In this document: positions 1 through 64,000 of the stretch, piece after piece
Position numbering within the stretch: the stretch's first letter is position 1
Layout of the letters: every line of letters starts with the position of its first letter
Assembly (NCBI GenBank): GCA_943355055.1
Contig: CALREA010000001.1
Location: 26,722-90,721 of the forward strand
Length of the DNA: 64,000 bases
Reading direction: 5' to 3'
From: Candidatus Peribacteria bacterium
Lineage (GTDB): Bacteria; Patescibacteriota; Gracilibacteria; UBA1369; UBA12463
Translations under genes and position numbers: made by a program
The notes under the pieces: model-generated
Told to the model about the DNA's origin: nothing
The model's database searches: none
What the model saw: only the letters and a program-made list of their open reading frames with translations

Positions 1-70
1 TCAGAAGAGAGACGAGCAGGAGAGTGAAAGGTGTACGCAAATAATTTTTTTAAAAAGTAACTAGAGGATA

Positions 71-1039
71 ATGGAAAAAGTATTTTTGTGCAAAGTTGAT
101 ATGGTGAATGAGTGGATGAAGAATTCCACGAAGGTACATAATGGGAAAATACCGCTCCTTGTCATTCTCGGTCCGACCGCTTCCGGCAAGACCGCTCTCT
201 CCCTCAAAATAGCCCACGAAATGAGCGGCGATAGTGAAGTGCCCCTTGTGGAAATTATTTCCGCCGACTCTCGTCAGATTTACAAGGAAATTGATATTGG
301 AAGCGACAAACTCCCCCTCGATGAGAATCGCTGCCACGATGGGATCCCTCACCACTTGATCGATTTCGTCCCACCAGAGGAGACCTACACGATGGGAGAT
401 TTCAAACGCGACGCAGAGAAAATTATTGGTGAAATTCATGCGCGCGGTCACCTCCCCATGTTGGTTGGCGGGACGGGTTTGTATATTCGTGCCATCACTG
501 ATAACTACGATCTGCCTGCGGTAAAAATCGATCCTGAGTTTCGAAAAAAACTATATGCAATGAAGAAAGAAGATCTCCATAAACTTCTTCAAGAAAAAGA
601 TCCAGCCACGGCCGCAAAAATCCACATGAATAATATTCCGTATGTCACTCGGGCATTGGAAATTATCGAAGGAACAGGTGCGCCAAAGTTAGACCAAACC
701 GCCGAACCGAAATATAATGTTTTTATGATGGGGATTCAGTGGCCACGCGAGGAGTTGTATGCGCGCATAGATCAGCGGGTAGACCTACAGTTCCAGCGAG
801 GATTAATAGAAGAATCGAAAATGTTGATTGAAAAATACGGCACAGATTCTCGTCTCCCATCCCTCACCTCTCTCGGCCTGAAAGAGTTTGTTCCCTATTT
901 CAACGGACAATCCACGCTTGAACAAGTATCTAAAAAAATAAAAACCGCCACTCGCCAATACGCAAAACGACAGATTAATTGGTTTAGAAAAGATATCGCA
1001 ATTCATTGGATTCCAAGTGAAAGCCTTGACGAAATGTAA
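71..1039 (+). CDS. miaA: tRNA dimethylallyltransferase (MiaA)
   Basis: 322-aa ORF. It has the P-loop GPTASGKT, DSRQIYKEIDIGSDK and HHLID motifs typical of tRNA isopentenyltransferases. The true start may be an internal Met (e.g. 116). Confidence 0.9.
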   Translation: MEKVFLCKVDMVNEWMKNSTKVHNGKIPLLVILGPTASGKTALSLKIAHEMSGDSEVPLVEIISADSRQIYKEIDIGSDKLPLDENRCHDGIPHHLIDFVPPEETYTMGDFKRDAEKIIGEIHARGHLPMLVGGTGLYIRAITDNYDLPAVKIDPEFRKKLYAMKKEDLHKLLQEKDPATAAKIHMNNIPYVTRALEIIEGTGAPKLDQTAEPKYNVFMMGIQWPREELYARIDQRVDLQFQRGLIEESKMLIEKYGTDSRLPSLTSLGLKEFVPYFNGQSTLEQVSKKIKTATRQYAKRQINWFRKDIAIHWIPSESLDEM

Positions 1040-1145
1040 GAAAAATTCATGGCTTATGGTCGACCATAGATTTTAGCTTTATAAATCTGAATTTTCGAAA
1101 CAAATTTCACAACTCGCAAAATCCCACCCGTGCTATACTCCACCC

Positions 1146-2870
1146 ATGTCTCTCCTGGGAAAACGTTGGATTATCAAAAATACGAGCAACGAGAAAAAAC
1201 TTCTCGAGAAAATCATGCAGAATCGTGAGTTGAATGATGCCGAAACAATCACGACGTTTTTTAGTGAAAAAGAAGATTTCCTCGATCCATATTTGATGAA
1301 AGATATGGAAAAAGCGGTAGCGCGAATTAAGCAGGCTATAAGCGATAACGAGCGCATAATCATTTATGGAGATTATGATGTGGACGGCATTACCGGCACC
1401 ACGATTCTTGTAAAAACGTTAAATAAACTTGGTGCACAAACTTCCTATAGAATCCCGCATCGCTTCGATGACGGCTATGGTCTCCATGATAAGTATATCG
1501 AAGAAGTCGCAGCCATTGGCGCTAAATTGATTATCACCGTTGATTGCGGAATCTCATGTGCCAGGCAAATTACCCACGCCAAGCAGCTCGGTCTCGATGT
1601 CATCATCACCGATCATCACACCATTCCGGAGATATTTCCTACCGATGCTTATGCCATTCTCCACCCATTGCAGCCGGACTGCCCGTACCCGTTCAAGGGT
1701 CTCACCGGCTCTGCGGTGGCATTCAAGCTCGCCCATGCTTTACTTGCGACGCTCTCTCCCGATGACCACCTCAAATTCCTCGAATCTCTCACCGACCTTG
1801 CAAGTTTCGGAACGGTTGCCGACTGTGGACCGCTCACCGGAGAAAACAGAACGATCGTGAAACGTGGCTTGAAGGCCTTCAAAAACACGCATTGGGCCGG
1901 ACTCCGTCAGATGAAAAACTTCGCCAAGATCAAAGATGAAGACGTCCTCGATACGACAACGATTGGATTCAAAATGGGTCCTCGGATAAATGCTGCCGGA
2001 CGAGTGGATCATCCCTATGTGGCGCTCCAACTTCTTCTCCGAGACGAAGACGACGCGCGCACACTCGCACTTGCGCAGAAGCTCGAAGGTCTCAACATCA
2101 TGCGCCAAGAGATGACACAAAAAGCCGTTTTCGAGGCTATGAAACTCTATAAATCCGAGTACCATAAACATCTTTTTATCGCACACTCGCCTGATTGGCA
2201 CACGGGAATTCTTGGATTAATTGCCTCGAGGGCCGTAGAAAAATTCGGTTGCCCGGCGATTATTCTCCAAGATCGCGATGATATGTTGGTCGCCTCTGCG
2301 CGCTCAATTGATGGCTGTAACATCACCGACCTGATCGGATCGCAATCCGAAAATCTCATTACCTTCGGAGGGCACGCCGCCGCCGCAGGATTTTCCGTCA
2401 AAAAAGAAAAACTCCACATCGTTGAAAGAGAGTTTTATAAAAAAGCACAAGCACTCTGGGGCTATGCGAGCAGCAGCGAGCACTCTCCCGGTTCCGTTTC
2501 CGGTTTTAGACCTCAACTCAATCTCGACTGCGAAATCTCTCACGACGAACTCACCACCGAAAACGCTCTGAAAATCGAAAAAATGCAGCCATTCGGTATC
2601 GGCAACACCAAGCCACTTTTCGTCCTCAAAGACGCACGAATCTCCGATATATCTCTCGTCGGCAAGGAGCACAATCACGCCCGTCTCACGATTCAAACCA
2701 AAGACCAGGATCTAGTCGGCATCTTCTTCTCCGCCCCCGAAAAAGTTCTTCGCCGCCAAATCGGTGACATCAATACACCTGTCTCCATCGCCTGCAATCT
2801 CGAGCTGAATAGGTTCAGAGGAAAGACGACGTTGCAACTGATGATTGTAGATATCGAGGTTGGACACTAG
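1146..2870 (+). CDS. recJ: single-stranded-DNA-specific exonuclease RecJ
   Basis: 574-aa ORF with DHH-family motifs (DYDVDGITG, VDCG, ITDHH) and a DHHA1 GGHAAAAG motif. Confidence 0.9.
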   Translation: MSLLGKRWIIKNTSNEKKLLEKIMQNRELNDAETITTFFSEKEDFLDPYLMKDMEKAVARIKQAISDNERIIIYGDYDVDGITGTTILVKTLNKLGAQTSYRIPHRFDDGYGLHDKYIEEVAAIGAKLIITVDCGISCARQITHAKQLGLDVIITDHHTIPEIFPTDAYAILHPLQPDCPYPFKGLTGSAVAFKLAHALLATLSPDDHLKFLESLTDLASFGTVADCGPLTGENRTIVKRGLKAFKNTHWAGLRQMKNFAKIKDEDVLDTTTIGFKMGPRINAAGRVDHPYVALQLLLRDEDDARTLALAQKLEGLNIMRQEMTQKAVFEAMKLYKSEYHKHLFIAHSPDWHTGILGLIASRAVEKFGCPAIILQDRDDMLVASARSIDGCNITDLIGSQSENLITFGGHAAAAGFSVKKEKLHIVEREFYKKAQALWGYASSSEHSPGSVSGFRPQLNLDCEISHDELTTENALKIEKMQPFGIGNTKPLFVLKDARISDISLVGKEHNHARLTIQTKDQDLVGIFFSAPEKVLRRQIGDINTPVSIACNLELNRFRGKTTLQLMIVDIEVGH

Positions 2871-2965
2871 TTCGGTCAGAAAAATTACAATAATTATTCA
2901 TCTAAATGTCCGAGAAAGTTTAGAGCGGCTTGCTAGTGTGAGAAATGTCAGGAGTGATGGTAAGT

Positions 2966-3036
2966 GGGGATTCTCCGGTGAGGTCAGCCGGCTTATCATC
3001 TGGCAGACACGGGTTCGACTCCCGTAATCTCCACCA
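2966..3036 (+). ncRNA. aberrant tRNA-like element (short, no canonical anticodon arm), CCA encoded
   Basis: Hand fold gives a 7-bp acceptor stem GGGGATT/AATCTCC. The T arm ACGGG-TTCGACT-CCCGT is identical to that of tRNA-Gly(CCC) in this window. A D arm CCGG-9nt-CCGG is possible, followed by discriminator A and CCA. Only 17 nt lie between the D and T arms. The alternative fold has an 8-nt loop CTTATCAT. Confidence 0.4.
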
Positions 3037-3049
3037 TTTCTGACCTAAG

Positions 3050-3083
3050 AAAAGAACCTCTTCAACATGAAAGAGGTTCTTTT
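3050..3083 (+). terminator. rho-independent, probably bidirectional terminator hairpin
   Basis: 13-bp stem AAAAGAACCTCTT / AAGAGGTTCTTTT with an 8-nt loop, flanked by an A-run and a T-run. Confidence 0.6.
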
Positions 3084-3278
3084 GTGGGTCCGCCGGCTTA
3101 TCATCTACATGATAGCACGTTTATGATGATTTTTTCAACTCTCTCTAAGTACCGTAGAGTAAACATTGGGGCATAATCTCGTACCCGCAACAACACAGCC
3201 GCCCCAAAGCCAACCAAAAACGCTTTCCATGCTCGCCAACCCCTGATAGAATCACATCTTCAGAGCCCTCCTATACAC

Positions 3279-3307
3279 TTGACTTAAATTATAAAAAGGT
3301 TTATAAT
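3279..3307 (+). promoter_or_regulatory. sigma70-type promoter for the DHH phosphoesterase gene
   Basis: TTGACT (3279-3284), 17-nt spacer, TATAAT (3302-3307). It lies 18 nt upstream of the GTG at 3325. Confidence 0.55.
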
Positions 3308-3324
3308 TAACCAATCGCTATAAC

Positions 3325-4968
3325 GTGGCGAACCGACGGAAAAAATCACTTATAGAACACAATAATCTCATGGAATCCCCGCAATCCGTACAGCAACAAA
3401 TCGTCGACCTCCTTCTGAAAAATCAGAAAATTCTGATCATGGCATCATCCCCGGCGGATGGTGACTGTATTGGTAGCTCGCTCGCGCTCTATATTGCTCT
3501 CAAGAAACTGGGGAAAGAAATTACCGTGGTGTGTCCTGATCCAATTCCGGACGTGTATCACTTTCTTCCGACAATGCACGTCATTGGAAATCGCGTGGTC
3601 GCCTCGAAAGATTTCATTATTACGATCGATACGAAAAAAATTCACAGCGCACAGGTAAAAAATATTATTGAAGATGGAAAAATAAACATTATCATCATGC
3701 CGGAAAACGGCCGCCTCTCCGAGCAGGATGTCGCATTCAATTATGGTCCTGAGCGATATGACCTCATCATTACCGTTGACACCGGTGGACTCGAACAGCT
3801 TGGCACACTCTACTCAGGCAATATCGAAATGTTCAGCCAGATGCCGGTAATTAATATCGATCATCACTTCTCGAACGATCATTTTGGAAAGATTAACTAC
3901 GTCGATGTAATGGCTTCTGCTACAACAGAATTAATTATCCCTCTTATTTCCATGCTCGCCGATAAATCTGGCCAGGAAATCTGGGACGAAGATATTGCCA
4001 CATTGCTTCTCACGGGAATTATTACCGACACGGGAAGTTTCCAGAATGCGAACACCACGCCTCGCGCCTTCGACGCTTCGGCGCAGCTCATCGGCCACGG
4101 GGCACGCCAGCAAGAAATTATTCAGCATATTTTCAAAACAAAGCAGCTCACGACGTTGAAACTCTGGGGACGTATTCTCACCAAAATGCAGACGGATGAA
4201 AATTTTCACATCGTCTGGTCCGTGCTCACCCAAAAAGACTTCGCCGACACAGGTGCGCTAGAAAATGAAACCGGCGGTATCATCGACGAGCTTCTCTCCA
4301 ATGCTCCAGGCGCGGAAATTATCTGTCTCATAAAAGAAAAAAAGGACGGTCTCGTTTCCGGATCGATCCGCACTACAAACCCATCGGTCGATGCCAGTAT
4401 CATCGCTGAACAGTTTGGCGGTGGCGGTCACACACGCGCCGCAGGCTTCAAGATGCAGGGCGTCCCGGTCGAAAAAGTCGAAGAGCGAATTCTTGCAGCC
4501 TTCCGTGAATATCAATCCAAACGTCTCGGCGTGCCACTCGAGAGTGAGCAGACGGTCAGCCAGCCGCCGATCGTCCCCATGGCCCCAGAGGTAAGAGTCG
4601 AGCCAAAGGTCGAGGTTCAGTCAGAGCCAAAAGTTAAACTTCCGCCAGAACCAAAGGTCGAGGCGAAAGCCGAGGTAGAGCAAAAAATCATTCCAAAGCT
4701 CGAACTCAAGCTTGAACCGAAAAAAGTAATACAGGAGGCCCCACTTATTGCTGCCGCCCAACCCCCACAGCCGGATACACCACTACCACCGGCCACGCCT
4801 ATCGTCACCGAACCAATTCCCGATATTCAGCCAGTCGTAGAGCCAATTATCCCATCGGGAGGATTCAATCTCCAGGCACCTATGGATGACATTTCAACGG
4901 ACGAAATATCTTCTACGTCAGAACCAAAAGAGGAGACGACTCAGGAGCCATATAAGTTTGGGACATAA
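3325..4968 (+). CDS. DHH/DHHA1 phosphoesterase (NrnA-like oligoribonuclease/pAp phosphatase) with a long low-complexity C-terminal tail
   Basis: Motifs PADGDCIGSS, TVDTG, INIDHH, GIITDTGSF and GGGGHTRAAGF. The C-terminal ~150 aa are EPKV repeats plus a Pro-rich tract. GTG start at 3325; alternative ATG at 3370. Confidence 0.85.
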   Translation: MANRRKKSLIEHNNLMESPQSVQQQIVDLLLKNQKILIMASSPADGDCIGSSLALYIALKKLGKEITVVCPDPIPDVYHFLPTMHVIGNRVVASKDFIITIDTKKIHSAQVKNIIEDGKINIIIMPENGRLSEQDVAFNYGPERYDLIITVDTGGLEQLGTLYSGNIEMFSQMPVINIDHHFSNDHFGKINYVDVMASATTELIIPLISMLADKSGQEIWDEDIATLLLTGIITDTGSFQNANTTPRAFDASAQLIGHGARQQEIIQHIFKTKQLTTLKLWGRILTKMQTDENFHIVWSVLTQKDFADTGALENETGGIIDELLSNAPGAEIICLIKEKKDGLVSGSIRTTNPSVDASIIAEQFGGGGHTRAAGFKMQGVPVEKVEERILAAFREYQSKRLGVPLESEQTVSQPPIVPMAPEVRVEPKVEVQSEPKVKLPPEPKVEAKAEVEQKIIPKLELKLEPKKVIQEAPLIAAAQPPQPDTPLPPATPIVTEPIPDIQPVVEPIIPSGGFNLQAPMDDISTDEISSTSEPKEETTQEPYKFGT

Positions 4969-5269
4969 AGACGAGTTTGCCCGCAGATAGAAATGGCGGC
5001 AAGTGCGAATGGTTTTAACAAGCAGACACCAAGGGGAGAGATTCCGGCAGGCTACCCTCCAGGGTAATAATTCGCGTCTCATGATTACTCAAGGTCATGA
5101 TGGTTTTATCAAGTCGCAGATTCATCTTTTTCATGTCATTCTTGGTAGCACACTCACCCAACATATCGATAATGGTATGAAACGAGGATGACATATCTTC
5201 TTTGGTATAAAAATGTAATAGATCATCCTTCGTGGCAAGAAGTGCAACTGCACTCGCCAACTCATATCT

Positions 5270-5484
5270 GAAAAGACCCTAGTTTTCACAAAATTGGCAC
5301 ATTGACTTTCATGTTTATGGGTTTATAAGCATATAATTATCAAAAAAGTGCCTTTTTTGAAGCTAAAAATTTCCCCGGGGAAATTAGTGAATCATACGAT
5401 GAAAATGGCATATATCAAACGGTCAGTTTTTTTGATGGCTTTTATAGGCCATAATATCGACACTGGAAAAACTGGGGTCTTTTC
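5270..5484. mobile_element. MITE-like non-autonomous element (~215 bp) with terminal inverted repeats and target-site duplication
   Basis: TIRs are GAAAAGACCCTAGTTTT (5270-5286) and the reverse complement of 5468-5484, GAAAAGACCCCAGTTTT (16/17 match). The flanking direct repeat AACTCATATCT sits at 5259-5269 and 5485-5495. No ORF is large enough to encode a transposase. Confidence 0.6.
5368..5385. repeat. perfect 18-nt palindrome AATTTCCCCGGGGAAATT inside the MITE
   Basis: Self-complementary by inspection. The homologous position in the second copy (34454-34471) has AATTTCGGCGCCGAAATT. Confidence 0.5.
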
Positions 5485-5690
5485 AACTCATATCTCTTGT
5501 CCTTTCCGATATTTATTTTCACACTAGCACGCCAATCTAACAAAAGTCTGAAAAAATCGTGAATTTTTGTTGTAATTTTTCTGACACGCACCTTGAAGCT
5601 CGAAACTGAAAAAAATGTGCATACAAAAATGGTAATCCAGACCACTTATGATAACAAAATCAAAAGCTCAACAAAGCTAAAATCTCAGGT

Positions 5691-5767
5691 CGACCAGAAG
5701 CCATAAAGCTTTTGCTAATTATTGCAACACAGTACGGCGGCACAAAGCTGAGATTTGTGATATAATA
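5691..5767 (+). promoter_or_regulatory. promoter/operator module, copy L (extended -10 TGaTATAAT at 5758-5766, palindrome CACAAA-N7-TTTGTG at 5741-5759)
   Basis: ~92% identical (6 mismatches in 77 nt, hand alignment) to the reverse complement of 14813-14889. It lies immediately upstream of the small ORF and giant ORF operon. Confidence 0.6.
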
Positions 5768-6109
5768 ATGGGATATTTTTATTGCATTCCCATGTCATCA
5801 ATCACGCTATCTCAGCTCATTAAAAAGAGCCTTCTCATCTCGCCTGACATGAAGGAGGATCTCACTCGTAAAATAACTACATTTACGGAATTTCAGCAGC
5901 AAGAAATGATCGAGGCCATTGAGGCATCAGAAAAAGACCTCGAGCAAATTCTCGATCATGCCATCAGTAATGATCCAAAAAAGCTCACCATAATCCAGCA
6001 GAAACTCGACGATGTATGGAAGCGGTATGTGAAGGAGGTGGAAAAAGTTTCAGAATCGGCGGAAACAACACAGGAACAGGTGCTGCTCGATCAGCTCGAT
6101 CAGGAATAA
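5768..6109 (+). CDS. small acidic hypothetical protein (likely real start ATG 5792, 105 aa)
   Basis: ORF rich in E/D/Q with a coiled-coil-like character. It ends 12 nt before the giant ORF. The ATG at 5768 abuts the -10 box, so 5792 (MSSITLSQL...) is the more plausible start. Confidence 0.6.
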   Translation: MGYFYCIPMSSITLSQLIKKSLLISPDMKEDLTRKITTFTEFQQQEMIEAIEASEKDLEQILDHAISNDPKKLTIIQQKLDDVWKRYVKEVEKVSESAETTQEQVLLDQLDQE

Positions 6110-6121
6110 AACAAACAAACT

Positions 6122-9100
6122 ATGGCAGAACAGAACGCTATAAAAACTCAACAGAAACGACTCGATGCCATCGATCAGAAAGAAGATCGGGAAGTTCTGG
6201 TTGGCGAGAAAAAATATGGGGATGTTATATTCGGGAAAGTAGCCTCCCTCACTCGTAAAATTGATACCGATGCGGGTATTACCGATGAGCGCGTGAAGGC
6301 GCTGCCGGCGTTCCGGAAGCTCAAGCAGGATGCCATGAATACAGCCCACGACGAGCTGAAAAATATTGACGAGAAAAACATCGATGCAGCAACCAAGAAG
6401 CTCGAACTCACCATTCGTCAGCTCGAAGTCAAGTTTGAGAAGATGAAAGAGCTTACGCCGCTCATGGACACATTCGAGAAGTTCCAAAAAATGTTTGGCG
6501 CATTGCCGTTTCTGCGTGATTGGATGACGCTCTATACCGCTATCGATCCGACCAAACGAGCGCCACCCGAGACGATGATGAAGGATATGGAAAAGCTCAT
6601 GAGTATCGGTGGTGGATATGCTCCGGCAGGAGAAATGGTGAAACATATGGAACTCGATGTCGTAAATCTGATGGGTGCGTACTTGCGCGGAGATCGAGCG
6701 ACAGCCGACATGACGATCATCGTACTCAGTGAGCGCCTCGCATTCGCTCGGCGCGTCACAGAACACCTCCCCAAAATCAAAGAAGAACGCAAAAAGATCG
6801 AAACATCAATCCGTGAGTATGAGTCGCATAATGCCGCGCTGCGAACCGCCATCAGTTCGGGTCGTCCGTTGCAATTCATGAAGGGCCTCGAGCAGAGCTA
6901 TCTCGATGGAATCAAGCTCATGCCGGCATTGAAAAGTATGACGAAGTGGGAAAAAGAACTCACAGGAGAAACGAACGGTCGCGTGTCAGTAGGATATGAG
7001 AAATTATTACCCAATGAAGTTCGCAAAGAAGTAACATTTACGACCATCGCTATTGATGGCCAGGGTAAGCCAAAAGATATGCCTGCGAACATTCCTCTTA
7101 CGCAGGAAGCGATGGTGAGAACGGAAGAAACCCTCCAGGGTCAGCTCCTCATGATCCGTCGTGGTATCTATCTCACGACTAAGGATCAAAAATACAAATC
7201 GTACTTCGATCAGAGTCAGGAGAAGATGACGAGCCGATTGATTGATGACGCGTTGCAATATCTACAGGATGCTCAACAAGCAGATCATCAGGAGTCTCCA
7301 CGCTCTATACTTGAACCTCTTCAAGCAAGCGATTTTGACGGAAATCAGACAAAAGAAATTCATCAGTACATGGGTATTATCGCCGGCAACTTCGACAGTA
7401 TACAGCGAATGCAGCCGGAGAATCCCATCGGAGCCGCGCAAGAAAACTCACTGTTTCAAAAACGGGTTCTTTCTCTCAGGAAAAAACTGGGAGCTGGTGG
7501 TGTCGATGCGAATGCGAATACCACCACCATACTCGGTAATGAAGCACAATTCCTCGGTACCAAACTCATGAATTTTTCGAAACTCAAAGAGCAATCTCCT
7601 AAACAACACGAGGCATTCACGAATATTCTCAACACCTACCTCCAACAATCACGCGCTCTTTCCGGCCAGATGCTCACGCAAAATCCAATCATCGGCGAGT
7701 TCCAGCAACAGAGTGTGGATGCTAAGCAGATGTTTTCTGGCCTTTCCACAACTTTCCAGAACCTCTCCGTCAAAATAGAAAAAACAGGCGAGGGATTTTC
7801 TGAGTTGGATATGGATGATATCAAAAAAGAAATTACCACTTTCCGATCGCGAACATCATATAAATTTCTCAAAGGCTCACAAGCAATGAGTGTCCTGCAG
7901 GAGATGAAAAAATACATGAGCGATCCATCGCTAATCCCTCCGAAAGATTTGGCCATGATCAAGCAGGCCGAACAATCGATTTTGCAAAGCCAGATGGCGC
8001 TTCAGCAGATCGATCAGACATGCGAGCAACTCATGGGGATGAGTGGATATGGGGTAGGGAAGAATCTTATTCTCAGTCATCTGAAATTAATCGCGAAGAT
8101 TGCGGCGGCAGTAATCGGTGCCGTCGTAGTAGGTCAGGTGATTGCAGCAAGTGGTGGGCTGGGAATTGTTGCCGCAGGTACGGGATTGGGAGAGAAGGTG
8201 CTTGAGTTTCTTGCGATAAATGCACTTATTGGAACGGGCGCTACAGCTGGATCGGCTATTGGCGATAGTCTCATCGAGCAAAATATGAACGCTTTTCAAA
8301 AAGATCAAATTATTCAATCTTGGGTGAGAAATGTAGCGATGTCTACGGCTGCTGGCGCACTTAGTCCACTTCTCGGTACCGGTATGGGCAGAGTTTCCGC
8401 GACCTCCATGAAAATGATGCAGCAAAGTCGCCTCGGATTCATCCGTACTGCTGGTGCTAACATAGAAGCCCGCGCCCTCAAACAAGCCTTAGCCGCAAAC
8501 GCCGAACGCCATCTCTCCGGCAACATATTCAAAAATATGCTCAGAGAAACCAAAGAAGAACTCTTCGAAGAAGGTCTCGAAGCCACAGGTCGTGCCATTG
8601 CACCTGATGATCCTTCCTTAGGTTTTGCTTTTTCTCTGCTGGGTTCTGCATATGGACATGGAAAGAGGGTGGAGGGGGAAAAAACGATGCCAAGATATGT
8701 CATGAGTCCCTCCGAGCACACCACTGCACGCCAACAATACATCAACAATGTGCGGGATGGGAAAGCCGACAATTATGCCGGAGAGATCGATGATTTCCTT
8801 GCAATGGGGCGAGTGGTAACCGATGAACAGGGCATCCTTCACATAACTCGCGGGAATGAAACACTTTCTATACCAACATCCATTCCCGAGGGGAATATAT
8901 TCCGGAAATATAGGAAGTTATTCGGAAATGATTTTTTGAAACTAAAAGAGTTCATGCGATTTTTAGATGATGTTCACGCTCGGCCGAATGGAGAAAAACT
9001 TCTGAAGGCGATCGGCCACTGCAACACGAATAATATCAATATTCTAAAGGTACTCGTCGATCTCCCTAACTTAGAAAATCAAGAATTTCTTTATCACATA

Positions 9101-16586: not shown

Positions 16587-18005
16587 CTAAAACGCTGTCG
16601 TTTTTCCAGTTCGTACCGCAAGTATCGTATCCGAGGCACGCTCATATTTCAAGGACAGTTGAGTCTTATCAGAAAAATAATAATCCACCGCGCCCGTCCC
16701 GACGCCGATGTCATCCGTTTCAATAATCAACGCGTCTCCCAGCGAATCAATGGTTGTCTTGCCAACTTTTTCCACCAAGACTTTCGCCTGAATATCGCTC
16801 ACGAGTTTGCTATCCACCGTTTTCGGCCCTACTCCCACGCCAACTTCTTTCACCGCAAGCGTTCTCACGATTCCTCGAATACTCTCGCGCATTTTTAGCG
16901 ACAGCGAGCCGATTCCATACTGTCCATAGATTGAAACCACACCATTCCCAGGCATCCAAACATACCAGTTCTCAATACCGCGACTCGCGACCATCACATC
17001 CAGAGCAGGCCGACCCATCAGCGTAATCGAACTGAATTTCACGCCATCTCCATACGCCTGCATGCTCATCGCCTTCATTTTTTCGAAATACGTCTCCGAT
17101 GTCTCACTCTCGCCACTCGCGCCTGCGCTCAGTGTCGCCGTTTTCACCACTACCTTCGCCGACAACGGCGTCACAAGCTCATAGTCCGCCGACATTCGCG
17201 GATCTTTTTTGATCACAATGACTCGACTTCCATCTTTAAACGCGATCCACGACTTCGGAATGCGAAATATCACACCGTCAACGCTTGTATCAACCGAAGC
17301 CCAACCCCTCGTGACATCCACCGCCGCGCCCTTTTGGTCCCTTACCATCTGCACGCGGAACAAAATCTCCGCCGCCATCCCGCGTGTAATAATCTGATTC
17401 GGATAAAAAAGCCCATCGTCATTATCTGTCAAAATATTCAGTCGCCTCGCGCTCATTACCTGCGAAAAGTACCACGTCCCTGACACAACATCACTCGGTG
17501 CGATATCACCGGCATGCGACACATTTGGCTCATACTGCAGCGCCTTGAATGCGATTTTCAGAGCTTGGACTCGTGTTATTTTGTCATTGGGCAGAAAGGC
17601 GCTAGTTTTTCCCGCCCCCGCTCCCTGCACCACCCCCAACCTCGCCGCCGTCATCACATCTTCAAAAAACCAATCGTCTTTATGGACGTCCAGAAACAGA
17701 ACGGCACCAGCCGTTCCCGATCCCGCCCCCGTACCCGCTTTTTGATCTCCCCGCCCCCCCAACTTCAACGCGATCTTCACGAACTCCGCGCGACTGATAT
17801 TCGCCTCGGGCTTGTACGTCTGATCCGGATACCCCTGTACGATTTTCTTATCCTTCAAAAATCCAATTGCCTCCCGAAACTCATAATCCGCCGGTACATC
17901 CACGAACACACTCACGCTCGCCGCACTCACCGCGCCACCCGCACTCGCCACCACAAGGGCTAGTATGCCACTCACCACACCAAGAATACTATTTTTCCTC
18001 ATCAT
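16587..18005 (-). CDS. S-layer homology (SLH) domain protein, secreted
   Basis: Signal peptide followed by three SLH repeats (FVDVPADYEF...ISRAEFVKIALK; FLDVHKDDWF...ITRVQALKIAFKA; DVVSGTWYF...ITRGMAAEILFRV). Confidence 0.85.
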   Translation of the reverse strand: MMRKNSILGVVSGILALVVASAGGAVSAASVSVFVDVPADYEFREAIGFLKDKKIVQGYPDQTYKPEANISRAEFVKIALKLGGRGDQKAGTGAGSGTAGAVLFLDVHKDDWFFEDVMTAARLGVVQGAGAGKTSAFLPNDKITRVQALKIAFKALQYEPNVSHAGDIAPSDVVSGTWYFSQVMSARRLNILTDNDDGLFYPNQIITRGMAAEILFRVQMVRDQKGAAVDVTRGWASVDTSVDGVIFRIPKSWIAFKDGSRVIVIKKDPRMSADYELVTPLSAKVVVKTATLSAGASGESETSETYFEKMKAMSMQAYGDGVKFSSITLMGRPALDVMVASRGIENWYVWMPGNGVVSIYGQYGIGSLSLKMRESIRGIVRTLAVKEVGVGVGPKTVDSKLVSDIQAKVLVEKVGKTTIDSLGDALIIETDDIGVGTGAVDYYFSDKTQLSLKYERASDTILAVRTGKTTAF

Positions 18006-18025
18006 GTCACGAGTATATCACGCCA

Positions 18026-18901
18026 TCACCGCGGCTTTCTATACTGCTGTACTAATCTGTCAATGAAATACTTCGGGTCATCTTCACTCGCAACCTTCAG
18101 CACCCTCCACTCCCGCGGAATCACCGTCTCATCCTCAATCAACCCCATATGTACCACTCGTTCATGAGCGGTACACAGAGCGACAATTTGATCCGGGTCA
18201 TGCACGGCATCCAATGCAAATCGTTGAGTATGATGGAGAATAGCATATACTTTCCGACATTGGCCAAACTCACACAATCCACGACTACGTCTCATGATAA
18301 ACTTCATGATCTCCGCCGGAATATGTCGCGCGGCATCTTCGACAGTCTCCGGTTTCTCAGACGCAAGCGTTTTCTCTCGATAGATCAAAAACTCACGAAA
18401 AAGATCTTCCCACGACCCACCATCGCGCAATTTTTCCAACTGCTCCGCAAGCTCTTTCGACACCCGCACATCGAGCAAAATTTTCTCCATATGAAGGAAA
18501 TCAGCTTCATTTTTCACGGGGCTCACACCACGCTGTCGTCTCACCTCTCGAACATACGTTTCCAACGCATTCACTCCCATATGTTTTGCCTTTTCCGCCC
18601 AAAAATCAGAAGTCTCAAGCGTAGCGATCACCGCTACCGGACGAACGGCACCGAGGCCCTTTTCACGAGCAACTTCCATCAATGCCGGCTTATCGTGAAT
18701 TCGATCCAGAATACGCAACGCTTCATCCACCGTTGCTCCACTCATCCCCGCAAACACGCGGGCATATTCATACACACTCGGAAAACCCTTTTGTTTCCAA
18801 ACTCCACGTCGCATAATTTCCGGCAACATAAGGGCACACTTTCGCAGAGCTTCCTTCGCAGCAGAACCATGGCGTACAAATTTTTCGTGCAGGTCTTCCA
18901 T
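18026..18901 (-). CDS. HNH endonuclease domain protein (DUF222-like N-terminus)
   Basis: C-terminal HNH-type motif HHTQRFALDAVHDPDQIVALCTAHERVVH. 291 aa. Confidence 0.8.
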   Translation of the reverse strand: MEDLHEKFVRHGSAAKEALRKCALMLPEIMRRGVWKQKGFPSVYEYARVFAGMSGATVDEALRILDRIHDKPALMEVAREKGLGAVRPVAVIATLETSDFWAEKAKHMGVNALETYVREVRRQRGVSPVKNEADFLHMEKILLDVRVSKELAEQLEKLRDGGSWEDLFREFLIYREKTLASEKPETVEDAARHIPAEIMKFIMRRSRGLCEFGQCRKVYAILHHTQRFALDAVHDPDQIVALCTAHERVVHMGLIEDETVIPREWRVLKVASEDDPKYFIDRLVQQYRKPR

Positions 18902-18975
18902 ATATATTTGATAAAGACGTATCTAAAATACTACTACAAAAACCACAAAAATCCACCCCAATAAGCCATTTCAAC

Positions 18976-19248
18976 GTGACACGCACGACGAAACATTGCA
19001 CAGTGAATATTTACTCACCATCGGCGACAAAACAAAAAATATCCAAGATTTCGGAAATAGAAGAGGAGCTTGAAAGAAAAACAGGATGGCGTATCGCGCT
19101 TGAATTGGATCCGAGAAGTGGATATATGAGGTGGGCGTGCGACAAATCCCAGGCAGACACTCCGCACAAACGAAAAATAATTGAAGACGCGCTTTTCAAA
19201 TGTACTACAGCGGTATTCGACAAATACAGTATAGCGCTTCCCCTCTAA
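18976..19248 (+). CDS. hypothetical small protein (weak call)
   Basis: 90-aa ORF in an otherwise empty 460-nt gap, with no recognisable motif. Confidence 0.25.
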   Translation: MTRTTKHCTVNIYSPSATKQKISKISEIEEELERKTGWRIALELDPRSGYMRWACDKSQADTPHKRKIIEDALFKCTTAVFDKYSIALPL

Positions 19249-19360
19249 GGAACCTCCGAAAAATGCGTATTGCGGTGTCAACTTCGTCGTTTCCTCATCG
19301 CCGTACAGCTTTGTGCGGCTCTCTCGTAACCTCCTTGTTTCCTAGCACTCCATCATTTTT

Positions 19361-20728
19361 CTAACTATACAGCAACTCCCCCGGACTATAATTATCCAGA
19401 TTTTCCTCGCCGATCAGCTCGATCATTTTTTCTAACGTGTCTTCGAACTTGACCTTGATTTGTGTACCGACGGACATGTCACGAATAATGGCCACACCCT
19501 CACGAACTTCGGTGAGTCCCATAATAATCGTCCATGGCGCCCCGAATTTATCGGCAATTTTTAATTGCGTTCCGATCGAGCCCTTTCCCAGCGCCCCAAC
19601 CGTCTTGATACCTCTTTCACGCATTTGCATAATCAACGGTAAACATTTTTTCTTCGCTTCTTTACCCAACTGCGCGACGAAAACATGCAGCTCGTCCTTG
19701 TGTGGAACACGAACTTTCGCCCGCTTCATATTGGCGATAACTCGTTCGATGCCTGCGGCAAAACCAACCGCCGGCGTAGGCGCGCCGCCCATCAGCTCAA
19801 CCAAACCATCATATCGTCCACCGCCACCGATCGCGTTTTGCGCGCCCAGCGAAGCATCCCAGAACTCAAACACCGTCTTGGAATAATAATCCAACCCGCG
19901 AACCAGTCGCGAATTTTCTACATATTTGATTCCCATTTCATCCAAAAATTCTTTCAAATCACCATGAAACTCCTTCGACTCATCATCAAGATATTCCGCT
20001 AAAGATGGCGCCAACTTGGCCAACACGACACAGTCTTCTTCTTTACAATCAAGCAGTCTCAGAGGATTCACCTCCAATCTTCCTCGGCAGTTTTCACACA
20101 AATGTCTTTCTTTCCCGAAATAATAATCCTGCAGTGCAGAGATATATTTTTTTCGTGATTCAGGCGTACCGATACTATTCAATTGTAAGGTAAATAAATC
20201 AGCGATTCCCAAATCCTGCAAAATCCGCAATGCGAGTTGAATAACCTGAGCATCCAGCGCCGGATCGCTCTCGCCAATAACCTCCATGCCGAACTGCCAG
20301 AACTGACGATATCGACCTTTTTGTGGACGATCGTATCGGAAATGCGGCTCGATATAGTAGAGCTGCACGGGCTGAGCGAGTGCCTGCATATTATTTTGCA
20401 AGTACGCGCGAACCACTCCCGCCGTCGACTCCGGCTTCAGGGTCAAACTACGACCCTTTCGATCTTGAAACGTGTACATCTCCTTCGAAACAATATCCGT
20501 CCCTTCACCCAGACTCCTCGTAAACACATTGGTAAACTCGAAAATCGGCGTAGAGATACGACGAAAACCCGCCTGACGCAAACGGTGACGAACTACCTTT
20601 TTGATATAGGTGTAATACTCGTGATCAGCCGGCAATATATCATGAACACCTTTTGGTGTCTGGTAGGGAGGTCCCATCGATCCGGTGGATTCATTATCTT
20701 CTACAGTCTTGATATCATCATCAGCCAT
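19361..20728 (-). CDS. hisS: histidine--tRNA ligase
   Basis: Class II aaRS motifs, including RYDRPQKGRYRQFWQFG and GGGRYDGL. 455 aa. Confidence 0.95.
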   Translation of the reverse strand: MADDDIKTVEDNESTGSMGPPYQTPKGVHDILPADHEYYTYIKKVVRHRLRQAGFRRISTPIFEFTNVFTRSLGEGTDIVSKEMYTFQDRKGRSLTLKPESTAGVVRAYLQNNMQALAQPVQLYYIEPHFRYDRPQKGRYRQFWQFGMEVIGESDPALDAQVIQLALRILQDLGIADLFTLQLNSIGTPESRKKYISALQDYYFGKERHLCENCRGRLEVNPLRLLDCKEEDCVVLAKLAPSLAEYLDDESKEFHGDLKEFLDEMGIKYVENSRLVRGLDYYSKTVFEFWDASLGAQNAIGGGGRYDGLVELMGGAPTPAVGFAAGIERVIANMKRAKVRVPHKDELHVFVAQLGKEAKKKCLPLIMQMRERGIKTVGALGKGSIGTQLKIADKFGAPWTIIMGLTEVREGVAIIRDMSVGTQIKVKFEDTLEKMIELIGEENLDNYSPGELLYS

Positions 20729-20786
20729 GGCAAATTCAAAAATTAATAAAACAGCAACGGCAATTATAGCACCAAATCAAGCAAAA

Positions 20787-21833
20787 TCAACACGCAAACG
20801 CCGCCTTCGGCTCTACGAAACGAAATTCCCGATACTTCTCGGGAGACTTCATATACTGAAAGTACGCCGCCGCGCCGATCATCGCGGCATTATCGGTACA
20901 ATAGGCCATTTGTGCCGGAACACGGAACGTAACTTTCATGCCATGTTGCTTATTCCAAATTTTCAAACCCCGTTCGACCGCCTCTCTCAGCGCGCTATTC
21001 GCCGAAACACCACCCGTCAGATGAACTTCTTTCACTTCATGGTGAGCATCGAGCATCATAAACAGTCGAGATGTCAGTGCGTCAATTACCGCAATCTGGA
21101 AACTCGCCGCCGTATCGGCCAGAAACTTCTTATCTTTCAGCTTCGATTTATTTTTCTGTAAGTGATACAAAATCGCCGTCTTCAGCCCCGAGAAGCTAAA
21201 GTCAAGCCTGCCGTCCGAGAATGACGCACGCGGAAACACATAGGCATGCGCATCGCCTTTTTTGGCAGCTGCTTCAATCAAAGGGCCTCCCGGGTAGCCG
21301 AGACCCAACAGGCGCGCAACTTTATCAAAAGCCTCACCCGCCGCATCATCTGCCGTCTCGCACAGCACTTCGAACTCATGATGACCCTTCATCAAAAATA
21401 ACTCATTGTGCCCACCGCTCACACTCAAGCTCATAATCGGAAACGTAATCCGACCCTTCGCCTCTAACCACGGCGCGTACACATGCCCATAGATATGTTT
21501 CACCGGAATGAGCGGCTTGCCCATCACCAAACTCAGCATATTCGCCACGCTCGTTCCAATCACTAATGCAACCCCCAACCCCGGCCCATACGTCACCGCC
21601 AACGCATCAATTTTTTCCAATTTTATATCCGCGTCCCGTAGCGCTTTCTCTACCACCGGCATAATCGCGTTCACATGCTCCCTCGCGGCCACCTCCGGCA
21701 CCACGCCCCCCGTCTTGTCATGCAACTTCGCCTGCGACGCAATCACATTCGACAACACTTTTGTCCCATTTTCCACTACCGAAGCGGACGTTTCATCACA
21801 CGAGGATTCAATGGCAAGGATTTTCATAAGCAC
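20787..21833 (-). CDS. tsaD: tRNA N6-adenosine threonylcarbamoyltransferase TsaD
   Basis: N-terminus ILAIESSCDETS and the Kae1/Gcp family pattern throughout. 348 aa. Confidence 0.95.
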   Translation of the reverse strand: MLMKILAIESSCDETSASVVENGTKVLSNVIASQAKLHDKTGGVVPEVAAREHVNAIMPVVEKALRDADIKLEKIDALAVTYGPGLGVALVIGTSVANMLSLVMGKPLIPVKHIYGHVYAPWLEAKGRITFPIMSLSVSGGHNELFLMKGHHEFEVLCETADDAAGEAFDKVARLLGLGYPGGPLIEAAAKKGDAHAYVFPRASFSDGRLDFSFSGLKTAILYHLQKNKSKLKDKKFLADTAASFQIAVIDALTSRLFMMLDAHHEVKEVHLTGGVSANSALREAVERGLKIWNKQHGMKVTFRVPAQMAYCTDNAAMIGAAAYFQYMKSPEKYREFRFVEPKAAFAC

Positions 21834-22249
21834 ACTATAATCGAAAGTTAAATAATTGCAAAGAGGCTATCTCAGTAGTGCCTTAGCCCATGTATCAAAC
21901 TCGTCGTACGCTCATCATTTTGAATGAGTTTGATTTCCAAACCACTTGTTCGACTTGTTGAAAATCCTCCTCTGAAAAATTATTCCACCGGGAGGAGGAG
22001 AATCTTCTGACTTTTGAGAGCCCGCTTTATTCGACCAATCACAGCATTCGGAGTGAGATGAAGTTTCGAGATAAAATCTTTTCTCGTGAAACAAATTGGG
22101 AAGGTATTCTGGACGTCCAGGCTCTAGCAGGAGTCTCCTTTGAGGAAGTAATTTATTTCATAAAAAGTATGGAAAAACGTACCTATACTAGAATAAAATA
22201 CGTGCACGCGCAATGTGCATTTTTTTACTGCCTATACTACAATGGGTAC

Positions 22250-23620
22250 ATGCACCTGACCGCCCGCGGCATCGTCGAAACACTACAGAAAAAAGGATAC
22301 CAAGCCTACTGGGCCGGTGGTTGCGTGCGCGATATGCTGCTTGGGATTACGCCGAAAGATTTTGATATTGTCACTTCCGCGCTTCCCGACGAAATTGAAT
22401 CTATATTTGAGAAAACCATTCCTATCGGCAAAAAATTCGGAGTGATCCTCGCGATAATAAACGAACATCACTTCGAAATCGCTACATTCCGATCCGACGC
22501 ATCATCATCCGATGGACGGCGTCCAGATGCGGTAATATTCACCTCGGCCGAGGAAGACGCCAAGCGTCGCGACTTCACGATCAACGCATTGTTCTACGAT
22601 CCGATCGCGGACAAGATATATGATTACGTAAATGGACAAACAGATCTGGATGCGAAATTAATTCGATTCATCGGTGATCCGGAAAAACGTATAGAAGAAG
22701 ATTACCTCAGAATTCTCCGAGCGATCCGTATGAAAAATACGTTTCAATTTCAATATCACCCGGACACATACACCGCCGTAAAAGCCAACGCACGGCACGT
22801 CACACAAATTTCCGCCGAGCGCGTACAGGATGAGCTCAACAAAATGATTCTCTCTCCGCACCCACGCAAGGCTTTTGAAGAAATGGAAGATACCGGCCTC
22901 CTCCAGTACATCATGCCTGAAATGATCGCCATGAAGGGCGTAGCACAGCCATTCGAATACCATCAGGAGGGTGATGTGTGGGAGCACGCCATGCGCAGTA
23001 TAGACGCGCTCCGAAATCAAAAAGCTCGTGTCTCTACCGCGCCACTCGCTTCGCTCGAAGTTCACTGGGCCACGATTCTCCACGATATCGGAAAGCCCGA
23101 CACATTCAAACTTGGCAACGATCGAATCCACTTCAATGGTCACGCTACCCGTTCGGCCGAGATCGCCCACGACATCATGACCCGCCTCAAATTTCCGCGA
23201 AGAATGATCGATCACGTTATGTGGTTGACCACGCATCATATGATGATGGTGCAGCTCATTGATATGCCCATCGAAAAACGTCTTCAGTGGTTCCACCATC
23301 CGCTCTTCCTCGAACTTATGGAGGTCTTTCACGCCGACGCTGCCGGAACCGATGCCGGTCCTGGTTCGGAAAAAGAAGATTCAGAAAATTTCGAACTGTA
23401 TTACCAAATTCTCGATCTCTATCGCACCGACCTCGCCGACACCCCCCATCCCCCCAAGCCGCTCATCACCGGTACCGATCTCATGAACGCGCTCGATCTC
23501 CGCCCCGGTCCACGCTTAGGTGAACTCCTCCACCAACTGTACGAACTCCAACTCGCCAAAAAAATAACCACCAAAGAAGAGGCGATTGAGTGGGTAAGAA
23601 AAAACGCGGGTATCGTATAA
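22250..23620 (+). CDS. cca: CCA-adding enzyme / poly(A) polymerase family protein with HD domain
   Basis: GGCVRDMLLG...DFDI nucleotidyltransferase head, RRDFTINA, and HD-domain H..HDIGK. The conserved region starts at the ATG at 22250; the ORF track starts at 22058. Confidence 0.85.
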   Translation: MHLTARGIVETLQKKGYQAYWAGGCVRDMLLGITPKDFDIVTSALPDEIESIFEKTIPIGKKFGVILAIINEHHFEIATFRSDASSSDGRRPDAVIFTSAEEDAKRRDFTINALFYDPIADKIYDYVNGQTDLDAKLIRFIGDPEKRIEEDYLRILRAIRMKNTFQFQYHPDTYTAVKANARHVTQISAERVQDELNKMILSPHPRKAFEEMEDTGLLQYIMPEMIAMKGVAQPFEYHQEGDVWEHAMRSIDALRNQKARVSTAPLASLEVHWATILHDIGKPDTFKLGNDRIHFNGHATRSAEIAHDIMTRLKFPRRMIDHVMWLTTHHMMMVQLIDMPIEKRLQWFHHPLFLELMEVFHADAAGTDAGPGSEKEDSENFELYYQILDLYRTDLADTPHPPKPLITGTDLMNALDLRPGPRLGELLHQLYELQLAKKITTKEEAIEWVRKNAGIV

Positions 23621-23679
23621 CGGTATTATGTGACCTTCCCAAGGTTAAGAAACGGGTTCGACTCCCGTTACCCGCTCCA
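23606..23679 (+). tRNA. tRNA-Gly (anticodon CCC), CCA encoded
   Basis: Hand fold: acceptor GCGGGTA/TACCCGC, anticodon arm TGACC-TTCCCAA-GGTTA, T arm ACGGG-TTCGACT-CCCGT. The 5' 15 nt overlap the end of cca. Confidence 0.9.
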
Positions 23680-23701
23680 CAAGTAGATACACAGTAGTAT
23701 C

Positions 23702-24352
23702 CTACTTCTCGAATTCCGTTGGAACGTTTACACCATGCTGATGCATCAGGGCGACAAAGGAGGAAGTAATCGCATCGATACTTGATTGGAATACTTCGGG
23801 CTGAACAGGCGCTTGTTCGGACACCGATAGCGCGAAACTATAATACTCTTTTCCGACCGTGCCGCCATATTCCACGGGATGGGCATCGAGATAGAGATAG
23901 GCCTTTGCCTCGTAATTATTATAATAAACTTCGAGCGAATCATGTTTTCCGTTTGCCTCCCCAATGATAAACACCATCGACAGGAAATTACTGGAACTCA
24001 CAGGGGCAGGATGCTGCATGACCTGTGCTGTAGCGAGCAATTGAGTTATCTTCTCAATAAATTCGAACGAACGTTTCGTGGCAAAGTCATGAAGAAGTTT
24101 GGGTTGTAATTCTTTGCAGGAAAATCGTTCGGCAAGAGTCGCCCAGACTTCGTCGCCAACCTGGCACCTTGTTTTAGCAACCTTCTGTGCTTCAGGATGT
24201 AGGGGAAGGGAGACTATCGATGAAGTATGAGACGTGACTGATGCCTCGGTAGGATGTGAAAATTCGCCGGGTTCCACGGTACAGGCGGACAAAGCGATAA
24301 TAAAAGGTGAGATTGAACCAAGAGTATTTTTCATTGAACCAGATACTAGCAC
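23702..24352 (-). CDS. putative lipoprotein, hypothetical
   Basis: Lipobox-like IIALSAC after a hydrophobic N-terminus. 216 aa. Confidence 0.65.
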   Translation of the reverse strand: MLVSGSMKNTLGSISPFIIALSACTVEPGEFSHPTEASVTSHTSSIVSLPLHPEAQKVAKTRCQVGDEVWATLAERFSCKELQPKLLHDFATKRSFEFIEKITQLLATAQVMQHPAPVSSSNFLSMVFIIGEANGKHDSLEVYYNNYEAKAYLYLDAHPVEYGGTVGKEYYSFALSVSEQAPVQPEVFQSSIDAITSSFVALMHQHGVNVPTEFEK

Positions 24353-24437
24353 GAAATTTTACAGGATCAATCAAAAAAACACCCCAATACTTTTCGTACT
24401 GAGGTGCTTATTTTTTCCAAAAACAAAAGATGCAAAA

Positions 24438-24707
24438 TTAGCAGTTTCCACCCTTGCCGCCACTCTTGCAGCATCCTGATGCAGGTTTGCTCTCCTTGTC
24501 GCAGCTTTTTTCACTACCTTTTTCCCCACCCTTGCTGCCACATGACATTGAGCTACATGGACAAGCAAGATCGTGAATACCCAAGAGGATGAAGAAGAGA
24601 GGCCAGTACTTCTCAACCGTAAATTCAGGCCAAACACTCATCGTGCCAAGCAAAAAGAGAACACCAAAAACCAGCATGATAGCCGCTTTACATTTCGAAC
24701 GCATCAT
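24438..24707 (-). CDS. small two-TM protein with a Cys/Gly/Lys-rich tail
   Basis: 89 aa with two hydrophobic helices, then CPCSSMSCGSKGGEKGSEKSCDKESKPASGCCKSGGKGGNC. It competes with the overlapping ORF 24371..24637. Confidence 0.45.
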   Translation of the reverse strand: MMRSKCKAAIMLVFGVLFLLGTMSVWPEFTVEKYWPLFFILLGIHDLACPCSSMSCGSKGGEKGSEKSCDKESKPASGCCKSGGKGGNC

Positions 24708-24770
24708 AGGGAAAAAATTAAAAAATAGGAAATCTACTTCATGCTATCACAATGTGAGAAAAAGTAAAAC

Positions 24771-25304
24771 TCAAGATTTGGTCAACTCAAGATATCCCTC
24801 AATATAGCCATTTTCACCGGTACTACAAAGAGCTTTTCCAGTAGCCTCATCCGTAAGCTTCTTGCTGAAATCTACTCCAGCGGTAAGACAGAGCTCTAGT
24901 GGCATTCCCGGCTCAGAAAAATACTTCCATGGTGGTACTCCAAGAAAATCAGCCGACTTCTTGATTTTATTTTTTGCCTTTAGAGCGGTTAACTTATTCT
25001 TGTATGCGATGAATTGGACGACATCACCTGGCTTGACTACAAATACCGCCTGATATCCATCCTTGCCAGTTCCTAGCGTCTTCACGCGCTTTCCAACATA
25101 TTCGTAGCCCGACACTGTAACCTTGTACATATTCACATAAGCTTTTGGGATCACCTCCATCGTATCAGCAGACGCATCCTTCGCTACTGTTGCCTGATAT
25201 GCGATATCTATCACGCCATAATCTTTCGCGAATGCGGCTGTCGCTGTTGAAAGCAGTACCATGCCTGCAAGCGCAGAAACCGAAAGCACTCTCTGTAATT
25301 TCAT
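24771..25304 (-). CDS. secreted hypothetical protein
   Basis: Clear signal peptide MKLQRVLSVSALAGMVLLSTATAAFA. 177 aa. Confidence 0.7.
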   Translation of the reverse strand: MKLQRVLSVSALAGMVLLSTATAAFAKDYGVIDIAYQATVAKDASADTMEVIPKAYVNMYKVTVSGYEYVGKRVKTLGTGKDGYQAVFVVKPGDVVQFIAYKNKLTALKAKNKIKKSADFLGVPPWKYFSEPGMPLELCLTAGVDFSKKLTDEATGKALCSTGENGYIEGYLELTKS

Positions 25305-25364
25305 AAGCTTGTATTAAATAATATCTGAGTAGATGTTAATCCTCATTTTCATTTACGGCAAGCA

Positions 25365-25733
25365 TCATCTTTGCGTTTTGAGGAGGTATCGTTTTTCGAT
25401 AGTCTTCATAATAATTTTCGCCATCTCGGCGCGGGTGATGGTGGAAAAAGGGCGGAATGTGCCATCGCGGTAGCCCATAATAATATCAAGCTTAAACGCG
25501 TGAGCGATAAACGGATATATTCTACTAATACTCGGAACATCCGAGAAAGGAAAACGGATAATGATGCCGGAAGGTGACTGGAGATTCGCGCTCATCAGGA
25601 GTACTTCCACCGCTTCAGCACGCCCTAGGAGGGCCCGAGGATCTCTCTGTACGTACCGTGCGGGAAGCAGTGTGCCAAACGCTTTGGTAATCATATTATA
25701 CGCTTCTCCCCGCGTAATTTCCTCACTGCCCAT
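25365..25733 (-). pseudogene. 3' fragment of an SLH-domain gene
   Basis: It starts inside an SLH repeat (..ITRGEAYNMITKAF) and contains one full SLH repeat (FSDVPS...ITRAEMAKIIMK). There is no signal peptide, and it directly abuts the transposase HTH fragment. Confidence 0.55.
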
Positions 25734-26074
25734 GAAATTACCATCACGGGTATGTGGAGTTGGATATGATGATCTTCTTCCAACATATCTCGCAGTCCAA
25801 CTGGTCCTTTGTACGGATTATGTCTCGCAAGATTGCAGATCAGATCTTCTAGTGTTTTTGATGTTTTATTGGCAATGAGTGATCCTTTCTTAGGTCCCGG
25901 TTTCTTGGGAGATATTCCATCGATGCCTTCGAAGCGGTACTTTGCCATCCACCGAGAGATCGTTTCTCTACGAACACACAGAACGTCAGCAACATCATTT
26001 TTCTTTCTACGACCTGCTACAATATCTTCCAAAAGCTGTTGACGAAGGAGAATCATGTCATATGATGGGTACAT
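25691..26074 (-). mobile_element. IS remnant: N-terminal helix-turn-helix part of a transposase/integrase, DDE domain missing
   Basis: 127-aa ORF with an HTH region (NDVADVLCVRRETISRWMAKYRFEGIDGISPKKPGPKKG) typical of IS481/IS630/IS3-type OrfA N-termini. It runs out of frame into the SLH fragment. Confidence 0.5.
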
Positions 26075-26198
26075 AGGTAAACGGGGGGTTATGTGTGATT
26101 ACTAACCCCAGTTTATCTCTTTTTCTAGTGCGGGAAATGTGACGGCAATTGCTGCAATCTTAACAACTTCAGCGCAGCTTCAAACGGTTGCAACGGTA

Positions 26199-27344
26199 TT
26201 ACTTCTTTCCTCTCACGATCATGCCCAATTCATATTGTCGCCGTACGAATGATCCGAAACCGGCCAGAAGAAGGGCGGAACTTACGATGGCGCCCAGAAG
26301 GGGAATCATACATACCAACGTATAGGCGAACATGCCCAGCGCCATCACACCGTAGGTTTTTGCATTGGATCGTGGCTTGTGCTTCAAAATGACATTTCCC
26401 AGGAATAGTCCGATCACAATAGGGGTAACATATAATCCGATAGCGAGACAGGCGGCAACAATCAGCGAAAGTGGTATTCCCACGATAGTGATAGCGGCTA
26501 TCAAACTGAAAGCGGCGCCGGAAGTGAAAACGAGGAATCCCAGACCAAGGTGTTTCCAGAAATTCTTTCGCATCATCTCGGAAATTTTCATGACCTCATG
26601 CGGGACGAAGAGGAACAACAGTAATCCGACGAGCAACAATGATATATACGTAAGTAATTTGATGACGACATATCCCATGCTGAAAAATCCAAGAATAATT
26701 TCCCGATACGGACCACTCCCGTCACCGCGACGTTCCGTTTTACCACCGACAACACCGCTCGGAATCAGGGCCGGATTACGGGAGTAATATCGAAAGTCAC
26801 CTTTGATTTTAGCGCTTCCGGAGAGGTTAATCACGTCATCAGCCGTCACGTCGACATTTCCATTCACCCATCCCTTGAGCTTGAAGAAGCTCGCGCGCCC
26901 GAGTACATCCTCGCTCACATTACCATCAATCGTAATAATCCCTCCTGTTACCAGGACGCTTCCGCCTACGGTGGAGTTTCTCGCAATTTCCAACGTTCCC
27001 GCGGAAACAACAACATCTTTTTTTACATTCCCTGAAATGGAGACCGTCCCGCCAATCACACGCACGCTGTCCCCGACATTGGCATAAATATTGACCTTGC
27101 CTCCCAAAATCAAAACATCTCCCGAAACATCCGCCTGGATATTCACGATACCACCAGCAATAACCGCATCACCCGTAACAGGCTGATCAATATTGACCTC
27201 GCCACCCACCGCGTAAAAATTATCCGTCAGTGGGGCGCTGACATCGACACTCCTTCCGGATCCAACTGAATAAGCGCTGGAGGATGCGACAGAAATGACT
27301 AACAGGAAAAGCGAAACCAGGAAAAGTGAGGATATTTTTTTCAT
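26199..27344 (-). CDS. membrane protein with bactofilin-like beta-helix repeats
   Basis: Signal peptide, then repeated G(G/D)xVxIxxxVxGD units (polymer-forming cytoskeletal/bactofilin-like), then about 4-5 C-terminal TM helices. Confidence 0.8.
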   Translation of the reverse strand: MKKISSLFLVSLFLLVISVASSSAYSVGSGRSVDVSAPLTDNFYAVGGEVNIDQPVTGDAVIAGGIVNIQADVSGDVLILGGKVNIYANVGDSVRVIGGTVSISGNVKKDVVVSAGTLEIARNSTVGGSVLVTGGIITIDGNVSEDVLGRASFFKLKGWVNGNVDVTADDVINLSGSAKIKGDFRYYSRNPALIPSGVVGGKTERRGDGSGPYREIILGFFSMGYVVIKLLTYISLLLVGLLLFLFVPHEVMKISEMMRKNFWKHLGLGFLVFTSGAAFSLIAAITIVGIPLSLIVAACLAIGLYVTPIVIGLFLGNVILKHKPRSNAKTYGVMALGMFAYTLVCMIPLLGAIVSSALLLAGFGSFVRRQYELGMIVRGKK

Positions 27345-27384
27345 AATCTACGAAAATGAGTGAGTGAGTTTCGCAAAAAGTATA

Positions 27385-28854
27385 CTACGCTCTCACGAAC
27401 AGTGCCACTGTTTCGATATGGGCCGTTTGAGGAAATTGATCAAACGGACTCACGGATGTGAGGCGGTACCCGTTCCCACACAGAATTTTCGCATCCCTCG
27501 CGAATGTCGCTGGATTGCACGAGACATATATAAGCGCCTTCGGCGCAATCGCGACCACTTGTTCCAAAACCTTAACCTCCATGCCACTTCTCGGCGGATC
27601 GATCGTCATAATATCCATCATGGTACCCGCCATTTCATCCAATATTTTTTTCACATCACCCTCGTGGAAGGTAATATTTTGTACATGATTCAATTCCGCA
27701 TTTTCCTTCGCGCTCGCGATGGCATTCGCGTTCAGCTCGATACCAACCACAGATTTCAGATACCGACTCAGTACAATGCCAATCGTTCCGGTCCCGCAGT
27801 ACAGATCATACGCGCGCATCGTCGACAGCATTTCTTCTGAAAAATGCCCCTTCAATAATGCCGCCACCTCTCCATAAATTTTTTCGGCTATCAACGTGTT
27901 AGGTTGGAAAAACGCGAGAGGCTTGACGTGAAACTGCAGTCGAGTATCCGAAATATGCATCTCCTCCCGGTAATAATCCCGACCCTGAAGAACTCGCTCC
28001 TCCAGCCGAGTCGGCGAACCCTTGGCATCATGGACGATGATTTGAACAACGGAAACGATTTCCGGAAATTTGCGCAACCTACTTAGTAATCCTTCCGTAT
28101 CGAATTTTGCATCCGAACTCTGAATAATAACCATATACTCTCCCGTCCGCTTCCCCTCGCGCACAAACACGGATCGCAGTAGTCCCCGATGTTTCCGCAT
28201 GTCATAGAGAACGTTTTCTCCACGCGCATGCATCTCCACGAAAAACTCACGCATCGACTTGAAAATCTCTACCGACTTCTCTGACTGCAAAAAACACTCC
28301 TGAACATTCACCGTATCGTAGTGCATTTTCTTCACGTGAAAACCACCGGACAGCTCGCCGCGTGCATCTATGGAAAAACTCCACTCCATTTTATTTCGAT
28401 AATACCAGGGCGCTTCATTATTCGTAGCATCTCCGCACCCCACAATGTCGCGAAAAACTTCGTTCAGTACCTCCAGCGAAAATCCCCCAATATGCAATAA
28501 CGTCTCGCGCACCAGCTGCTCCTTCCACTGTAACTGCTTTTCATACGCCAAAAACTGCCAACTACATCCTCCGCATTGTTCAAAATGTTTACATCTCGCC
28601 GCGACACGCTCATCCGACCCTTTTACGATCCTCGTCAGTTTTCCCTCACCAAATGATGATTTTTTCTTTGCCAATCGCACCTCAATCTCGTCACCAACAC
28701 AAACATCATCAATAAAAATAGGAACACGGCGTTTCAAAGAGTGCTCACCGGTAATTTCTGTTTCCACAAACCCCAACCCTTGCCCGCCTAGCGCGAACTT
28801 CTCAATCTTCAACGGAATAATATCTCCTTTTTTCATACCCAATACATGTAGCAT
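27385..28854 (-). CDS. TRAM-domain 23S rRNA (uracil-C5)-methyltransferase, RlmD/RumA family
   Basis: N-terminal TRAM domain, Fe-S cysteines CKHFEQCGGCSWQ, SAM motif DLYCGTGTIG, DPPRSG, and catalytic YVSCNPATFARD. Confidence 0.85.
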   Translation of the reverse strand: MLHVLGMKKGDIIPLKIEKFALGGQGLGFVETEITGEHSLKRRVPIFIDDVCVGDEIEVRLAKKKSSFGEGKLTRIVKGSDERVAARCKHFEQCGGCSWQFLAYEKQLQWKEQLVRETLLHIGGFSLEVLNEVFRDIVGCGDATNNEAPWYYRNKMEWSFSIDARGELSGGFHVKKMHYDTVNVQECFLQSEKSVEIFKSMREFFVEMHARGENVLYDMRKHRGLLRSVFVREGKRTGEYMVIIQSSDAKFDTEGLLSRLRKFPEIVSVVQIIVHDAKGSPTRLEERVLQGRDYYREEMHISDTRLQFHVKPLAFFQPNTLIAEKIYGEVAALLKGHFSEEMLSTMRAYDLYCGTGTIGIVLSRYLKSVVGIELNANAIASAKENAELNHVQNITFHEGDVKKILDEMAGTMMDIMTIDPPRSGMEVKVLEQVVAIAPKALIYVSCNPATFARDAKILCGNGYRLTSVSPFDQFPQTAHIETVALFVRA

Positions 28855-28880
28855 AGGCTAGCCAAAAAGTCCAACACGCC

Positions 28881-30788
28881 CTATGCGGCCTCGGACAGCG
28901 TCTCAGTCATCTCGGGATATGAGTCTTCCACGCCGGAAGTAGTATCAGAATTTCGCCGTATATGATCGACTAATCGGCCCCACTCTCCCCTGAGGTGCGG
29001 CTGCCACTGGGGATCGGCCTCGGCAAGAACATGGGCAACATGCATCCGCTCTTCTTCATCCATGAAAAAATAACTCTCACCGGTCATCTTGCCCTTTTCT
29101 CCACCTTCAACAATAATATCCGGATCGAGCACACTAAGATCACGCAAAGTTTCAAAAAGTTCCTCACGGCATCGGCGCACGACTTGTTGATAGACCTGCA
29201 AATACACCGAGCCTTCCGGCCCCTTGACTGTAACGCGAGTATGAGGGTTGATCGATCGGGGATTCAAGTGACCGTATCGAGACATCGTTATATCGACATC
29301 CACTTTTTTTGCATTCTCGGACAGTCGACGAATTCGCGACTCATACATGGCATATGGTTGGAGGATAGTATGATATTTTTCACGCAGACTTCCGGGAGTC
29401 ATGCTGGATGCTGACGAATTATTGACATGCGAGTTAACATCGGTTGAATCGGAAATCGGCTTAGCCTGACCATCCTCACGAAATTTAGCATGCTGACGGG
29501 CGATATCGGGAATAGCCTCACGGAGGAGACGCATTTTTTCCAGTTCACCGGCATCGGCAACCAGAGCGATAATACCGTCACCATACAGAAATCGTTCGTG
29601 GCTGTCGGCTTGTGCTATAAGTTTGAAAAGGGGATTATCTTCTCCATCGAGAAAGGCATCCAGCTCGGCGAATTTTGAATTCCCGGTAATATACAGACCG
29701 AAATTACTAACAGGATCGAAAGAATTGTTCTTACCCTTTCGTGACATCGCGTTGAGGATTTTTTTTGCTTGAATAGCACTCTGCCCTGCGGGAAACTGAC
29801 CCGAGGTGACAAGATCGAGAGACTCTCGGGTGATGACTTCGATACCATCGACATAGCCCGCTTTCCATTTGGAAAGTATAAAACCATTTTCAAAAGTAAC
29901 GTCAGTAGCGTCGCCGAGTAACTCCATGACGGCGGCCGCTTGATCCGTCCATGTACCCTCGCTGCCTGACATAAGTGGGACGAAAAATCCGAAACGGTGT
30001 TTTGGACGGCGCAGTACTCGAAGTTCCATCTCGACAACACCACCCGTCATGCCCCAGAGACCTTGATGTTCCTTGATGTCATCAGGATGGGTAAGTCGAA
30101 TGAGTTTTTTACCATCCGTCATCGTGACCGACTTCGTGATCTCGTTCAATCGTATTCTGGATGGACCTTGCGCGCCTGTGGCAAAAACAGCACCACTATG
30201 GGCGGTATCCATCGTCGTTAAGTCGATCGGCACGAAATACTCATAGTGTTCATCATCACCAAACGCCTCTCCCAAAACATGATTGATCTGACTGAATGTT
30301 ATGCCGGCACCCACGGTTACCGTGTGCTGCTCCTCGCCTTCACGATGCTCATTCACACGGATTTCATCTGAGCGCACCGTTTGTAGTGCCGTGTCATGCC
30401 ACGTAGTATCATCGCGTCTATAATCCAGATGGGTATAGGAGATATCCCCTTGCTGATCAGCCGTAGCGGTTGATGACTGTATACCGACCATCCCCGAATA
30501 GACCGAACCGTCAGGTCGTGGTCGATAGGAGCGACCGAAATTATTGGTGGCGCTGGTCAAAGCCCCGATCATGATGGGGGAAAGGCCGCGCGCGACAGCG
30601 TCGCGCGCGGCCTCATGAATCGCATTCGTTTTGATAATAATGTCCGCGGGTACCATAATACCACCGTTATCTTTCATCGGGTCTTCAACAATCGCCATCT
30701 GTACGGGCGAAAGGCGGGGAGTTTCCGTATCGTGTCGTTGCGCAGGTGCCATAGTACGTATGTTAGAGTAATGCAACCATACGCTCAT
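28881..30788 (-). CDS. divergent FAD-binding (PCMH/FAD-linked oxidase-like) protein, function unknown
   Basis: 635 aa. It has GAGITFSQINHVL and GLWGMTGGVVEMELRVLRRP, which resemble the FAD_binding_4 fold. The C-terminal half is not recognisable. Confidence 0.65.
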   Translation of the reverse strand: MSVWLHYSNIRTMAPAQRHDTETPRLSPVQMAIVEDPMKDNGGIMVPADIIIKTNAIHEAARDAVARGLSPIMIGALTSATNNFGRSYRPRPDGSVYSGMVGIQSSTATADQQGDISYTHLDYRRDDTTWHDTALQTVRSDEIRVNEHREGEEQHTVTVGAGITFSQINHVLGEAFGDDEHYEYFVPIDLTTMDTAHSGAVFATGAQGPSRIRLNEITKSVTMTDGKKLIRLTHPDDIKEHQGLWGMTGGVVEMELRVLRRPKHRFGFFVPLMSGSEGTWTDQAAAVMELLGDATDVTFENGFILSKWKAGYVDGIEVITRESLDLVTSGQFPAGQSAIQAKKILNAMSRKGKNNSFDPVSNFGLYITGNSKFAELDAFLDGEDNPLFKLIAQADSHERFLYGDGIIALVADAGELEKMRLLREAIPDIARQHAKFREDGQAKPISDSTDVNSHVNNSSASSMTPGSLREKYHTILQPYAMYESRIRRLSENAKKVDVDITMSRYGHLNPRSINPHTRVTVKGPEGSVYLQVYQQVVRRCREELFETLRDLSVLDPDIIVEGGEKGKMTGESYFFMDEEERMHVAHVLAEADPQWQPHLRGEWGRLVDHIRRNSDTTSGVEDSYPEMTETLSEAA

Positions 30789-30925
30789 GAAATTTCATTT
30801 CAACACGTGCACGAAGCACACCGAAAAAACAGCTTCCAATAGAGAAAAAAATATGATAATACATGTGTTGAAGGATAGTCAACAGCAGACGAGCAAAGTC
30901 GAGCCATTGATTCCGTTCCCATATC

Positions 30926-31684
30926 ATGAACAACGCCATAATCCAATTTCTGACCGCCCAAGGACTCAATGAAAAAGATATTGAGGTATATATCGATATC
31001 TATCAGCACAGCCAATCATACGCGAGTTCCATCGCACTACGTTCCGGTATTGATCGCACGACCGTATACTCGGTAATCAGACGACTCCTCAAATTAGGCG
31101 TCATTGCGCAGACAAAGACGAATGATATCAAAGCCTATCTCGCGCTTTCTCCTGAGATTTTTCTCGACAAAATCGATCGCTCAATCGAGGATCTCTCCGC
31201 GAGAAAAAAATCAACAGCACTGTTTGTTGAGGAAATGATGAAGATAAAAAAGCAACAATTTGAAAAGCCAAAAATACAAATATACGAAGGAGATGAAGCG
31301 ATCATGGGACTGTACCAATACACACTTTCGCATCCCGGCGTGCAAAAATCCTTCCTCACCATTAAGCGAATTCCACAGTCGTTAAGCGATTTTTTGAAGA
31401 AAGAGTACATCAAGGCAAAAATCAAAAAACACGTTCATAGCCGGGTGCTAATTGCACGAACTCCATTTGCAACAAAATACAAATCGCTCGATGCGAAATC
31501 AAACCGCGCCACCAAAATCGTGACCAAGCATCCGTTTGACCTCCATTCCGAAGTCATCATGTTCAACAAGAACGAAGTTGCCATTATCGACTTCCACAAA
31601 CAGATTTATGGAATCATCATCAAATCAGAAACACTCTACAAAACCACGGAGGCACTCTTTGACTACATCTGGGCCAGCGAGTAG
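30926..31684 (+). CDS. TrmB-family transcriptional regulator
   Basis: N-terminal winged HTH (LNEKDIEVYIDIYQHSQSYASSIALRSGIDRTTVYSVIRRLLKLGVI). 252 aa. Confidence 0.8.
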   Translation: MNNAIIQFLTAQGLNEKDIEVYIDIYQHSQSYASSIALRSGIDRTTVYSVIRRLLKLGVIAQTKTNDIKAYLALSPEIFLDKIDRSIEDLSARKKSTALFVEEMMKIKKQQFEKPKIQIYEGDEAIMGLYQYTLSHPGVQKSFLTIKRIPQSLSDFLKKEYIKAKIKKHVHSRVLIARTPFATKYKSLDAKSNRATKIVTKHPFDLHSEVIMFNKNEVAIIDFHKQIYGIIIKSETLYKTTEALFDYIWASE

Positions 31685-31705
31685 TATAAACACAAATCCC
31701 TCCTC

Positions 31706-32779
31706 ATGAAACATCGTATTATCGTCATTGTATCGCTGCTCATCGTTACCGGCCTTTTCTTCGGCTCAGGCATTATTATTAATTCAAAAAAAGAAATATC
31801 GGAAAAAGTTCTCACCTCCATCGCGGGTACCTCGAATGTAAAAATGCTCAAGAGTGAAGAACCAACGCTTGTCCCGCTACCTCAGAAGCAAGCCACATAT
31901 CAATCGCCTATTTCAACCACACTTGAATCACGCCCGCAATCCAAATACATCAAACTTCTCTTCCTCGGCGACATCATGCTCGGTCGTTACGTCCGCACCC
32001 TCATGAATAAAAATCACGACCAAAATTACGCCTTTGCAAAAGCTCATCCATCTACGGGCCCCGGAACAAACTTCCTCAAAAGCTATTTCGACCGCGTGAT
32101 AGCCAATCTCGAGGGTCCAATCGTGCCAAACCCGAATAATGCGCAAACCGGTACGAATTTCGGATTCGCTCCCGACACCGCGCAAATAATCAAAAACAAC
32201 GGCATCGACATCGTCACCGTCGCGAACAACCACACACTCGACCAAGGGCAAAAAGGCTTCGCCTCAACGCTGGAGTATCTATTACAGGCAAAAATTAAAT
32301 ACTTCGGCCACCCCATTCTTCCCATCGAGTCCGATACCCTCTACGAAACGATCAGTGGAAAAAAGTTCGCCTTTATCGGCTTCCACGACGCGACGCACCA
32401 CCTGGACGATCAGGCGGCAGCAAAATTAATTCAAAAAATAAGCCCCTCCGTCGACTACACTATTGTTGCGATTCACTGGGGAATTGAATACAAAAAAACT
32501 CCATCACCGCGCCAACAACAGCTCGCCCATCTCTTCATCGACTCCGGGGCCAGTCTCATCATCGGTCACCATCCGCACATTCCTCAGACCACCGAAATCT
32601 ACAACGGCGCGCCTATCGTCTACTCGCTCGGCAACTTCATCTTCGATCAATACTGGTCCGACGCCACCCAACACGGCCTCACCATTGAAGCTGTTTTCTC
32701 CACCGACCCCCTTGACCGCACGATACAGATTTTCGAACACCCGATAGATCTGTACAAGAGTCAACCGATCTGGAAATAG
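31706..32779 (+). CDS. CapA-family metallophosphatase (poly-gamma-glutamate synthesis protein-like)
   Basis: TM anchor plus the motifs LLFLGDIMLGR, VANNHTLDQG, IHWGIEY and IGHHPH. Confidence 0.85.
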   Translation: MKHRIIVIVSLLIVTGLFFGSGIIINSKKEISEKVLTSIAGTSNVKMLKSEEPTLVPLPQKQATYQSPISTTLESRPQSKYIKLLFLGDIMLGRYVRTLMNKNHDQNYAFAKAHPSTGPGTNFLKSYFDRVIANLEGPIVPNPNNAQTGTNFGFAPDTAQIIKNNGIDIVTVANNHTLDQGQKGFASTLEYLLQAKIKYFGHPILPIESDTLYETISGKKFAFIGFHDATHHLDDQAAAKLIQKISPSVDYTIVAIHWGIEYKKTPSPRQQQLAHLFIDSGASLIIGHHPHIPQTTEIYNGAPIVYSLGNFIFDQYWSDATQHGLTIEAVFSTDPLDRTIQIFEHPIDLYKSQPIWK

Positions 32780-32789
32780 AATCAGCAAA

Positions 32790-34133
32790 TTATTCTTCCG
32801 AAAGCCCCTCAACATTAGCCGTGGTTTTTCGGGCGTATTCAGTCAGATCGGTGAGGTGATCAATAAGTTGGTCATCTGCGCCATTTTCAAGCCATTCAGC
32901 TGCCTGTGTTTTTGCCCTGGAAGGAAGATGATGTGCGACAGCGCAAAAAATAATAATTTGCTTTCTCATAGCTTCTTTGTTCGTTTCAAGTTTCTTCCAT
33001 CCTGATGCATCATTACTTCTTTTTATCAGATCGCAGATATTATCGATCATGAAGAGAAACGCAGCTCGATGATGATCCTCTCCGCGTAGCTTGATCATGC
33101 TGCCCGGAATGCGAATATCTTTTGGAAGGGCTTGATTGATGACCGACGCGCCACGCCTATCTTCGGGAATATCATGGAGGGCAAAGGATGTGAATTGATA
33201 GGGGCCAAATGACGTCCATCTATCTCCAAGCGCGGGAATACTATAGAGAAAACGTGTTCCTGCGTTTTTGAGAAGAAACTCAAGCATATTTTTATTGAGC
33301 TCGCCATTCGCCGATGGCATCAGTTCCGTAAGACTATATGCCACAACATCTTTGGCGGTAATAAGTTTTACAACTTTTTCTGCGAGTTTTCGTTCACCTC
33401 TGTTCATATTTTTGAGTTCTGCTATCTTGTCCCATGAAATTTCAGAATTTGTTTCATCAAGAACATCAGCGATTATCGTTTCATAATCTTTCATAGACAC
33501 CGTATCGTGTGGTTTTTTCTTGTATTCATCGAGTATTGTCGACGCTATTTCTTGAACGACCGGATTATCAGGTGAAATTTCTTTTTTCTTCTCCCACATA
33601 AGCTCAAGTCGACCATAAAAATTAATGTTTACCTTTTCCGGCGCTTCTTCCTCGATGCCGGTGTATTGCGTAAAAAGGCTTCTCAACGCCACTCCTTCCA
33701 GATTTCCGGTCTTACAGGTGACCTCTTCGTTTGAACAGTCGAGATCTTCCCTGTCGGACTCAATAAATTTTCCATTCGCAAATTGACCTTCTATAAACGT
33801 TCCGGAGGGCAGTATAATTTTTCCTTTTCCATGAAGTTTTCCATGTCGAAATCTACCGATTTCCTTTGCTCCTCCCGGATAAATAATTTCTCCGAGTCCA
33901 CGGAGCTTACCGTTTTTATCTAAAGTACCTTGTATAATGACGCCCGAGTCGGTATTCCCAGAAGGACTGGAAGCTTTTTCTGTATGCAAAACACCATGTG
34001 CCGAAGAATGCGTATCGCGAGATACGGACGCAATGCCGGCATCGTTCGCCTGAGGTGCGATTGGCCTCTTGCATGCCTCCGTCGGGAGCGCGAGAGTGAT
34101 GGCCGCAGCGGTAAGGAGTGGAGTAAGCTTCAT
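32790..34133 (-). CDS. MORN-repeat lipoprotein with an uncharacterised C-terminal domain
   Basis: Lipobox LALPTEAC. MORN-like repeats GKLRGLGEIIYPGGAKEIGRFRHGKLHGKGKIILPSGTFIEGQFANGKF. 447 aa. Confidence 0.8.
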   Translation of the reverse strand: MKLTPLLTAAAITLALPTEACKRPIAPQANDAGIASVSRDTHSSAHGVLHTEKASSPSGNTDSGVIIQGTLDKNGKLRGLGEIIYPGGAKEIGRFRHGKLHGKGKIILPSGTFIEGQFANGKFIESDREDLDCSNEEVTCKTGNLEGVALRSLFTQYTGIEEEAPEKVNINFYGRLELMWEKKKEISPDNPVVQEIASTILDEYKKKPHDTVSMKDYETIIADVLDETNSEISWDKIAELKNMNRGERKLAEKVVKLITAKDVVAYSLTELMPSANGELNKNMLEFLLKNAGTRFLYSIPALGDRWTSFGPYQFTSFALHDIPEDRRGASVINQALPKDIRIPGSMIKLRGEDHHRAAFLFMIDNICDLIKRSNDASGWKKLETNKEAMRKQIIIFCAVAHHLPSRAKTQAAEWLENGADDQLIDHLTDLTEYARKTTANVEGLSEE

Positions 34134-34225
34134 ATATTTGAATCATAACATAAAATAAAATAAAATCAATATGCAAAGCTGAAAATTTATAACGACGTTC
34201 ATATCCAATGCCTCTTGTACCAAAT

Positions 34226-34255
34226 ATGTATCAAAAATGTATCATTTTGATATCA
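34226..34255 (+). promoter_or_regulatory. 11-bp-phased direct repeats ATGTATCA (34226, 34237; degenerate third copy at 34248)
   Basis: Seen directly in the sequence. The same arrangement occurs at 57000/57011/57022. Confidence 0.35.
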
Positions 34256-34335
34256 TATCCAAAAATACAACAAGGCTTCCGTCTTCTACTGGAACGAAAC
34301 AGGCATTTGTAGTCCCAAAAAAGTCAACATAACTA

Positions 34336-34560
34336 AAAAAGCCCCAGTTTTTCAAAAATTCCAACATTGACTTTTATGTTGATGAGTTTATGAATATATA
34401 ATTCTCAGAAAAGTACCATTTTTAAAGCTGTAGCGAAGCATCCCTTGTGGAAAAATTTCGGCGCCGAAATTCTTGAATAGATCATGATTTCGGATAAAGT
34501 CAAACGCGCGCGCACAGGCTACATTTCACGATGGCTTTTTTAGGCTAAGTAATTTGCTTT
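34336..34560 (+). repeat. second, partly degenerate copy of the MITE-like module
   Basis: 34355-34430 is ~80% identical (61/76, ungapped hand alignment) to 5290-5365, including TTGACT. The left TIR-like end is AAAAGCCCCAGTTTTT, and the homologous palindrome is at 34454-34471. The right end is not recognisable. Confidence 0.45.
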
Positions 34561-34645
34561 TAAGACCAAAAAATGGTACAATAAAAAGATACGGTTGAAG
34601 CTAAAAACAGAAAAGCCGGATTTCTATTCGTTAATAAAAAGTAAT

Positions 34646-36046
34646 ATGCACATCAAATTCTGCGGCGCAGCCAGAGAAGTAACCGGATCCAGACACCTCT
34701 TGACCATTAATGGAAAAAAAATCCTCCTCGATTGCGGCATGGCGCAGGGGAGTCGAAAAGAATCGGCGGAAAAAAACAAAACGCTCATGTTCGATCCGAA
34801 GGAGCTTGATATGATTATCGTTTCTCATGCTCACATCGATCACTCGGGAATACTACCTTATGTGGTAAAAAATGGCTTCAAGGGGATTATTTATGCAACA
34901 CCGGCCACCAAGGATCTGGTTGACTACATGCTCATGGACAGTGCGATGATTCAGGAAAAAGAAGCGGAATATCTCGCAAAGAAAGGCAAAACCTGCGAAC
35001 CGCCACTGTACTCTACGGAAGACGCCGAAAATACGGCAAAACTGTTCGTCGGTGTTCCCTATGAGAAATCGATCACCATTGCCGACGGGATCATGCTGAC
35101 GATGTATAACGCCGGCCATATTCTCGGTTCCGCGCAGATTCATATCCAAATCGACGACAAAGAGACAGGGAAGCAGTACACGCTCGGGTTTACCGGTGAT
35201 TTGGGAAGGAAAAACCTCCCACTGCTGAAGGATCCGGTTCTGCTGCCTCCTACCGATTATCTTCTCTGTGAATCGACCTATGGAAATCGTTTCCATGCGG
35301 CCATTCAGACGGTGGAACAGGATCTCGCCGACATCATCAACAGAACAGCCAAGCGCGGCGGAAGAATTATTATTCCCGCATTCGCCCTCGAGCGCACGCA
35401 GGAGATTGTGTACTACCTCAACATTCTTTGGAAGGATAAGAAAATTCCCGAACTGCCGATTTATGTGGATAGCCCACTCTCGGTAAATCTTACCGAGGTA
35501 TTCAAAAAACATCTCGACAATTTCGACGAAGAGACGCATGAGGAATTTATCAAGCATGGGGATAATCCGTTTGGTTTTGGTCGTCTCACCTATACCAAAA
35601 GTGTGGAAGAATCCAAGCGGCTCAATGAACTCAACGGGCCGATGATTATTATTTCATCATCCGGAATGTGCGAGCATGGACGTATCCTCCATCATCTGAA
35701 AAATAATATCAGCAATCCCCGTAACACCGTTCTTCTCGTCGGGTATCAGGCGGAAAATACCCTTGGAAGAAAAATATTTAACGGGGAAAAGTCGGTCAAT
35801 ATCTTCGGCGATCCCTACGACGTGAAGGCGGAAATTATTGTAATGGATGCGTTTTCCGCGCATGCCGACCGCAGCGATCTCCTCGATTACATGAAGAAGC
35901 TAAATGATGTCCAGCCGATAAAAAAAATCTTCCTCATCCACGGCGAAGAAGGTCAGGGGCTCGATTTCGAGATATTCCTTCGCGAATCAGGCTTCACCAA
36001 CATCGCCGTTCCGTCTCCCGGCCAGGAGTTTGAGCTTCCGGAGTAA
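34646..36046 (+). CDS. MBL-fold beta-CASP ribonuclease (RNase J/CPSF-like)
   Basis: VSHAHIDHSG metallo-beta-lactamase motif and collinear beta-CASP motifs. The conserved part starts at MHIKFCGAAREVTGS (ATG 34646); the ORF track starts at 34595 (TTG). Confidence 0.85.
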   Translation: MHIKFCGAAREVTGSRHLLTINGKKILLDCGMAQGSRKESAEKNKTLMFDPKELDMIIVSHAHIDHSGILPYVVKNGFKGIIYATPATKDLVDYMLMDSAMIQEKEAEYLAKKGKTCEPPLYSTEDAENTAKLFVGVPYEKSITIADGIMLTMYNAGHILGSAQIHIQIDDKETGKQYTLGFTGDLGRKNLPLLKDPVLLPPTDYLLCESTYGNRFHAAIQTVEQDLADIINRTAKRGGRIIIPAFALERTQEIVYYLNILWKDKKIPELPIYVDSPLSVNLTEVFKKHLDNFDEETHEEFIKHGDNPFGFGRLTYTKSVEESKRLNELNGPMIIISSSGMCEHGRILHHLKNNISNPRNTVLLVGYQAENTLGRKIFNGEKSVNIFGDPYDVKAEIIVMDAFSAHADRSDLLDYMKKLNDVQPIKKIFLIHGEEGQGLDFEIFLRESGFTNIAVPSPGQEFELPE

Positions 36047-36121
36047 CATTTCAAAGTAACCCCTCTTGCCAAACCTCCCCGCCTCCAGTAAACTCAGCCT
36101 CGCACGTTCCATTCACATCTC

Positions 36122-36196
36122 GCGGGTATCGTATAATGGTTATTATGTCAGTTTTCCAAACTGAAGAAACGGGTCCGATTCCCGTTACCCGCTCCA
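36122..36196 (+). tRNA. tRNA-Gly (anticodon UCC), CCA encoded
   Basis: Acceptor GCGGGTA/TACCCGC, anticodon arm TCAGT-TTTCCAA-ACTGA, T arm ACGGG-TCCGATT-CCCGT. Confidence 0.9.
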
Positions 36197-36204
36197 AATA
36201 ATCA

Positions 36205-36229
36205 CAAAGCTAAATCAGCTTTGATTTTT
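36205..36229 (+). terminator. hairpin plus T-run after tRNA-Gly(UCC)
   Basis: CAAAGCT-AAATC-AGCTTTG followed by ATTTTT. The stem is built from two inverted CAAAGCT motifs. Confidence 0.5.
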
Positions 36230-36301
36230 GCATATATCTTGCCAAACAGAACAGGGTGCGATACAATAAAAACACAAGTATCGTACCCATATATCCAACT
36301 C

Positions 36302-37243
36302 ATGTATCTATCCAGCAGAACCATCAAAAATCTCAATGCAAAATTCAAGGAGTTGAATGCGCTGAGGCCTATCCCATCAGCTCAGCTCAAAAAAATCATT
36401 GAGCAGTTCGAGATAGAAATGACATACAACTCAAACGCTATTGAAGGAAATTCTCTCACGATGAAGGAAACATTTTGGGTGATCCAAGAAGGTCTTACCA
36501 TTAAAGACAAACCACTTAAGGATCATCTCGAGGCAAGAAATCATAAAGAAGCTCTCGATTTTCTCTATGAGCTCATTGATAAAGATGCGCACAACACCGT
36601 CAGTGAACATTTGATTAGGCAACTTCATCAGCTCGTCGTGCAAGATTCACAAAAAGAAATTGCCGGAAAATTTCGAGAAGGAGAGGTATATATTAGTGGT
36701 GCTAATCATCGTCCACCAGCAGGATTTGATGTGCCGCTCCATATGAGTGAACTCATTAAATGGCTCCAGGAAAATGAAAAAATAGTTCATCCTGTTGAGC
36801 TTGCAGCTATACTCCATCATAAATTCGTACACATTCATCCATTTTGGGATGGCAATGGTCGCGTAGGCCGTCTTCTCATGAATATTATCATTCTTCAAGC
36901 AGGATATCCGCTCGCTATTATTCTTCGTAATGACCGTAAGCGTTATTACCGTGTGCTCGCGCTTGCAGATGAAGGAAAATATAAAACACTCAGTGAAATG
37001 GTCGCTCAGGCAGTCCTCCGAAGCCTGAGTATCTATCTGAAAATTCTCAAGCCACAAACTTCAAAAATGGAAAATGAGGATTATATAAGTCTCAAGGAGT
37101 TGAGTAAGAAATATACATTATTTTCAGAAAACTATCTCCGAAAGCTTGCTAATCTTGGAAAACTTGAAGCCTTCAAGGAAGGTCGAAACTGGCTTTCCTC
37201 AGAAAAAGCCCTTCAGTCGTATATCGATTCACTGAAAGAGTAG
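36302..37243 (+). CDS. Fic family protein (class II, intramolecular inhibitory helix) with a C-terminal HTH-like domain
   Basis: Canonical Fic motif HPFWDGNGRVGR. An upstream SNAIEG matches the inhibitory (S/T)xxxE(G/N) motif. The likely start is ATG 36302; the ORF track starts at 36221. Confidence 0.9.
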   Translation: MYLSSRTIKNLNAKFKELNALRPIPSAQLKKIIEQFEIEMTYNSNAIEGNSLTMKETFWVIQEGLTIKDKPLKDHLEARNHKEALDFLYELIDKDAHNTVSEHLIRQLHQLVVQDSQKEIAGKFREGEVYISGANHRPPAGFDVPLHMSELIKWLQENEKIVHPVELAAILHHKFVHIHPFWDGNGRVGRLLMNIIILQAGYPLAIILRNDRKRYYRVLALADEGKYKTLSEMVAQAVLRSLSIYLKILKPQTSKMENEDYISLKELSKKYTLFSENYLRKLANLGKLEAFKEGRNWLSSEKALQSYIDSLKE

Positions 37244-37322
37244 TCCGGACATCCTCTACGAAGGAGCTCCATAGACACGCTCGCATGTCGGATTCCGGTC
37301 CTGGACTCTCCAAATTCAAGTG

Positions 37323-37514
37323 TCAGTTTACGTTCCCGATTTTTTCACCCCTCACGGCAGATCCCTCTTCCCCGTATTTCCCAAATGGTAGAGGTCTTTC
37401 AATGACAAACGATTTCAGAAATATCTTTATCAATGAACTCAGTCCAATACCAAAATTTACATCACATTTCTGTTTTGCCATCTCATATAGTTCAGCGTCC
37501 ATGCGAATCGCCAC
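37323..37514 (-). CDS. RelB/DinJ-family antitoxin-like protein (orphan)
   Basis: N-terminal ribbon-helix-helix-like sequence AIRMDAELYEMAKQKCDVNFGIGLSSLIKIFLKSFVIERPLPF resembles DinJ. GTG start. No toxin ORF on either side. Confidence 0.55.
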   Translation of the reverse strand: MAIRMDAELYEMAKQKCDVNFGIGLSSLIKIFLKSFVIERPLPFGKYGEEGSAVRGEKIGNVN

Positions 37515-37678
37515 ACCTGCTTCTGTTTTTTCATATGAATGTTAAAATGAAAGACTACGAGGATATATTGTACCTCATTGTCCGAATGTATAGCAAAAAG
37601 ACATACAAACGGATAGCGATGGAGGAGGTATCACCTGCAAACAATCTTCAAGGGCTGAATAAAGCTGGATACCTTTGT

Positions 37679-37720
37679 AAATCGTGAAAACATACAAAAA
37701 AAGCATAATTTTCACGATTT
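37679..37720. terminator. 12-bp perfect inverted repeat hairpin
   Basis: AAATCGTGAAAA (37679-37690) pairs with TTTTCACGATTT (37709-37720), with an 18-nt loop. Confidence 0.45.
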
Positions 37721-37887
37721 ACTTGATCAAAAAAGTGAAAGTCGCACTTCGTTGCGCTCAAGACTTCCCATCGACAAGGAGGCGCGTACCTGCTACACTA
37801 CCCCTGCAAAATGTAGAATAGCTTGAAAAGTCGAGTGTCTCAAGCAAAGCTGCCGTTTGCAAATTATTATTCTAATGTTCACTATTT

Positions 37888-38085
37888 ATGACAGGTACAA
37901 TCAAAAAGCTAACTGATAAAGGTTTCGGATTTATCGCAGTAGAAGGCCAGGAAAGAGATTTATTTTTCCACAGCAAAGGCCTCGTAGGTGTTACGTATGA
38001 TGAGCTTCGAGAAGGAGACAGTGTTAACTTCGAAGTCGAAGATTCACCAAAAGGAAAGAATGCCGTGAATGTTTCACGCGCATAG
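37888..38085 (+). CDS. cold-shock protein (CspA family)
   Basis: 65 aa with GTIKKLTDKGFGFI and the RNP motifs. It is preceded by a leader of about 170 nt. Confidence 0.95.
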   Translation: MTGTIKKLTDKGFGFIAVEGQERDLFFHSKGLVGVTYDELREGDSVNFEVEDSPKGKNAVNVSRA

Positions 38086-38118
38086 TTGAGAAAGGCTTAT
38101 TAAGCCACTATCAACAGA

Positions 38119-38152
38119 AAGCCACTATCCATCACGGGTAGTGGCTTTTTTT
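38119..38152 (+). terminator. rho-independent terminator of csp
   Basis: AAGCCACTA-10nt-TAGTGGCTT followed by TTTTT. Confidence 0.7.
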
Positions 38153-38162
38153 CGAAGGAACC

Positions 38163-38267
38163 TTATCCGTTCCTGGCGGCCTTTTCGCGTTTTGCCGCTT
38201 TCTTTTCCTTTGGGGATAGCTTAGGTTCTTTTTTCCCCGCTTTTCGGGAGTCGAGTCCTTTTGCCAT
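38163..38267 (-). CDS. possible 34-aa Lys-rich micro-protein (weak call)
   Basis: ATG at 38267; MAKGLDSRKAGKKEPKLSPKEKKAAKREKAARNG. Composition only. Confidence 0.25.
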   Translation of the reverse strand: MAKGLDSRKAGKKEPKLSPKEKKAAKREKAARNG

Positions 38268-38389
38268 AGAGAGTTGAGGTAATAATGATAAAGATACGTA
38301 GATAAAAATAACATAACCCGCATGCAATATCCACTGACTATGATATTCAGAATTGATTACCATAAATAATAAGACTACAATACGTGCGC

Positions 38390-39364
38390 ATGATTAAAAT
38401 ATATCAGACCGTCAAAAACAGCATAGTGATGCTCGATGAGCCATCATTCGACACGTGGATTGAAATAATTTCACCTACCGAAGAGGATATCAGGGGGCTC
38501 GAAAAGTTGGTAGAAATTGACGAGGATATTATTCGATCCATTCGTGATTATGACGAGGTTCCAAAAATGGAAAAATATGATGGATACGATTTTATTCTCT
38601 TGCAGACACCAAAAGTAACAGTCGACCAGGACGAAGAGGATGACGACGATGATGAAGTGTATTACAAATATTCCATAGCGCCGTTGGGTATTATTTTTAG
38701 GTCTAATTTAATTATTACTATCAGTGAAGGGAGAAACGATGTTACCAATTATCTCCGCACGAAGTTAAAGAATTTCCAAAAAAATAAAATTATTAACACA
38801 TCGGACATAGCGCAATTTGTACTCAAGATGCTTCTTTTTACATCAAAAATATACCTACGAGATCTCAAAGCCATTAATCAAAAGATGCGTCAGGTACAGA
38901 GAAATCTGGAGCTCAAGCCAAAAAATGAAGAAATTATGCACCTAATGGATTTACAGAAATCTATCGTATATTTCAACATGGCGCTTTCATCAAATCAGAT
39001 TGTCGTCGAAAAAATCGCAAAGAGAAAATTCTTCAATAGCAGCGAAGACAACGAAGACTTGATTGAAGATATTATGGATGAAAACAGGCAGGCAATCTCA
39101 ACCGTAAAAATTTACAGTCAAATTATTTCCAGTACATCAGGCACGTTTACATCAATTATCTCCAACAATCTGAACGTCACCTTGAGATTTCTGACCGCAC
39201 TTACGATTATTATTATGATCCCGACATTGGTCGCAAGTGTCTATGGTATGAATATTGAGTTACCATTGCAGCGCCTACCGTATGCATTCACTATTGTGGT
39301 AATGATATCCGTAGCATTATCGCTGCTGGGAGCATTTTGGTTTTATCGCAAGAAGCTCTTCTAA
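38390..39364 (+). CDS. corA: CorA-family magnesium/cobalt transporter
   Basis: C-terminal two TM helices with the YGMNIE (GMN) signature. An acidic insertion DQDEEDDDDDE lies in the cytoplasmic domain. Confidence 0.9.
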   Translation: MIKIYQTVKNSIVMLDEPSFDTWIEIISPTEEDIRGLEKLVEIDEDIIRSIRDYDEVPKMEKYDGYDFILLQTPKVTVDQDEEDDDDDEVYYKYSIAPLGIIFRSNLIITISEGRNDVTNYLRTKLKNFQKNKIINTSDIAQFVLKMLLFTSKIYLRDLKAINQKMRQVQRNLELKPKNEEIMHLMDLQKSIVYFNMALSSNQIVVEKIAKRKFFNSSEDNEDLIEDIMDENRQAISTVKIYSQIISSTSGTFTSIISNNLNVTLRFLTALTIIIMIPTLVASVYGMNIELPLQRLPYAFTIVVMISVALSLLGAFWFYRKKLF

Positions 39365-39487
39365 TAGAGCCTATATATGCCTCAATTGAACGGTAACATC
39401 TTCAAGATTTATCTCTACTCAGTTTTTGAGATTCCATTCGGCTATATCGCCGACTTCATTGGAAGGAAGAAAATTCTTATCAGTGAC

Positions 39488-40651
39488 CTACAATTCCATC
39501 GTTTTCTTAATCTCATCAACTTTATCAATTTTTTCCCACGTGAATTCAGGTTCATTTCTTCCAAAGTGTCCATAGGCCGCTGTTTTCCTGTAAATCGGAC
39601 GACGCAAATCTAAGCACGTAATAATATCGCCGGGGGAAAGAGGGAAAACCTCCCGCACCATATCGGATATACGCTCGTCCGAAACGGACTCGCGTGCCGT
39701 TCCAAACGTATCCACATACACCGAAACGGGTTCCGGGTAGCCGATAGCATAGGCCAACTGAACTTCGCATTTTGTAGCCACACCGGATGCCACAATATTT
39801 TTCGCAATATACCGAGCCATGTATGCACCACTTCGATCGACCTTCGTCGGATCCTTGCCCGAGAAACATCCACCGCCGTGTCGTCCCATGCCACCATAGG
39901 TATCCACAATAATTTTACGACCGGTTAGTCCACAATCGCCCGGAGGTCCACCAATGATAAATCTACCCGTCGGATTAATATGAAAAATAGTCTTATCATC
40001 AATCATCTCGCCGCACACAGGCATAATCACTTCTCTCAAAATATCTTCTCGAATTTTTTCCTGCTCAACGCCATCATCATGTTGCGTAGAAAGTACCACC
40101 GTATCCACTCGCATCGGCTTCCCGTCAACATATTCCACCGTTACCTGGGACTTACCGTCAGGACGCAAATAGGGGATCAAGCCAGATTTTCTCACCTCGG
40201 CTAACTTCCGAGTCAATCCATGGGCCAACATAATCGGTAGCGGCATCAGTTCTGGAGTCTCATCGCACGCAAAACCAAACATCATACCTTGATCACCGGC
40301 ACCAATTTTTTTCCCGCTCTCCGCATTGTCATCCACGCCCAGTGCAATATCCGCCGACTGCTCATTAATAGAAGTCAAAACCGCACAGGCCTTGTAATCA
40401 AAACCATACGTCGCATTGTCATATCCAATTTCACGAATCACATTGCGTGCAATCGCTGGAATATCTACATACGTTTTGGTACGAATTTCGCCGGAAACCA
40501 CGACCAATCCCGTCGTTGCAATACACTCACATGCGACGCGTCCATTCGGATCATCTTTCAATATCGCATCAAGCACGCCATCACTAATCTGATCACAGAT
40601 CTTATCAGGATGCCCTTCGGTAACCGATTCTGAGGTAAATAAATGTCTCAT
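39488..40651 (-). CDS. metK: S-adenosylmethionine synthetase
   Basis: [19 protein letters not shown] and GGGAFSGKD-type motifs. 387 aa. Confidence 0.95.
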
Positions 40652-40766
40652 AGCTGAACTATAGTAGCGACTTTACCATGAAATGTAAAGGAGTCAATTT
40701 GCGAAATGAAGCTGGGGTAGGTATAATCCTCACGTAAAAGTAGATTATTCAATTAAAAAATCCCCC

Positions 40767-41501
40767 ATGGAAAACAAGAATAACAAGTGGATGCTCTCTA
40801 GCGTAGGTCTTTGTGGGATCATTATTGGCATCGGAGTGGGAATTGGCATATCTCAGCTTTCATTTTTCAAGGCAAAGACTATACAGGCGAATATCGCTGA
40901 AAACCCTATTGATCAGGGGCAACAAAACCAGCCGGTGGGATCTCCCACAGCCATGATTCCCGTTACCGACAAGGATCATATTCGAGGGAACAAAGATGCC
41001 AAAATTACCATGGTTGTTTATTCCGACACGGAATGTCCCTTCTGTAAGCGTTTTCATACGACGATGCTGCAACTCATGAAGCTCTATCCGAATGATATCA
41101 GATGGATATATCGACACTATCCCATTGATGGACTTCATCCAAAAGCCAGAAATGAATCTGAAGCGCTCGAATGCGCCGCCGCGCTTGGTGGTGAAGAAAA
41201 ATTCTGGGAATATTTGGATCAAATGATGGAAATTACTCCAGCCAATAACGGCCTCCCAGCGGAGGAATTGCCAAAAATTGCCGATCGTCTCAAGCTCGAT
41301 GTCAGTAAATTCAACGACTGTCTGAAGCAAAGTCCGCATGCCTCCAAAATTCAATCACAAGTTGAGGACGCCGAGCGTATAGGCGCCGATGGCACGCCAC
41401 ATACGATTTTGATCACGCCCGACGGCCAGAAGTATCCAATCAAGGGATATGTTGACGTGACAACGCTTTCCAAGGCGGTGAAACAGATTTTGAAACTATA
41501 A
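40767..41501 (+). CDS. DsbA-family thioredoxin-fold thiol:disulfide oxidoreductase, membrane anchored
   Basis: N-terminal TM helix and a CPFC active site in a thioredoxin-fold context. Confidence 0.85.
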   Translation: MENKNNKWMLSSVGLCGIIIGIGVGIGISQLSFFKAKTIQANIAENPIDQGQQNQPVGSPTAMIPVTDKDHIRGNKDAKITMVVYSDTECPFCKRFHTTMLQLMKLYPNDIRWIYRHYPIDGLHPKARNESEALECAAALGGEEKFWEYLDQMMEITPANNGLPAEELPKIADRLKLDVSKFNDCLKQSPHASKIQSQVEDAERIGADGTPHTILITPDGQKYPIKGYVDVTTLSKAVKQILKL

Positions 41502-41532
41502 GCGATACGTTTCGCGCATTATTTGCACCATC

Positions 41533-42312
41533 ATGCTCTTCGATATTAGCTATCTCGCGGCGTTTCTCGGCGGCATGCTCACGCTGCTTCCATCGTGCGG
41601 ACCGTTTATCCTCCCTGCTTTTTTCGCCATCGCGTTCAAAGAAAAAGATCAACTCATAAAAATGATATTGATATTTTTTCTCGGCCTTCTGCTCACGTTC
41701 ATTCCGCTCGGACTTGGCGTATCTTTTCTCGTTCAATTCTTCATAAAAAATCTCAAACTCGTACAAACAATTTCTGGCCTACTTCTCATGTATTTCGGAG
41801 TAAGTTCGCTCTTCGGCTGGAATATATTTTCAAAAATCTTCCCCAAACTTCACCGCGCCGACACACCGGAAAAATCCGACGCAATCAGTATTTTACTTTT
41901 TGGAATGATGTTTGGTATCGCCTCCGGGGCCTGCACCGCACCCACCTTCGGCGCCGTCCTCACCCTCGCCGCGCAACAGGGCATCGGCTGGCACAGCCTC
42001 ACGATTCTGTTCACGTTCGCCATTGGAATGATTCTGCCACTCCTCGTACTCGCCCTCGGCTGGGATCACATTTCTACCCGGGCAAGCTCCAGCGGGAGTT
42101 CCACTGGGTGGAAGAACGCATTTTTCCATCTTGCCCTCCGTATTACTTTTTTTAAGAAAAAAATCTCAATTCCTCTCACGAATCTTCTGGCCGCCCTTCT
42201 CTTTTTCGCCCTTGGCTTCCTCTTCCTCACGGGCACCATTCACACCGCAACCTCTACCGACTTCTTCACAGACCTATCGATCAAGCTCAGCAGTAAGATA
42301 TTAAATCTATAA
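41533..42312 (+). CDS. CcdA/DsbD-family thiol:disulfide electron transporter
   Basis: Polytopic membrane protein with conserved Cys-Pro segments (LLPSCGPFILP, SGACTAPTF). Confidence 0.85.
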   Translation: MLFDISYLAAFLGGMLTLLPSCGPFILPAFFAIAFKEKDQLIKMILIFFLGLLLTFIPLGLGVSFLVQFFIKNLKLVQTISGLLLMYFGVSSLFGWNIFSKIFPKLHRADTPEKSDAISILLFGMMFGIASGACTAPTFGAVLTLAAQQGIGWHSLTILFTFAIGMILPLLVLALGWDHISTRASSSGSSTGWKNAFFHLALRITFFKKKISIPLTNLLAALLFFALGFLFLTGTIHTATSTDFFTDLSIKLSSKILNL

Positions 42313-42370
42313 AAACATTGAAATCAGCACCCTAAATGTGTATAGTAAAGCCAAACTATAAATTCATCCC

Positions 42371-42517
42371 ATGCCAAAGGCTCTCACGAAAAAAAAGACA
42401 GCAAAGAAAATAGTATTGCCAAAAAACCCAACAATTATGGACTTTTTCGGCATATGTAAGGGCATATATGGGGATGGATTGAAGTATCAGAAAAGTATAA
42501 GAAAGTGGGGTAAATAA
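42371..42517 (+). CDS. putative VapB-like antitoxin (48 aa; not in the ORF track)
   Basis: I translated it by hand: MPKALTKKKTAKKIVLPKNPTIMDFFGICKGIYGDGLKYQKSIRKWGK. It ends 6 nt before the PIN gene. Confidence 0.55.
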   Translation: MPKALTKKKTAKKIVLPKNPTIMDFFGICKGIYGDGLKYQKSIRKWGK

Positions 42518-42523
42518 TCTGCA

Positions 42524-42880
42524 ATGTATCTGCTCGACTCAAACATATTGATTTACTATCTCAATGGCGAAGGATCCGTTGGGAGTTTTTTTAGTAGTGA
42601 GGTATCAAAATTCATATCAATAATTAGCATTACCGAGCTCCTTGCGAAACCTTCCTTAGATATAAAAGAAGAGCTTCTTATTATGCAATTTCTAGACAGG
42701 TTTCGTATACTGCCCTTAGACGTTGTCGTTGCGAAAAGAGCGGCTGAGCTGAAAAGAAAGCACAATTTGATGTTTCCAGATGCCATTATAGCCGCTACGA
42801 CAGAACTCTTCGATCTTGTATTGATCACAAGAGACAGAGGTTTTAAAAAAGTGTCAGAAATTAGGACGTTAACCCTATAA
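42524..42880 (+). CDS. vapC: PIN-domain toxin (VapC family)
   Basis: MYLLDSNILIYYL (first acidic residue) and later ITELL / DAIIAAT / TRD segments typical of VapC. 118 aa. Confidence 0.85.
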   Translation: MYLLDSNILIYYLNGEGSVGSFFSSEVSKFISIISITELLAKPSLDIKEELLIMQFLDRFRILPLDVVVAKRAAELKRKHNLMFPDAIIAATTELFDLVLITRDRGFKKVSEIRTLTL

Positions 42881-42889
42881 TACCCTGCC

Positions 42890-44404
42890 ATGAGTATGCA
42901 CAAAATTCCCTCCACTATGTCGACGCAGCACCCGGATAATGCGAATCCCGCATACTGGTGCGATAAGAGCTTCATATCAACGACGGATGAGATCGAGGAG
43001 GCGTATATAGCCTTCAAGGACCTCGGTTTTGATGAATACATGTGGGATTGGGAGGGAAAGTTTGTGGATGAGGCGGTGATTGATAAATTATATCGTAAAT
43101 ACAACGCCTATTTCAAGAAACATCCGCTTGGGAAGGACAAATTTCTTACCTATCGTATTCCGAATATTTGGGAGGAGCGCGGGTATCGACTGGCACGCGC
43201 GTTTATCAATATCGTGACTTCCGCGGAGCTTGCCGAGGAGATGGGATTCAGAAATCCGCCGATCATAGAGGTAATTCTTCCCATGACCAAGACGGCGAAT
43301 CAAATCATAGAAACAGAAAAAACATTTAGAAAAGTGGCGAAATTGAAATCAGAGATTTTCGATAATGGAAAAAAATGTACATTCAATCGTATTGATGTCA
43401 TTCCGCTTATTGAAAGAGTGGAGGATTTGACAGGCGCTGATGAGATTATTGAGGAGTATTTGAAACAGTACAAAAAGCAATACGGACAGTATCCGGAGTA
43501 TATGCGTCCATTTATCGCGCGCTCCGATCCGGCATTGAATTCAGGGCTTATCCCGGCAGTTCTCGCCTCAAAGGCCGCGATCAGTCACTACTACAAATTA
43601 GAGAAAAAATACAACGTGCCGATGTATCCGATTATTGGAACAGGTTCGCTTCCATTCCGTGGAAGTATTAATCCGGAAAATATTTCCGAGGCAATTAATG
43701 AGTATGCTGGCATACGTACTATTACGCTCCAGTCTGCGTTTAAATACGACTATCCCCTTGAATCCGTTCGCAAGGCGATTAAATTTATCGATAAGACGCT
43801 TCCGAAAATGAAACCGATTTCATTGAGTGAAAAGGAAATAGAATCCATTAAGAGGATTAATAAATACTGTGTAAAAGTATACGCCTCAAGCATCGAAAAA
43901 CTTGCACCGTTGGTGAATAAAATTGCTGCCAACATTCCCGCACGTCGCGAGAGAATGCAGCATATCGGACTTTTTGGATATTCTCGTGGCATTGGAAAAG
44001 TTTCACTTCCCCGGGCGATTACATTCACGGGAGCGTTTTATTCGCTCGGTGTTCCACCGGAACTCATCGGTACAGGTCGGGCACTTCGCGAAGCGCAAAA
44101 TAATGGTGACCTGGAGTTCATTAAACGTCTCTATATTAATCTCGAGCGCGACCTAATGCACGCCGGCAAATACTTGAACAAAGAAAATCTCCTCGCGCTC
44201 TCCAAAACCTATCCCGAGTTCAAGAGCGTCATCGTCGACATTCAAGAGATCGAAAACATACTCGGAATCGAGCTTGGTCCTCACAAAAGTCACCACTTCC
44301 TCCATCGCAACATCGTCTCGAACATCTATTACAAGATGAAGATGGATGTTGATTTTACGGCCGACATTGTCGAGGCGGCGAAGGTCAGGAAGAGCTTGGG
44401 CTAG
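42890..44404 (+). CDS. ppcA: archaeal-type phosphoenolpyruvate carboxylase (PepcA)
   Basis: KIPSTMSTQHPDNA at the N-terminus, IPLIERVED, ARSDPALNSGL, GTGSLPFRG, LPRAITFTGAFYSLGVPPELIGTGRAL, and a C-terminal RKSLG. About 500 aa rather than the ~900 aa of bacterial Ppc. Confidence 0.9.
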   Translation: MSMHKIPSTMSTQHPDNANPAYWCDKSFISTTDEIEEAYIAFKDLGFDEYMWDWEGKFVDEAVIDKLYRKYNAYFKKHPLGKDKFLTYRIPNIWEERGYRLARAFINIVTSAELAEEMGFRNPPIIEVILPMTKTANQIIETEKTFRKVAKLKSEIFDNGKKCTFNRIDVIPLIERVEDLTGADEIIEEYLKQYKKQYGQYPEYMRPFIARSDPALNSGLIPAVLASKAAISHYYKLEKKYNVPMYPIIGTGSLPFRGSINPENISEAINEYAGIRTITLQSAFKYDYPLESVRKAIKFIDKTLPKMKPISLSEKEIESIKRINKYCVKVYASSIEKLAPLVNKIAANIPARRERMQHIGLFGYSRGIGKVSLPRAITFTGAFYSLGVPPELIGTGRALREAQNNGDLEFIKRLYINLERDLMHAGKYLNKENLLALSKTYPEFKSVIVDIQEIENILGIELGPHKSHHFLHRNIVSNIYYKMKMDVDFTADIVEAAKVRKSLG

Positions 44405-44425
44405 CAATATATAACCAATTTCGCA

Positions 44426-45757
44426 ATGCGCACACCACTTTCCAATCCAAAAACTCCACTTCTTAAGTATGGTATTCGCGAGGTGGTTGATACCGCACAG
44501 AAGATCAAAGAATTGGACCCGACATTCACCGTCGTAGCGGAAAATATTGGTGATCCAATCGCCCGTGGCTGGACCGTTCCGCCCTTCCTCAAGGAGAATA
44601 TTATTGCTGAAGTAGAAAAGGCTGGAGATCTTTCATTTGGCTATTCTCACTCACGAGGAAATCCGGAGACGAGAAAATGGGTGACGCAGTATGCAAAACG
44701 ATTTTCTCCAAGTAGCGAACTCGACTACGAGAACGTTCTCTTCACAAATGGCTTGGGAGCGTCGATATCGGCGATGTATCAGATGCTTCCGCAGGGCGCC
44801 CGCGTATTGCAGCCTACACCCGCGTATCCGGCACACTCTTCAATGGAATCGTTTTCCGCGGGGGCCCCATCCATTCTCTACAACCTCGATCCGAACAACG
44901 ACTGGCAGCCCGATCTCGCAAATATGGAAGCGCAAATTCAGGCCAACCCGGAAGTCGCCGCGATTCTCGTCATCAACCCCAACAATCCAACCGGCGCTGT
45001 CTACAGCGCAGAAACCCTCGAAAAAATCGTTAAACTCGCCGAAAAATACAATCTGATGATTATCTCCGATGAGGTGTATTTCCGAATGGTCTTTAATGGG
45101 AAAACATTCGCGCAGATGACTGAAATCGCCCACAATCGCGTGCCACTTATCGTGATGCGCGGTCTCTCGAAGGACTTACCATGGCCCGGAGGTCGCTGTG
45201 GTTGGCTCGAATTTCACAATACGCACCTCGACCCCGATTTCAAAAACTACGCCGACGGCATCAAGAAAAAAATCCTCATGGAAGTCTGCGCAGGAACCCT
45301 CCCGCAAGCTATTCTTCCAAAAGTCTACGAACATCCCGACTTCGAGGCCTGGAATAAGCTCTATAATGACGAACTCGAAGCGAACGCCAACGCAATCGCT
45401 GAAACCCTGGGCAAAGTAAAAGGTCTGAAAGTAAACAAAATTTATGGAGCATTTTACATGATGCCACTCTTCGAAGAGGGCGTCCTCAATGCGAATCAAA
45501 CACTTCCTATCGCCAACGATGCGGTTCGCGCCTATATCGAATCGGAAGTAAATAAACCCGGTCTCCCGCTCGACCAGCGTTGCACGTATTACATTCTCGC
45601 CAACACCGGTATCTGCGTCGTGCCCGCATCCGGCTTTCTCTCGCCATTCCCCGGCTTCCGCCTCACAACCCTCGATCGCAACGACACCCGTCGCCGCGAC
45701 ACCTATGCTCGACTTTCCAAAGCTATCGAGGAGTATTTGGCCTCAGCAACGGCATAG
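44426..45757 (+). CDS. class I/II PLP-dependent aminotransferase (AlaA-like)
   Basis: 443 aa with NPNNPTG, and SKDLPWPGGRCGW carrying the PLP lysine. Confidence 0.9.
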   Translation: MRTPLSNPKTPLLKYGIREVVDTAQKIKELDPTFTVVAENIGDPIARGWTVPPFLKENIIAEVEKAGDLSFGYSHSRGNPETRKWVTQYAKRFSPSSELDYENVLFTNGLGASISAMYQMLPQGARVLQPTPAYPAHSSMESFSAGAPSILYNLDPNNDWQPDLANMEAQIQANPEVAAILVINPNNPTGAVYSAETLEKIVKLAEKYNLMIISDEVYFRMVFNGKTFAQMTEIAHNRVPLIVMRGLSKDLPWPGGRCGWLEFHNTHLDPDFKNYADGIKKKILMEVCAGTLPQAILPKVYEHPDFEAWNKLYNDELEANANAIAETLGKVKGLKVNKIYGAFYMMPLFEEGVLNANQTLPIANDAVRAYIESEVNKPGLPLDQRCTYYILANTGICVVPASGFLSPFPGFRLTTLDRNDTRRRDTYARLSKAIEEYLASATA

Positions 45758-45807
45758 GTGGTATTGGGCGGCTTCGGTGTCGCGGCGGCGAAACTGGAAA
45801 GGTGTGA

Positions 45808-45950
45808 AATTTCAGCTTTGTGTAGTTTGGATTCTTGATGATACGGGATGAAGATGTTCCTCTTGATATGGGTTATACATTTCTACACATGTATAACCTT
45901 GATTAACAATGTACAACTTTGTATAACCGACCATTTCTAAGGTACCTCCC
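45808..45950 (-). repeat. intergenic repeat family, copy B (contains the micro-ORF MVGYTKLYIVNQ..., 45812..45934)
   Basis: A 39-nt block is identical to copy A. A perfect 10-bp hairpin GGTTATACAT-8nt-ATGTATAACC is present. GGGAGGT lies 9 nt upstream of the ATG. The TGA stop lies inside CAAAGCTGA. Confidence 0.5.
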
Positions 45951-45987
45951 AAACACTCAGCAGGAAAATTTTTCACAAGGTGATTAT

Positions 45988-46017
45988 TTGACAAACGCAA
46001 TACTATTGCGTTATGAT
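45988..46017 (+). promoter_or_regulatory. promoter with embedded palindromic operator upstream of the metal ABC transporter
   Basis: TTGACA (45988-45993). The perfect palindrome AACGCAAT-ACT-ATTGCGTT (45994-46012) fills the spacer. TATGAT (46012-46017) serves as the -10. Confidence 0.5.
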
Positions 46018-46055
46018 TGATCCACAAGAATGGAACATTCAACGTAAACTTTTCT

Positions 46056-46757
46056 ATGAATATCCTTACTGCGAAAAATCTTCAGTTTGCTTACGGCTCG
46101 GAAACGATTCTGAAGTCAGTATCGTTTGAGATTAAAAAAGGGGATTACGTAGGCCTGATCGGACAAAATGGATCAGGGAAGTCAACACTTCTCAAACTTC
46201 TTCTCGGACTGCTTCAGCCAACCGGCGGTGAGATCGAACTGTTCAGTGAACCGATTAAAAAATTTCATGATTGGGAAAAAATAGGATACGTTCCACAGCG
46301 ATCGGGTATTTTTGATCAGTCGTTTCCGGCGACGGTAGAGGAGATTGTTCGGATGGGACTTGAGACGAAAATTGATTCAAAAAGTAAAATTCATCACGCC
46401 CTCGAAATGGTAGAAATGGCTCACCTCAAAGATAAGCAACTCCGCGAACTTTCGGGGGGGCAACAGCAGCGCGTGCTCATCGCACGCGCCCTCGTCAACC
46501 AACCCGAACTCATTTTCCTCGACGAACCCGTCGTCGGAGTCGACACGCAATCCCAACATAACTTCTACCAAATTCTTCATCGGCTGAATAAAGACTTAAA
46601 TCTCACCCTTCTCCTCGTCTCCCACGACCTCGATGTAGTGGCCCACGAAGCCGATTATCTCGTCATGATGACGGAGGGAGAAATCTGCAAATGTACCAAG
46701 GAAATGATTGAAAAAGATAAGAAGAAATATATCTCCCTCTCGCATCACCACGAATAA
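46056..46757 (+). CDS. metal (Zn/Mn-type) ABC transporter ATP-binding protein
   Basis: Walker A GQNGSGKST, signature LSGGQQQR, Walker B LIFLDEP. The conserved start is MNILTAKNL (ATG 46056); the ORF track starts at 46017 (TTG). Confidence 0.9.
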   Translation: MNILTAKNLQFAYGSETILKSVSFEIKKGDYVGLIGQNGSGKSTLLKLLLGLLQPTGGEIELFSEPIKKFHDWEKIGYVPQRSGIFDQSFPATVEEIVRMGLETKIDSKSKIHHALEMVEMAHLKDKQLRELSGGQQQRVLIARALVNQPELIFLDEPVVGVDTQSQHNFYQILHRLNKDLNLTLLLVSHDLDVVAHEADYLVMMTEGEICKCTKEMIEKDKKKYISLSHHHE

Positions 46758-46780
46758 AATCTTCACCGCACGCACTAACT

Positions 46781-47584
46781 ATGCTTCTTCCTCAAATTCT
46801 CCAATACGACTTCATGATTCGCGCCCTCATCGCCGGCACGGTAATCGCTATTGCAGCGCCCCTCATTGGAAGCTTCCTCCTGATACGTCGTTATTCTGTC
46901 TTCGCTGATACTCTCGCACACGTGAGTTTCCTCAGTGTCGCCATAGCGATTCTTTTTGGGTTCAATCCCATTCTTACGAGCGTTGTAGGCTCGCTGGTGG
47001 CCTCTTCGGCCCTCGAACATCTTCGCGCGTCCAAGCGTATCCAATCAGAGAATTCTCTCGCTCTTTTTCTTTCAGGAAGTCTCGCCCTCGGCGTTGTCAT
47101 CCTCTCCTTCGCCAAAACCACTACGATCAATATCAGTAGTATCCTCTTCGGAAGCATAACGACCATTACGCAATCCGATCTCGCGATAATTGCCGTCATT
47201 GCTTCTGTTGTTATCGTCACGATGATGTATAACTTCAGAAAGTTCTTTGTTATCGCCTTCGACGAAGACTACGCTCGCGTAAAAGGTATACGCGTAACGC
47301 TTCTCAACTATACCCTCATGCTCGCCTCCGCTCTTATTATTTCCGTATCCATCACGGTGATCGGTATGCTTCTCATCGGCGCGCTTATGGTGATTCCCGT
47401 CATTACCGCCTATCAGTTCAAAAAAGGATTCAAGCACTCGGTAATTATTGCCATCGCTCTCGCTCTTGCCGAAGTTTGGCTTGGCCTCACTGCAGCTTTC
47501 TATCTCGACCTTCCTGCTGGCTCTAGTATAGTCCTGACTGCAATCCTATTCTTCGCATTAGCTACCATTTTCAGGCGAAAGTAA
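46781..47584 (+). CDS. metal ABC transporter permease (ABC-3 / ZnuB-like)
   Basis: 267-aa polytopic membrane protein with ABC-3 family character. It immediately follows the ATPase gene. Confidence 0.9.
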   Translation: MLLPQILQYDFMIRALIAGTVIAIAAPLIGSFLLIRRYSVFADTLAHVSFLSVAIAILFGFNPILTSVVGSLVASSALEHLRASKRIQSENSLALFLSGSLALGVVILSFAKTTTINISSILFGSITTITQSDLAIIAVIASVVIVTMMYNFRKFFVIAFDEDYARVKGIRVTLLNYTLMLASALIISVSITVIGMLLIGALMVIPVITAYQFKKGFKHSVIIAIALALAEVWLGLTAAFYLDLPAGSSIVLTAILFFALATIFRRK

Positions 47585-47612
47585 GCCAAAGCCTGGATTT
47601 TTAGAGTGTTTT

Positions 47613-48212
47613 ATGATACACTTATATATCATGAAAAACCAACCAAACTCAGCTAGAATGACTCTGGACGACTATCTCGAAAATGATGGCGCCGTAGGTT
47701 CGCATATCGCCTCTGTTCGTCACGCCGTGAAGAAAGTCGGGGCGGACCCTTCCAGAATTTACGTTACCGATATTCACGAAAAAGATATCGTCGCCTCCAC
47801 ACGACGAGGCATCATCCACTTGGACAGAAAAACGCTCAAAAGGAGTACGGATGCCGAACTCGAACATCGTTTACGTCATGAACAATCTCATGTAGACGGC
47901 ATTTTCAGCGAAGGCCTGGTCGAACTCGCAATCGCGAGACACAATAAAACAGGAAGAGATTTTTACAAAAGAGATCAGACGAGAGTGAAAAAAATTACAG
48001 ACATCCTGAGTCCGATCGATGGAGTTGAGAAAGCGGCAACAATGTACAAGCAGAAGAAAATTAAACTACTCTATCGAACATTCCTCTTGTCCGCGGCAAA
48101 GAAAAATATAAAACAAAAAGAAGCACATACGATGTTTATCACAGCTTTTCCGGAACTCGAACGACACATCAGGCCAAGAAAGAAAAAAGTGGAGATCAAA
48201 GAAGCCGCTTAG
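47613..48212 (+). CDS. hypothetical protein with an HExxH motif
   Basis: 199 aa; RLRHEQSHVDG contains HEQSH. Nothing else is recognisable. Confidence 0.6.
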   Translation: MIHLYIMKNQPNSARMTLDDYLENDGAVGSHIASVRHAVKKVGADPSRIYVTDIHEKDIVASTRRGIIHLDRKTLKRSTDAELEHRLRHEQSHVDGIFSEGLVELAIARHNKTGRDFYKRDQTRVKKITDILSPIDGVEKAATMYKQKKIKLLYRTFLLSAAKKNIKQKEAHTMFITAFPELERHIRPRKKKVEIKEAA

Positions 48213-48220
48213 ATAAGCCA

Positions 48221-48260
48221 AAAAAAGAGGCCACCTGTTAGACAAGTGATCCTCTTTTTT
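48221..48260. terminator. long imperfect hairpin, probable bidirectional terminator
   Basis: AAAGAGG...CCTCTTT outer stem with inner CACCTGT/ACAAGTG pairing, flanked by an A-run and a T-run. Confidence 0.5.
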
Positions 48261-48277
48261 AAGTGAGAAGAAATGAT

Positions 48278-48352
48278 TTATTTCTTGCTCTTCTTCTTTG
48301 CTGTCTTCTTTACAGCCTTCTTTACAACCTTCTTAGCTTTTTTAGCAGCCAT
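48278..48352 (-). CDS. possible 24-aa Lys-rich micro-protein (weak call; not in the ORF track)
   Basis: Hand translation MAAKKAKKVVKKAVKKTAKKKSKK. It is followed on its strand by the hairpin at 48221-48260. Confidence 0.2.
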   Translation of the reverse strand: MAAKKAKKVVKKAVKKTAKKKSKK

Positions 48353-48475
48353 GGTAAAGTGAGGTTAAAAAATATTACACTTATAATGTAATAAAATATG
48401 TGATAAATGTAAAGAGAAAATATAGATTTGTTCCAATTCGCACATCCAAAAAATATTCACTCACCAGAAAACACC

Positions 48476-48967
48476 ATGACAACATCTCAGACATCACCAA
48501 AAAAATCGAATGAAATTTATATTCACACGGATGGAAGTTGTTTGGGCAATCCTGGAATAGGTGGATGGGGAGCCATTATTCAGTACAATGATAAAGAAAA
48601 AATTCTGAGTGGAGGAGATCCTTCGACGACAAATAACAGAATGGAGATGACGGGAATTATTTCGGCGCTCGAGTGGTGTAGGAAAAGTTTTTTTTCAAAA
48701 ATGGAAAAAAATAAAAAAGAACGACAGCCAATTATCAAAATTCATTCCGATTCGAATTTAATTATTCAGACGCTGCTTCAGCACTGGAAACGCAAAAAAA
48801 ACATCGACCTCTGGGCTGAGATGGATAGTGTAGTGAATGATCTTGAGATGAATGACTGCAAGCTCGAATGGATCTGGGTGAAGGGTCACGCCACGAACAT
48901 CATGAACAATCGCGTCGACAAAATCGCCGTCGAGCAGTCGACCAAAATTAAAAATCACTCACGCTAA
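48476..48967 (+). CDS. rnhA: ribonuclease HI
   Basis: IHTDGSCLGNPGIGGWG, TNNRMEMTG, HSDSNLII and WVKGHATNIMNNRVDKIA match the DEDD catalytic framework. A short insertion (SFFSKMEKNKKERQ) is present. Confidence 0.9.
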   Translation: MTTSQTSPKKSNEIYIHTDGSCLGNPGIGGWGAIIQYNDKEKILSGGDPSTTNNRMEMTGIISALEWCRKSFFSKMEKNKKERQPIIKIHSDSNLIIQTLLQHWKRKKNIDLWAEMDSVVNDLEMNDCKLEWIWVKGHATNIMNNRVDKIAVEQSTKIKNHSR

Positions 48968-48990
48968 GACCATTTTCCCCATCGATAGTA

Positions 48991-49314
48991 TTACTTCAAC
49001 AGTGCATCAAGCTTATCCATGAGCTTATCTTTGCTCTGGACCCCCATGACCTTGTCAATCACAGTTCCGTTTTTAATAAAAAGAATGGTCGGAATACTTT
49101 GAATACTAAACTGTCCGGATACGACAGGATTTTCATCAACATCAAACTTCCCGATTTTTACTCTTCCGCTGTACTCCTCAGCGAGCTCTTCGATAACGGG
49201 CGCCATCATCTTGCACGGACCACACCACTCGGCAAAAAAATCAACAAGAACAGGGATATCGGATTTCATAACCTCCAGCGCGAAATTATCATCGGTAAAT
49301 TTCATTTCAGACAT
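48991..49314 (-). CDS. trxA: thioredoxin
   Basis: 107 aa with the WCGPCK active site. Confidence 0.95.
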   Translation of the reverse strand: MSEMKFTDDNFALEVMKSDIPVLVDFFAEWCGPCKMMAPVIEELAEEYSGRVKIGKFDVDENPVVSGQFSIQSIPTILFIKNGTVIDKVMGVQSKDKLMDKLDALLK

Positions 49315-49357
49315 AAGAGAGAATGGTAAAAAATAGATATAAATACAAGGGGCGTCG

Positions 49358-50623
49358 CTATTCTACCGAAGGAGGGGTATGGAGAGCAACCCTCGACTTT
49401 TCAAGTACCTTATCGAAATTCCGGGAGAACAGTTCGGGTAAAATAGAAGGACATCGTCCGAGGAATGAACTCCTCAAAGCCCGTAAGTAGGAAAGTTTAC
49501 GAATGGCGAGCTTGTAGATGGAGTTTTTCAATTCACGTTTATCTTTGTAAAAAGGATCCGGAACGAAATTTAAAAGTAGGTAGGCTTGATTGATTTCAAA
49601 AACTTTCTGTACGACAAAATCTTCCGCCGCTCCATATTCCATAACAATGCGGAAAAAGTACGTATCCTGAACCTTGCGAATATCTTTTTCGTAGGCGCCT
49701 AGCGTACAAGCGACGAGATTATCAGCAGGAAGGGCAAAAATAACGATGAATTTGTAAATCTCTTTCTTGCCGTCAGCGACACTGAGTCCGATAAAAAAAT
49801 GTTCATCATCGACCTTGGAACGAAGAGGCGCGATGGTATTTGCGAACATTTCGTCTTTAAATAGGCACTCTTCGACTTTTTTCGCCAACCCCTTATCAAT
49901 TTTGGCAATTTCCTTCATGCGCGCGGCCTTTCCTTTTCGCATGAGGTGGGCAAGTTTCACTAATTGTTCCTTGTTGAAGTCGATAAATTGATACTCGAAT
50001 TGATTAATGACGGTTTGGTACATGTGGCTCATCGTGGCATAGAACTGCTCCTGGAAGTCATCATAGTTGCTGCCAAACTGTGATAACATAACCACAATGC
50101 CGTTTTCCATCGTTATACTCACGGAGTACTCGTCATCATCAAATTCTTGCTGCGACATGAAGTGGATGGACAGGGAGAATGCATCATGCTCAGCCGGAAC
50201 AATAACGATACTTTCATCGTAGAGTCGGACCATGGCCCGTCCTTTTCCTAAATCTCGCTCGAGCGCATTAGACTGCTCAAAATACGCATCAAACTCGGCA
50301 ACCAGCTTCCCCTGTTTCAGGAAGAGAGCGTCGATGAGAAAGTCATTTCGAATTTTGAAGAGATCGCGAACGAGTTGATCAAAAGAATTTCCGACACCGG
50401 AAAGCTCAAAATGCTCTTTGAGGAAAGTATGCACCATGATGCGATCGTCGCTGACGACAAACTCTTTGATATCGGAAAAAGAAACAACGCCCCCCTGGTC
50501 GTTTGCCCCTTTGCCACGTAAACGAAACCCCTTCTCATAGAGAACAAGTTCGCCTTCTTTTTCCAAGGTAACACGACCCGCGGGACTCATCCTGCGAAAG
50601 CGTAAATTATACGAAAGAGACAT
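49358..50623 (-). CDS. hypothetical protein (421 aa), cytoplasmic
   Basis: Long clean ORF with no TM helix or signal peptide and no recognisable motif. It lies 43 nt upstream of trxA on the same strand. Confidence 0.8.
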   Translation of the reverse strand: MSLSYNLRFRRMSPAGRVTLEKEGELVLYEKGFRLRGKGANDQGGVVSFSDIKEFVVSDDRIMVHTFLKEHFELSGVGNSFDQLVRDLFKIRNDFLIDALFLKQGKLVAEFDAYFEQSNALERDLGKGRAMVRLYDESIVIVPAEHDAFSLSIHFMSQQEFDDDEYSVSITMENGIVVMLSQFGSNYDDFQEQFYATMSHMYQTVINQFEYQFIDFNKEQLVKLAHLMRKGKAARMKEIAKIDKGLAKKVEECLFKDEMFANTIAPLRSKVDDEHFFIGLSVADGKKEIYKFIVIFALPADNLVACTLGAYEKDIRKVQDTYFFRIVMEYGAAEDFVVQKVFEINQAYLLLNFVPDPFYKDKRELKNSIYKLAIRKLSYLRALRSSFLGRCPSILPELFSRNFDKVLEKSRVALHTPPSVE

Positions 50624-50756
50624 GGACGGAAAATCAATAACAGAATAACAAAATGAAAGACCAACGTAAGGACTCCACTACTATACCAAAATCGGAAAGT
50701 TCAGTAAAGCGTAAGTTGTAGTTTGAAGCTGAATTAAGGGGTAAAGTAGAGAAAGT

Positions 50757-53700
50757 ATGACATGGAGTATATCAAAAAAAGTAAAGGCGCTGGTGCTTAT
50801 CCCATGTATGGTAATGGGGGCGATGTTGCATGGGGCTCCTGTTTTTAGCTCGTCGTTCACGATTTCGCATGAATATCTGAGCAAAATTATCGAGCCGGAA
50901 AATTCATTCACGGCCATCGGTATTACATGGGATGAGTTTATTCCACATGGAGCAAGCATTGATCTTGAGGTTCACTTCAGGCAGATGGGGGTCTGGAGTG
51001 AGTGGTATAGCGTACCTCGTGATGGAGATCACAAGGACGAAGAAGGCGAGGAACATCAGACAACAGGAGGCCAGGCGGCATTTCTTCCTATTAACATGAG
51101 TGAGGCGTATCAGTACAGAATCACGCCTTTTGGGAATGGAGAAATGATACCAACGATGACGAATATAAATATTACGCCTATTCACGCAATAGCAGGGAAT
51201 CAGGGGAATATTCAGGGAAAGACATATTATGCAGCGGAAATTACGCAGGATATGATCTCGCACGATCGTGTCAGAATTATTTCACGGGCGGAGTGGGGTG
51301 CTAACGAGTCGATACGAGTTTACAAAGGAAATGAGATAATTCCACCAACAGTAAGAGTAGATTCGGGCTATATGGATAAATTTTCAGATGAGTTGCAGAT
51401 CGTTAAGAAAATTACCACGAATGAAAAAGGAGAGCTGCTTACATGGCCTGTCGAGTATCCCGAAAGAGTTACGAAAATTATTGTGCATCATACCGCTTCC
51501 ACGGCCAATCTCAACGACCCGAAACAGGCTATTCGTGACATTTACCAATGGCACGCGATCGGAAGAGGATGGGGGGACATCGGTTACAATTATATAATCG
51601 ATACGAGTGGAAATATATATGAAGGGAGATATGGGGGAGAGAAGGTAATAGGGGCGCACGCCGGCAAATCAAATACCGGCGCGATTGGAATCTCAGTCAT
51701 GGGGAACTATGAAACAGGGGACGTATCAGACGCCTCGCTCGTTGCACTCGCTCGGCTCATCTCCGAAAAAACAAAAATTCACAACATCGACTCCACCGGA
51801 AGATCACTCTTTCGCGGAGGGGTGACGAATAACATCCTCGGTCACCGTGATGTCATGTCGACCACGTGTCCGGGGAAAAATCTCTATGACAAGCTCCCAT
51901 TGGTGGCTCAGCTGGCCAAGACGGAACTATCAACCACGGTCGAAGAGCCAACATTCAAAAAGCAAAAAGATGCCGGCTTGGATTTTGAAGACCAAAGTGG
52001 CTTACTCTATGTCTCGCTCGATCCAGAGGTGGAGAAGATTCTCACGATAAAAGTGCAGAACACCGGAACACAAGTTTGGAACACCTCGACGTCGTTAGTG
52101 ATAAATGATTTCGACACGCTCAAAGATTACATCCAGGTGATGCCGCCGGAGGGTCGCGTCACCTTTCCCATGGAATCTCCAAGATCGATTAACCAGGGAG
52201 AAATAGCAACCTTCAGCATCAAACTAGCGGGAGGATTCAAGAGCAGTCTCAAGACTCTCAAATTTGTCCCGATTATCAATGGTAAGACGAAACTTAACAA
52301 ATACATCGGACTCTCAGTGCAATCCACACCGGCTATTTTCTCATATGACATGATCGCCTCCTCGCTTCCGCCGCAAGCCATGAAGACCGGTGAGAAATTT
52401 ACCGCCTGGATCGATCTGAAAAATACGGGAAATATCAATTGGCAGAATAGCGGAAACAAGAACGTAAGATTGGGAACCGACCATCCTCGTGACAAGGCGA
52501 GTGTATTCGCAACACCAAGCAGCGCAAGAATTGGCCTATTGCAGCAGTCAATCGTGAGGCCTGGAGAAATGGGAAGATTCACGGTGAATCTCAAAGCCCC
52601 GGATATCAATGAAATAATCTCTCAGTCGGTGACGCCGGTGGTAGAGGGAGTAACATGGATGGCCGACAGAGGTATAAATTTCAAAACCTTTGTTTATCAA
52701 AAGAATTTTTTCGCGATGCCGATCGGTGTCACGCGTATCGAGGCGCTCGCGGACACGACTCAGGATACTACGATCAAAATGAAAAACACAGGCGGACAAA
52801 CGTGGGACAAGTCTAATCCGGCACTTACCCCAATAATCAAAAAATCCTCTACATCCCGCTCGAAACTTGTCTCCGCGACAATGATGGAAAACAAGGTGCT
52901 GCCGGGAGAAACCGCAACATTCAATCTCAAAATCGCACTTCCAAGAATATTTTCCTCCGACAAGCTCAAGCTGGACGCCTATATGGGAAAGACCAAGATC
53001 ACCGCAAAGCCGATAACGGTAAACATAAAAAAAATGGTGAAACCGCGAATAGTGGTACCTCAAATAGTAGTGCCGCAAATAATTCCGGTACCTACATCGT
53101 CTTCTACCCCTATCTCAACGAGCAGTATCGTTCGAGTTCGCATTGGTTTTGAAGGCGTGCCAGTAATGACATCCTCGGAGCCATTTCAGTTCACCGCCGA
53201 TTCGATAACGCACACATTTTCCGCCAATGAAAAAGTCGCCGTCACCGCTTCCCGGTCAGTGTATTCCGTCACTTCTTCGAATTATTCCCAAACTATGAAT
53301 ACTCCTCCTCGATTTTCAACTATTTCTCCTTCGGGAATTATGCGTATCGACAACTTCGAACGCCGACCCGAGTGGGACACAACCCTGAATGATAACGAAT
53401 TCCGAGGTACGCTCGAGGTTCGTTCGGAGGGCGTCATCAACGAACTCGGTATCGAAGATTATCTAAAGGGTATGGCAGAAACTCCTAATAGCGAGCCGAT
53501 GGAAAAGAAAAAAGCGATTATCGTCGCCGCACGCACCTATGCCATATATTACTCAACGATCGGAAAAGGAAAAAAATTCCCAGGCAAACCTTACGACCTC
53601 GACGACGATCCGGAACACACGCAAAAGTATCGCGGATATGGCGTGGAAAAACGCTCACCAAACTCCGTAAAATCCGTCGATGATACTCGCGGTATCATCA

Positions 53701-53963
53701 TAGAATATCTCGGAAAAGTCGTCCTTGCCCCATACTTTTCATCAAGCAACGGCCGTACGCTCAGCGCGCGCGAGGCCTTCGGCTGGCAGGACGCCGCCTA
53801 TCTTCCGTCTGTAGATGATCCTTATTGCATCGGAATGTCCCGTGCCGGTCATGGCGTCGGTATGTCCGGTTGCGGCGCGCTAGGTATGGCCAAAAACGGC
53901 TCCACCTACGACCAGATTCTTAAGTATTATTACAAGGGCATCACGCTTGAAAGGCTCTATTAA
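50757..53963 (+). CDS. secreted multidomain peptidoglycan hydrolase: N-acetylmuramoyl-L-alanine amidase (Amidase_2/PGRP) + Ig-like repeats + SpoIID/LytB domain
   Basis: Signal peptide. Amidase_2 motifs IIVHHTAS, GWGDIGYNYIID, GAHAGKSNTGAIGISVMGNY and GHRDVMSTTCPG. C-terminal SpoIID-like region (EDYLKGMAETP, ARTYAIYY, YRGYG, PYFSSSNGRT). Confidence 0.9.
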   Translation: MTWSISKKVKALVLIPCMVMGAMLHGAPVFSSSFTISHEYLSKIIEPENSFTAIGITWDEFIPHGASIDLEVHFRQMGVWSEWYSVPRDGDHKDEEGEEHQTTGGQAAFLPINMSEAYQYRITPFGNGEMIPTMTNINITPIHAIAGNQGNIQGKTYYAAEITQDMISHDRVRIISRAEWGANESIRVYKGNEIIPPTVRVDSGYMDKFSDELQIVKKITTNEKGELLTWPVEYPERVTKIIVHHTASTANLNDPKQAIRDIYQWHAIGRGWGDIGYNYIIDTSGNIYEGRYGGEKVIGAHAGKSNTGAIGISVMGNYETGDVSDASLVALARLISEKTKIHNIDSTGRSLFRGGVTNNILGHRDVMSTTCPGKNLYDKLPLVAQLAKTELSTTVEEPTFKKQKDAGLDFEDQSGLLYVSLDPEVEKILTIKVQNTGTQVWNTSTSLVINDFDTLKDYIQVMPPEGRVTFPMESPRSINQGEIATFSIKLAGGFKSSLKTLKFVPIINGKTKLNKYIGLSVQSTPAIFSYDMIASSLPPQAMKTGEKFTAWIDLKNTGNINWQNSGNKNVRLGTDHPRDKASVFATPSSARIGLLQQSIVRPGEMGRFTVNLKAPDINEIISQSVTPVVEGVTWMADRGINFKTFVYQKNFFAMPIGVTRIEALADTTQDTTIKMKNTGGQTWDKSNPALTPIIKKSSTSRSKLVSATMMENKVLPGETATFNLKIALPRIFSSDKLKLDAYMGKTKITAKPITVNIKKMVKPRIVVPQIVVPQIIPVPTSSSTPISTSSIVRVRIGFEGVPVMTSSEPFQFTADSITHTFSANEKVAVTASRSVYSVTSSNYSQTMNTPPRFSTISPSGIMRIDNFERRPEWDTTLNDNEFRGTLEVRSEGVINELGIEDYLKGMAETPNSEPMEKKKAIIVAARTYAIYYSTIGKGKKFPGKPYDLDDDPEHTQKYRGYGVEKRSPNSVKSVDDTRGIIIEYLGKVVLAPYFSSSNGRTLSAREAFGWQDAAYLPSVDDPYCIGMSRAGHGVGMSGCGALGMAKNGSTYDQILKYYYKGITLERLY

Positions 53964-54016
53964 GACTCCATGAAAGAGCTCTTCACAGTCATACATTTTT
54001 TCCCTACAATACACCT

Positions 54017-54898
54017 ATGTACACACTCGCTCTCGACACTACCGGCTACAAGATTCATCTCGTACTCCTCAAAAATAATACCGTCGTTTTCGAACGCGAC
54101 TGGCGTAGTAACATGAACGAGGACGAAACCATCACCAAAACACTTCAGCATCTCAACGAGCTCGAGCCATTTTATATGCAAAAACTCACGAAAATTCTCA
54201 TCAACGAAGGTCCAGGAACACTTACCGGAACACGTGTCGGTGTTTCCATAGCCAACGCACTCTCCTTCGCATGCAAAGCACCAATAGTGAAGCTTTCCAC
54301 GAGTCAGATTTGGAAAAATAGACTTCATGGTGAAGTTGGAAAACTCAAACCACACCTCCTCCTGCGAATTACCGAGCAGGAACTCTATCTCGACGACAAA
54401 ATAATTTCCCTCACCGATCTCGTGAAGCAAGTGAAGAAGCTCAAGAAACAATCATTCACCGCCTATGGCGAACTTACTCCGACGCAGTTCACCGAACTGA
54501 ATAAAAATAGAAATATTACCTGGATAATCGAACCCGATATTTTACCTTTCTCAAGCGCCATGCTACAGATCATCGAAAAAGCCGGAAAGGGGGATATGAA
54601 ATACGCAAAACCAAAATACGCGAAGGAGCCGATAATTACTGAGTCAAAAAAAGAAGTATTAATTCCTCGTCTGCCGATAGCTCACGTCGTGGTTGAAAAG
54701 AAAATTTCAGAAAAGAAAGAGTCAAAACCGGCCAAAAATACTGCCAAAAAAAAGGCGCCAATCAAAAAAGTAAAGCCTACAAAGAAAAAGGCTATCACTA
54801 AGTCAAAGATAACGAAGAAGCCAAAACCTTCAAAAATGACGAAGTTCTTCAAGAAGGTTGCATCCAAATTCAAGGCAAAGAAAAAATCTAAGCGATAA
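54017..54898 (+). CDS. tsaB: tRNA threonylcarbamoyladenosine biosynthesis protein TsaB with a Lys-rich C-terminal tail
   Basis: MYTLALDTTG and INEGPGTLTGTRVGVSIANAL (the GPGSFTG-type motif). The last ~90 aa are about 40% Lys. Confidence 0.85.
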   Translation: MYTLALDTTGYKIHLVLLKNNTVVFERDWRSNMNEDETITKTLQHLNELEPFYMQKLTKILINEGPGTLTGTRVGVSIANALSFACKAPIVKLSTSQIWKNRLHGEVGKLKPHLLLRITEQELYLDDKIISLTDLVKQVKKLKKQSFTAYGELTPTQFTELNKNRNITWIIEPDILPFSSAMLQIIEKAGKGDMKYAKPKYAKEPIITESKKEVLIPRLPIAHVVVEKKISEKKESKPAKNTAKKKAPIKKVKPTKKKAITKSKITKKPKPSKMTKFFKKVASKFKAKKKSKR

Positions 54899-54899
54899 T

Positions 54900-55622
54900 A
54901 TGGAAAAAGGTACGCTCTATATCGTCTCAACACCCATCGGAAACCTGGAGGACATCACGTTTCGCGCGATTCGTGTTTTAAAAGAAGTTAATTTGATCGC
55001 GGCAGAGGACACTCGTCACGCCACGATCCTCCTTCATAAATACGAAATCCGAACGCCATGCGTGAGTTATCATTCCTATTCGAACGATTCAAAAATTCAG
55101 TCAATTATTGAAAAAATAAATGAAGGGCAGTCTGTTGCTCTTATATCAGATGCCGGTACGCCTGGAATCTCCGATCCCGCCTATACACTGATCCAGGCCG
55201 CTCTCGCGGCAGAGATTACCATAACGCCAATACCCGGCCCTTCGGCCCTCCTCACCGCGCTAGTCGCTTCCGGCTTGCCCATGCATCACTTCCGATATTA
55301 CGGCTTCCTCCCACTAAAAAAGGGCCGTCAAACCCTCCTCACCGGTTGGCGCACCGCAGCCGCGTCCGGCGATCTGGACGAGACGATTATTTTTTACGAA
55401 TCTCCCCACAGAATTGCTCGCACCCTCGAGGATCTCGTGAAACATCTCGATCCGGCAGTCTCAAGCACTGACGCCACCAGCAACTGGACGGTCGTCCTCG
55501 CCCGCGAGCTCACCAAAATCCACGAAGAATTCATGCGCGGAACGCTCAAGGAACTGATCCAGGCTTTCAAAACCAAGCCCCCAAGAGGCGAGTTCGTGGT
55601 GCTGCTGAGCTACAAACCATAG
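54900..55622 (+). CDS. rsmI: 16S rRNA (cytidine1402-2'-O)-methyltransferase RsmI
   Basis: GTLYIVSTPIGNLEDITFRAIRVLKEVNLIAAEDTRH and the tetrapyrrole-methylase fold pattern. The ATG at 54900 lies 2 nt after the tsaB stop. Confidence 0.9.
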   Translation: MEKGTLYIVSTPIGNLEDITFRAIRVLKEVNLIAAEDTRHATILLHKYEIRTPCVSYHSYSNDSKIQSIIEKINEGQSVALISDAGTPGISDPAYTLIQAALAAEITITPIPGPSALLTALVASGLPMHHFRYYGFLPLKKGRQTLLTGWRTAAASGDLDETIIFYESPHRIARTLEDLVKHLDPAVSSTDATSNWTVVLARELTKIHEEFMRGTLKELIQAFKTKPPRGEFVVLLSYKP

Positions 55623-55630
55623 TCTTGCAC

Positions 55631-56815
55631 TTACAATCCCTGAAACGCATGTTCAAAGGCGGCGGTATTCGCCATCATAATTTCTAGCACCCTATCAACC
55701 GGCTCATCGACTATCGTCACGATTGGCGAGAAGTGTCGTCCCGGAATAACTTCCCAGATAACATCGGCATCGCTTTTTGCAATATGGTCATACGTCATCT
55801 TCTGCGCATACGCACCCATGAGTTGATCATCGTGCGAGGTTACCAGCGAGATCGGCATGCCGCGAACAAGAGCCGGATCCAAACGCGGTGAAGTTCCAGT
55901 CGTAAGTGTCTGAACGAAGTACATCGCCTCAGCCGGATAGGTATTCGAGGTCAATCGACGCTCCGATAGGCCACGGGGATCACCCTCGGCCAAAAATGTA
56001 TCAAATGCCTGCTCGCCCCGAAACAGCAATCCCTCACCGCTCCATAAAGAACCGACAACATCTTTGAGATTTTTTCTCACGATGTTCGTGATCAGTCCCG
56101 GGGTGCGAAGCATTGCCTGTGAGTATGGCAGCGCCACGGAATTGATCAAAGTCGCCCCGCGTATCTGCCCCGGGGCAATACCATACGCGATCGGATCTCG
56201 CAGCATATGGGCAACAGTCTGTGCACCCTGGCTATGTCCCATGAGTACGATGGGAGGAGGGGTGTTACTCTGACCGCTTTCTTGCGCGAAATTTTTTTGC
56301 AGAAGAGGCAGGAGCTGTTTCATATGCTGAACAACTTCTCTCTGGAGCCTGCCGATGCCCCATCTTCCCTGGTTGATAATCGGCTTCGCCCCACCTCGCC
56401 CACCATGAACGTACGCCACGCCCACGAGACCGTGAGTCTCCATAATCGGCTTGAGAGGCTCGAGAATTTTATCGGTAAGCATCGAGGTCGCCGCTTGCAT
56501 ATATCCATTACATTGTATGAGAATACCACGAAAATCTCTCAAATTTTTTGGAGCAAAAAGAACAATTCGCCCAACCCCATCAATCTCACAGACGGAAAAC
56601 ATCATACCGTTGTGCGTAACCTCTGCCCCATCAGCCAACTGCGCAAACGGTCTGCCATCCGCCGCTCGAATCGAATCACCGTACAGTGTTTGAACAGCCT
56701 CGGAAGACGAGTCATGGATAACGGTTGTATGCTTGGTATCTCCATCCTTTACATCCACCATCCCGTCAGGCATCCTGCTCTCAACAACATCACCGATACC
56801 ACGAACATTATTCAT
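55631..56815 (-). CDS. alpha/beta hydrolase, function unknown
   Basis: Nucleophile elbow GHSQGAQ. 394 aa. Confidence 0.8.
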   Translation of the reverse strand: MNNVRGIGDVVESRMPDGMVDVKDGDTKHTTVIHDSSSEAVQTLYGDSIRAADGRPFAQLADGAEVTHNGMMFSVCEIDGVGRIVLFAPKNLRDFRGILIQCNGYMQAATSMLTDKILEPLKPIMETHGLVGVAYVHGGRGGAKPIINQGRWGIGRLQREVVQHMKQLLPLLQKNFAQESGQSNTPPPIVLMGHSQGAQTVAHMLRDPIAYGIAPGQIRGATLINSVALPYSQAMLRTPGLITNIVRKNLKDVVGSLWSGEGLLFRGEQAFDTFLAEGDPRGLSERRLTSNTYPAEAMYFVQTLTTGTSPRLDPALVRGMPISLVTSHDDQLMGAYAQKMTYDHIAKSDADVIWEVIPGRHFSPIVTIVDEPVDRVLEIMMANTAAFEHAFQGL

Positions 56816-56926
56816 ATAGAGAAAAATAAATACTCAAGAAACGAATTATACAACATAAAAGACAAAAAGCAACAACAAGGATTGTTTTTATGAGAAAAAA
56901 TGGTACAATCTTTCACCAAAGCTGAA

Positions 56927-56940
56927 AGAGGGCGCCCTCT
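56927..56940. repeat. perfect 14-nt palindrome AGAGGGCGCCCTCT flanked by two CAAAGCTGA-type motifs
   Basis: Seen directly in the sequence. The architecture matches that of the palindromes at 5368 and 34454. Confidence 0.4.
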
Positions 56941-56999
56941 CGATCTTTAAAGCTGAGCAGGAAGAAGAATAGAGTCACGCCAAATGGGCACAACCAAAA

Positions 57000-57028
57000 A
57001 TGTATCATTAATGTATCATTTTTGTATC
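57000..57028 (+). promoter_or_regulatory. 11-bp-phased direct repeats ATGTATCA (57000, 57011; TGTATC at 57023)
   Basis: Seen directly in the sequence. They lie ~185 nt upstream of the minus-strand hydrolase gene start. Confidence 0.35.
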
Positions 57029-57208
57029 TTCCCCCTCATCGAGGAAACAGTAGACGGTGCCTTTCTCTGTTTTTTGTAAAATTTTTAACCAACAAACTTT
57101 CCCATTACCCCCACTGTACAAATGTACAGCAAAAAGACAGCAAAATGTACAATGGCTCCGGAGGAACTGCTCTGTGCATCGAGCACGAAAAATCATTTTA
57201 TAAAAAAT

Positions 57209-59674
57209 CTACACCACAAACCCCACAAGTTTATCCGGCACATAGATTTCCTTTTTGACGGTAACGGCAGCTCCATCCGCCCCTACCAGATACCGCGCCA
57301 CGCTCTCGATCACACGAGCCGCACGCAACGCCTCATCACGAGAGCACCCCACCGGCAAGACCACCGTTCCCCGTACCTTCCCGTTCACCTGAATCGCGAT
57401 CTCCACCGAAGTCTCCATCAGCATCGCCGGATCAAACGTTGGATACGAACTCGCGAACACACTCTCCTTTTCGCCTAAATGCTCCCAAATTTCCTCAGCC
57501 AGATGCGGCGCCAACGGCGCGATCAAGCGTGTCATTATTTTTTTATCTTCCATCGAAACGCCAACTTTCATCGCCTCATTCACGAACTCCATCAGTCCGG
57601 CAATGGCAGTATTGAAGGTAAAAGCCTCGATACCATCGATAACTTTCTTGATAGTTTTATGCACCAGACGAGCAGAGGCGAGTCCTGTATTCGTTTTCTC
57701 TCCCGTCCCCACATCTGAACTTCCTTTTGTCGTCCGATCAGCCATCAAATTCCAGAATCTATCCACAAAACGAGAAACGCCGGTAATACCCTGATCACTC
57801 CAGTCTCCCCCTGCCTCGAATGGTCCCATAAACATCAAGTACATACGGAAAACATCACTTCCATATTGAGAAACAAAAGCATCAGGCGAAACAACATTAC
57901 CTTTTGATTTTGACATTTTTGCGCCATCTTTCGTCACCAAGCCCTGATGCACCAGTCGTGTAAACGGCTCTTCAAAATCCACAAAACCAAGATCATGCAT
58001 CACCATATTGATAAAGCGCGCATACAATAAATGCATGCACGCATGTTCCGGGCCGCCGATATACATATCAACAGGAAGCCATTTATTCGCGAGCTCAGTA
58101 CTGAACGCGCCTTCTTTCATACGCGCAGCCGGATATCGGAGGAAATACCAACTCGAGTCCACAAATGTATCCATCGTATCGCTTTCTCGCTGCGCGTCGC
58201 CTCCGCAGGTAGGACATTTCGTCGCCATAAAACTATCAACAAAAGCGAGAGGGGACTTTCCGCCCTTCGGGCGGAACTCAACGTCCTCCGGCAACAACAC
58301 CGGTAACTGCTCCTCGGACAACGGCACCTCGCCACATTTCTCGCAGTAGATCAAAGGAATCGGCGCGCCCCAATATCGCTGACGAGAAACCAACCAATCA
58401 CGTAATTTATAATTCACTTGGAAATCCGCAACGCCATCCAACTTCAATAATTCCGTGATTTTCTTACGCGCCATCTCGCTGCTCAATCCCGTATAATCCC
58501 CGGAACTCACCAATACGCCATCATCGATATAAGCCTCGCCCTTCGCGACACCTCCATCAGTTGGCGGCCCAGCAGGGTTGTCCCTTGGGGGCTTCACCAC
58601 TGTCACTACCGGCAACTCATATTTCTTCGCGAAAGCGAAATCTCTTTCATCATGCGCCGGAACGGCCATGACCGCACCGGTTCCGTACGTCATCAAAACA
58701 TAATCCGCAATCCATATTGGCACGCGTTTCCCATTCACGGGATTCACCGCATAAGCCCCGGTCTCTACACCCGTTTTATCCCTTCCCTCGGCGCTACGAT
58801 TGATATCCGTTACACGCTTGGCGTTATCAATATATTCCTTCACATCTTTCTCGAATAATTTCTCGGTAATCTCGCCGACCAAAGGATGTTCAGGAGCCAA
58901 AACCACATACGTACATCCAAAAAGGGTATCTACACGAGTGGTATAGACCTCAATTTTGCCCCCGCTACGCCCAAAAATCTCAAACTGCACCGTGGATCCC
59001 TCACTTCTTCCAATCCAATGCTGCTGCATCAATTTCGTCTTTTCCGGCCAATCCAATCCATCGAAATTCAATAACCGTTCCGCATACGAACGAATATTGA
59101 AAAACCATTGGGTGAGTTCTTTTTTCGTCACCTCGCTCTTACATCGATCGCACTCTCCATTATTTACCTGTTCATTTGCCAAAACCGTCTGGCACGAAGG
59201 ACACCAGTTCACCGGCGCGCGTTTCCTGTAAGCCAAGCCTTTTTTATACAATTGGAGAAATACCCACTGTGTCCATTGATAATACTCAGGATCCGAAGTT
59301 ACAACTTTTTTACTCCAATCATACATCGTGCCAATCAACGATAACTGCTCCTCCATCTTCGCGCAGTTCTGCGCAATACTTACCGTAGGATGAATACCCG
59401 TCTTAATCGCGTAATTCTCCGCCGGTAATCCAAAACTATCGAACCCGATCGGCTCAAACACATTAAACCCCTTCATCCGCATATACCGTCCCCATGAGTC
59501 TGCCGGCGCGTAATTATACCAGTGTCCCACGTGTAACTTATCACCCGATGGATAGGGGAACATCACGAGATTATAGTACTTCGGTCGTTTTTCATCATGA
59601 AGAGACGTGGTATACAAACCGCTATCCGCCCAGCGTTTCTGCCATTTATGTTCTACGTGTGACGCATTATACAT
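57209..59674 (-). CDS. leuS: leucine--tRNA ligase
   Basis: 821 aa with a HIGH-type motif (HVGHWYNY), KMSKS and a CP1 editing domain. Confidence 0.95.
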   Translation of the reverse strand: MYNASHVEHKWQKRWADSGLYTTSLHDEKRPKYYNLVMFPYPSGDKLHVGHWYNYAPADSWGRYMRMKGFNVFEPIGFDSFGLPAENYAIKTGIHPTVSIAQNCAKMEEQLSLIGTMYDWSKKVVTSDPEYYQWTQWVFLQLYKKGLAYRKRAPVNWCPSCQTVLANEQVNNGECDRCKSEVTKKELTQWFFNIRSYAERLLNFDGLDWPEKTKLMQQHWIGRSEGSTVQFEIFGRSGGKIEVYTTRVDTLFGCTYVVLAPEHPLVGEITEKLFEKDVKEYIDNAKRVTDINRSAEGRDKTGVETGAYAVNPVNGKRVPIWIADYVLMTYGTGAVMAVPAHDERDFAFAKKYELPVVTVVKPPRDNPAGPPTDGGVAKGEAYIDDGVLVSSGDYTGLSSEMARKKITELLKLDGVADFQVNYKLRDWLVSRQRYWGAPIPLIYCEKCGEVPLSEEQLPVLLPEDVEFRPKGGKSPLAFVDSFMATKCPTCGGDAQRESDTMDTFVDSSWYFLRYPAARMKEGAFSTELANKWLPVDMYIGGPEHACMHLLYARFINMVMHDLGFVDFEEPFTRLVHQGLVTKDGAKMSKSKGNVVSPDAFVSQYGSDVFRMYLMFMGPFEAGGDWSDQGITGVSRFVDRFWNLMADRTTKGSSDVGTGEKTNTGLASARLVHKTIKKVIDGIEAFTFNTAIAGLMEFVNEAMKVGVSMEDKKIMTRLIAPLAPHLAEEIWEHLGEKESVFASSYPTFDPAMLMETSVEIAIQVNGKVRGTVVLPVGCSRDEALRAARVIESVARYLVGADGAAVTVKKEIYVPDKLVGFVV

Positions 59675-59692
59675 ACGCGCATCATCGTAACA

Positions 59693-60328
59693 CTAGACAG
59701 TTTTTTCTACAATAACTCTATTCTTGTCGGATTCATCATCGCTCGGATTAAGTTCCTTAATGGACTTTCCCCTAGGCGCGCTTTTCGAGGCAGGCTTACC
59801 CCCCTTTTCGATGAGGGACTCGGTAATGTCCTTAAGCGTCACAACAACCATTTTATTTTGGCTGGTTTCTTGTTTCGCAAGATCAAACGTCGCGAGGACG
59901 ATATGTTCCTTCCCGTCCGCAGCCATAATATGAAACGGACCGGCGTTGACGAGCATTTTTCCGCTCGTGGAAACCCCGGAGAAGCTCGATGCGAAAACAG
60001 GGAGATCGTCTGCTGACAATAACGTGAAGAAGTTTTTCTCCGCAATTTCCTTGCTGACAAATCCAAAATCCTCACTGAATTTTGTATTGATCTCGATCAC
60101 ATTACCGGAGAGATCCAGAGCGACTACCGGCGCATCTTTATTCATATAAGATTCAAACTTTCCTCCAGGATGAAAGAAGTCAGCGAATATATTCGTCTGG
60201 AGATTTTTTTCAACCATCACTTCAGGATTATGTTCTGAGCCGGCAAAAAAGAGCACCACGGAAAAGGTGGTAATAAAGAGAGATATCGCTATAAGCGCAA
60301 TTTTTTTACCATGAGGAATAAGAATCAT
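59693..60328 (-). CDS. membrane-anchored hypothetical protein, possible PAS-like fold
   Basis: N-terminal TM helix. The segment VVALDLSGNVIEINTKFSEDFGFVSKEIAEKNFFTLL resembles a PAS core. It lies 18 nt upstream of leuS. Confidence 0.7.
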   Translation of the reverse strand: MILIPHGKKIALIAISLFITTFSVVLFFAGSEHNPEVMVEKNLQTNIFADFFHPGGKFESYMNKDAPVVALDLSGNVIEINTKFSEDFGFVSKEIAEKNFFTLLSADDLPVFASSFSGVSTSGKMLVNAGPFHIMAADGKEHIVLATFDLAKQETSQNKMVVVTLKDITESLIEKGGKPASKSAPRGKSIKELNPSDDESDKNRVIVEKTV

Positions 60329-60457
60329 TTTTGTATATTTAGGGTTTATTTCAGTTTTATATCATATTATACAGAATAAACGACAATCAGTCAAGTATAT
60401 CAGACGCAAAAAAAGACAGACCAAAAACAGCTAATTTTAGCTTAAGGCAAACAACCG

Positions 60458-61390
60458 TTACGCGACCTTCTCCCTCGCGGAAATCTCCTTTTCAGAGGTC
60501 AGATCCAGGAAAGTATACGTATAGACGCCGTAAGCGAAAATCTCTATAACCGCACCGAGATAAGAGGCGAAAAACAAAGCCGCCAAGCCAATAATCGATC
60601 CAATGACCAGGCCGATAATATGGAGGGTGATGGTGGCTATATACCCCGCCGCCAACAGCAAAGCTGCCGGAACGAGGAGGAGAAGGAGGATTTGCAACAA
60701 AATACGTATCGTAATGATTCCCATGAGGATGGTAATCAAGAATGTCCGCTGCCAATGAAGCAGAACCAGCTTCGCGCTCTTCGTCATGGACGCTATAACC
60801 CCCTCGCGATCAATAATGATAAAAAGGTCGGCATATGTGAAAAGAAGCGTCATGACAAAGCCCAAAACAAGCAAAACGATGAATATAGGTATCAGGGTGA
60901 GAAACAGATTAATACTATGTCTCAGGACAAATCCGGCATCAAATAAAATGGTGAATACTCCAAAAAATTTCACGGCGGTATGATATTCGAAGAGAACGAG
61001 ATAGCTTTGAAGGCCATATTTGAATCCATCTCCAATCGTAGCCTCCTGTCCGTTGCGATGTCGCGCGATCACCTGAATCGCCGCCGCCTGGGTCAGGGTG
61101 GGCAAAAGCATATAAATGGCGAAAAGAATCGCCGCTACGGCAATAATCAGCACACTCGAGTCGGCATGCCGCTGGAGAAAATCATAGGCAAAAGAGAGAA
61201 CCTGGGTCAGAAAACTCTTCGGAGAGTTATCAAAAAGTTCAGACTCCTTAAAGGCAAAGAACTGATATCCCATATAGAGGACACCCGCCGTCGTAGTGAA
61301 AATAGAAGGGAGGAAGCCATACCAATAGATGACTTTCTTGTGCGTCTGCGTGTAGTGCCACGCCTCCTGAATAATGGCTCGGTACGTCAT
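60458..61390 (-). CDS. polytopic membrane protein, hypothetical
   Basis: About 6-7 TM helices. The likely start is MTYRAIIQEAWHY (ATG 61390); the ORF track extends to 61480. Confidence 0.75.
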   Translation of the reverse strand: MTYRAIIQEAWHYTQTHKKVIYWYGFLPSIFTTTAGVLYMGYQFFAFKESELFDNSPKSFLTQVLSFAYDFLQRHADSSVLIIAVAAILFAIYMLLPTLTQAAAIQVIARHRNGQEATIGDGFKYGLQSYLVLFEYHTAVKFFGVFTILFDAGFVLRHSINLFLTLIPIFIVLLVLGFVMTLLFTYADLFIIIDREGVIASMTKSAKLVLLHWQRTFLITILMGIITIRILLQILLLLLVPAALLLAAGYIATITLHIIGLVIGSIIGLAALFFASYLGAVIEIFAYGVYTYTFLDLTSEKEISAREKVA

Positions 61391-61526
61391 AGGTTCGAAA
61401 CCTACTTTGAAGCAAAGCCCCGATGTCGTCAAGCGAGTGTTAAGGGGTAAAGAAGGAAAGCCCGTAAATTCTCTTGTCACATAGATATTCTTTTGCTAAA
61501 CTAACTCCGCAATTCATTTTGAACTT

Positions 61527-61805
61527 ATGAAACATTCTCAAAAGAAAACAATTATTCAATCATACGCCGTTCATCCGCAAGACACGGGATCACCGCAAGT
61601 GCAGATCGCTATTTTGACGAACAGAGTACAGGAGCTGACCAAGCACCTGGAAGAACATCCAAAAGACAATCACTCACGACGTGGCCTCCTGATCATGGTT
61701 GGCAAACGCCGAAAACTTCTTAACTATCTCCGTCTTAATAACAAAGACGAATTTGAGAAGTTAAATGAGAAACTTGGACTTAGAAAAACACCAGTATCTT
61801 CATAA
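61527..61805 (+). CDS. rpsO: 30S ribosomal protein S15
   Basis: 92 aa with DTGSPQVQIAILT..I..LT.HL..H.KD.HSRRGLL.MVGKRRKLL.YL. Confidence 0.95.
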   Translation: MKHSQKKTIIQSYAVHPQDTGSPQVQIAILTNRVQELTKHLEEHPKDNHSRRGLLIMVGKRRKLLNYLRLNNKDEFEKLNEKLGLRKTPVSS

Positions 61806-61817
61806 TTCTCACTCTCC

Positions 61818-64000
61818 ATGCAGAAATCTCTCACATGTGACTTGGCAGGACGCCAATTCAAGCTTGAAACAGGACATTTTGTCACGCAAGCAGGCGGCTC
61901 AATCACCGCATGGTTGGGAGACACGGTTGTCATGGCGAACGCATCCATGAGTGATGATCCAAAAGCCGGAGCAGAGTTTTTCCCAATGGTGGTTGATTAT
62001 GAAGAACGGTATTACGCTGCAGGAAAAATTAAGGGAAGCCGTTTTATCAAGAGAGAGGGTCGTCCCTCGGAGAACGCTGTTTTGAACTCACGAGTTATTG
62101 ATCGTCCTATCCGTCCACTTTTTCCAAAAGGTCTGACGCATGATGTTCAGTTACTGTGTACGGTGTTGTCTGCCGACCTCGAGGTTGATCCGTCTACGAC
62201 AGCCATCAACGCGGCATCCATGGCATTATTGGCCTCTGGAGCCCCTTTTGAGGGCCCGGTCAGCGCCGTTCGAATCGGATATATTGAGGAAAATGGTACA
62301 TGGAAACTTATCGTAAATCCAACCTATGCCCAGGCGGCAGCCGGAAAGCTCGATATCGTCGTAGCGGGAACGCTCGATGCTATCACCATGGTAGAGGCAG
62401 AGAGCTCAGAGCTCGACGAAGATACGATGATCAAAGCACTCGATTTGGCTCACGCGGAAATCAAGAAACTTTGCACATTCCAACTCGAGTTTGCAAAACA
62501 GCTCGATATTAAACCAAAAGAATACAAACTCCTCGAACCTAGCGCGGAAATGGTTGCTGCTATTGAGGGATTTATTACGCACGACATGCTCGACATGATC
62601 AAAGGCGCAACAAAGAAGGAGGTAAAGAAAGCCTACAAAGCTCTTCTCACTTCGGTACTTGAGAAATTTGCCGCAGAGGTAGAGGCAGGAACATTCACAA
62701 AACCACATCTCGATGAGAAATTAAATGGCATGGTAGAGAAGAAAATGCGTGCAAACATCCTCGAAAAAGAGCAACGTCTTGATGGTCGTAAACTCGACCA
62801 AATTCGTGCGCTTTCCGCAGAGGTTGGAGTGCTTCCGCGTACACACGGTACGGGACTCTTCACTCGAGGTGAGACACAGATTCTTTCCATTGCTACCCTC
62901 GGAGCTCCTGGAGATTCGCAAGTAATCGATACGATGGACACGGATATTGAGAAGCGATACATTCACCACTACAACTTTCCACCATACGCCGTAGGAGAGA
63001 TTAAAATGCTCCGATCACCATCACGCCGAGAAATCGGTCACGGCGATCTTGCAGAGCGCGCCCTTCTTCCAGTATTACCTTCAAAAGAAGTTTCCCCTTA
63101 TACTATCTGGGTGGTTTCTGAGACATTAAGCTGCAATGGATCAAGCTCTATGGGCTCGGTCTGCGGCTCATCCCTCGCCCTCATGGACGCTGGTGTACAA
63201 ATCAAACGTCACGTTGCCGGTATTGCCATGGGTCTCGTTACGGACGGCAAGGGTGCATACAAGATCCTTACCGACATTCAGGGTATGGAGGATTTTGCAG
63301 GAGATATGGACTTCAAAGTTACGGGTTCACGCGAAGGTATCACCGCGCTTCAGATGGATATCAAAGTCAAAGGCCTCAATCTCGATATCATGCGAGAAGC
63401 GCTTGAGAGAGCCAAGAAGGCACGATTTGAGCTCCTCGATATGATGGAAAGAGTTATCGCAGAGCCAAGAAAAGAAATGTCCAAGTACGCTCCAATGATC
63501 ACGACGGTAAAGATCGACGTAGAGCAGATTCGTTCTATCATCGGCAAAGGTGGCGAGACGATCCAGAAAATCACCGCAGAATGTGGCGTTGAGATTGATA
63601 TCGACCAGTCAGGACTCGTATTTATCACCGCTCCTACGCAGGAGGCTGGAAAGAAGGCAGTAGATTGGGTCAAGAGCATCGTCTATATTCCGCAATCCGG
63701 TGAGGTATTTGACGGTACGGTTACCCGACTCATGGAGTTCGGCGCCTTTGTCGAAATCGCTCCGGGCAAGGAAGGCCTCGTACATATCTCTCAGCTTTCA
63801 GGTGACCGTGTCGACCGTGTAGAGGACGTCGTCCAAGTCGGCGACAAATTACAAGTAAAATTGATGGAAGTTGACGACCAAGGCAGGTATAATCTCTCAC
63901 ACAAAGCGACACTCCCAGGCTTCGAAGACCTCAAACTCGAAAAACGACCACCCGCACGAGGCGGATTCGCAGGACACTCTGGAGCGCAGCGAAGGAGGTT
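61818..64000 (+). CDS. pnp: polyribonucleotide nucleotidyltransferase (PNPase), 3' end beyond the window
   Basis: Not in the ORF track because there is no stop in the window. Hand translation from ATG 61818 gives MQKSLTCDLAGRQFKLETG...FFPMVVDYEERYYAAGKIKGSRFIKREGRPSE. KH (IGKGGETIQKI) and S1 (GEVFDGTVTRLMEFGAFVEI) domains lie near the end. The rpsO-pnp order is classical. Confidence 0.9.
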   Translation, partial: MQKSLTCDLAGRQFKLETGHFVTQAGGSITAWLGDTVVMANASMSDDPKAGAEFFPMVVDYEERYYAAGKIKGSRFIKREGRPSENAVLNSRVIDRPIRPLFPKGLTHDVQLLCTVLSADLEVDPSTTAINAASMALLASGAPFEGPVSAVRIGYIEENGTWKLIVNPTYAQAAAGKLDIVVAGTLDAITMVEAESSELDEDTMIKALDLAHAEIKKLCTFQLEFAKQLDIKPKEYKLLEPSAEMVAAIEGFITHDMLDMIKGATKKEVKKAYKALLTSVLEKFAAEVEAGTFTKPHLDEKLNGMVEKKMRANILEKEQRLDGRKLDQIRALSAEVGVLPRTHGTGLFTRGETQILSIATLGAPGDSQVIDTMDTDIEKRYIHHYNFPPYAVGEIKMLRSPSRREIGHGDLAERALLPVLPSKEVSPYTIWVVSETLSCNGSSSMGSVCGSSLALMDAGVQIKRHVAGIAMGLVTDGKGAYKILTDIQGMEDFAGDMDFKVTGSREGITALQMDIKVKGLNLDIMREALERAKKARFELLDMMERVIAEPRKEMSKYAPMITTVKIDVEQIRSIIGKGGETIQKITAECGVEIDIDQSGLVFITAPTQEAGKKAVDWVKSIVYIPQSGEVFDGTVTRLMEFGAFVEIAPGKEGLVHISQLSGDRVDRVEDVVQVGDKLQVKLMEVDDQGRYNLSHKATLPGFEDLKLEKRPPARGGFAGHSGAQRRR

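Follow-up and report, generated by a model that had tools for sequence, protein, structure and literature searches.

The window, that is, the whole stretch of 64,000 nucleotides of Candidatus Peribacteria DNA that was analysed, carries a DHH/NrnA-like gene and, further along, an operon consisting of a small gene followed by a giant gene. Between the two lies a block of approximately 730 bp that is specific to this lineage and contains a gene remnant, a short element bounded by inverted repeats (copy A) and a promoter/leader module. A decayed relative of the element, copy B, is found elsewhere in the window. The features are as follows:

4969..5700, no strand: lineage-specific block of ~730 bp (gene remnant, probable MITE and module), with the DHH/NrnA-like gene on one side and the small-gene/giant-gene operon on the other
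5015..5260, minus strand: remnant of a small coiled-coil gene resembling P0001, 81 codons (the homologue has 186 aa)
5258..5269, no strand: left copy of the direct repeat, CAACTCATATCT, read as a target-site duplication (the 11-mer originally described is 5259-5269)
5268..5287, plus strand: left terminus, CTGAAAAGACCCTAGTTTTC; read on the minus strand, it contains the TAG at which the upstream frame stops
5287..5467, no strand: AT-rich interior, homologous only to the interiors of copies B and C, with no ORF matching a known family
5302..5329, plus strand: promoter-like TTGACT-16-TATAAG, proposed in the earlier note and not called by a consensus scan
5368..5385, no strand: perfect 18-nt palindrome, AATTTCCCCGGGGAAATT, at the exact centre of copy A
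5467..5484, minus strand: right terminus, of which 5467-5483 match the family consensus AAAAGACCCCAGTTTTT (17-nt core) exactly
5484..5495, no strand: right copy of the direct repeat, CAACTCATATCT
5482..5587, minus strand: promoter/leader module, with 90.6% identity to the sequence preceding the P0001 start codon in L003
34333..34585, plus strand: copy B, decayed, found by BLAST of the element against the window, in the same orientation as copy A

The DHH gene is separated from the small gene preceding the giant gene by 823 nt in the window, by 138 nt in the related loci L018 and L021, and by 97 nt in L026 and L027. At this locus, the relatives carry neither the element nor the ~730-bp block as a whole. 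As the whole block is absent from them, the relatives with 78-83% identical DHH proteins cannot define the junction of the insertion (for L018, the DHH protein is 78% identical to that of the window genome). Named homologues of the DHH/NrnA-like protein were from Candidatus Peregrinibacteria, Gracilibacteria and the Patescibacteria group, which places the window genome among the CPR bacteria.

Copy A is bounded by inverted repeats of 17 nt, GAAAAGACCCTAGTTTT at 5270-5286 and the reverse complement of 5468-5484 (GAAAAGACCCCAGTTTT), which are identical at 16 of 17 positions; in a repeat search, the arms could be extended to 18 nt (5269-5286 and 5468-5485). It is flanked by an exact direct repeat, the 11-mer AACTCATATCT, at 5259-5269 and 5485-5495, which becomes 12 nt when the preceding C is included (5258-5269 and 5484-5495). 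The inverted repeats, the direct repeat, the palindrome and the TTGACT-16-TATAAG sequence were all located where the earlier note had placed them. When the window was scanned for inverted repeats that match at 16 or more of 17 positions, have arms separated by 60-600 nt and directly adjoin a direct repeat of 9 nt or longer, copy A was the only structure returned, and none of 30 first-order-Markov randomised windows gave any, indicating that the structure is real and not a product of chance. As single-stranded DNA, the termini of copy A pair into a stem (dG -32.7 kcal/mol, z = -4.2).

Because the direct repeat and the inverted repeat overlap, the boundaries of copy A are ambiguous by 1-3 nt, giving an element of approximately 215-219 bp (from 5268/5270 to 5484/5486) and a duplication that can be read as 7-12 bp, with 10 or 11 bp being the most economical. 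Symmetric CT...AG ends would give a duplication of 7 bp in copy A and 8 bp in a related element, L015, and ends that are asymmetric by 2 nt would give 10 bp in both; each of these readings requires some coincidence. The duplication of 11 bp that had been proposed lies within this ambiguity, but that exact length is not established.

Four relatives of copy A were identified, with lengths of 205-253 bp: copy B in the window, copy C in L018 (GCA_964356305.1, positions 1696-1922), and one element in each of two JGI metagenome contigs, L014 and L015. Copy B is homologous to copy A along its whole length, with an identity of approximately 80% in the left 94 nt and insertions of 21 nt and 11 nt. Of its termini, the left one is retained at 15 of 17 positions and the right one is eroded; 10 nt separate its end from a beta-CASP ORF (34595..36046) downstream. 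Copy C, at a locus different from that of copy A, is of the A/B type and shows both termini. Neither B nor C is flanked by a duplication, both having lost it together with part of a terminus. A, B and C have homologous interiors (alignment z = 27.6), and each occupies a divergent intergenic region, oriented in the same way to the gene downstream.

The L014 and L015 elements came from one scan of the JGI metagenome contigs for two termini at a fixed spacing of 166-196 nt, which is blind to full-length IS. They have perfect termini of 19-20 nt, (CT)AAAAAGACCCCAGTTTTT ... AAAAACTGGGGTCTTTTT, and the pattern matches are 197-206 nt long. Their interiors are unrelated to those of A and B and to each other, and approximately 18 nt of subterminal sequence are common to the left end of L014 and the right end of L015. 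The three interior types being unrelated, the membership of L014 and L015 would rest in part on approximately 20-37 nt of terminal sequence. Alignment of the seven ends with a recognisable terminus gave the consensus CT-RAAAAGACCCCAGTTTTT. At the left ends of A, B, C and L014, and also at both L015 ends, RAAAAG has CT in front of it; the remaining ends read TT, AT or GC, and 5 of the 9 scorable ends begin with CT. Judging from these alignments, termini of the form CT-RAAAAGACCCCAGTTTTT define what appears to be a family of elements of Peregrinibacteria/Gracilibacteria-class CPR bacteria.

Copies at other loci and in other genomes were detected in the form of B, C, L014 and L015. One intact and one decayed copy are present in the 74 kb covered of the window genome, and one copy in the 13.7 kb of the related L018. 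No further copies were found in the 10 kb to the left of the window, in approximately 36 kb of relatives of the window genome or in approximately 35 kb of relatives of the L015 species, and viral contigs gave no match to either the TIR pair or the single 19-nt terminus. GTDB genomes were also scanned with the core ACATTGACTTTNATGTTNATG, a scan that would miss copy C, whose core differs; the 10 matches, in unrelated taxa, matched the pattern only and were rejected as chance.

The element has a GC content of 0.34, compared with 0.46 for the window. The only ORF of at least 30 codons lying mainly inside copy A encodes 59 aa (5348..5527); it had no Pfam match and its frame is not kept open in copy B, which agrees with the initial description of an element devoid of a transposase ORF. 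With Rfam at permissive thresholds, both window copies gave only chance-level snoRNA/sRNA matches. An outward-facing promoter had also been suggested within the element, and this suggestion was not supported. The TTGACT-16-TATAAG sequence was not called by the consensus scan because position 6 of its -10 is not a T. The -35-like ACATTGACTTT is kept in A, B and C, but the -10 is not, reading TATAAG in A, TATGAA in B and CATAGT in C. In the whole region, the consensus scan called one promoter site, on the minus strand, which is below the shuffle expectation (mean 3.0).

The central palindrome is better supported than the proposed promoter. It lies no more than 6 nt from the centre of the element in A, B and C, and its pairing is kept despite changes on both sides (CCCCGGGG, CGGCGCCG and TCCCGGGA in A, B and C, respectively). 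On the minus strand of the element it is followed by a T run, and L014 and L015 each contain a different GC-rich palindrome, again followed by a T run. The palindrome and T run look like a weak intrinsic terminator; the stem of the palindrome fell short of the stem criteria of the terminator scan.

The insertion was originally described as splitting a host ORF that re-joins in frame when the element is removed. Deletion of 5270-5495 (226 nt, 226 mod 3 = 1) does join the minus-strand ORFs 5442..5645 and 5015..5260 into one frame of 134 codons, reading ...INIGKDKRYELASAVALLATKDD... / ...KDKRYELASAVALL..., so the description is arithmetically right, but the upstream half is non-coding leader and the downstream half is a truncated gene (81 vs 186 codons). 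The 81-codon remnant is 73% identical over 41 aa to P0001, the 186-aa protein encoded in L003, and 5 of the 9 codon differences between them are synonymous, indicating that the remnant was once coding. Compared with L003, the start codon and 28 N-terminal codons have been lost. The junction lies at GAGTTG, and as this sequence also begins the internal VELxEAVAPLATK repeats of P0001, it suggests that a microhomology deletion fused the leader to an internal repeat before the arrival of the MITE. The gene table of the assembly has no product for 5015..5260 and lists an antisense product of 60 aa instead.

The upstream half (5485-5590) is approximately 90% identical to the non-coding region before the P0001 start codon in L003, where that start codon lies approximately 50 nt downstream of the 11-mer and everything upstream of it is non-coding leader. 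The same module, over 70-105 nt, is also present at 2875-2944 of the window, before a tRNA-like RNA gene, and at the orthologous position in L018. Since the upstream half is homologous to a non-coding leader and recurs before an RNA gene, it can be considered a promoter/leader module and not coding sequence. The frame of the upstream ORF is also free of stops over the aligned stretch in three other copies of the module, and the in-frame continuity is a one-in-three coincidence helped by this stop-free stretch. Annotation of the 134-codon ORF as a disrupted gene is not warranted. The module contains TGCTAGTGT (5529-5521, minus strand), which may be an extended -10-like motif, with the insertion located approximately 20-30 nt downstream of it; the same TGCTAGnAT motif is also found upstream of RNase J in L033 and L028. 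The region before the giant-protein operon can be seen as a recent patchwork, made up of the gene remnant, the MITE and a promoter module that is repeated elsewhere.

The L015 element is flanked on both sides by AGAAAGGACG, which differs in sequence from the repeat of copy A. As the two repeats differ, they can be interpreted as target duplications and not as a fixed attachment site or recombination core. Three assemblies of the L015 species carry this element in identical form, 26 nt upstream of the RNase J start codon and adjoining a promoter-like TGGACT...TGCTAGGAT. A sister species, L028, in which FtsZ is 94% identical, lacks the L015/L033 element at the orthologous site. When the element and one repeat copy were removed from L033, the remaining sequence was colinear with L028 over the junction, with a score of 78 compared with 51 when the element was retained. 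L028 thereby provides an orthologous empty site for this member of the family. Duplications were found in two of the five family members (A and L015), and their absence at B, C and L014 is consistent with age.

The best comparison for copy A is offered by L003, where the only homologue of its downstream ORF is encoded. This locus is 90.6% identical to 5482-5587 and 89.9% identical to 5141-5239 of the window, and contains AGATATGAGTT, the reverse complement of the repeat, once, at the position of the right-hand repeat and with flanks that are 90% identical. L003 is not a true allele of the copy A site, because 135 nt foreign to the window follow its 11-mer, and it instead represents a related, unoccupied target. 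The possibility that these 135 nt are themselves a decayed element was rejected, with a local score of 17 against a shuffle mean of 17. Directly after the 11-mer, L003 also shows an in-register resemblance at 13 of 23 positions (GAA...TTTTTCCRGT).

The further claim that the MITE had been caught in the act of inserting, and is active, was not borne out. Over 7.6 kb, the window was compared with ENA contig ERZ27280297:k141_1826540 and, over 2.1 kb, with a Logan contig (run ERR5863107); it is identical to both, and two independent assemblies therefore carry the same copy A insertion. The Logan contig ends inside the element, at 5383, which could be due to another genomic copy or to low coverage. 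Exact-protein look-ups for an empty allele of copy A gave only the same insertion, and no near-identical second copy was present in the 74 kb of the window genome. The sole support for recent insertion is that copy A is the youngest-looking member of the family, its duplication being perfect and its termini agreeing at 16 of 17 positions.

Taken together, the sequence at 5268/5270-5484/5486 is very probably a non-autonomous, TIR-bounded MITE of approximately 215 bp that was inserted by a DDE-type reaction. The MITE identity given in the earlier note is upheld by a family that is non-coding, bounded by terminal inverted repeats, flanked by duplications and dispersed. Terminal inverted repeats together with target duplications of variable sequence point to a DDE transposase acting in trans, which presumably recognises the CT-RAAAAGACCCCAGTTTTT termini. 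Insertion would occur by a cut-and-paste or copy-in reaction, and repair of the staggered target cut would leave the flanking duplication. When approximately 45 ORFs of the window were compared with Pfam, none matched a transposase or recombinase family, and roughly ten matched no family. Copy A would have landed in the 5' leader of an already-shortened P0001-like gene inside the lineage-specific ~730-bp block, parting the gene remnant from its promoter module and placing the TAG of its terminus and a terminator-like hairpin between them. We infer both this order of events and any effect on expression.

The most attractive alternative is an inverton, because the element sits beside the giant-protein gene. 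The inverted repeats would then be invertase sites flipping a promoter segment of approximately 180 bp, resulting in phase variation of the giant-protein operon. There are indeed approximately 180 nt with a -35/-10-like pair between the repeats, next to the gene for a protein of 2237 aa, and the same repeats surround different interiors of similar length at other loci, as they do in invertase regulons. An inverton is nevertheless very improbable, as inversion creates no direct repeats, while exact ones that differ in sequence abut two independent copies, and a family member has an orthologous empty site in L028. No recombinase was detected among the window ORFs scanned with Pfam, all assemblies compared (three for the L015 species, two for the window genome) show a single orientation, and the internal promoter is uncalled, with an unconserved -10. 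The giant-protein operon also has its own conserved TGnTATAAT/TATACT promoter approximately 270 nt further on, which is common to element-free relatives. A local relic of a full-length IS, which lost its transposase by internal deletion in situ, would have exactly these termini and this duplication, and no sign of recent MITE mobility was obtained. It is likewise a slim prospect, as A, B and C, from two genomes and three unrelated loci, have the same short form and the same interior, and there are two other short forms of near-equal length (L014 and L015), which indicates that the short form was what moved.

Still less probable is a non-mobile, conserved regulatory or intergenic RNA module, in which the termini form a long-range stem and the direct repeat is coincidental or derived from local recombination. 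The central hairpin, which in A, B and C has stayed paired despite changes on either side, and the divergent intergenic position of these copies in one orientation to the downstream gene would suit such a module. The direct repeat is, however, far beyond chance, with a second and different one around L015; the element is missing from the orthologous spacers of relatives, copies occur at non-homologous loci, and no Rfam family was matched. The least credible of the alternatives is a bidirectional intrinsic terminator (AAAAAGACCCCAG ... CTGGGGTCTTTTT) with a loop expanded by an unrelated insertion, the terminal inverted repeats being the halves of its stem. If joined, the termini would give a textbook terminator with A-tract, GC-stem and T-tract, and the L014 element is located exactly between two convergent genes. 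This would leave unexplained both the flanking duplications and the identical stem at unrelated loci in different genomes, and the orthologous sites of relatives carry neither half.

For a MITE inserted by a transposase in trans, the 5'-CT ends and the duplication of approximately 7-12 bp offer a lead to the class of that transposase, which may be the IS4 family (IS10/IS50/ISPepr1 subgroups). Elements of this family have 5'-CT or 5'-CA termini, duplications of approximately 7-13 bp, around 10 bp overall, and a DDE transposase with YREK (PMC2266710). IS10, IS50 and ISPepr1 have CT ends and duplications of 7-9 bp (De Palmenaer et al. 2008, PMC2266710); the terminal repeats of the IS4 family are 10-40 bp long, and ISPepr1 prefers AT-rich targets (PMC2266710). 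The family described here resembles them in its CT ends, in a repeat length within 10-40 bp and in duplications of 7-12 bp (copy A) and 8-10 bp (L015). It differs in that no DDE + YREK transposase gene was found with it, the link being made by ends and duplication features alone. Against the ISPepr1 end consensus, YT-AA-YTT---A, the family agrees at positions 1, 2, 4 and 5 and departs from it at 7-9 and 13.

Copy A is an ordinary MITE-type insertion and leaves the understanding of MITEs unchanged. The genomes of CPR/Patescibacteria are small and regarded as poor in mobile DNA. In a full-text literature search, we found no paper on MITEs in CPR/Patescibacteria and none pairing Peregrinibacteria with transposases or insertion sequences. 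The clean duplication, together with the orthologous empty site, indicates that DDE-type transposition has taken place in Peregrinibacteria. With the 20-nt end motif (CTRAAAAGACCCCAGTTTTT), the transposase can now be sought and copies can be counted in complete genomes.

A more speculative reading, which we consider unlikely, is that the CT-RAAAAGACCCCAGTTTTT termini define modular cassettes of approximately 200 bp, with AT-rich arms around a GC-rich hairpin and T run and with an interior that is freely replaced, serving as portable terminator/insulator-plus-promoter modules. A GC-rich hairpin is found at or near the centre of A, B and C, where it has been kept through compensatory change. If this reading is true, such cassettes land beside host promoters, that of RNase J in L033 and the gene leader here, and could rewire expression in genomes that are otherwise poor in mobile DNA.

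Several known systems resemble the MITE family described here. Invertons, such as fimS and the polysaccharide promoter switches of Bacteroides, have inverted repeats of approximately 10-30 bp enclosing a promoter-sized segment of approximately 150-300 bp. They are found beside a surface-protein locus, the repeat motif can be common to several loci, and a nearby or global invertase is needed; they have no flanking target duplication. The present elements differ in their duplications and empty orthologous sites, and neither a recombinase nor an alternative orientation was seen in the ORFs and assemblies compared.

MIC231 elements, derived from IS231 in the Bacillus cereus group, are non-autonomous cassettes that keep the ends of the IS around unrelated interiors. 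They are moved in trans by an IS4-family transposase, with duplications of 10-12 bp, and are usually larger, with passenger genes and CAT ends. The family described here is similar in having IS-like ends around unrelated interiors, but its members are only approximately 200 bp long and non-coding, and have CT ends.

The Correia elements (CREE/NEMIS) of Neisseria and the RUP elements of Streptococcus pneumoniae are bacterial MITEs that are approximately 100-250 bp long, non-coding and AT-rich. Bacterial MITEs have terminal inverted repeats and a target duplication, are mostly intergenic and near promoters, form a long hairpin when single-stranded or transcribed, and carry promoter- or terminator-like motifs. 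The present family is like Correia and RUP elements in being short, non-coding, AT-rich, bounded by terminal inverted repeats, flanked by a duplication, intergenic and able to form a hairpin. For Correia and RUP elements, the duplication is only TA or approximately 2-3 bp, copy numbers run from tens to hundreds, and the interior is common to the family. In contrast, the elements described here have a duplication of approximately 7-12 bp, were seen as one or two copies per 14-74 kb, enclose three unrelated interiors, and are hosted by a reduced-genome CPR bacterium.

In the window, 823 nt separate the DHH/NrnA-like gene from the small-gene/giant-gene operon, compared with a spacer of 97-138 nt in four related genomes; the excess of about 700 nt corresponds to the block at 4969-5700. 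By this difference in length, the remnant ORF resembling P0001 (the 186-aa protein encoded at locus L003) and the promoter module upstream of it are themselves a lineage-specific acquisition. The module, of 70-105 nt and with the arrangement GTCAGAAAAATTACAATAATTATTCA...TTAGA...TGCTAGTGTGA, recurs 5' of unrelated genes.

Copies of the probable promoter/leader module
Window 2875-2944, plus strand, upstream of the tRNA-like RNA
Window 5482-5587, minus strand, upstream of the P0001-like remnant
L003 3095-3200, upstream of the P0001 gene
L018 (a relative, GCA_964356305.1) about 5617-5690

One frame through the module is open across the aligned stretch in all four copies, and in one of them it enters an RNA gene. 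The module is probably a portable promoter/leader.

The operon itself (window 5768-12835, plus strand) consists of a gene for a protein of 104-108 aa followed by the giant-protein gene, and is kept beside the DHH gene in several Peregrinibacteria (L018, L021 and L026). The giant protein is 2237 aa long in the window, 1821 and 1752 aa in the relatives with a complete gene, and at least 1313 aa on L021, where the contig is truncated. The operon contained no Pfam domain above threshold. In one relative, L024, the operon is wholly absent and YebC directly follows the DHH gene.

A Logan contig of run ERR5863107, from an independent assembly of this genome, stops at window position 5383, the centre of the element palindrome, which reflects either further copies sharing a common left half or an artefact of coverage or assembly. 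At L003, the sequence immediately 3' of the common 11-mer (3198-3220) is GAAGTTTGTTTGTTTTTTCCGGT, and its counterpart in the window (5484-5462, minus strand) is the element terminus GAAAAGACCCCAGTTTTTCCAGT; in register the two are identical at 13 of 23 positions, including 9 of the last 10, and the rest of the L003 sequence beyond GAAGTTTGTTTGTTTTTTCCGGT showed no similarity to the element. In the sister species (L028), the unoccupied region upstream of RNase J carries AAGACTGGGGTTTACTTT at about 18470-18490, which matches the family terminus at 13 of 17 positions, lies about 45 nt from the element position in L033, and may be a solo-end relic or a chance match.

In two cases a family member is found directly 5' of a metallo-beta-lactamase/beta-CASP ribonuclease gene, and the interiors of these two members are unrelated.

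Family members and their beta-CASP neighbours
Window 34333-34585, with ORF 34595..36046 downstream
L033 18626-18830, with RNase J downstream

As these two genes belong to separate beta-CASP subfamilies, the shared neighbourhood is probably a coincidence.

The RecJ-DHH spacer holds a tRNA-like gene of 71 nt (window 2966-3036, plus strand), with an acceptor stem GGGGATT/AATCTCC containing G3:U70, a T-arm CGGGTTCGACTCCCG and an encoded CCA. Its match to the Rfam tmRNA model takes in the two ends of that model and scores 39.6 bits (E = 1.2e-13), below the gathering score of 47, with only 24 nt in place of 324 nt of the model; ARAGORN made no call on this gene. In the L018 ortholog (about 5706-5776) the acceptor stem is GGGGGTT/AACCTCC, its pairing preserved through a compensatory change. 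The gene may represent a tmRNA-like tRNA domain that stands alone or, alternatively, a small RNA of an unusual kind. CCGGCTTATCATCT is present twice at a spacing of 104 nt, once within the tRNA-like gene (2988-3001) and once at 3092-3105, 3' of a terminator-like hairpin (AAAAGAACCTCTTCAACATGAAAGAGGTTCTTTT), a pair reminiscent of an attachment-site duplication at a tRNA or tmRNA gene.
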